This document shows, piece after piece, positions 1-32,000 of a DNA stretch of 32,000 bases (position 1 is the first letter of the stretch; each line of letters starts with the position of its first letter). The stretch is taken from NCBI RefSeq assembly GCF_947495845.1, contig NZ_CANMAO010000014.1:57596-89595 (forward strand), in the 5' to 3' direction. The position numbers and the translations under genes are program-made. The stretch comes from an uncultured Endozoicomonas sp. (GTDB lineage Bacteria > Pseudomonadota > Gammaproteobacteria > Pseudomonadales > Endozoicomonadaceae). The notes below the pieces were generated by a model that was not told where the DNA came from, searched no databases, and saw only the letters and a list, made by a program, of their open reading frames with translations.

Positions 1-562
1 TGATATTACTCTGGATATCAACGTTGTGCTGGAAGGCAATGTTGTACTGGGTGATAACGTCATTATCGAACCGGGCTGCATCATCCGAAACTCAGTGGTA
101 GGTGCTGGCGCCATTATCAAAGCAAACTCCATTCTGGAAGATGCGGTGGTTGCTGCACAGTGTGAAGTGGGGCCATTTGCTCGCCTTCGCCCGGGTGCAG
201 AGCTGCAGGAAAAGGCCCGTGTGGGTAACTTTGTTGAAATCAAAAAATCCATTATTGGTAAAGGCAGCAAGGTAAACCACCTGAGCTATGTTGGTGATGC
301 TGAATTAGGCGACAACGTGAATGTAGGTGCTGGCACCATCACCTGTAACTACGACGGTGTCAATAAATTCAAAACAGTGATCGGTGATGGCGCCTTTATT
401 GGCAGTAACAGTGCCTTGGTCGCGCCGGTCACCATCGGCCGCGGTGCCACCAGTGGCGCAGGTTCTACCATCACCCGTGATATTCCGGATGAGCAGCTTG
501 GCGTTGCTCGTGGGCGCCAGCGCAATCTCGATGGCTGGCAGCGTCCGGTTAAAAAGCATTAA
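1..562 (+). CDS. glmU: GlmU (bifunctional UDP-GlcNAc pyrophosphorylase / GlcN-1-P acetyltransferase), C-terminal part only. The 5' end lies outside the window.
   Basis: The frame is open from nt 2, and the track start at 26 is an internal GTG. The translation [34 protein letters not shown]...[13 protein letters not shown]... is a run of hexapeptide left-handed beta-helix repeats, typical of the GlmU acetyltransferase domain. It sits directly upstream of glmS, as in the conserved glmUS pair. Confidence 0.9.
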
Positions 563-593
563 TTGATTATTGAATTAGTAAAAGGTTAACACT

Positions 594-2426
594 ATGTGTG
601 GGATTATCGGTGCCGTAGCGCAAAGGGATGTGGCTGAAATATTATTAGAAGGCCTTCGTCGTCTTGAATATCGAGGTTATGACTCTGCCGGCCTTGCGGT
701 GGTTGATAACAGTGATGAGCTGCATCGTGTACGCCGTATTGGCAAGGTTGCAGAATTGACAGATGCCGTTTCCCAGAGCCCTGTTCATGGCGGCACTGGC
801 ATTGCTCATACCCGCTGGGCGACTCACGGTGAGCCCAGTGAACGCAATGCACACCCACACGTTTCCGGTGATCGTTTCGTTGTGGTGCACAATGGCATCA
901 TCGAAAATCACGAAACCCTGAGAGTTTTATTGCAGAATGAAGGCTTTGAGTTCACTTCGGGTACGGATACAGAAGTCATTGTTCACTTAGTAAACCACGA
1001 ACAACAGAAAGGCGGCACATTGCTGGAAGCCGTTCAGCGCACAGTGACACAACTGGAAGGCGCCTATGGCATGGTGGTGATGGATCGAACGGATTCAGAC
1101 CGACTGATTGTTGCCCGCTCTGGCAGCCCGCTGGTGATTGGCCTGGGTCTGGGTGAAAACTTCATCGCCTCTGATCAACTGGCACTGTTCCCGGTCACCC
1201 GTCGTTTTATGTATCTGGAAGAAGGTGATGTTGCAGAAGTGACTCGTACCGATGTTACGGTTCTTGATAGCAACGGTCATCCGGTAGAGCGTGAGGCCAG
1301 AGACAGTGATATTGAGCACGATGCTGGTGATAAAGGTCAATATCGCCACTACATGCTCAAAGAGATTCATGAGCAGCCAGAGGCGCTCACAAATACGCTG
1401 GAAGGTCGTCTGGGTGAACATCAGGTGAATCTGAGTGTTCTGGGTAAAGAAGGGCGGGAACTGCTGAATCGTACCCGTGCCGTTCAAATTGTTGCCTGTG
1501 GCACCAGCTATAACTCAGCAATGGTTGCACGGTACTGGTTTGAAGAGTTGGCAGGCATCCCTTGTCGTGTAGAAATTGCCTCTGAATTCCGTTATCGGAA
1601 ATTCTTTGTGCCGGAAGACTGCTTGTTTATCACGCTGTCTCAATCCGGTGAAACCGCCGATACCCTGGCGGCGCTTAAACTGGCCAAAGAGCTGGGCTAC
1701 ATGGCTACCCTGGCGATTTGTAACGTACCCGGTTCATCTATGGTGCGTGAATCTGACATGGCGTTGATGACCCATGCCGGCGCAGAGATTGGTGTGGCTT
1801 CCACCAAAGCATTTACCACTCAGTTGGCAAATCTGCTGCTACTGGTGACCGCCGTAGGTCGCCATACGGGCATGACGGCAGAACAAGAGGCATCTGTCGT
1901 ATCAGCACTAAAGGCACTGCCACAGATTCTGAAAAGCACGCTATCCATGAGTGATGATATTGAGAAGATGGCGGAAGCGTTTGCAGACAAACATCACAGT
2001 CTGTTCCTTGGCCGTGGCTCTCAGTACCCCATTGCCATGGAAGGTGCGCTAAAGCTCAAGGAAATATCCTACATTCACGCAGAAGCCTATGCCGCCGGTG
2101 AACTGAAGCATGGCCCGTTGGCGCTGATCGACAATGACATGCCTGTCATCGTGGTTGCCCCCAACAATGATCTGCTGGAAAAACTGAAATCCAATATGGA
2201 AGAAGTTCGTGCAAGAGGTGGTCAGCTGTTTGTGTTTGCCGATCGCAATGCCAGCCTGAAAAATGGCGAAGGTGTTCAGGTTCTACCAGTAGAAGCATCA
2301 CCAGAAATTATTGCGCCGATTGTTTATACAGTTCCTCTACAACTGTTGTCGTATTATGTGGCAGTGATTAAAGGGACAGATGTGGATCAGCCGCGAAATC
2401 TGGCGAAATCGGTGACTGTCGAATAA
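594..2426 (+). CDS. glmS: Glutamine--fructose-6-phosphate aminotransferase (isomerizing)
   Basis: 610 aa. The N-terminus MCGIIGAV carries the Cys2 Ntn-amidotransferase nucleophile. SIS-domain motifs are present ([18 protein letters not shown]). The C-terminus ...LAKSVTVE and the length are canonical. Confidence 0.97.
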
Positions 2427-2575
2427 TTTCGAAGGCTGCGAGCTGATAATGGAAAGGTATTCATAGAGTATAAGCGATGGATTGTATTGGCCATCAGTGA
2501 TCATTGGAGGATACATTGATGAACGCATAACTTGCATTAGACGCCACGGACTGGGGTTAAAAAAGAGAGTTCATT

Positions 2576-2845
2576 ATGGATAATTTAGCTTACCTGGGTT
2601 ACATAGCAGCCTTCTGCACAACCTATTCTTTTGTACCTCAGGTATTGTATATTCTGAAAACAAAAGACACTCGATCCATTTCTTTGGGGATGTATTCCAT
2701 TTTTGTTACCGGTGTTTTCTTTTGGCTGATCTACGGCATTACGCTGGATGAAACCCCGATTATCATTGCTAATCTGATTACTTTGATTCTGTCGAGTATA
2801 ATTCTGATTTTGAAGGTCAGAGATGTTATGCGGGCAAGGCAATAA
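2576..2845 (+). CDS. SemiSWEET / PQ-loop family small membrane transporter (3 TM helices)
   Basis: 89 aa with three hydrophobic helices. PQ motif in TM1 (TYSFVPQVLYILKTKDTRSIS), W..YG in TM2 (FFWLIYGI), and N in TM3 (IIANLITLI). This is the usual bacterial SemiSWEET pattern. Confidence 0.75.
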   Translation: MDNLAYLGYIAAFCTTYSFVPQVLYILKTKDTRSISLGMYSIFVTGVFFWLIYGITLDETPIIIANLITLILSSIILILKVRDVMRARQ

Positions 2846-2862
2846 TGTGTAATTAGAGAATG

Positions 2863-2885
2863 ACCAGCTCCTTCTTAGAGCTGGT
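2863..2885. terminator. Hairpin between convergent genes (possible bidirectional terminator)
   Basis: accagctc (2863-2870) pairs with gagctggt (2878-2885) around a 7-nt loop. It lies between the stop codons of the SemiSWEET gene (+) and the GST gene (-). There is no clear U-tract. Confidence 0.3.
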
Positions 2886-2897
2886 TAAAACTAACAT

Positions 2898-3503
2898 TTA
2901 GCCAAATGACAAAGCCGCTTGAAATGCCTTTCGCTCAGAAATTTTCTGTATATACGCCTGAATTGCAGGGTAGTTTTCCAACATGCCAAGGTTTTTGGCA
3001 AAGAGTAGAGTATTCACCATCATGATATCCGCCGCAGTGAAATCTTCGCCAGCAAGGTAAGAGGAAGATTGCAGGGTGCTGTTGATGTATCCAAAGTCCA
3101 GTTCAAACTCTTTCTGTGCATAACCAAAGACAGGTGCAGACTGATCCTCCATCTCCCCAAGAAAGAGTTTCAATAGCACCGGCAGCATGGCCGAACCTTC
3201 TACAAAGTGCATCCACTGTTGGTAGACATAATATTCTGGTGAACCTTTCGCTGGACGAAGTTGATCGGGTGCATACTGATCCAGCAAGTATTCAAGTATT
3301 GCGGCAGATTCCACCAGTACTAATCCGTTGTCTTCTACAATCGGTGCCTTACCCAGAGGATGAACTTCTCTCATGGAATGTGGCGCCAGTCGAGTTTGTG
3401 GGTCTCGCTGATAATCTATTCGCTGATATTCAACACCGATCTCTTCCAGAAGCCACAGCACGCGGGTTGATCGAGATTGTTCCAGATGGTGAACTTTAAT
3501 CAT
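2898..3503 (-). CDS. Glutathione S-transferase family protein
   Basis: 201 aa. N-terminal thioredoxin-like GST domain (MIKVHHLEQSRSTRVLWLLEEIGV...HPLGKAPIVEDNGLVLVESAAILEYLLDQY) followed by an alpha-helical C-terminal domain. Confidence 0.85.
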   Translation of the reverse strand: MIKVHHLEQSRSTRVLWLLEEIGVEYQRIDYQRDPQTRLAPHSMREVHPLGKAPIVEDNGLVLVESAAILEYLLDQYAPDQLRPAKGSPEYYVYQQWMHFVEGSAMLPVLLKLFLGEMEDQSAPVFGYAQKEFELDFGYINSTLQSSSYLAGEDFTAADIMMVNTLLFAKNLGMLENYPAIQAYIQKISERKAFQAALSFG

Positions 3504-3726
3504 AAGAGTACCTTCGATAGGTGAATGTGGATGTTCTGTTTATGGAAACAATGAGCTTATGAAATGGTGAGTCATGGTAGCACGACGCCGTAGTATGGTT
3601 TGGCCAGAAACGCATAATAGCCAGGTATGGGTAAGGTAGTGTCGGGATATATCGCTTGTTATATTCGATACAGCCTGTTCCGATCACAGGTAGCCTGGTC
3701 ACCTTAAAGAAACAAGGAGCACAGAC

Positions 3727-3852
3727 ATGGTGCATCGACGGAAAAATAAGATAAGATGTGCCCACATAACAATAACAATAACAACCACCGCACGGCGATC
3801 CGCTGGCAGGAGTATCCAGTGTCACCCTCCCTTCCTATTTCCTGGCGCATGA
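3727..3852 (+). CDS. Candidate 41-aa upstream/leader ORF (MVHRRKNKIRCAHITITITTTARRSAGRSIQCHPPFLFPGA)
   Basis: ATG at 3727 lies 7 nt after a strong AAGGAG (3714-3719). The ORF contains 8 consecutive Ile/Thr codons (ATA ACA ATA ACA ATA ACA ACC ACC). Its TGA overlaps the ATG at 3849 of the next ORF (ATGA). It is absent from the supplied track because it is under 60 aa. Confidence 0.3.
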   Translation: MVHRRKNKIRCAHITITITTTARRSAGRSIQCHPPFLFPGA

Positions 3853-4349
3853 AACGACTTTATGTGCGTTTTATGTTGGCCTTCCTTGGTCATGGCTTAG
3901 CCAAGGCTTCAAGGTCGGACAAAATTATCAGTAAAGAAACAGCATCACTAAGAGATGGCTTCACTTTCTCTATGGGAGTTATGCCAAATGGCCCTGAGCT
4001 GCATATGCGGAAAGATAATCGTGGTTTAGTAAAGGTTGCTAAACCAGCAGGGAAGCCAGATCTTGATATTCAGTTCAAACACCTTGGCCATGCCTTTGGC
4101 ACATTATCTTTTCAGGAAGGTACTGCAGAGGCATTTGCTCGTGAGCGTATGGTCGTTGATGGCGACATACCAGCGTCTATGAAACTGGTACGTTGTTTTG
4201 AACGAATAGAAATTCTGACGCTGCCGAAACTGATTGCCTGTCGAATTATGCGTCATTATCCATCAATAAAAATAACTGAAAAGCTTGTCGGCGCAGCTCA
4301 GATTTATCTGGGTGTCATGGCTGGATTTGTTACGGGGAATAAAAAATGA
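3849..4349 (+). CDS. SCP2 (sterol-carrier)-like domain protein with a hydrophobic C-terminus. The function is unknown.
   Basis: I chose the ATG at 3849. An alternative is GTG 3819, which follows AGGAG at 3808-3812. The track start at 3756 has no SD and encodes a poly-Asn tract. The segment DLDIQFKHLGHAFGTLSFQEGTAEAFARERMVVDGDIPASMKLVRCFE resembles the SCP2 C-terminal pattern (..F..G.l.v.Gd...amKl). The stop overlaps the start of the downstream Fe-ADH gene (ATGA). Confidence 0.5.
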   Translation: MKRLYVRFMLAFLGHGLAKASRSDKIISKETASLRDGFTFSMGVMPNGPELHMRKDNRGLVKVAKPAGKPDLDIQFKHLGHAFGTLSFQEGTAEAFARERMVVDGDIPASMKLVRCFERIEILTLPKLIACRIMRHYPSIKITEKLVGAAQIYLGVMAGFVTGNKK

Positions 4350-5530
4350 GCCGCAGTTTCTATGAATTCATGAATCCGGTGAAAATCGTTTCGGGCACAG
4401 AAGCACTTGAACATATACCCTTTGAACTGGCTAGCCTTGGTGTTAAAAGGCCGTTGATCATTACTGATGCTGGTGTCGTAAAAGTTGGGCTGGTAGAGCC
4501 TGTGACGCGGGCATTGATGGTCAGTGATTTTCCGGTTGCAGGTGTCTACAGTGATGTGCCACCAGACTCTTCTACGACCGTAGTGACCAGTATTGCCAGA
4601 ACGTACCGGGAAAGTGGCGCTGATGGCATTATTGCGATTGGTGGGGGTTCGGTAATCGATACTTCCAAGGCCGTTAATATTCTGGTGTCAGAAGGTGGCG
4701 ATGACTTGTTGGCCTACAGCGGCGCAGGGGCATTGACCAAACGACTGAAGCCTTTATTTATTCTGCCTACTACCGCTGGAACCGGCTCGGAAGTTACCCG
4801 AGTCGCTGTTATCAGAGATGATGAGACCGGTCGAAAAACACCTTATGCATCGGCATTTTTGATGCCAGATGTTGCGGTTCTTGACCCAAGAATGACTCTG
4901 ACATTGCCCCCACACATTACAGCTGCAACCGCTATGGATGCATTAACTCATAGCGTTGAGTCATTCCTTGGCACTGCCAAAAATCCTATCAGTGATGCCT
5001 ATGCGGTTTCAGCCATTAAAATGATTAGAGGAAACCTGCCATTGGTGTTGGCTGAACCAAACAACAGTAATGCAAGGCTAAAACTGGCAGAAGCGGCCTG
5101 TATGGCGGGTGTTGCATTTTCAAATTCAATGGTTGGTCTTGTTCACGCAATTGGGCATTCCATTGGTGCAATTACACATCTGCCTCATGGTGTGTGCATG
5201 AGCATCATGTTGCCCTATGTGCTGGAGTACAATCTGGCAGAGTGCAATGATGAAATTGCCGAACTACTGTTGCCACTGGCAGGTGCTGAGGTTTATAGCC
5301 AAACTGCAGCTGGCCAGCGTGCATCCAAAGCCATTGAAGTCATCAGGGCATTACGGGATGAGCTTTTTGATAAGACTGGCTTGCCTCGTACGCTTTCAGA
5401 GTCTGGAAAGGTTGAGCAAACCCAGCTGGAAGACATTGCCCGTATGAGTATTGATGACGGCGCGCTTCTTTATAATCGGGTAGATGCCAGTTATGAACAG
5501 GTGCTGGAGTTGTTGAAATCTGCCTGGTAA
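4346..5530 (+). CDS. Iron-containing (group III) alcohol dehydrogenase family oxidoreductase
   Basis: 394 aa. GGGSVIDTSKA nucleotide-binding motif. Metal-binding His cluster (VHAIGHSIGAITHLPHG) and DALTH motif. The length is typical of Fe-ADH. Confidence 0.9.
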   Translation: MSRSFYEFMNPVKIVSGTEALEHIPFELASLGVKRPLIITDAGVVKVGLVEPVTRALMVSDFPVAGVYSDVPPDSSTTVVTSIARTYRESGADGIIAIGGGSVIDTSKAVNILVSEGGDDLLAYSGAGALTKRLKPLFILPTTAGTGSEVTRVAVIRDDETGRKTPYASAFLMPDVAVLDPRMTLTLPPHITAATAMDALTHSVESFLGTAKNPISDAYAVSAIKMIRGNLPLVLAEPNNSNARLKLAEAACMAGVAFSNSMVGLVHAIGHSIGAITHLPHGVCMSIMLPYVLEYNLAECNDEIAELLLPLAGAEVYSQTAAGQRASKAIEVIRALRDELFDKTGLPRTLSESGKVEQTQLEDIARMSIDDGALLYNRVDASYEQVLELLKSAW

Positions 5531-5545
5531 ACCATTACAAAATCA

Positions 5546-5567
5546 CAGGGCTTAACATTAAGCCCTG
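5546..5567 (+). terminator. Hairpin just downstream of the Fe-ADH gene (possible terminator)
   Basis: cagggcttaa (5546-5555) pairs with ttaagccctg (5558-5567), an almost perfect palindrome starting 16 nt after the stop. There is no U-tract. Confidence 0.35.
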
Positions 5568-5679
5568 ACTCTCATTACATTATCTCAACCAACATACTGA
5601 AATCTTCCCTTAAACTTTTGCGGGATTAGCTGGCCTGTGCTTTCTTTAGACCATCCAGATTCCCGGTGGGAGTATTCGC

Positions 5680-5976
5680 TTGAAGCAATGGTTGAATCGA
5701 ATAGGCAAAGCGCTTGAGCCACTTATGCTGGTTATGGGGCTTGTTAGCCCTGTTGCCACTATCCCGCAAATCGTCAAATTGTACTTTACCCACAGTGAAC
5801 ATGCCGGCGGTTTATCTATCACGACTTGGGGTATGTATACAATGATTGCCCTACTCTGGACGATTTACGGACTGTATCATCAAAACCCTACCATCTGGGT
5901 TGGTAACGGGTTTGGGTTTCTTGCCTATTTAGTGGTTGTCGTGGGTATTTTTATCCGGGTGGGGTGGACGTTTTAA
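5680..5976 (+). CDS. SemiSWEET-like / PQ-loop small membrane protein (second copy in the window)
   Basis: 98 aa from a TTG start, with an internal Met (MLVMGL) as an alternative. PQ motif (VATIPQIVKLYFTH), W..YG (LLWTIYGLY), and N in the third helix (WVGNGFGF). Confidence 0.6.
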   Translation: MKQWLNRIGKALEPLMLVMGLVSPVATIPQIVKLYFTHSEHAGGLSITTWGMYTMIALLWTIYGLYHQNPTIWVGNGFGFLAYLVVVVGIFIRVGWTF

Positions 5977-5991
5977 AGTTTTCTTCTCCAG

Positions 5992-6963
5992 TCATTTTAA
6001 TAGATTGCGTATGTCTTCTTCGAGGCGGGTATCAAGCATAATTGCTTCCTGCTCAAGCCAGATTTCTTGCTCGACCAGGCTATTTAATAAGGGATGATTT
6101 CGGTAATGCTTGCTGTATGGGCAAATGTCAGTTCGCCACAAAGTCTTGCCGGCTTTTATTTTCTGAGCAAAGTGAGTCTGGTAGTCACTCCACCACTCAG
6201 GAATCAAGAGCTTGATCGGTTTATCAAGGGAACGAGCCAGCTGTGCTGCAATATCCAGCCCTTTTTGATCCAGATCGCCAAAATGGCACCACTGAAAATT
6301 TTGCAACGCAGATAAAAACCGTAAAGTAAGTTTGTAATTGTTACCCGGAACAAAAATGGCCATCACTGGCTTGGGCAAAGGTAGATGTTGCCAGGCTCCA
6401 GCATTCTCCACAGTGATTATCTGGACGGGTTCATCGCACTGAATAGACGTCAGTTGGCTTAGTGCTTTTTCATTAAGAATAATCGCATCCGCAAAATCCA
6501 TTTCTTCCAGGCAATCGATCACTCTCGAGGAAAAGTGTAACTGGCATGAGGTTCTGGTGCGTAACTGGATTATTTCACTATCCAGTGTTTCCAGATGAGT
6601 GTCGATTGAGGTTGTCTTTTTGGAATGCTCACCCCAAACGGCATTTTTTACCCGACTGTGCAGTGTTACTGGCAGCGGTGAGACCAGATGTTTTTTGAGG
6701 AATTCTTCTCTGGTTTCGTCGGGCTCAAAAGCAGTCTGCCATTGTTCGCCGTAGTGCGAATGCATATACGACAACAGGCTATTACGATCAGCTTTTGATC
6801 TCAGAGCAAACTGGTTATTACTCTGCCGCTGAGTGCGTTGTTCTACCCACTCGGCTTCGATCAGAAAGCCCAGAAAAGACGGCTTTTGCCGCCCTTTCTG
6901 ACAGTAACAATCATCAAGTAATGCCAATGCAATTGTAATGGCGTCTTCTGGTGGAAATTTCAC
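5992..6963 (-). CDS. jetD: JetD/MksG-like Toprim-domain nuclease subunit of a Wadjet/MksBEFG system
   Basis: 323 aa. The GTG start overlaps the jetC stop (GTGA). The C-terminal half carries a Toprim-type acidic signature: E186 in IITVENAGAW, D230/D232 in HFGDLDQKGLDI, and a terminal WLEQE motif, as in DUF2220/JetD proteins. It is the last gene of the MukFEB-like operon. Confidence 0.8.
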   Translation of the reverse strand: MKFPPEDAITIALALLDDCYCQKGRQKPSFLGFLIEAEWVEQRTQRQSNNQFALRSKADRNSLLSYMHSHYGEQWQTAFEPDETREEFLKKHLVSPLPVTLHSRVKNAVWGEHSKKTTSIDTHLETLDSEIIQLRTRTSCQLHFSSRVIDCLEEMDFADAIILNEKALSQLTSIQCDEPVQIITVENAGAWQHLPLPKPVMAIFVPGNNYKLTLRFLSALQNFQWCHFGDLDQKGLDIAAQLARSLDKPIKLLIPEWWSDYQTHFAQKIKAGKTLWRTDICPYSKHYRNHPLLNSLVEQEIWLEQEAIMLDTRLEEDIRNLLK

Positions 6964-9900
6964 GACTCACTGGCCTGCGGTAAACGCCCTTTCACACCAG
7001 AGAAAATCACATGTTCATAGGGTTCCATCAGGCGAACCATGCGATAAGTCACGCCATTTTTGGGTAGCACATTGTCTGGAGCTCCAACCATTAGCTGCAG
7101 GGACTGGTGCAGACAAAGCTCCTCCAGCGTTGCCAGAGCTTTGGCATCGAGGCGAGCGGCCTCATCCAGGAATAATAAACGACTTGCGGCGTGTCCTTTG
7201 CCATCCCGGTTATCTGTAGCGACTTCCCAGGAGTGCAGCACCATGGTGAGAATCGCCAGACCTGTACCAATGGCCTCACCAGTAGAGAGATTGGTGGGGT
7301 TAGCCGGTTCATAATGCTGGCTGCCAGCACGTTGAATCAGAATGTTCAGACGAATGTATTCTCTGTAATCCAGCAGTTTGTCACCAACAATTGTGCCGCC
7401 GGTTTCTTTTTTGAACAGATATTCAAGGGCTGCTTCAACCGTCATATCCGGTTTGCGGAACAGGTCTGCGTAAAACTCCTGCTGCAGAGCGTCGAGAATT
7501 TTCTGGAAACTGTCGATGACTTCCAACTCAATTTTGATGGCGCGGATCGTACCAAAATGCACACTGGACAAGGCGGCGTTAAGTTGGTGAATTTGCTTTC
7601 GCTCTTTGTTGATCTTGCGCTGAATGTTCTGACCAAGGCTGTCGGATTCGGCGAGGAAACGCTGCTCAGCATCTTTCAATAAGGTTTCCAGGCGTGTCAG
7701 TCGTTCTTCCAATAACTCCAGATTTTTCCTTGGGTCATCGGACTGGTAGAGCGTTTTGTCTATGCGCTGAGCCAGATGATTCTGGGCATCAATAAAGCAT
7801 TGGAAAAGTCCGGGCAAATGCGTACTGCTGGTCTTCTCAAGCTGTTCCAACAGGCCGCTGTTCTCGCTTTCCAGCACTTTGATCAAGGCTGCTCGGGCAT
7901 CGGCCAGCCCACCCCGCAGGAAATCATCTTCTTGATTCAGCAGGTGATGGGTATTCAGTCGCTGCTGTTGTCCGGACTGCTCCGCCAGTTTCAGGATTTC
8001 TTGATAATTGCTGGTAGCCAGTTGTGCTTTGGGTTCCAGATTATGGATGTCAGCAATGGTATCGCTCAGGCGCTCTTCAAGCTTCTCGCGTTCAGACTTT
8101 GTGGTAATCTGCGTTTCTTTGTGCTGATTGAGTTCCTGATATAGCGCGTTCTTGTCCGACTTGATACGGGCAAGCTGAGCTTCGCACTCTTCTTTAAGGC
8201 CTGGCGTATAAGTCAGCGGGATATCAGCGATCTGTCGGTTAAACTCCGATTGCTGATGCTGATTCTGCTCAATACGGGTATTGATGGTATTGATGTTGAG
8301 ATCAAGGGCGTTGCACTGTTTTCTCAACTGCTCCACATCCTGACTTTGTCGTTTCTGCGATTGTTTTTTCGCCTCGAACTCTTCCTGCAACTGATTCTGC
8401 AGGTTCTCTTTTTCTTCCTGTCGAGTCACTGAACCAGCAAAGCGCAGGTTAGGAGACTGCTCGATGGCGGTATTCAGCAGGTCTTTCTGTCGGTTGTACT
8501 GGCTTATTTGTTTTTTCAAGGCGTCCAGCTCGGCACGCAGAGCATCCAGGTTTTCCACCGGCGGTTGATCAATGTAGAGCCGATGGTCGTTTAATTGATG
8601 AATGGTTTGCTCATGGCTGCTTAGCCAGGCTTTTGCATCATTGGCCAGTTGTAACTGTTCAGCGATGGCTTCCAGAGATTCCCGCTTCGGGTCATCGTTC
8701 AGCAACCAGGCATTGGATTGCCATTGCTCAAGACAGCGAACCACATCGTTCACTACCTTATACTGCTGCTGCGAGCTAGTGAGTGACAGTGCCAGAGATT
8801 CTGCCTGCTCTGCCAAAGCATCCAGCTGGGCTGTACACTCTTCCACAGGCGGTTCTTGAGTACCAAGCCATTGGCTTTTGGCAGAGAGCTGATCAAGACG
8901 TTGCTGAAGCTTTTCAAGCTGTCTTTTATTGATCGCCTGCTCCTGAAGCGTATCGAGCAGTTGCTCTTCCTGTTCACGAAGACGGGCCTGCTCTTTTTCA
9001 CGGGCCAGTCGGCCAATGGTCGGGAACTCGGGTTCTCGGCTTAACCGCGCCATATTACTGGTCATTTCTACCAGTACATTGCCGTCTTCTTTCTGGCCAA
9101 TGGGGGCGTTAAGATAGTCTTCATCTGCAAAGGATTGCCCCGGCTCACCACTGAGCAGCCAGACGTGATCTGGCCGGTCATTTTCTTCCCGGATAATGTT
9201 GGCCGCTTTGGCGATGTCCCGAACCTGAATAGCATGACGCAGCGGGCCAAATTTTGCTTCCAGCCAGGCTGCTTCTTCCAGAGAGATATCGTCGTTATCA
9301 AAGTAATCGCTGATGACCACACCGCCGGTCATTTCAGCCAGCTTCTGCAGTTGTTGCAGCTCTCTGGAGGCTTTGATTTCAAGCTGTGCCATGCGTACCC
9401 GCAAGGTTTCCAGTTCCTTTGCCAATTGCACGCTGGCTTCCAGATTCTCCTGTTGTTCCTGACTGATTTGCTGACGTAACGCAACGAAGTCATTATGATT
9501 GTTCAGCGCAGTATCAGAACGGTTGGCAAGAATCTCCTGGCTGAGTTTGCGGGCATCAAACCAGTGAATATGATCTTTGCGAGCCTGATCCAGTGTGGAT
9601 TGAACCTGATCCTGTTGTCTGACAGTTTGCTGCGCCTGATCTTTTAGTCGCTCAATGTTCTCGAAGGTTTGCTGCTGCTCATGGTTAGCATGGTGTAGCT
9701 GTTCATTCCAGCTGGCTTCATCTTTTACAACCTGTTGCCAGTTGTCCGGCAGTGCGGCCAGTGCTTGCTGAACCTTCTTTAGCTGCATTTTTTCTTGCTG
9801 GCGTTGCTGCTGCTGCTTGACCAGGGTAGTTATTTGCAGGGCTAATGTCGTTTGTTGCTGGTGGTGCTGACGCCAGAAATCGGTACGTGCCGCCGCCTGA

Positions 9901-11372
9901 CTCATTGTTACATCGTTATCACCAAGAGAAGCCAGTAAGGATAGTGTTGCATCGAAGTGGCTGCGGATTTTTTCAGCCTGCTCCAGCAGTGGCAGTTGAC
10001 GATAATACTGTTCGGAAGTGGTGCCAAGGTTGTTCAGCAGCTCACCCATCAGCGGACCGAGTTTATCCGCAGTCACTTCTACCTGATCGAAGCTTTCCTG
10101 AACATCGGTAAGCGCTCGAATAGCTGCCAGATAAAGACCGGCTTTGCGGGCTTCTTCTGAGTAAGCTTTCTCGGCACTGGTTAACTGATCCACCAACTGG
10201 GAAATATCATCATTCAGGCGTTCAAGCTCAGCAGCTTGTTCCTCGTACTGACAATCCAGCAGTACCTTTTTCCCGGTTTCTTCTTCTCGCTGTTGCAGGT
10301 GGTTGCTTTGTTCGTTAGAGAGTCTGCCCAGGTCCGTATGCAGTCGTTCAAGATCTTTCGACTGATCGACACGTTCGTCAGCATCGTCTTGCTGGCTGGA
10401 CAGCTCTTCTTTCTGGCTTTCCAGTGTCAGCAGACGGGCATCAATAGCTAACAATTGTTGTCTATAAGTCTCCAGCTGTTGTTGCGCCAGCCTTTCCTGC
10501 TGTTGTTTCTCTTTCAGTTCGGCCTGTAACGTCTGCTGTTGCTTATCGGACCAGGCCAGCACATGTTCACCCAGAGCGTAGCTGGATTCGAGAATATCGC
10601 GGATCACCTTGCGATCATTGCGGGTTTTTGCGATCTGGTGGCGGGTGCGCTGGGTTTCCTGCAGCGCGTTTTGCATGGAGCTAATGGACTCGCGCACTTT
10701 ATTATCTGCCGGTAATAGATAATCCCGCAGACCTTTCTGTAGCTCGGCAGATAACCCACCATAAAGACTGGTTTCGAGCATTCGGTAGTAACGCTGGCGA
10801 TCCTGACTGTTCTCCATACGGCGGGGAATGATCCGCTGTTCAAACTGCCAGCTCATGTATTGGGCTGTAGTATCGAAACGGTGGAGCTCTCCATTTAACA
10901 TAGTGACCTGATTTTTCAGGGCTTTGCCATCAAGAGGCTCATAACGATTTTGTTCGCCGGGCAGCGGTTTCATTACTACGTCCCGCACTGCAATATCGGC
11001 GTCTATGCCGGTGATGGCATAAAGTTTTAATTCGACTTTGGGTTGCGTCAGGCGACGTAGTCGCACTACGGTAATTGCCCGACTACCGTCGTGCAGTTCG
11101 TAATCCACCAGACTGTAGCAGGTACCGGCACCGATACGGCCCCAGATACCGTTGTCACTGCTGTCTTTGCCGCTGTCGGAATTGTTGCGTAAACGAATCA
11201 GGCGATTATCAGGCACACGGTTAATGAGCAGTGCACCCATAATGGTGGTTTTTCCGGCACCGTTATGACCAATGAGGTTACTCATTAATGGGTGCATATC
11301 CAGGGTTTTGAAGAAGATGCCCCGGAAGTTGACCATGGTCAGGCTGCGAATCTGGGTTCTTTTCTGGCTCAT
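6960..11372 (-). CDS. jetC: MukB-like SMC-family ATPase (JetC/MksB)
   Basis: 1470 aa. Walker A GHNGAGKTT. ETSLYGGLSAELQKGLRDYLLP closely matches my recollection of E. coli MukB [22 protein letters not shown]. The arms are long, Q/E-rich coiled coils. The central hinge-like block ...FGPLRHAIQVRD...VWLLSGEPGQSF... is colinear with MukB YGPSRHAIVVPD...LYLIEGDPQSF. Signature motif LSTGEAIGTG and Walker B LLFLDEAARLD are present. The ATG overlaps the jetB stop (ATGA). Confidence 0.9.
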   Translation of the reverse strand: MSQKRTQIRSLTMVNFRGIFFKTLDMHPLMSNLIGHNGAGKTTIMGALLINRVPDNRLIRLRNNSDSGKDSSDNGIWGRIGAGTCYSLVDYELHDGSRAITVVRLRRLTQPKVELKLYAITGIDADIAVRDVVMKPLPGEQNRYEPLDGKALKNQVTMLNGELHRFDTTAQYMSWQFEQRIIPRRMENSQDRQRYYRMLETSLYGGLSAELQKGLRDYLLPADNKVRESISSMQNALQETQRTRHQIAKTRNDRKVIRDILESSYALGEHVLAWSDKQQQTLQAELKEKQQQERLAQQQLETYRQQLLAIDARLLTLESQKEELSSQQDDADERVDQSKDLERLHTDLGRLSNEQSNHLQQREEETGKKVLLDCQYEEQAAELERLNDDISQLVDQLTSAEKAYSEEARKAGLYLAAIRALTDVQESFDQVEVTADKLGPLMGELLNNLGTTSEQYYRQLPLLEQAEKIRSHFDATLSLLASLGDNDVTMSQAAARTDFWRQHHQQQTTLALQITTLVKQQQQRQQEKMQLKKVQQALAALPDNWQQVVKDEASWNEQLHHANHEQQQTFENIERLKDQAQQTVRQQDQVQSTLDQARKDHIHWFDARKLSQEILANRSDTALNNHNDFVALRQQISQEQQENLEASVQLAKELETLRVRMAQLEIKASRELQQLQKLAEMTGGVVISDYFDNDDISLEEAAWLEAKFGPLRHAIQVRDIAKAANIIREENDRPDHVWLLSGEPGQSFADEDYLNAPIGQKEDGNVLVEMTSNMARLSREPEFPTIGRLAREKEQARLREQEEQLLDTLQEQAINKRQLEKLQQRLDQLSAKSQWLGTQEPPVEECTAQLDALAEQAESLALSLTSSQQQYKVVNDVVRCLEQWQSNAWLLNDDPKRESLEAIAEQLQLANDAKAWLSSHEQTIHQLNDHRLYIDQPPVENLDALRAELDALKKQISQYNRQKDLLNTAIEQSPNLRFAGSVTRQEEKENLQNQLQEEFEAKKQSQKRQSQDVEQLRKQCNALDLNINTINTRIEQNQHQQSEFNRQIADIPLTYTPGLKEECEAQLARIKSDKNALYQELNQHKETQITTKSEREKLEERLSDTIADIHNLEPKAQLATSNYQEILKLAEQSGQQQRLNTHHLLNQEDDFLRGGLADARAALIKVLESENSGLLEQLEKTSSTHLPGLFQCFIDAQNHLAQRIDKTLYQSDDPRKNLELLEERLTRLETLLKDAEQRFLAESDSLGQNIQRKINKERKQIHQLNAALSSVHFGTIRAIKIELEVIDSFQKILDALQQEFYADLFRKPDMTVEAALEYLFKKETGGTIVGDKLLDYREYIRLNILIQRAGSQHYEPANPTNLSTGEAIGTGLAILTMVLHSWEVATDNRDGKGHAASRLLFLDEAARLDAKALATLEELCLHQSLQLMVGAPDNVLPKNGVTYRMVRLMEPYEHVIFSGVKGRLPQASES

Positions 11373-12127
11373 GCTTCCTGATCCTCCTCTACCGCAGGCG
11401 CTATTACCACAGTCTCTTTTACCAATGTTTCTCCAACTGAGGCTGCTAACGGGTCAACTTCTTCAGAAGTCGAACTTTCCTCATCCACATCAAAACTGAT
11501 ATAGCCATCCCGGACCAGCTGTTCCATTACTTCTCTGGTGGCTTCTGCGGAAGAAGTGGTAGAGCGCACCGGATCGATAAATCGCATTAACGGTGCCTGA
11601 GTTTGCAGCCGATTTGCCTGATTGCCTTCAAGCCTGATCATGCCAAGCCTTGCCAACTGTCGTATAGAACTGCGCAGAGTATCCATAGCTTTATCACGGT
11701 CTGCCTGGGTTTCAATTTTTTTGCGTGCCAGTAATTGGCAAAGGTGATCGTTTTCCAAAAGCAAGCGAAGTCGTTCATACACCGCATCGGCTGATATCCA
11801 GCCACTGCCTTCCAGTTGCTCTGGGTCCAGATGAAACATCGCCAGAACCTGGCCAACGACCATGGTTAGCTCATCGAGTTTTCGGGAGCGTATCAGGCTT
11901 TTCCCCCCGGTACCCGGGCGCAGGTAATAGTAGGATTCTGGCGCGTGAATCAGGTCGCAGCCAAATCGGAGGTAATATTCCACCAGTAACGGGAGGCCAT
12001 CGTGAATCACATTGAATAACCGATGTTGGCGGGCATCGATGTGTTCACCCCGACGCAGCCGGGCATCCAGTTCCGGAAAGCATTCATCATTGATCAGATC
12101 GGCGATCTGCTGGTAAGGGTTATCCAT
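11369..12127 (-). CDS. jetB: MukE-like subunit (JetB/MksE)
   Basis: I chose the ATG at 12127 (MDNPYQQIADL...), which overlaps the jetA stop (ATGGATAA). The track's longer start at 12229 would overlap jetA by 110 nt. ...LIHAPESYYYLRPG...LDELTMVVGQVLAMFHLDPE... is colinear with MukE ...LIRAPEGFFYLRPR...[20 protein letters not shown]. The tail is acidic. Confidence 0.85.
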   Translation of the reverse strand: MDNPYQQIADLINDECFPELDARLRRGEHIDARQHRLFNVIHDGLPLLVEYYLRFGCDLIHAPESYYYLRPGTGGKSLIRSRKLDELTMVVGQVLAMFHLDPEQLEGSGWISADAVYERLRLLLENDHLCQLLARKKIETQADRDKAMDTLRSSIRQLARLGMIRLEGNQANRLQTQAPLMRFIDPVRSTTSSAEATREVMEQLVRDGYISFDVDEESSTSEEVDPLAASVGETLVKETVVIAPAVEEDQEA

Positions 12128-13472
12128 CGACAAGGTGTTTTTCTCGTGTGGGCTGTGGTGAGTTAGGGTTAAGGCGCAGGCGTTCCACCGAAAAGTCGGG
12201 CACAATTTCCTGCCACTGATGATCAGCAATGTGCTGCTGATGTTGCTGGTGGCCCATTTCCGTCAGCGCACTGAATAGCCAGCCCGCGACCATGTGCAGT
12301 TTTTCCATTGGCCATTGGCTGGCGAGTACTTCCAGTGCCTGCTCATAGGCTGGTAGCTCACCGGTTTGTTCCTGTTGTTTAACCAGCCAGGCTTTTACCT
12401 GCTGTTTTAGGGCATCAAAATCTTCAATGGAGCTTGGGTCGCCTTCTTCATGAATTACCTGCGCCAAGTTCTCTTTTGGCTGCGGCGGTTCAATATCCCG
12501 CAGGCGCATCAAGGGCTCTTCGTGGGTGTAGCGAAGATACCAGCGTTGTTCTCTGTAGTTCCGAATGCCTTCACGCACTCGCTCCATCAGTGCTTTTCGT
12601 TCATCCATGGTGACAAATTGGCGAAGGTATTGGTGTACCCGATGATGGAATCCTTCCCAGTGATTCATCCGCTCACCGCTCCAGTGCTCTATGCGGTCGA
12701 GATGCTGTTCCAGACGGATGATGCTGTTGATGGCATTCATCCGTTGAGCCTTTTCGCAATAACGGGCAATGGTCTCAAGAAGCGATCGCAGTTGGTGGCA
12801 GGAGGCTAATAGCAATCGCTGCAAGTCCTGCAGATGGGACTGTGTACTGGTGAGCAACTGCTCACACTGGCTGATAGAGTTTTGCCAATCCTGCTTCAGC
12901 AGTTCAACCACTTCCCGACGGGTTTGAATGGCTTCCTGATCCAGCTGTCGCTGGCGATGGTCGATGGAGGTGACCAGCTGATTAACAGTAATATCCAGCG
13001 GGGCTTCAATTTGTAGCTTCCAGAAAGGCTCATTACCACCCTGTTCAGCAGAGTCACGAATCTCCTGGAGATGGCTGGCTACTGTCATGAACAGTGTGCT
13101 CAAGGCTTCTTTAGACGCCTCCATACCAACACAAATGGAATCCACGATTTGTTCGGAGAGTGGCGTGATCAGGTAGGCGTGATTTCTCTGTTCGCCACCT
13201 TCCAGGCAAATGAGCAAGTGCTGCTGCAACAGACGACGAATCACATCATTACAGCGCTTTGAGGCATCGTTACAATTGTCATCCAGTCGTGCTTTCTCAA
13301 CGCTCTGAAAGACGACGTGGAGTTCTTCTTCGCTAAACTCTGGCCGTGATTCTGTGGCTCTCCAGTAACGCAAAGCTGTGAGATACGCGAGATCAGCCGG
13401 CTGCAGTTTCAAACTGATGCCCTGGGTCAGAATGGTGCTGACTAATGACGGGATGCTCTTCGATGCTGGCAA
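12120..13472 (-). CDS. jetA: MukF-like kleisin subunit (JetA/MksF)
   Basis: 450 aa from a TTG start, 5 nt after GGAG. ...SAEQGGNEPFWKLQIEAPLDITVNQLVTSIDHRQRQLD...LLKQDWQNSISQCEQLLTSTQSHLQDLQ is colinear with E. coli MukF ...[38 protein letters not shown]...[28 protein letters not shown] (recalled from memory). Confidence 0.85.
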   Translation of the reverse strand: MPASKSIPSLVSTILTQGISLKLQPADLAYLTALRYWRATESRPEFSEEELHVVFQSVEKARLDDNCNDASKRCNDVIRRLLQQHLLICLEGGEQRNHAYLITPLSEQIVDSICVGMEASKEALSTLFMTVASHLQEIRDSAEQGGNEPFWKLQIEAPLDITVNQLVTSIDHRQRQLDQEAIQTRREVVELLKQDWQNSISQCEQLLTSTQSHLQDLQRLLLASCHQLRSLLETIARYCEKAQRMNAINSIIRLEQHLDRIEHWSGERMNHWEGFHHRVHQYLRQFVTMDERKALMERVREGIRNYREQRWYLRYTHEEPLMRLRDIEPPQPKENLAQVIHEEGDPSSIEDFDALKQQVKAWLVKQQEQTGELPAYEQALEVLASQWPMEKLHMVAGWLFSALTEMGHQQHQQHIADHQWQEIVPDFSVERLRLNPNSPQPTREKHLVDG

Positions 13473-13531
13473 GCTTGCTCCAATAGTTATCAGGGCATTA
13501 AACAGGGATGGCGTTGGAGGATGTCTGCATC

Positions 13532-13560
13532 ATTAAACAGACTCTGCATATAAGTGCCAA
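13532..13560 (-). promoter_or_regulatory. Candidate sigma-70 promoter of the jetABCD operon
   Basis: On the minus strand: TTGGCA (13560-13555), 17 nt spacer, TTTAAT (13537-13532), about 60 nt upstream of the TTG start. The -10 lies inside one of two copies of a 10-bp direct repeat, CATTAAACAG on the plus strand (13496-13505 and 13531-13540). Confidence 0.25.
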
Positions 13561-13736
13561 ATTCATTATGAAAAAAACCATGGTTAGCGTAAAGCAAAAC
13601 ACAGGTCATTTGTATGACAATGAATACCTAACGAAAGTTCTACTTTTTTTGTGCATATTTTGTGGTGGGAGACAGGGAGAAGCAAACAAGCTTGTGGAAT
13701 GCATACTCTATGCTGAAATTGAGACTATAGTATCGC

Positions 13737-13772
13737 AAAAAGGTCTTAGTCATATTTATGACCAAGGCCTTT
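13737..13772 (-). terminator. Rho-independent terminator of dps
   Basis: A 15-bp stem (13739-13753 with 13758-13772, one mismatch and one wobble on the minus-strand RNA) with a 4-nt loop. It runs into a U-run on the minus strand (plus-strand aaaaa 13737-13741) and starts about 20 nt after the dps stop. Confidence 0.6.
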
Positions 13773-13793
13773 CCTATTTCGACAAATGTTGAG

Positions 13794-14222
13794 TTACAAG
13801 CTGGACTTCAACATCCACAACTCTTTTTCGATGAAACCAATCTGCTCATCAGAATACGCACGGGTAATGTCATCGGTGTGCTCATCAGCCGAGATTGCCT
13901 TGAAGTGCATCTGCATTTCCTGAAAATCGCTGATGATGGACTTCAGGATATACTCAACACTGAATTCCGTTTTCACTTCTTCTTCAATCGTGGCAGTACC
14001 CAGAATGGTTTTCAGAGTGACCAGTGGCATGCCGTCTAATTGCAGAATACGTTCTGCAACATCGTCGTACATAGTGGCGAACAGGGTGTAATACTCTTCC
14101 GTTTTGGCGTGCAGTTGGAAGAAGGCTGGGCCTTTTACGTTCCAGTGATAGTTATGCAGTTTGGTGAACAGGACGTTGGCATTAGCCATCACGACGTTCA
14201 GTCTTTCAATAGTGCTGGACAT
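13794..14222 (-). CDS. dps: Dps family DNA-protection / mini-ferritin protein
   Basis: 142 aa. KLHNYHWNVKGPAFFQLHAKTEEYY...DDVAERILQLDG matches the Dps ferroxidase-site pattern HWNV.G..F..LH...E.....D..AERI..LGG. Confidence 0.9.
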   Translation of the reverse strand: MSSTIERLNVVMANANVLFTKLHNYHWNVKGPAFFQLHAKTEEYYTLFATMYDDVAERILQLDGMPLVTLKTILGTATIEEEVKTEFSVEYILKSIISDFQEMQMHFKAISADEHTDDITRAYSDEQIGFIEKELWMLKSSL

Positions 14223-14287
14223 GGTAATCCTTAAGGAAATGTTGCGTTCTTTACTTATCTATTTTCGGAGAGTGCGTGGCTAGGTGT

Positions 14288-14305
14288 CATTGATAAAGGT
14301 CAATG
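14288..14305. promoter_or_regulatory. Inverted repeat in the dps / arsR-like divergent intergenic region (candidate operator)
   Basis: CATTGA-TAAAGG-TCAATG (6-6-6), between the divergently transcribed dps and the ArsR-family gene at 14398. Confidence 0.25.
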
Positions 14306-14397
14306 TTTACTCTGAATCCAACGGGAATATTGCAACCTGCCCATAATCCATTTATGTTTTCACGATTGTCGAAACATTTGCCGGTAGTGGTAACCCT

Positions 14398-14694
14398 ATG
14401 GATCTTGAAGATTACGCCAAAGCCTTGAAAGAACTCGGGCACCCTTCCCGGCTGCGGATCTATAAGCGGTTGGTGAAAGCCGGGCATGATGGTTTGCCGG
14501 TGGGAGATTTACAGCAGGAGTTTGGGATACCGGGTTCTACTCTTTCTCATCATATCTCTGGATTAGTGTCTGTAGGGCTGGTGAAACAGCGTCGTGAAGG
14601 GCGAATTTTGCACTGTATCCCGCAATTTCATGTATTTGATGATGTGTTGGCCTTCTTGTGCGACGAGTGTTGTGTAGATGAAAAAAATGGATAG
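14398..14694 (+). CDS. ArsR/SmtB-family metalloregulator (paralog A, C-terminal Cys-Cys)
   Basis: 98 aa. LKELGHPSRLRIYKRLV...LPVGDLQQEFGIPGSTLSHHISGLVSVGLV is a winged-HTH of ArsR type. The C-terminal FLCDECCVDE cysteine cluster resembles the C-terminal As(III) site type described for Acidithiobacillus ArsR. Confidence 0.85.
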   Translation: MDLEDYAKALKELGHPSRLRIYKRLVKAGHDGLPVGDLQQEFGIPGSTLSHHISGLVSVGLVKQRREGRILHCIPQFHVFDDVLAFLCDECCVDEKNG

Positions 14695-14791
14695 CACAGG
14701 TGATGCTGTACTCACTCCGACAGAAATTGAGCAAGGTTATGTTCTATCCTGCTGCTCCCGGCCAAAATCCGATTTACGGATTGCCATCTGA
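14687..14791 (+). pseudogene. Possible remnant of the C-terminus of a plant-type [2Fe-2S] ferredoxin domain
   Basis: A 34-codon ORF, MDSTGDAVLTPTEIEQGYVLSCCSRPKSDLRIAI*, overlaps the arsR-like stop. L(T/S)..E...GY(V/I)L(S/T/A)C...P.SD..I is the typical C-terminal end of plant-type ferredoxin and ferredoxin-reductase 2Fe-2S domains. There is no upstream cluster-binding part. Confidence 0.35.
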
Positions 14792-14821
14792 GCACAACTA
14801 CTTAGAAGGAAAAAGAGTGCC

Positions 14822-14852
14822 GGAAGAATGATCGCTAAAACATCATTCTTCC
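14822..14852. terminator. Perfect 11-bp hairpin between convergent genes (possible bidirectional terminator)
   Basis: ggaagaatgat (14822-14832) pairs with atcattcttcc (14842-14852) around a 9-nt loop. The flanks are only weakly T-rich. Confidence 0.35.
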
Positions 14853-14970
14853 CTGTTTATACCCGTTGCCTTTCAGGTTGCTACTTTTTGCTTACTTGCT
14901 ACCGCGCAGCAATTTGAAACCCTTTGGGTATACATGTCTGATCAGAAAACAAGCGACAATGCTAATCGTA

Positions 14971-15456
14971 TCAACGTCTTTTTGGTGTCCAGGCCCAGAT
15001 CATTTCTACTTTAATGGGCTCATTGCCGGCATCGTCCGTGACTGTGCAAGGAACAGTAATTTCACCTTTTTCAATCGTTCTTATGCTGTTCATCTGTTCA
15101 TCTGTCAGGTGTGCTTTTGCAGTAATGTTACCGGATGAGCGTTTCACAAAATCTACGTGCATGGATTTAATGACAGGCACTGCTGCATCGGGCACGTTCA
15201 TTCCCACAATCAAGCCGGTTGCAGTTTCAGCAGCTAATACCATACCACAGGCGTGAACACTGCCTATATGGTTCTGATTGCGTTTCAGGTTTTTAACAAT
15301 GATGACGCTGTCGCGCTCGGTCAGCTTTTCGATGCGAGTTCTAGTGGTGCCAACAAGTTTAATTGTTCTTCCCAGAAACTTGCTGATCAGCCATGGCCGA
15401 AGACTCTCGGGAACCTTGCTAAACATGCTGATTCCCCGGCTCATACGGTTTGCCAT
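14971..15456 (-). CDS. Hotdog-fold protein, DUF4442 / YiiD C-terminal-like (putative thioesterase)
   Basis: I chose the ATG at 15456 (MANRMSRGISMF...), preceded by AGGAG. ...NHIGSVHACGMVLAAETATGLIVG...KSMHVDFVKRSSGNITAKA... fits the PaaI/DUF4442 hotdog pattern. Confidence 0.65.
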   Translation of the reverse strand: MANRMSRGISMFSKVPESLRPWLISKFLGRTIKLVGTTRTRIEKLTERDSVIIVKNLKRNQNHIGSVHACGMVLAAETATGLIVGMNVPDAAVPVIKSMHVDFVKRSSGNITAKAHLTDEQMNSIRTIEKGEITVPCTVTDDAGNEPIKVEMIWAWTPKRR

Positions 15457-15595
15457 GGGTGACTCCTGCTTTTTGTGATTATTCTTGATGGAGTGGAGAT
15501 TACATTTTGTTACTGAAAACGGCAACGACACATGAAAAAGCGTATGCCGTTACGATGTGGCAGTTCAGAAAAGGGAGTGACACAGAAAAAGCAAC

Positions 15596-16093
15596 TTAGA
15601 TGACATAGTGCTTTTGCAGGTACTCAATATGTGGCGGCAGAGTCAGGGCGTTAGGGCGAAGACCTTGTACCATTGTTTTTACTTCTGCCCACGGCATACC
15701 ACTTTCCAGAAGCAAAATGGCTGCCATCAGGCCTGTACGGCCTGAACCGCCTTTACAATGAATGACAATAGTCGCTTTTTTATCAAGCAGGTCTAAAAGA
15801 TCGATTTTTGCTTTGGCAAAAGCCGAGTCAAAGGCTGCTTCTGGTGAGCGGTCATCTTCAATAGGCAGCTGGAACCACTGCATGCCTAAAGCAGTTGTGG
15901 AATCACCAAGCATATCAACGGTCAAATCTGCGATTTCGGCATCAGGCAGCGTGGTTACGATTGCATCCGCACCCGCACTTTTCAGAGTTTGCAAGGAGCT
16001 TTCCAGCGGTTCAGATGTTGTGCCGGGGCAAGGCGTGAAAAGTAATGTAGCGCCATTTGGGAGAGCCAGGCGATCAAAAGGGTGGGAGGACAT
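15596..16093 (-). CDS. Cytoplasmic dual-specificity / PTP-superfamily phosphatase (HCX5R P-loop)
   Basis: I chose the ATG at 16093 (MSSHPFDRL...), 8 nt after GGAG. The active-site loop VIHCKGGSGRTG is HC-X5-R-(S/T). About 165 aa, with no signal peptide. Confidence 0.8.
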   Translation of the reverse strand: MSSHPFDRLALPNGATLLFTPCPGTTSEPLESSLQTLKSAGADAIVTTLPDAEIADLTVDMLGDSTTALGMQWFQLPIEDDRSPEAAFDSAFAKAKIDLLDLLDKKATIVIHCKGGSGRTGLMAAILLLESGMPWAEVKTMVQGLRPNALTLPPHIEYLQKHYVI

Positions 16094-16131
16094 TTTATAA
16101 CTCCAGATAAACAACATAAGCAGGATAACTT

Positions 16132-16346
16132 CTAGGAGGCTGACCGAGAATAGGTTGCCCTACGCGGCAACTGCTCCTGCGTTGCTCTAGCTCCTGAATC
16201 CATGCAGTCGTGCGGTGGTAGTAAATTGGTCTGAAAATTCTGTTTTGTTCAGCAAATAGCACCACTATTCACTTCACAAAACAGAATCATCATCCTCAAT
16301 TTTCTACCATCCTCGCTACGGGCGCTATTCTCGGTCAGCCTCCTAG
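16132..16346. mobile_element. MITE-like non-coding element (215 bp) with perfect 22-bp terminal inverted repeats
   Basis: ctaggaggctgaccgagaatag (16132-16153) is the exact reverse complement of 16325-16346. There is a nested perfect 12-bp inverted repeat, attctgttttgt (16237-16248) with acaaaacagaat (16276-16287), plus further imperfect pairing, so the whole element can fold into a long hairpin. It has no coding capacity. Confidence 0.55.
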
Positions 16347-16405
16347 CCACCTGCCGAGAAAACACAAACACTTATTGCCTTAGGTTTTAATCGGGAGTAT
16401 CGTCC

Positions 16406-16421
16406 ATCGTCAATTGACGAT
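16406..16421. promoter_or_regulatory. Perfect 16-bp palindrome ATCGTCAATTGACGAT (candidate ArsR operator, copy 1)
   Basis: It ends 15 nt upstream of the arsR ATG (16437). The same half-sites recur at 16831-16846. Confidence 0.55.
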
Positions 16422-16436
16422 CAATAGGTTTTAGCG

Positions 16437-16754
16437 ATGACTGAATGCCTTACAACACTCGACGGCATTCAGTTTAACGAAGCCGAAGAGAAAGAATTGG
16501 CCAGTTTTGCCAAAGCGCTTGGGCACCCGGCAAGAGTCAGATTGCTGAAGATATTAGCTGGGCGTGTATGTCTTGGTTCTGATCTGGTTGATCAACTTGG
16601 ACTGGCGCAATCCACAGTGTCAGAGCATTTGCGTATATTGCGGGAAGCCGGGCTGGTGGATGCGAAAGTGACCCATCCCAGAACCTGCTTCAGTCTTCGT
16701 CCTGAAGCATTGGAGAGAATTCGACAGTTACTTGGGGATCTATACTCTTTGTAA
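16437..16754 (+). CDS. arsR: ArsR-family transcriptional repressor adjacent to acr3
   Basis: 105 aa. FAKALGHPARVRLLKILAGRVCLGSDLVDQLGLAQSTVSEHLRILREAGLV is an ArsR winged-HTH. Cys residues sit at positions 4, 44 and 84, and there is no canonical CVC triad. Confidence 0.85.
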   Translation: MTECLTTLDGIQFNEAEEKELASFAKALGHPARVRLLKILAGRVCLGSDLVDQLGLAQSTVSEHLRILREAGLVDAKVTHPRTCFSLRPEALERIRQLLGDLYSL

Positions 16755-16781
16755 TTGTACGCTGTAATTGCACGACAACAG

Positions 16782-16820
16782 CCCGGCGTTGCTTGTAATG
16801 ACAATACCGGGTTATTTTTT
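16782..16820 (+). terminator. Weak hairpin plus T-run after arsR (possible partial terminator or attenuator)
   Basis: cccgg (16782-16786) pairs with ccggg (16807-16811), with inner ttgt/acaa pairing, followed by ttatttttt (16812-16820). Confidence 0.3.
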
Positions 16821-16830
16821 AAAATCTTTA

Positions 16831-16846
16831 ATCGTCTTTCGACGAT
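16831..16846. promoter_or_regulatory. ATCGTCTTTCGACGAT (candidate ArsR operator, copy 2)
   Basis: It has the same ATCGTC-N4-GACGAT half-sites as 16406-16421 and lies 44 nt upstream of the acr3 ATG. Confidence 0.55.
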
Positions 16847-16889
16847 ATTCGATGAAAGATTTTCGAAGCAGAGTAGAAGGTAATCTGTC

Positions 16890-17921
16890 ATGGGTATATT
16901 TGAACGTTATTTAAGTGTCTGGGTGGCACTTGCCATGCTGGCAGGGTTGGCTGGTGGTTCGCTGTTCCCGAGTGTATTTACGACTCTGGGTGGCTTGGAG
17001 TATGCCAACATCAACTTTGTGATCGCCGTGTTGATCTGGCTGATGATCTATCCAATGATGATGCAGATTGATTTTACGGCGGTAAAAAACATCCATCGTC
17101 GTCCAAAAGGGTTGATCGTGACTCTGACGGTTAACTGGTTGATTAAGCCATTTACTATGGCGCTGCTGGCTATTGTCTTTATGCGTTATATTTTTGGTGA
17201 TTTCACCGGGCTGATTTCGCCAGAACTGGGTAACGAATACATTGCCGGTATGATTTTACTGGGTGTTGCGCCTTGTACGGCGATGGTCTTCGTCTGGAGT
17301 CAGCTGACCCGTGGTGATGCAAACTACACACTGGTTCAGGTGGCAGTGAATGACCTGGTCATGGTCGTTGCTTTTGCACCAATTGCTGCTTTCCTGCTGG
17401 GTGTGACTGATGTGATCGTACCTTGGGAAACTCTGTTTCTGTCCGTGATTCTGTTTATCGTCATTCCATTGATTGCAGGATTGCTGACCCGAAAAGCATT
17501 GCGCTCTAAGCAGGCGCTGCAGAGTTTTGGTGGAAAGATTAAACCGCTTTCCATCTTCGGTTTGATTCTGACCGTGGTTCTGCTGTTTGGTTTTCAGGCG
17601 CCACGCATTCTGGCGAACCCTGTGGACATCGTACCGATCGCGATCCCCCTGATTATTCAAACTGTGCTGATTTTCGCCATTGCCTACTTCTGGATGTATA
17701 AGTGGAAAGAACCGCACAGTGTTGCGGCGCCTGGCGGCATGATTGGTGCGTCCAACTTCTTTGAACTGGCAGTAGCGGTTGCCATCAGCCTGTTTGGTCT
17801 GAACTCTGGTGCAGCACTGGCGACAGTGGTGGGTGTTCTGGTGGAAGTGCCTATCATGCTGGCGTTGGTGACTTACGCTAATCGTACTCGTAACCTGTTT
17901 CCGGTTACTCACGCAGATTGA
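16890..17921 (+). CDS. acr3: ACR3-family arsenite efflux permease
   Basis: 343 aa. N-terminus [16 protein letters not shown] and the conserved [14 protein letters not shown] motif with the essential Cys. About 10 TM helices. Confidence 0.93.
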
Positions 17922-17940
17922 TTAAGATTTTGCTGAATCA

Positions 17941-17967
17941 AAGGCTCTTTATCGCTTAAAGAGCCTT
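17941..17967 (+). terminator. Hairpin after acr3 (possible terminator)
   Basis: An 11-bp perfect stem, aaggctcttta (17941-17951) with taaagagcctt (17957-17967), and a 5-nt loop, 20 nt after the stop. There is no U-tract. Confidence 0.45.
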
Positions 17968-18196
17968 CACTCCCAAACTTATAACGTCCTGAGCTCAAGT
18001 TTTTCTGAAGTGGTGGTTTCTGGCTAGATATTTCTATATTTTTAGAATAGTAGTTGAGTTTTGTTTTTGATGAATCTATTATGCGCTCATCGACATATAT
18101 TAGAGCTGATGACCACGGATTCGACGTTATGTGGCATAGGGTTATCAGCAAAGGATTTTTTTAAGTTTATATTTCTATTTTTCTGGAATTATTGAT

Positions 18197-19291
18197 ATGA
18201 GTATACAACAGCAGATAACCGATTTTATCGGGCCGGTGATTAAACCGGCTCTGGAATCCAGTATCGGTGCTGACATGGCACAGAATCTGGTAAATGCCCT
18301 GGGAACGTTTATCTTCCTGGCGGGTGAGTTGACCATTTTGTTCTTGGTCGTCAGCTTTATCATTGGCGTTATTCTTGAGTACATGCCGGCGGAGAAGATT
18401 CAAAAGATCCTTGGTTCCAAAGGGGGTAAAGGCTACGTTTCAGCGGGTTTACTGGGCGCTCTTACGCCGTTCTGCAGTTGCTCAACCATTCCTATGCTGA
18501 CGGGTCTTCTGAAGGCTCGGGCAGGTTTTGGTCCAACCATTACCTTCCTGTTTACCTCGCCACTGATGAACCCAATCATTATGGGGTTGTTGCTAGCTAC
18601 CTTCGGCATGAAGGTTACCGTAATCTACTTCGCGATTGCGCTGACCGTCTCTGTGGCTGGTGGCTTTATTCTGGAGAAAATGGGCTTTGAGCGTTATGTG
18701 CGTAAAGAAGTGGTTTACGGTGAAGCTGCAGCAGCCAGTTGTTGTGATAGCAAACCAGCGCCTAAAACTAGCTGTTGCGATAGCAAACCTGCGGTAGAGA
18801 CTAAAAGCAGCTGTTGCGACAGCACTCCAGCGCCTGCTGCATCCGGATGTGCAACGGCCTGTGGTGATAGCAAGCCTAAGAGTGATGATCGCTGGGCTCG
18901 TATCTGGGATGAAACCTGGAGCCAGTTCAAGAAGATTTTCCCGATTCTGATGTTGGGTGTGGGTATTGGCGCCTTTACTTATGGCTTTATCCCTGCGGAC
19001 TTTATTGCTCAGTACGCAGGACCAGATAATCCAATGGCGATCCCATTTGCTGCAATCATTGGTGTGCCATTGTATATCCGTGCTGAAGCTGTGATTCCTC
19101 TGGCGTCTGCCTTGGCAGCCAAAGGGATGGGGATGGGAGCTTTGATGGCTCTGATTATCGGTAGTGCCGGTGCGAGTTTGACTGAGGTTATCTTGTTGAG
19201 AAGCTTGTTCCGTAACCCAATGATTATTGCTTTCCTGGTGGTGATCTTTGCGATGGCGATCTCTGCTGGCTTTGTGATGACCTTTATCTGA
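18197..19291 (+). CDS. arsP: ArsP-like (PF03773/DUF318-type) permease with an inserted Cys-rich loop
   Basis: 364 aa, polytopic. It carries the LTPFCSCSTIPM vicinal-Cys motif, as I recall it for the methylarsenite efflux permease ArsP family. The central soluble loop holds SCCDSKPA-type repeats. Confidence 0.65.
   Translation: MSIQQQITDFIGPVIKPALESSIGADMAQNLVNALGTFIFLAGELTILFLVVSFIIGVILEYMPAEKIQKILGSKGGKGYVSAGLLGALTPFCSCSTIPMLTGLLKARAGFGPTITFLFTSPLMNPIIMGLLLATFGMKVTVIYFAIALTVSVAGGFILEKMGFERYVRKEVVYGEAAAASCCDSKPAPKTSCCDSKPAVETKSSCCDSTPAPAASGCATACGDSKPKSDDRWARIWDETWSQFKKIFPILMLGVGIGAFTYGFIPADFIAQYAGPDNPMAIPFAAIIGVPLYIRAEAVIPLASALAAKGMGMGALMALIIGSAGASLTEVILLRSLFRNPMIIAFLVVIFAMAISAGFVMTFI
18737..18880 (+). 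repeat. In-frame imperfect tandem repeat (33-39 bp units) encoding S-C-C-D-S-(K/T)-P-A three times, plus a degenerate fourth (GCATACGDSKP)
   Basis: DNA units agttgttgtgatagcaaaccagcg.., agctgttgcgatagcaaacctgcg.. and agctgttgcgacagcactccagcg... Protein: SCCDSKPAPKTSCCDSKPAVETKSSCCDSTPAPAASGCATACGDSKPK. Confidence 0.75.
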
Positions 19292-19310
19292 TTTTATTGA
19301 TGTGTAAGGA

Positions 19311-19341
19311 AAAGGCTGACCCTGAAAGGTCAGCCTTTTTT
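19311..19341 (+). terminator. Rho-independent terminator after the arsP-like gene
   Basis: An 11-bp perfect stem, aaaggctgacc (19311-19321) with ggtcagccttt (19328-19338), a 6-nt loop and a T-run through 19341. It starts 20 nt after the stop. Confidence 0.8.
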
Positions 19342-19357
19342 GTTAGGAGTATGCAGA

Positions 19358-19660
19358 ATGTCGTCGGTAAACGAGCTTGAAATGTATGCAAGAATACTTA
19401 AAGAACTTGGTCACCCAGCGCGTTTAGCTATTTATAAAAGATTGGTTAAAACTGGCGAAGCAGGGCTTTCTGTGGGGGATTTGCAGAAAGAGCTGAACAT
19501 CCCTGGATCTACACTATCTCATCACCTCTCGGCACTTATCTCAGCTGGGCTTGTCCGTCAGGTGCGGGCTGGAAGAACGCTATTTTGTATCCCGCAGATT
19601 GAATTGTTTCAGCAGCTGCTTGGCTTTCTGTATGAAGAGTGTTGCTCTGATGCAGCCTGA
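19358..19660 (+). CDS. ArsR/SmtB-family metalloregulator (paralog B, C-terminal Cys-Cys)
   Basis: I chose the ATG at 19358, 8 nt after AGGAG (19345-19349). LKELGHPARLAIYKRLVKTGEAGLSVGDLQKELNIPGSTLSHHLSALISAGLV... and the C-terminal YEECCSDAA align along the full length with the 14398 product. Confidence 0.85.
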   Translation: MSSVNELEMYARILKELGHPARLAIYKRLVKTGEAGLSVGDLQKELNIPGSTLSHHLSALISAGLVRQVRAGRTLFCIPQIELFQQLLGFLYEECCSDAA

Positions 19661-19878
19661 ATTCAGTTATTTATAGCCTATAGTTATTAAAGTGTTTTTT
19701 CTGAATAGATAGCATCATCTGAGTCAATTGTTAGCAGTGCTGACCGGTTGGTTAGGTGTTCAGAAGCAAAAGAGTGCTAGTTTTAATGCTATCTTTTCTA
19801 ACATTATGATTTTTAAGACAAAGTTAGACTAAAGGCTAAGCGATAAATGGAATAGCCGCAATAACAGGATGTTAAGCG

Positions 19879-21108
19879 ATGAGTATTACTTTGCAGAATG
19901 ATACAGTCATCCTCACTGGATTTGACCGCTTCCGGTATAAGCCTCTGTCAATCCCAAAAAACTTGTGGAAACACCGAAAAATCTACTTAAACCTCACTCA
20001 GGTTGAGAGTTATATCGAGAAGCATCCCAAGACTAGGCTAACCAAAAAATTACAGAGTATGGTTGTCAGACCCAGCCTTAAGATTCATCTGTCTGAGATA
20101 AGTTTTGATAAATGGAAAATAGTAGACGGCAATTTCCCTTGGGAAAGCACCACTTTGCTCAAGCAATTTATCAATGCCTTTTCAAAAGAGTTGGAGGGTG
20201 GAAAACTAAGCTTGAATAAGGTTGTTCAGCGGCTGCAATTATTCAATCTTTTGACTGTGCAATTCGAGAATGAAGTATGGGATATGCAAGATATTCATGA
20301 TCGCTATACCGGTCTTCAGGTTGCTGAAATATTGCGCGGTAATCTGGTAAAGGCAACCGAGAAAGTGGTAAACCAGATTAATGCATTGTCTTTTGGTTAT
20401 TCAGGGAAGAAGGCCGCTATCAACTCTCAAAAATTACATGACCTTGTCGACCTATGTAATCCCGGTAGAGCTATTAAGCAGATGCGCTCGTTCATCAATC
20501 GTCAAAAAATCGAAGAGTTTCAGAAAGAGAGTGATCCAAAGTTCAAGGAATTTATGTTGCGCCGATGGGTGAGCGACTATGGTTCAGTACGACGTTATGA
20601 AGTCTTGGCTAAATCACTATCAAGCAATTCCAATGAAATTTTACGTAATGCTGGAGATCGCTGGTTGAAAAAATCAGCTAAAGCGTTTGACTATGTGCAT
20701 AACCAAATTTTCCCAGAGGCATTGTTCGAAACCAGGGAAAATGATCAAAAGGAGAGTAACTTTGTTCGGGTAGAGGAAGAAGGCAAGACAAAGTGGATTA
20801 AAGCGCAGGACGACACAATAAAAGGAAAAAAATTGGAAGTTGATTTTCGCGATACTGCGGGCATGAAAGCTCAAAGAGATCAAGAAATTGCGGATATGGA
20901 TATCGGTTCATCATGGCAGTACAAGTTTATTTATAGATCATTGATGCAGTACTGTACAGAGGCAGGCTATAAAGAGGGAGAGTTGTATAAAATCCTTATT
21001 GAGCGGCTAAGTTTGTTAAAGGGTAAAGATACAAATACTCAGACAGCAAAGCTTTTCAGTGATTTTAAGAACGCTTTGCAATCCTTAACGGGGGCTAAAC
21101 CATCATGA
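19879..21108 (+). CDS. Hypothetical protein (409 aa) with no motif I recognise. The gene is A+T-rich.
   Basis: A long uninterrupted ORF in a segment that by eye is clearly more A+T-rich than its flanks. The product is Lys/Glu-rich and probably helical, with no TM helix, signal peptide or catalytic motif that I could identify. Confidence 0.55.
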   Translation: MSITLQNDTVILTGFDRFRYKPLSIPKNLWKHRKIYLNLTQVESYIEKHPKTRLTKKLQSMVVRPSLKIHLSEISFDKWKIVDGNFPWESTTLLKQFINAFSKELEGGKLSLNKVVQRLQLFNLLTVQFENEVWDMQDIHDRYTGLQVAEILRGNLVKATEKVVNQINALSFGYSGKKAAINSQKLHDLVDLCNPGRAIKQMRSFINRQKIEEFQKESDPKFKEFMLRRWVSDYGSVRRYEVLAKSLSSNSNEILRNAGDRWLKKSAKAFDYVHNQIFPEALFETRENDQKESNFVRVEEEGKTKWIKAQDDTIKGKKLEVDFRDTAGMKAQRDQEIADMDIGSSWQYKFIYRSLMQYCTEAGYKEGELYKILIERLSLLKGKDTNTQTAKLFSDFKNALQSLTGAKPS

Positions 21109-21127
21109 CTGAATAGATTTAAACGCC

Positions 21128-21158
21128 AAGAGTAATTGCATAAGAATGCAATTACTCT
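21128..21158. terminator. Hairpin between the convergent orphan gene and the 67-aa gene (terminator)
   Basis: A 13-bp perfect stem, aagagtaattgca (21128-21140) with tgcaattactctt (21146-21158), and a 5-nt loop. On the plus strand it is followed by tt. Confidence 0.5.
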
Positions 21159-21166
21159 TTTCGGGC

Positions 21167-21370
21167 TCAGCTTTTCTTCTTCATATACGTTCTGACACCC
21201 CCAAAAATAGCCGCAGCAATTAAACCAGCCAGCAACAAGTGGTCAGGTTCTGTCACTTGATGCCAGATAGATGACATCACAGAACCACTGGAATGATCTC
21301 CCTGATGGGCCATAACATGGCTGGAAAGCAGTGAAGCAGCAAGGCTCGTAGAAAGCAGTTTTATTTTCAT
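21167..21370 (-). CDS. 67-aa signal-peptide plus single-TM protein resembling the N-terminus of HupE/UreJ nickel transporters
   Basis: GGAG lies 7 nt upstream of the ATG, which is 35 nt downstream of ureG. The product is MKIKLLSTSLAASLLSSHVMA|HQGDHSSG...WHQVTEPDHLLLAGLIAAAIFGG...KKKS. HupE/UreJ proteins start, after the signal peptide, with His and carry HP..G.DHLLAM..VG in TM1 (recalled). Confidence 0.5.
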   Translation of the reverse strand: MKIKLLSTSLAASLLSSHVMAHQGDHSSGSVMSSIWHQVTEPDHLLLAGLIAAAIFGGVRTYMKKKS

Positions 21371-21405
21371 TATGATTCTCCAGTTAGTGCTTGTATGAAT
21401 GAAAG

Positions 21406-22065
21406 TTATACGGCTTCTGCCGTTTCAGGCATCTTTGCTTCCAGCATGCCTTGATCAATGATGAAATCGATAATCTCTTTAACCCCTTTTTCCGCTTTTA
21501 GATTGGTAAAAAAGAAAGGTCGTTCACCACGCATTTTTTTTGCATCCCGATCCATAACCTCAAGTGATGCGCCTACAATGGGAGCCAGATCGGTTTTATT
21601 AATAATCAGCAAATCGGAGCGAGTGATGCCCGGACCACCTTTACGGGGTATTTTGTCGCCGGCAGACACATCGATCACATAAATCGTCAAATCAGAGAGC
21701 TCAGGGCTGAAAGTAGCGCTTAAGTTATCACCGCCAGATTCCACCAGAACCAGTTCCAGCCCTGAATGGCGTTGGCAAAGTTCATCCACGGCAGCAAGGT
21801 TCATGGATGCATCTTCACGGATGGCAGTGTGTGGGCAGCCGCCGGTCTCAACACCAATGATGCGATCTTCATCCAGTGCTTCGTTGCGCATTAAAAACTG
21901 AGCGTCTTCTTTCGTATAAATATCGTTGGTGACAACCGCCAGATTGTAATAGTCCCGCATGGCGGCACAGAGCTTGGTCAGCAATGCTGTTTTGCCAGAA
22001 CCTACAGGGCCACCGACGCCTACTCGCAGCGTTTGCGGGGTTCGAGTTGTTCTGTTAAGAGTCAT
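21406..22065 (-). CDS. ureG: Urease accessory GTPase UreG
   Basis: 219 aa. P-loop [11 protein letters not shown], then [13 protein letters not shown] and ESGGDNL motifs. Confidence 0.97.
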
Positions 22066-22089
22066 TATTCTTATCCTTTTTCTATCAGG

Positions 22090-22764
22090 TTACGATCGGA
22101 ACAACCGGGAATACTGATGCTCGTGCCAGCTGCTGGCCATGGTGTAGTGCATCATGTTGTTGCCAATCTCATGATCGTTCAGGGAATGAGCCGCATTCAG
22201 TGCGCCATCCATTTCATGGGTCAGTCTTTTCAGAATATGCTGGGCATCGGTTTGCCCAAGGGGCACTGCTTTTGTCGCGGCTGTTACCTGATTTTCACAC
22301 CAGGACCACAGCAAACCAATGACGGCACTTTGCTCATCAATACTTCCCAATAGACTGGACAGTGAAAACATCGAGCATTGGGTGGGTGTGATCAGCCAGT
22401 CGGCTCTTGGCTCATCGGGGTACATGGATTTCACCCAGGTACAGAATGCTCTGCCAACCTGACAATCTTCGTCGTATAACTCTTTAGTCTCACGAAAGGC
22501 CAGTAGCGTGTCATTCCAGAAAATAACCTGCTCTTGATCATGGTTTTTCAAGGCACGATAAAGGCGCAGAAAAACCGGCACGTCGAGTTTTGCCATGCCC
22601 TGTAGCATCAATTCACTGATCCAGTCACCAGTGGTTTGCCGGTTATGGCACCACTGTCGGTCAATGGCTGTTTCCAGCCCCTGAGAATAGGCGAATGCAC
22701 CCACCGGCAATGCCGGGCTGGAGAGGTGCAGCAACCCCAACAGTGACTCAGTGGTGATGCTCAT
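22090..22764 (-). CDS. ureF: Urease accessory protein UreF
   Basis: I chose the ATG at 22764 (MSITTESLLGLLHLSSPALPVGAFAYSQGLE...), which gives about 224 aa and a 17-nt overlap with ureE. The track's start at 22902 would overlap ureE by about 150 nt. Confidence 0.9.
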   Translation of the reverse strand: MSITTESLLGLLHLSSPALPVGAFAYSQGLETAIDRQWCHNRQTTGDWISELMLQGMAKLDVPVFLRLYRALKNHDQEQVIFWNDTLLAFRETKELYDEDCQVGRAFCTWVKSMYPDEPRADWLITPTQCSMFSLSSLLGSIDEQSAVIGLLWSWCENQVTAATKAVPLGQTDAQHILKRLTHEMDGALNAAHSLNDHEIGNNMMHYTMASSWHEHQYSRLFRS

Positions 22765-23230
22765 GGTGATGCTCTTGAGGGTCGTGTCCGTGCTGATGGG
22801 TATGACCTTTGGTATAGGCGCCATTTTCTGGCTCAAAAGGCGCTTCTGCGTGACTGACTTCCAACCCCAGAAGCACCACCATTTCATCCAGCACATGATC
22901 AATTTGAAAACGAAGCCAATTGTCGCCTATTTGCAGAGGTACGTGACGATTACCTAAGTGATAACAGGCTCTGGCAAATAGCAACGGGTCGTTGCAGCGA
23001 GCAGTAGTAACGGCTTCATTCGCTGCGGTGACTCTGATCACCTCTCCGGTTTCGGCTTGTAGCAGAGTGCCGTCACGCATGACTTCGCCACGTTCAATGA
23101 AAATACCAGCTTGCTGACCATTTCGGGTGATTGCCTTCAAGCGTCCACGCTTACGTTCATCGAAAGGGAGCAGAAGTTCATCACTGTAATGGCTGCTCGC
23201 TTCCGAAAGGCGTTCGGTAAACTTCAACAT
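22748..23230 (-). CDS. ureE: Urease metallochaperone UreE with a His-rich tail
   Basis: 160 aa. The UreE fold pattern is present (LGNRHVPLQI) and the C-terminus is HTHQHGHDPQEHHHEHHH. Confidence 0.93.
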   Translation of the reverse strand: MLKFTERLSEASSHYSDELLLPFDERKRGRLKAITRNGQQAGIFIERGEVMRDGTLLQAETGEVIRVTAANEAVTTARCNDPLLFARACYHLGNRHVPLQIGDNWLRFQIDHVLDEMVVLLGLEVSHAEAPFEPENGAYTKGHTHQHGHDPQEHHHEHHH

Positions 23231-23254
23231 AAACGATCCTGTTTGAATAATTGT

Positions 23255-24988
23255 TTAGAAAAGGAAATAGCGCTGAGCAAGGGGCACAACCTCAAGCGGT
23301 TCACAGGTGAGCAGCTCACCATTAGCTCGCACTTCATAGGTTTCCGGATCCACTTCCATCTCTGGCTGCCATGTATTCAGTACCATGTCTTTCTTTTTTA
23401 CTGTGCGAGTGCCTTTCACTGCGGAGAGCGTTTTCTTCAAACCCAGCTTTTCACCAATCTCGGCATCCAGAGCGGCCTTGGAAACAAACGACAGTGAAGT
23501 AGCGGCTGCAGCCTGTCCCATGGCCGCAAACATCGGCCGGTAGTGAACGGGTTGCGGTGTTGGAATAGATGCGTTTGGATCTCCCATCGGTGCTGTTGCA
23601 ATCGCACCACCTTTCAGAACCAGAGAGGGTTTGGCGCCAAAGAAAGCGGGTTTCCATAACACCAGATCCGCCAGTTTGCCCGGTTCAATAGAGCCCACCT
23701 CATGGGCGATACCGTGAGTCAGTGCAGGATTGATTGTGTATTTAGCGACGTAACGACGGGCACGAAAGTTATCCACTTCCGCCATTGCATCTTCAGGCAA
23801 TAAACCACGCTGGACTTTCATTTTGTGGGCGGTCTGCCAGGTTCTGCTGATCACTTCGCCGACTCGGCCCATGGCCTGGGAGTCGGAAGCGATCATGCTG
23901 AATGCACCAAGGTCATGAAGAATGTCTTCTGCGGCAATGGTTTCACGGCGAATTCGTGAGTCTGCAAAAGCGACGTCTTCAGGAATATTTGGATCAAGAT
24001 GATGGCAGACCATCAGCATATCCAGATGTTCATCAACGGTATTGATGGTGTAAGGTCTTGTGGGATTAGTAGACGATGGCAGTACATAGCTTTCACCGCA
24101 GGCCTTGATAATGTCCGGAGCATGGCCACCGCCAGCGCCTTCGGTGTGATAGGTATGGATAACCCGTCCTTTGAAAGCGGCCAGAGTGTCTTCCACAAAG
24201 CCTGATTCATTCAATGTATCGGTATGAATTGCTACCTGAATGTCGTATTTCTCGGCAACGGTTAGACAACAGTCGATGGAGGCCGGCGTTGTGCCCCAGT
24301 CTTCATGAAGTTTTAACCCCATAGCGCCGGCTTGCACTTGCTCTTCCAGTGCTTCCGGCAAACTACCGTTGCCCTTACCCAGAAAGCCAATGTTCATTGG
24401 CAAATTGTCAACCGCTTTCAACATTGTGCTGATATGCCAGCTGCCCGGAGTACAAGTCGTGGCGTTGGTACCCGTCGCTGGGCCTGTGCCACCGCCGAGC
24501 ATGGTGGTGACGCCAGACGTCAGCGCTTCGTCAATTTGTTGAGGGCAAATAAAATGTATGTGAGCATCAACACCGCCAGCAGTCACGATCTGCCCTTCCC
24601 CTGCAATCACCTCGGTGCCAGGACCGATAATGATATCCACACCTTCCTGCACATCCGGATTACCGGCTTTACCAATGCGCTCGATGCGTCCGCCTTTGAT
24701 GCCAATGTCGGCTTTTACAATGCCCCAATGGTCAAGAATCAAGGCATTGGTGATGACAGTATCCACGACAAACGCTTCTGGTTGCTGGCTCTGTCCCATA
24801 CCATCGCGAATCACTTTTCCGCCGCCAAATTTCACTTCATCGCCATACACGGTGAAATCTTTCTCAGGGCTGATAAATAACTCTGTATCACCAAGGCGAA
24901 CTTTGTCGTTTATGGTTGGACCAAACATATCCACATAGGTTTGCCGATCCATCAGGGTTTTTGTCGTGATGTCATGGTCGTTTTTCAT
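23255..24988 (-). CDS. ureC: Urease alpha subunit UreC
   Basis: 577 aa. [20 protein letters not shown] (carbamylated Lys), AIHTDTLNE and MVCHHLD motifs are present. The ATG overlaps the ureB stop (ATGA). An internal Met at 24952 is an alternative start. Confidence 0.97.
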
Positions 24989-25305
24989 TTCTGCTCTCCC
25001 CGAAGCTTGCCCATAACGTCACCACGAAAACCATAAATCTGCTGTTTACCGGCATAGCGAACCAGCTCAACTTGTCGATCCTGTCCCGGTTCAAATCGAA
25101 CAGCGGTACCTGCTGGAATATTCAGTCGAAATCCCAAAGTCTGCTCACGCTCAAATGAGAGTGCAGGGTTGGTTTCGTAAAAATGATAGTGCGAACCTAC
25201 CTGAACCGGGCGATCACCAGTGTTCGCGACAGACAGCATGAAGGTTTCACGACCGACATTGATTTCAATTGGCTCTGAAGAGGCAATCAGTTCTCCGGGT
25301 ATCAT
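24985..25305 (-). CDS. ureB: Urease beta subunit UreB
   Basis: 106 aa. MIPGE...[27 protein letters not shown]. Confidence 0.95.
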
Positions 25306-25314
25306 GTTGATTCC

Positions 25315-25617
25315 TCAAGCAATTGGATTATGGACAGTGACCAATTTGGTACCGTCAGGAAAGGTGGCTTCCACCTGAACCTCAGGCACCATTTCGGGAA
25401 TGCCTTCCATCACCTGTTCACGACAAATGACTTCTCTACCCTCATTCATTAACTGGGCAACGGTTTTTCCATCCCTTGCTCCTTCCATAATGTGCATGGA
25501 GATCAGAGCAATGGATTCCGGATAGTTCAGTTTCACGCCTCGATGTAAACGACGTTCGGCAACTAGTGCAGCGGTATATAACAGCAGTTTGTCTTTTTCT
25601 CTTGGAGTCAGTTCCAT
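25315..25617 (-). CDS. ureA: Urease gamma subunit UreA
   Basis: 100 aa. [34 protein letters not shown]. Confidence 0.95.
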
Positions 25618-25645
25618 CAGTGCATCCTGTTTCTTTTTGTATTAA

Positions 25646-26536
25646 TCAAGTGTTCCAGATTCGGGGGCGACAGCCGGAACGACCGTTGAACCGTTCCCTT
25701 TCCTGCTCCCATAGCCAAGTGAAGATATTTCGTGCCTGTTCTGATGAGTCGCCAAGATATCGGGCGATAAATACGCCTGCACGCCAGGTGATCGCCGTGA
25801 CGTGATGCCATTCTTTTTCTTCGAGCAGGCTGTGGAGTGTGGATAAGTCTGGCGACTTATCCCGGGTCATTAACAATGTGCCAAACACGGTGTGCCCGTG
25901 AAGCCCCAACAAAGAATTGGTAAACGACGAGGCTGCATCAAAATGAAGCCTTTCAAGGTAAATAGGTTTTTGATCACGGGTGATTCGGAGATTCTGCGTC
26001 AACTGTCCTTGAATAAACTGTTCACCACTGGCAGTTCGGCCCAGACAGACAATGTCCCAGCCGGCATAGAGCCCATTACCAGAGAGCTCGATCTGGGTAT
26101 TCAGCTCAGCAATGGCACCATTAAACAAAATGGTTTCCTGAGGCAGCCACTCCATAGAACCGTTTTCGCTCACAGAAATTTCAGTGATTTGCTTTTGTAG
26201 TTGACCATTGCCGTTGAAATACACTTTGCCCGCAGCTGGCGTTGTGACTAACCCTTTGGCGCCTTTGCAAACCGAAAACTGTTGCACAAGCTCATCACCA
26301 GCCACCAAACCTCCTGGTGGATGAAGGATGTACAGGTGAGCGAGATCTTTGCCCTCCGGCCAAAAAGGGCGTTGAATTCGCAAAGGACCGTAATGGCTGG
26401 TTTTCCCCAGACGTGTGTATTCATTAATTTGTTTTAGTTCAGCGGAAATGCCGGCCTTCCACCCGATTGACGTAACAGGCTGATGTTCACTCAGACCAAC
26501 ATGGTCGTTGTTATGAGCTTCGGTGAGTAAGTGCAT
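25646..26536 (-). CDS. ureD: Urease accessory protein UreD
   Basis: 296 aa. The first gene of the operon. ...HLYILHPPGGLVAGDEL... is typical of UreD/UreH. Confidence 0.9.
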   Translation of the reverse strand: MHLLTEAHNNDHVGLSEHQPVTSIGWKAGISAELKQINEYTRLGKTSHYGPLRIQRPFWPEGKDLAHLYILHPPGGLVAGDELVQQFSVCKGAKGLVTTPAAGKVYFNGNGQLQKQITEISVSENGSMEWLPQETILFNGAIAELNTQIELSGNGLYAGWDIVCLGRTASGEQFIQGQLTQNLRITRDQKPIYLERLHFDAASSFTNSLLGLHGHTVFGTLLMTRDKSPDLSTLHSLLEEKEWHHVTAITWRAGVFIARYLGDSSEQARNIFTWLWEQERERFNGRSGCRPRIWNT

Positions 26537-26570
26537 TTATTCGCCTTGGTGTGCTTGTACTGAAAGCAAA

Positions 26571-26585
26571 GCAAAACCAATGCCA
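26571..26585 (-). promoter_or_regulatory. Candidate sigma-54 (-24/-12) promoter of ureDABCEFG
   Basis: The minus strand reads TGGCAT-TGGTT-TTGC (GG-N10-GC spacing is exact). Its downstream edge is 34 nt upstream of the ureD ATG. Confidence 0.5.
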
Positions 26586-26609
26586 TGCCCTGCAATGCGG
26601 CGTGGTGCA

Positions 26610-26806
26610 CAGGGTCTGTTGACGTTTCGTTGCGTCCTCAGCGGATCATACCCACGGGTATGGTCCGCCCTTCGGGTGACACAGAAAAACGCCACCCGCT
26701 TTGTCAGGCTTGCTTGGCGTAGAATGCTACGCACGGCGCAACCCTTTCGCGCGCTTGACGTTTTTCTGAGTCACTGAGTCTCGCAACGAAACGTCAACAG
26801 CCCCTG
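26610..26806. repeat. 197-bp inverted-repeat (MITE/REP-like) element in the ure/urt divergent control region
   Basis: cagggtctgttgacgtttcgttgcg (26610-26634) against the reverse complement of 26782-26806 matches 24 of 25, with a 19-bp perfect core. There is an internal hairpin, ggatcatacccacgggtatggtcc. The ORFs predicted inside it are short and mutually antisense. Confidence 0.55.
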
Positions 26807-26962
26807 GGGTTGTCAATAATGGTGCAACTGCTTTGCCTTGATTTGGTGCGCCGATAATTTATACCCGCGTTGGGCGCCCTAAAATAAGGCGAGGGCGTGA
26901 TTGCTCCATATAAATGCTTTGTTTCGATGGAATTTGCTCCTTTATTGTATGGGGGCGGGTAC

Positions 26963-26978
26963 TGGCATACCTCTTGCT
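26963..26978 (+). promoter_or_regulatory. Candidate sigma-54 (-24/-12) promoter of urtABCD
   Basis: TGGCAT-ACCTC-TTGCT with exact GG-N10-GC spacing, ending 50 nt upstream of the urtA ATG. Two TTGyC-N5/6-TGGTGC(A/G) motifs lie 115-150 nt upstream (26810-26826 and 26833-26850) and may be NtrC-type enhancer sites. Confidence 0.6.
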
Positions 26979-27027
26979 ATTTTTGTTCAGGAATTAATCA
27001 GAACAACAAACAGAAAGAGAGGGAAAC

Positions 27028-28335
27028 ATGAAAACGAAAATAAAAAAAATTTCCAGAAGTCTGATATGGGCGTCCGTTGCGACCGCTTCTTTGTCGTTCT
27101 CTGCTATGACGCAGGCTGCAGATACCATCAAGGTGGGAGTGCTTCACTCACTGTCCGGCACCATGGCGATCAGTGAAACCACATTAAAAGACACTGTTCT
27201 TATGATGGTGGAAGAACAAAATAAGAACGGCGGTATTCTTGGAAAGAAACTGGAAGCTGTGGTTGTTGATCCTGCATCAGATTGGCCTTTGTTTGCAGAA
27301 AAAGCCCGGGAGCTTTTGGTAAAAGAAAAAGTGGATGTGATTTTTGGCGGCTGGACTTCCGTGTCCAGAAAGTCAGTACTGCCAGTAGTTGAAGAGTTGA
27401 ACGGTCTGATGTTCTATCCGGTTCAATATGAAGGTGAAGAGTCATCCAAAAACGTTTTTTATACCGGGGCAGCACCCAATCAGCAGGCGATCCCTGCGGT
27501 TGATTACCTGATGAGCGAAGAAGGCGGCAGTGTTGATCGTTTTGTACTGGCGGGCACTGATTACGTTTACCCAAGAACCACCAACAAGATTCTTGAGTCT
27601 TATCTGAAAGCCAAAGGCATCAAAGACGCAGACATCATGATTAACTACACGCCGTTTGGTCACTCTGACTGGCAGACCATTGTTTCAGACATCAAAAAAT
27701 TTGGTAATGCCGGTAAGAAGACTGCGGTTATCTCCACAATAAACGGCGATGCCAATGTACCGTTTTATAAAGAGCTGGGTAATCAGGGCGTATCCGCTGA
27801 AGACATTCCGGTGATTGCATTCTCCGTGGGTGAAGAAGAATTGTCTGGTATTGATACCGGTCCACTGGTTGGTCATCTGGCGGCCTGGAACTACTTTATG
27901 AGTGCTGAAAGTGATGCCAATGATGAATTTATCGACGCGTGGCAGGCATTTATCAAGGATGAAGATCGAGTGTCTAACGACCCAATGGAAGCCACATACA
28001 TTGGTTTCAACATGTGGGCTGAAGCCGTTGAAAAAGCGGGAACCACCGATGTCGATGACGTTCGCTCTGCCATGTATGGAATTTCTGTTCCTAACCTGAC
28101 GGGTGGAACTGCGGTTATGAATACCAACCATCACCTGACCAAACCTGTACTGATTGGTGAGATACAAGACGATGGTCAGTTTGAAATTGTTTGGGAAACC
28201 AAAGGCGGCGTGATTGGCGATGCATGGACGGATTTCCTGCCAGAAAGCTCAAAGATTGTTGCCGACTGGTCAGCGCCAGTGCAGTGCGGTAACTACAACT
28301 TGGAAACCGGCGTCTGCTCCGGCCAGAACTACTGA
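27028..28335 (+). CDS. urtA: Urea ABC transporter substrate-binding protein UrtA
   Basis: 435 aa. Signal peptide, then ADTIKVGVLHSLSGTMAISE..., typical of the UrtA/LivJ-type fold. It is followed by urtBCD. Confidence 0.93.
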   Translation: MKTKIKKISRSLIWASVATASLSFSAMTQAADTIKVGVLHSLSGTMAISETTLKDTVLMMVEEQNKNGGILGKKLEAVVVDPASDWPLFAEKARELLVKEKVDVIFGGWTSVSRKSVLPVVEELNGLMFYPVQYEGEESSKNVFYTGAAPNQQAIPAVDYLMSEEGGSVDRFVLAGTDYVYPRTTNKILESYLKAKGIKDADIMINYTPFGHSDWQTIVSDIKKFGNAGKKTAVISTINGDANVPFYKELGNQGVSAEDIPVIAFSVGEEELSGIDTGPLVGHLAAWNYFMSAESDANDEFIDAWQAFIKDEDRVSNDPMEATYIGFNMWAEAVEKAGTTDVDDVRSAMYGISVPNLTGGTAVMNTNHHLTKPVLIGEIQDDGQFEIVWETKGGVIGDAWTDFLPESSKIVADWSAPVQCGNYNLETGVCSGQNY

Positions 28336-28362
28336 TTCAACAGTGAATACCCAAAGTATTTT

Positions 28363-28456
28363 AAGTTGCTACGCGGCGGCAACCGAGTGAGTCCCCATGA
28401 GCCTACGAGTAGTAGGTGATTGGGGTGAGTGAGCGTTGCCAACAAAGTAGCAGCTT
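28363..28456. repeat. REP-like imperfect palindromic element between urtA and urtB
   Basis: aagttgctac (28363-28372) pairs with gtagcagctt (28447-28456). Inner pairs are ggcaac/gttgcc and cccca/tgggg. It shares a TGCTACGC..GGCG..CAAC core with 26725-26742 and with 16154-16171. Confidence 0.45.
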
Positions 28457-28527
28457 GAAAGACGACGGGTATAGTTGCACTCCCATTGTCCCCGTGGGGG
28501 TGTGACTAAATACTCTAAGGATGTTAT

Positions 28528-30150
28528 ATGAATCAGAGTGTCTCTCAACTCATTCAACGATTACTTGGCAGCATGCTGTTGTTATTGCTGTTACTAGTAT
28601 CCCAACCGGGCTTTTCATTAACCACAGATAAACTCGAACCGTTGCTTAAAAAAAGCACCTGGTCACAGTTAGAGCAGGTAGTAATTTCCCTGACCAACGA
28701 AGGCAGTGACGCGAGCCAGACAGTTTTGGAGCATTGGCTAAATGGCCGTCTGTTTGTTGTAAAAAAGCAAAAGCAATTGGTGTATGCAGAGAAAACACCG
28801 GAAAAGAAATACCGAATTTACGATTTATTGTCTTCTGATGAATTGGGAACGGTAAAGAAAAGAGCCTTAAAAAAAGTGCGCATCAATAACCAACTTCGTT
28901 CTGTTTTGAAGACAGCGCTGGCGTCGTGGGATCTGAAGTCAAAAAATCCTGATACGCGAAAGAAGGCTATTTATGCCAGCCTGAAAACCCTTGATAATAA
29001 AACACTGAATGCTTTCCACGTCATGAGAGCTAACGAAAAAAACAAGAAGGTGCTGTCAGCGCTCGACGTTGCTTTATCCCTCCATACTTTTCAGACTGCG
29101 AAGGGGGCTGCTCAACTTGAGGCTATTCATGTACTGACGGATTTCAATCATCCCTATGTTCGGTCTGAGCTGGCGGCCTCGTTGGCGGATACCAGTAGTA
29201 CCGAACTGGCGCAGTCTATCCGTGTCGCGCTGGCAGAAATCGATCAACGACAGCAATACTATGGCATGGCAGAAAGTGTCTTTTTTGGTTTGAGCCTTGG
29301 TTCCGTTCTATTGCTTTCTGCGATTGGTTTAGCGATTACTTTCGGTGTCATGGGCGTTATCAATATGGCTCATGGTGAGATGATGATGCTGGGGGCATAT
29401 ACGACATTTGTTATTCAATCTGTGTTTCCGAACTTAATTGATCAATCATTGTTTATTGCCATTCCCATGGCATTTTTGGTGGCCGGTGCTGCTGGCGTGC
29501 TGATTGAACGGTTGGTAATACGACACCTTTACGGCCGACCGCTGGAAACGCTGCTGGCGACGTTTGGTATCAGCTTGATTTTGCAGCAGGCCGTAAGAAC
29601 GATTTTTTCTCCCCTGAACCAAGAGGTAGCAACACCTTCCTGGATGAGTGGCTCATGGATTATTAATGAAGCACTGTCGTTAACCTGGAACCGTCTTTAT
29701 ATCGTTGGTTTTAGCCTTCTGATCTTCTTCGCCTTGTTGTTTGTTATGCGTTACACCCGCTTTGGTCTGAATATTCGAGCAGTGACCCAGAACCGTGCCA
29801 TGGCTAGCTCCATGGGTATTCCTACGGGAAAGATGGATGCGCTGACATTTGGCCTTGGTTCCGGGATTGCCGGCGTTGCCGGTGTAGCCCTTTCCCAGTT
29901 AACCAATGTGGGGCCAAACCTTGGTCAGAACTACATTATTGATTCGTTCATGGTGGTGGTTTTTGGTGGCGTTGGTAGCTTGTGGGGCACATTGGTGGCA
30001 GCCATGGGGCTGGGGGTTGTGAATAAATTCCTTGAGCCCTGGGCGGGCGCTGTGGTCGCTAAAATTCTGGTGCTGGTATTTATTATTCTGTTTATTCAGA
30101 AAAGGCCGAGGGGGCTGTTTGCTCTTAAAGGTCGGGCGGTTGAGGGGTAA
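28528..30150 (+). CDS. urtB: Urea ABC transporter permease UrtB (LivH-type core with a roughly 245-aa N-terminal extension)
   Basis: 540 aa. The C-terminal ~295 aa are the branched-chain/urea permease core (GLAITFGVMGVINMAHGE...). The N-terminal part has a signal-anchor-like LLLLLLLLV helix and then a Lys-rich soluble region. Confidence 0.9.
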   Translation: MNQSVSQLIQRLLGSMLLLLLLLVSQPGFSLTTDKLEPLLKKSTWSQLEQVVISLTNEGSDASQTVLEHWLNGRLFVVKKQKQLVYAEKTPEKKYRIYDLLSSDELGTVKKRALKKVRINNQLRSVLKTALASWDLKSKNPDTRKKAIYASLKTLDNKTLNAFHVMRANEKNKKVLSALDVALSLHTFQTAKGAAQLEAIHVLTDFNHPYVRSELAASLADTSSTELAQSIRVALAEIDQRQQYYGMAESVFFGLSLGSVLLLSAIGLAITFGVMGVINMAHGEMMMLGAYTTFVIQSVFPNLIDQSLFIAIPMAFLVAGAAGVLIERLVIRHLYGRPLETLLATFGISLILQQAVRTIFSPLNQEVATPSWMSGSWIINEALSLTWNRLYIVGFSLLIFFALLFVMRYTRFGLNIRAVTQNRAMASSMGIPTGKMDALTFGLGSGIAGVAGVALSQLTNVGPNLGQNYIIDSFMVVVFGGVGSLWGTLVAAMGLGVVNKFLEPWAGAVVAKILVLVFIILFIQKRPRGLFALKGRAVEG

Positions 30151-30153
30151 GAA

Positions 30154-31311
30154 ATGGAGAATAAATGGAGCAAAGGTTGGCTTACCCGACTGCTATTGGA
30201 AGACCGTGCTGGAAAACTTCTGATGTCGTTTGTGTTTGTTGTCACGACAGTGGTTGTTTTGTTGAATACCTTGATGCCGGAAAGTTCGGCGCTGCACGTC
30301 AGTAATTACACGGTAACGCTGCTGGGCAAATATCTTTGCTATGGGCTCTTGGCGTTGGCATTGGATCTGGTTTGGGGCTATTGCGGTATTCTCAGCCTTG
30401 GCCACGGTGCTTTTTTTGCCCTGGGCGGTTATGCCATGGGCATGTATCTGATGCGCCAGATTGGTGATCGAGGCGTCTACGGGAATCCGGAGCTGCCGGA
30501 TTTCATGGTGTTCCTGAATTGGCAGGAACTCCCTTGGTACTGGCAAGGGTTTGATTCCTTTGGTTTTGCCATGGTGATGATGGCTTTGGTGCCTGGGATT
30601 CTGGCTTTTCTATTTGGTTGGTTGGCGTTCCGCTCTCGGGTAACGGGAGTATATCTCTCGATTATTACTCAGGCGCTGACGTATGCATTAATGCTGCTGT
30701 TTTTCCAGAATGATTTTGGCTTTGGTGGTAATAACGGTCTGACGGACTTTAAAGACCTGCTGGGATTCAGCTTGCAAAGTGATGGCACCCGAGTGGTGCT
30801 GCTTATCAGTTCTGCTCTGGCACTGATGCTGGGATATGTTTTATGCCGCTGGCTGGTGAGCAGTCGTTATGGACGAGTACTGGTTGCGGTCAGAGATGCG
30901 GAAAGCCGGGTACGTTTTATGGGTTACCGGGTTGAGCATTTCAAATTGGTGGCCTTTACCGTTTCAGCCATGCTGGCGGGTATTGCCGGTGCACTTTATG
31001 TGCCACAGGTGGGCATCATAAATCCCGGCGAGTTTTCTCCTGTTAATTCCATTGAGCTTGTGGTCTGGGTAGCCGTAGGTGGCCGTGGCACGCTTTACGG
31101 TGCGGTGATTGGTGCCGTGGTGGTCAACTATGCCAAAACCTGGTTTACCGGCGTAATGCCCGATGCATGGCTGTTTGCCCTTGGGGCGTTGTTTGTGGTG
31201 ACCACCCTCTGGCTGCCCAAAGGTTTGGTGGGTTTGTATCAGCAGGTGGTGGATTTCATTAAAACGCGCAGGCAATTAATGAGTAACAGGGAGTTAGTTG
31301 ACCATGGATAA
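30154..31311 (+). CDS. urtC: Urea ABC transporter permease UrtC
   Basis: 385 aa. LivM-type permease (GYCGILSLGHGAFFALGGYAMGMYL...). Confidence 0.92.
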   Translation: MENKWSKGWLTRLLLEDRAGKLLMSFVFVVTTVVVLLNTLMPESSALHVSNYTVTLLGKYLCYGLLALALDLVWGYCGILSLGHGAFFALGGYAMGMYLMRQIGDRGVYGNPELPDFMVFLNWQELPWYWQGFDSFGFAMVMMALVPGILAFLFGWLAFRSRVTGVYLSIITQALTYALMLLFFQNDFGFGGNNGLTDFKDLLGFSLQSDGTRVVLLISSALALMLGYVLCRWLVSSRYGRVLVAVRDAESRVRFMGYRVEHFKLVAFTVSAMLAGIAGALYVPQVGIINPGEFSPVNSIELVVWVAVGGRGTLYGAVIGAVVVNYAKTWFTGVMPDAWLFALGALFVVTTLWLPKGLVGLYQQVVDFIKTRRQLMSNRELVDHG

Positions 31312-32000
31312 ACATATACCCAACGACACTCTGCTTTATCTCAACAATGTGACCGTAAGCTTTGATGGTTTTCGTGCTCTCAATGAGTTGTCGTTTATGG
31401 TGCGAGAGAAAGAGTTGAGCGCCATTATTGGCCCTAATGGTGCCGGTAAAAGCACCATGATGGACGTGGTGACCGGAAAGACGCGTCCGGATTCCGGCGA
31501 TGTGTTTTTTCGCGGAGATGTGGATCTTACCCGTTACGATGAAACCCAGGTAGCCAATATGGGCATTGGGCGGAAGTTTCAGAAGCCGTCGGTGATTGAA
31601 AGCCTGTCAGTATGGGAGAACCTCGAGTTGGCGCTGTCTGGAAGGCGTTCGCCTTTTGCTTCCATGTTTGGCAAATTGAGCTCACAAGGTGCTGCCAGAA
31701 TTGATGAAGTGATGGAACTGATTCGCCTGTCTGATCGAAGAGAGTGGGCTGGCGAATCACTGTCGCACGGCCAGAAACAATGGCTGGAAATCGGCATGTT
31801 ATTGCTTCAGGAGCCGGAACTGTTGCTGGTGGATGAACCCGCTGCGGGCATGACGGATGAAGAGACATTCAGAACGGCAGACTTGCTGAAAGCGTTAGCA
31901 AAAGAGCGCAGCGTTGTGGTGGTTGAGCATGATATGGCGTTTATTCGTGCCTTGGAATGTCCGGTCATGGTGCTGCATGAGGGCAGTGTTCTGGCGACAG
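31304..32000 (+). CDS. urtD: Urea ABC transporter ATP-binding protein UrtD. The 3' end lies outside the window.
   Basis: It is not in the track because it runs off the window. The ATG at 31304 overlaps the urtC stop by 8 nt. My own translation reads MDKHIPNDTLLYLNNVTVSFDGFRALNELSFMVREKELSAIIGPNGAGKSTMMDVVTGKTRPDSG...LSHGQKQWLEIGMLLLQEPELLLVDEPAAGM... (Walker A, signature-like motif, Walker B). Confidence 0.9.
   Translation, partial: MDKHIPNDTLLYLNNVTVSFDGFRALNELSFMVREKELSAIIGPNGAGKSTMMDVVTGKTRPDSGDVFFRGDVDLTRYDETQVANMGIGRKFQKPSVIESLSVWENLELALSGRRSPFASMFGKLSSQGAARIDEVMELIRLSDRREWAGESLSHGQKQWLEIGMLLLQEPELLLVDEPAAGMTDEETFRTADLLKALAKERSVVVVEHDMAFIRALECPVMVLHEGSVLAT

Follow-up and report, generated by a model that had tools for sequence, protein, structure and literature searches.

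An Endozoicomonas operon of the MukBEF lineage with a coupled JetD/MksG-type gene

The closest described relatives of the locus reported here are the MukBEF complexes of Escherichia coli and Photorhabdus, the type I Wadjet system JetABCD, and the MksBEFG systems, and the mechanism of JetABCD and MksBEFG is summarised in PMC10586767. MukBEF is stated to lack an MksG/JetD nuclease in the most recent survey (PMC7617805). Its origin has been described as unclear, and one hypothesis put forward is that a Wadjet system was domesticated and that nuclease loss locked in the change (PMC10586767; bioRxiv 10.1101/2025.03.10.642339). That an Mks-type FEB core can act on the chromosome in the absence of a nuclease has a precedent in Pseudomonas aeruginosa MksBEF (PMC10586767). 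In a published maximum-likelihood tree, Endozoicomonas montiporae MukB groups with E. coli MukB with a support of 100; E. montiporae, a strain without the nuclease-type gene (G), is the sole Endozoicomonas in that tree. Long-arm operons labelled “FEBG” in Data S1 of Burmann et al. (2025) come from Sorangium cellulosum So ce56, Bradymonas, Massilia, Sulfurifustis, and Plasticicumulans. A literature search found no reports on Endozoicomonas condensins or on Aeromonas MksG.

We analysed a stretch of 32,000 nucleotides from an uncultured Endozoicomonas sp. (contig NZ_CANMAO010000014.1, positions 57,596 to 89,595), referred to here as the window. It carries mukF-, mukE- and mukB-like genes (F, E, and B) followed by a JetD/MksG-type gene, G. 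The new element is a MukBEF-lineage operon with a coupled JetD/MksG-type gene, while long-arm MksBEFG operons with a short G were already known.

The operon and its four proteins

The four open reading frames lie on the minus strand with all consecutive genes overlapping (Table 1). An earlier note on this DNA had given the coordinates of the four-gene block, the lengths of the first three products, and the stop/start overlaps, all of which were borne out; the peptide blocks it quoted are all present in the translations, and its residue numbers E186 and D230 for G are correct. A sigma-70-like match, TTTACG-17-CATAAT at 13593-13565, lies in the gap upstream of mukF. Promoter and terminator consensus matches in the window are not commoner than in shuffled sequence, so this match carries little weight as a promoter.

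Table 1. Features of the operon and its flanks (window positions).
Feature	Position	Strand	Remarks
mukF-like kleisin gene	12120..13472	-	450 aa; TTG start; Shine-Dalgarno GGAG at 13481-13478, 5 nt upstream of start
mukE-like KITE gene	11369..12127	-	252 aa from ATG; ATG overlaps mukF stop (ATGGATAA)
mukB-like SMC ATPase gene	6960..11372	-	1470 aa; ATG overlaps mukE stop (ATGA)
Short mksG/jetD-like gene (G)	5992..6963	-	323 aa; GTG start overlaps mukB stop (GTGA)
Intergenic region upstream of mukF, probable operon promoter region	13473..13793	-	Sole sizeable non-coding gap in the four-gene block
Terminator-like hairpin	5546..5567	-	In the gap from the end of G to the convergent Fe-ADH gene; stem of nine pairs, five of them G-C, then T-rich tail; consensus match only

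The locus is syntenic with that of E. elysicola, and its neighbours are housekeeping and metal-resistance genes; no defence genes flank the operon, and none of the neighbours has a PADLOC match. The GC content is 0.46-0.52 across 6-13.5 kb of the window, with no composition anomaly, and a megablast comparison of the operon with plasmids returned no match. Recent horizontal acquisition of the operon, or its membership of a defence island, was considered and rejected on the basis of the synteny with E. elysicola, the absence of a composition anomaly, and the lack of PADLOC matches among the neighbours.

The F protein contains the MukF winged-helix (WHD), M, and C domains, all above the Pfam cut-offs, and is 86% identical to its E. 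elysicola orthologue. A sequence search of the PDB aligns it with solved MukF over residues 4-411 (2e-43), and the E protein with solved MukE (9e-29); E also matches the Pfam families MukE (4e-36) and MksE (7e-34). Both proteins fall below the NCBIfam equivalog cut-offs, with 239.5 bits against 407 for MukF and 124.4 against 250 for MukE. By these profile scores, F and E are members of the MukF and MukE families, but not curated NCBIfam equivalogs. The B protein has the N-terminal head, hinge, and C-terminal head that characterise a MukB of ∼1480 aa (Pfam MukB_N 3e-54, MukB_hinge 2e-28), its Walker A, signature, and Walker B motifs are intact, and it aligns with solved MukB over residues 5-1462 (5e-130). 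With 827 bits, it exceeds the NCBIfam MukB equivalog cut-off of 699. As judged from these profile and PDB matches, and from that of G to Pfam JetD_C (below), the family assignments of the four proteins are far beyond chance.

The E. coli proteins MukF, MukE, and MukB have 440, 234, and 1486 residues, so the size match drawn in the earlier note holds. Its further view that the subunits are close to MukBEF proper stands for size, gene order, and domain content, and fails for sequence: MukF and MukE lie below their cut-offs, and B is only ∼25% identical to E. coli MukB, equal to its identity with a plasmid-borne MksB. The B hinge carries an insertion of 5-7 residues relative to E. coli and Photorhabdus MukB. 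Acidic hinge patches at positions that we take to be the ParC contacts are partly conserved, and K1114, presumably the AcpP-contact lysine of E. coli MukB, is not conserved. This residue pattern is too weak to choose between a housekeeping and a defence role.

The G protein matches Pfam JetD_C (8e-11) and PADLOC JetD1 (6e-13), and its AlphaFold2 model (pLDDT 81.6; N-terminal part lower, 49-90) predicts an N-terminal winged-helix/CAP-like domain followed by a Toprim domain at the C terminus. The best Foldseek matches of the model are Corynebacterium glutamicum MksG (8b7f, 1e-6) and P. aeruginosa JetD (7til, 3e-6), followed by TopoVI-A. The matches to MksG and JetD align both domains over 390-408 columns with a probability of 1.0, yet the TM score is only ∼0.4, because the domain orientations differ. 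Sequence searches of the PDB, with G as a single sequence or as a 9-sequence profile, gave no match to solved JetD or MksG, and the link to these proteins thus rests on the Pfam and PADLOC profiles and on the fold. Residues 1-150 have no Pfam match, and the N-terminal JetD domain family (DUF3322-type) is not recognised in G. An exhaustive profile search places G within a coherent group of 300-345-aa proteins. Judged by profiles and predicted fold, G is a JetD/MksG-family protein with a probable CAP+Toprim fold and a putative nuclease.

The acidic motifs of G are intact (E186, D230/D232, and E304). The blocks ENxGA (E186), HFGDLD (D230, D232), and WxEQE (E304) are invariant across Endozoicomonadaceae, a metagenomic clade, Aeromonas, and a Burkholderia plasmid, and G thereby carries the conserved Toprim glutamate and DxD of the JetD/MksG family, with E186, D230, and D232 invariant or nearly so. 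One homologue (P0008) has an asparagine in place of the first aspartate of the DxD motif (NLD). The dN/dS of G is 0.11-0.35, which indicates purifying selection; that of F, E, and B is 0.03-0.11. Retention of all Toprim acidic residues and purifying selection across lineages sharing only ∼30% identity argue against G being a relic in decay in the genomes that have it.

The operon has the gene content of Wadjet/MksBEFG systems in the broad sense, with co-directional kleisin, KITE, and SMC genes and a flanking Toprim gene, and does not conform to MukBEF as a system without an MksG/JetD nuclease, since a JetD_C-type gene overlaps the mukB stop. It does not correspond to any one type among the PADLOC-DB v2 Wadjet I-III models, in which F has no JetA match, E has no match at all, and B matches JetC1 only partially, in its C-terminal part (3e-7, 27 bits).

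Phylogenetic position and distribution

In a neighbour-joining tree, MukB of Endozoicomonadaceae and of metagenomic locus L008 is sister to MukB of E. coli, Vibrionaceae, and Aeromonas, with a bootstrap of 89. On the evidence of this tree, B is placed with canonical MukB rather than with MksB/JetC. The next outgroup to Endozoicomonas and canonical MukB, in our tree and in the published one, is made up of long-arm MksBEFG operons that carry this short G as well, and the G and B trees are congruent. The earlier note had raised the possibility of an unclassified or intermediate lineage, which is supported by the missing JetA and JetB matches, the JetC match of only 3e-7, and the position of the B clade as sister to canonical MukB. 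MukB-length arms together with a short G are not special to this locus, as a whole sister group of MksBEFG operons has both.

All Endozoicomonadaceae loci that we examined carry the mukFEB core, at identities of 76% to 48%. G accompanies it in most of them, is missing in three (E. montiporae, E. gorgoniicola, and another Endozoicomonas, all with mukFEB intact), and in strain ONNA2 has shrunk to a 40-aa remnant beside mukFEB. It was lost at least twice within the family and is thus dispensable, and the reading frames of FEB stay intact even after its loss.

Where G is retained, it usually adjoins B. Overlap or close spacing of the two genes is kept in E. elysicola, E. acroporae, Kistimonas, and metagenomic loci L003, L004, L007, and L008, and a 4-nt overlap with the mukB stop occurs in the window and in L003, L004, L007, and L017. 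In most of 80 metagenomic loci, a MukB/MksB-like gene is directly followed by G, with gaps of 6-150 nt; more than 10 lineages and dozens of metagenomic loci have kept G next to a MukB-like gene. Our view of the taxonomic breadth of G comes from the exhaustive profile search and from scanning metagenomes; genome contigs were scanned with very strict peptide patterns based on the G alignment, which retrieved five close Endozoicomonas loci only. Together with Pfam JetD_C, PADLOC JetD1, and the AlphaFold model, the conserved adjacency supports the central proposal of the earlier note, a MukFEB-like scaffold coupled to a JetD/MksG-type Toprim protein.

In Aeromonas, whose MukBEF is canonical, a conserved short G lies 4.4-7.5 kb downstream of mukB with variable genes between them, showing that physical coupling of G and mukB is not obligatory. 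This G evolves far faster than MukB, with identities of 50-77% compared to 98-100% for the MukB head. A possible second G-like locus in an A. caviae record was not located.

Possible functions of the operon

We consider it somewhat probable that the window operon is an MksBEFG (Wadjet-group) system within the MukBEF lineage, in which FEBG restricts plasmids and FEB has a further, nuclease-independent role. It looks as if an intermediate between a housekeeping condensin and a defence system has survived in this operon. From the likeness to characterised complexes, we infer that the MukF-, MukE-, and MukB-like subunits would form an SMC-kleisin-KITE loop-extruding motor, organised as a dimer of dimers if it resembles MukBEF and JetABC, with the translationally coupled G as its short CAP+Toprim nuclease. 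As in characterised JetABCD and MksBEFG, the motor would most likely load onto DNA and extrude it. On a small circular DNA, the motor would stall and the nuclease dimer would be licensed to cut, by which plasmids would be restricted. The FEB core may additionally act without the nuclease, most plausibly in chromosome organisation, a role suggested by the intact FEB genes of relatives that lost G and by the syntenic setting among housekeeping genes. The question raised in the earlier note, whether the locus doubles as the host condensin, gains indirect support from these intact FEB genes. Points against a Wadjet system in the MukBEF lineage are the missing PDB sequence match of G to solved JetD or MksG, the TM scores of only ∼0.4, the repeated loss of G, the location of the locus outside a defence island, the NLD motif of P0008, and the absence of detectable similarity to the N-terminal JetD sequences that make the type I contacts.

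It has to be considered that the operon is solely the MukBEF condensin of Endozoicomonadaceae, with G a hold-over or a factor in chromosome maintenance, for example at entangled or stalled DNA, rather than in plasmid defence. Such a role would fit the presence of mukFEB in every family locus seen, the dispensability of G, the syntenic, non-defence context, the stronger constraint on F, E, and B than on G, and the assignment of B as a MukB equivalog. We nevertheless regard it as unlikely, as G keeps every Toprim acidic residue under purifying selection among lineages that are ∼30% identical, its nearest structural relatives are plasmid-restriction nucleases, and one of the operons in the nearest outgroup is carried on a plasmid, with a SAVED-domain gene and an IS21 element as neighbours. 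The divergence of Aeromonas G beside a near-constant MukB also speaks against it, fast evolution of one gene next to such a partner being typical of conflict genes.

The converse explanation, that the operon is purely a Wadjet-type plasmid-restriction system resembling MukBEF in a host that uses Smc-ScpAB, appears improbable to a similar degree. Defence systems are usually patchy and mobile, whereas all sampled members of the family have FEB (at the 76% to 48% identity given above), which keeps its frames after G loss and is under the strong constraint reported above. The FEB-only relatives would then have to be disabled systems or MksBEF-like back-ups. JetABC without JetD gives no plasmid restriction (PMC10586767), so long-term retention of FEB alone needs another function. 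What speaks for a defence-only role is that Endozoicomonas belongs to the Oceanospirillales, outside the orders classically described as swapping Smc-ScpAB for MukBEF (PMC10586767), that the sister group is made up of FEBG operons, and that B has merely ∼25% identity to E. coli MukB and does not conserve the presumed AcpP-contact lysine. That G is a coincidental neighbour, functionally unrelated to mukFEB, is very hard to credit, because the one point in its favour, the distance of G from mukB in Aeromonas, is set against the 4-nt overlaps, the arrangement of most metagenomic loci, where a MukB/MksB-like gene is directly followed by G, and the congruent G and B trees.

The locus and its relatives are useful for testing the hypothesis that MukBEF was domesticated from Wadjet. 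They supply a natural series, missing until now, within one lineage: coupled FEBG in the window, E. elysicola, and Kistimonas, a decayed G in ONNA2, FEB only in E. montiporae and E. gorgoniicola, and a detached, conserved G in Aeromonas. As a bolder and tentative possibility, Endozoicomonadaceae MukBEF-G could be at once the SMC complex chiefly responsible for folding the chromosome and a Wadjet that actively cleaves plasmids, a living domestication intermediate; the nuclease would then not have been lost at the base of MukBEF, and MukBEF of Aeromonas, and perhaps of some Alteromonadales, would work with a trans-encoded short MksG. The culturable E. elysicola, E. montiporae, and Aeromonas make it directly testable whether one SMC complex both folds the chromosome and restricts plasmids, how the chromosome is spared by the nuclease, and what nuclease loss changes. 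The whole long-arm Wadjet group is missed by present defence-finder models.

Comparison with known systems

The window shares with MukBEF of E. coli and Photorhabdus (PDB 7NYW, 9GM6) the F-E-B gene order, the lengths of the subunits, and the full set of Pfam domains, the MukB hinge among them; B, F, and E align with solved MukB, MukF, and MukE over their full length, the ATPase motifs are intact, and the two form sister clades. Of the two, only the window has a coupled MksG/JetD-type gene. The window operon also lacks an upstream cmoM, its B differs from E. coli MukB in overall identity, in the hinge insertion, and in the presumed AcpP-contact lysine, and its host belongs to the Oceanospirillales, unlike the hosts of these MukBEF complexes.

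With type I Wadjet JetABCD (E. coli GF4-3, P. aeruginosa PA14) and C. glutamicum MksBEFG, the window has in common the four-gene architecture of SMC, kleisin, KITE, and Toprim nuclease, and G finds its best structural matches in MksG 8b7f and JetD 7til, in addition to its Pfam JetD_C and PADLOC JetD1 matches. The proteins differ in length, with an SMC of 1470 aa compared to a JetC1 model length of 1097, and a G of 323 aa compared to solved MksG/JetD chains of 368-374 residues. The known type I contacts use N-terminal sequences of JetD, which are not detectably conserved in the window G. P. aeruginosa MksBEF is a nuclease-less Wadjet derivative, which the G-less Endozoicomonas operons resemble in this respect; it coexists with Smc-ScpAB and lies outside the MukBEF clade, whereas the nuclease is kept in most relatives of the window.

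The long-arm FEBG operons and the Burkholderia pyrrocinia plasmid pBPJTT have the same layout as the window, with an MksB of 1445-1482 aa followed directly by an MksG of 322-340 aa. Proteins of this group are also named MukB and MukE by PGAP, their invariant G motifs are identical to those of the window, and F and E of pBPJTT, the copy tested, are likewise not recognised as JetA or JetB by PADLOC. Identity to the window is only 22-25% for both B and G. The pBPJTT copy is plasmid-borne and lies beside the SAVED-domain gene and IS21 element, whereas the copy in the window lies on the chromosome, in a syntenic position, and is shared across the family.

The FEBG operon and its products

The mukF-, mukE- and mukB-like genes (F, E and B) are followed by a short mksG/jetD-like gene (G), and the arrangement is abbreviated FEBG, or FEB where G is lacking. 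The earlier note had described four co-directional minus-strand genes with overlapping stop and start codons, and the ORFs and a direct reading of the window bear this out: the F/E, E/B and B/G junctions are cgATGGATAAcc, gcATGAgc and tcGTGAaa, so that each downstream start codon overlaps the preceding stop codon. F itself starts with TTG, with GGAG 5 nt ahead of it.

Features of the window and of the related loci (L numbers denote loci outside the window)
Feature	Location	Strand	Remarks
F, mukF-like gene	window 12120-13472	minus	ORF, 450 aa
E, mukE-like gene	window 11369-12229	minus	ORF; ATG at 12127 gives 252 aa
B, mukB-like gene	window 6960-11372	minus	ORF, 1470 aa
G	window 5992-6963	minus	ORF, 323 aa
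Dps-like DNA-protection gene	window 13794-14222	minus	directly upstream of mukF, same strand; under NCBIfam cut-off
ORF, 409 aa	window 19879-21108	plus	between arsenic-resistance cluster and urease operon
Urease alpha-subunit gene	window 23255-24988	minus
Rfam match, Helicobacter 5' ureB sRNA	window 24528-24809	plus	94 bits
Insertion sequence (IS) elements, E. montiporae CL-33	L006 6178-7242, 14749-16149		both sides of intact mukFEB without G
Group II intron reverse transcriptase and IS element, E. gorgoniicola	L015 10606-14717		downstream of intact mukFEB without G
G remnant, strain ONNA2	L014 7266-7361		40 residues, downstream of mukB
G homologue, Aeromonas caviae	L018 8737-9762	mukB strand	341-aa ORF, 33% identical to window G, all motifs intact
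G, A. veronii and Aeromonas sp. A04	L021/L022 10001-11005; L023 10001-10999	mukB strand
Four-gene block, Burkholderia pyrrocinia plasmid pBPJTT (880 kb)	L019 2281-9675		MukF-like, MukE, MukB (1473 aa), DUF2220 protein (326 aa)
Effector-domain flanks, metagenomic contigs	L003 10987-17957; L004 1-3021, 12749-15652; L007 2280-3680

By sequence, the first three products are MukF-, MukE- and MukB-like. Their sizes match those of the E. coli proteins (440, 234 and 1486 aa), and every peptide block quoted in the earlier note is found in the translations. F carries three of three Pfam MukF domains, E matches MukE (4e-36) and also MksE, and B matches MukB_N (3e-54) and MukB_hinge (2e-28), with its Walker A, signature and Walker B motifs of the SMC ATPase intact. 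B passes the curated NCBIfam MukB equivalog cut-off (827 vs 699 bits), and F and E fall under those for MukF (239 vs 407 bits) and MukE (124 vs 250 bits). In a PDB sequence search the three proteins matched MukF, MukE and MukB only, at full length, with no match to JetA, JetB or JetC. The PADLOC Wadjet models do not recognise F or E, and the JetC1 match to B is marginal (3e-7).

G is a short protein of the JetD/MksG type, the type that the earlier note had proposed. It matches Pfam JetD_C (8e-11, residues 168-313) and PADLOC JetD1 (6e-13), and its NCBI label already reads JetD-domain-containing. A PDB sequence search with G, as a single sequence or as a profile, gave no match. An AlphaFold model built from a 19-sequence alignment (mean pLDDT 81.6) finds its best PDB matches in C. 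glutamicum MksG (8b7f, 1e-6), P. aeruginosa JetD (7til, 3e-6) and topoisomerase VI-A, a ranking unchanged from an earlier, shallower model. Both domains are aligned at a TM of only ~0.4 because the domain orientations differ. The N-terminal 75 residues are modelled as a winged helix, in agreement with the published CAP domain of JetD (PMC10586767). All assembled G proteins share, without variation, the motifs ENxGA (E186), PG(N/R/W)(N/D), HFGDLDxxG (D230, D232) and WxEQE (E304), except for one homologue with NLD for DLD.

Genomic context and loss of G in Endozoicomonadaceae

For both B and G there are NCBI entries of 100% identity, assigned to an uncultured Endozoicomonas sp. (Gammaproteobacteria, Oceanospirillales, Endozoicomonadaceae). 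Otherwise the window has the look of ordinary chromosome, with glmS, a GST-family gene, an iron-dependent alcohol dehydrogenase (Fe-ADH) gene, an ArsR/ACR3/ArsP cluster, a urease operon and a branched-chain amino-acid/urea-type ABC transporter. The GC content of the operon is unremarkable, and its neighbours match no PADLOC model. E. elysicola has these four genes in matching surroundings, flanked by the Fe-ADH gene on one side and the phosphatase-ArsR-ACR3 block on the other, and glmS is close by. This makes the locus syntenic and vertically inherited, at least within this subclade. The Dps-like gene has no counterpart in E. elysicola; an isochorismatase-family gene takes up that side of the locus there. 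Elsewhere in the window, the ureB sRNA match lies antisense to the 5' portion of the gene for the urease alpha subunit and is probably due to conservation of the urease coding sequence and not to a genuine sRNA. The 409-aa ORF has no match in Pfam, NCBIfam or PADLOC and lies in the lowest-GC kilobase (20001-21000, GC 0.40). In metagenomic Endozoicomonadaceae-like contigs, FEBG is flanked by genes whose products carry effector domains of eukaryote-like type (IpgD phosphatase, UCH deubiquitinase, Ser/Thr kinase, IcsB), which fits host-associated bacteria.

Many Endozoicomonas species, as well as Kistimonas, have MukB homologues 76% to 48% identical to B, and beyond these identity drops to ~25-30%. 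G overlaps or abuts mukB in E. elysicola, E. acroporae, Kistimonas scapharcae, a record titled Salinisphaera sp. G21_0 and the metagenomic contigs L003, L004/L005 and L007. It is also present in Ca. E. cretensis, where the stretch fetched holds G alone and mukB adjacency was not seen, and an exhaustive profile search found it, by name only, in Endozoicomonas sp. 8E and sp. 2B-B (P0178, P0322). The Salinisphaera record is probably mislabelled or contaminated: its G shares 95% identity with the E. acroporae protein, and its F, E and B are about as close to the window as those of E. acroporae.

Three loci with intact mukFEB lack G, those of E. montiporae CL-33, E. gorgoniicola and a further Endozoicomonas assembly, and they form one MukB subclade (bootstrap 69). 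Since strain ONNA2, in the window's own subclade, separately retains a G remnant, G has been lost at least twice. No loss of FEB was found in the sample of relatives. Where present, G is under purifying selection (dN/dS 0.11-0.35), and constraint on F, E and B is tighter (0.03-0.11). Between the close relatives K. scapharcae and L007, synonymous divergence is 0.16 for G and 0.53-0.74 for its neighbours F, E and B, possibly through recombination or codon-usage differences.

Phylogenetic position and the detached G of Aeromonas

A neighbour-joining tree of MukB/MksB, with the Burkholderia plasmid protein as root, groups the Endozoicomonadaceae clade (bootstrap 100) with L008/L009, a metagenomic FEBG lineage (bootstrap 99). 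The sister group of the two is canonical MukB, represented by E. coli, Vibrionaceae and Aeromonas (bootstrap 89). This placement supports the earlier suspicion of an intermediate lineage. The relationship is deep, as B is no nearer to E. coli MukB (~25% identity) than to plasmid MksB (24%). The G tree follows the branching of the B tree, with deep nodes weakly supported. In a published maximum-likelihood tree, too, the MukB proteins of E. montiporae and E. coli are paired (support 100), and the sister clade includes Sorangium, Bradymonas, Massilia, Sulfurifustis and Plasticicumulans; the accompanying table enters all five as 'FEBG', their MksB being 1445-1482 aa and their MksG 322-340 aa long, and E. 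montiporae as 'FEB' (Burmann et al., 2025). MukBEF is stated to lack MksG/JetD (PMC7617805). The 'FEB' entry is right for that strain, as our own check of the CL-33 locus shows, but this entry made the entire MukBEF clade seem nuclease-free.

A tblastn search with G found a match in an A. caviae chromosome filed among plasmids, 7.2 kb downstream of canonical mukB. Annotation shows short JetD_C genes homologous to G across the whole genus; those of A. veronii and Aeromonas sp. A04 are separated from mukFEB, upstream of them, by 4.4 and 7.5 kb of variable genes, and several Aeromonas-type metagenomic contigs likewise have G detached from mukB. Among the Aeromonas genomes compared, identity is 98-100% over the last 330 residues of MukB and 50-77% for G, with G dN/dS of 0.18-0.35, which suggests a gene evolving like a conflict gene. 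The arrangement would fit an ancestral FEBG from which G was uncoupled yet kept. Short G is also encoded by Motilimonas eburnea (Alteromonadales, P0179), a named holder in the exhaustive profile search.

Proposed function and the long-arm subgroup

Characterised JetABCD/MksBEFG systems use loop extrusion to recognise circular DNA, after which the Toprim nuclease is licensed to cut (PMC10586767). Every part needed for this mechanism is present and intact in the window operon, which is the ground for a restriction reading. We lean slightly towards a MukBEF-lineage MksBEFG that would, by analogy, restrict small circular DNA and whose FEB core may have an additional nuclease-independent, probably chromosomal, role, the latter because FEB is kept family-wide after loss of G, F, E and B are strongly constrained and the context is syntenic and non-defence. 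A housekeeping function only would draw on that same retention and constraint, to be set beside the purifying selection on G, and we consider it unlikely. Equally unlikely is defence only, alongside Smc-ScpAB, against which the persistence of FEB in G-less strains speaks. That G is a coincidental neighbour, detached as it is in Aeromonas and overlapping B here, is hardly credible.

The Wadjet/MksBEFG kind of system is already known, as are the long-arm FEBG operons of a published supplement, and the earlier structural call of such a system on a MukFEB-like scaffold is supported. The origin of MukBEF has been called unclear, with domestication from Wadjet only a hypothesis (PMC10586767; bioRxiv 10.1101/2025.03.10.642339). 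In the searchable literature we found no recognition that the MukBEF clade keeps the nuclease in most Endozoicomonadaceae, that G was repeatedly lost there with FEB persisting, or that a detached G is conserved in a genus with canonical MukBEF.

The exhaustive profile search (1.84 billion cluster representatives) returned 413 relatives of G at E <= 1e-3, nearly all of 300-345 aa. A metagenome scan gave 80 G loci, and most of those with enough upstream DNA have a MukB/MksB-like C-terminal head that ends 6-150 nt ahead of G. On pBPJTT, where the names MukE and MukB come from PGAP, the block adjoins a SAVED-domain gene and an IS21 element, and the PADLOC JetA and JetB models do not match its F and E, as with the window. 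The combination of long-arm MukB and short G in these loci thus marks an entire under-annotated Wadjet subgroup. The long-arm FEBG operons of pBPJTT and the published 'FEBG' set share MukB-length arms and a short G with the window operon, which is the branch of this subgroup nearest to canonical MukBEF.
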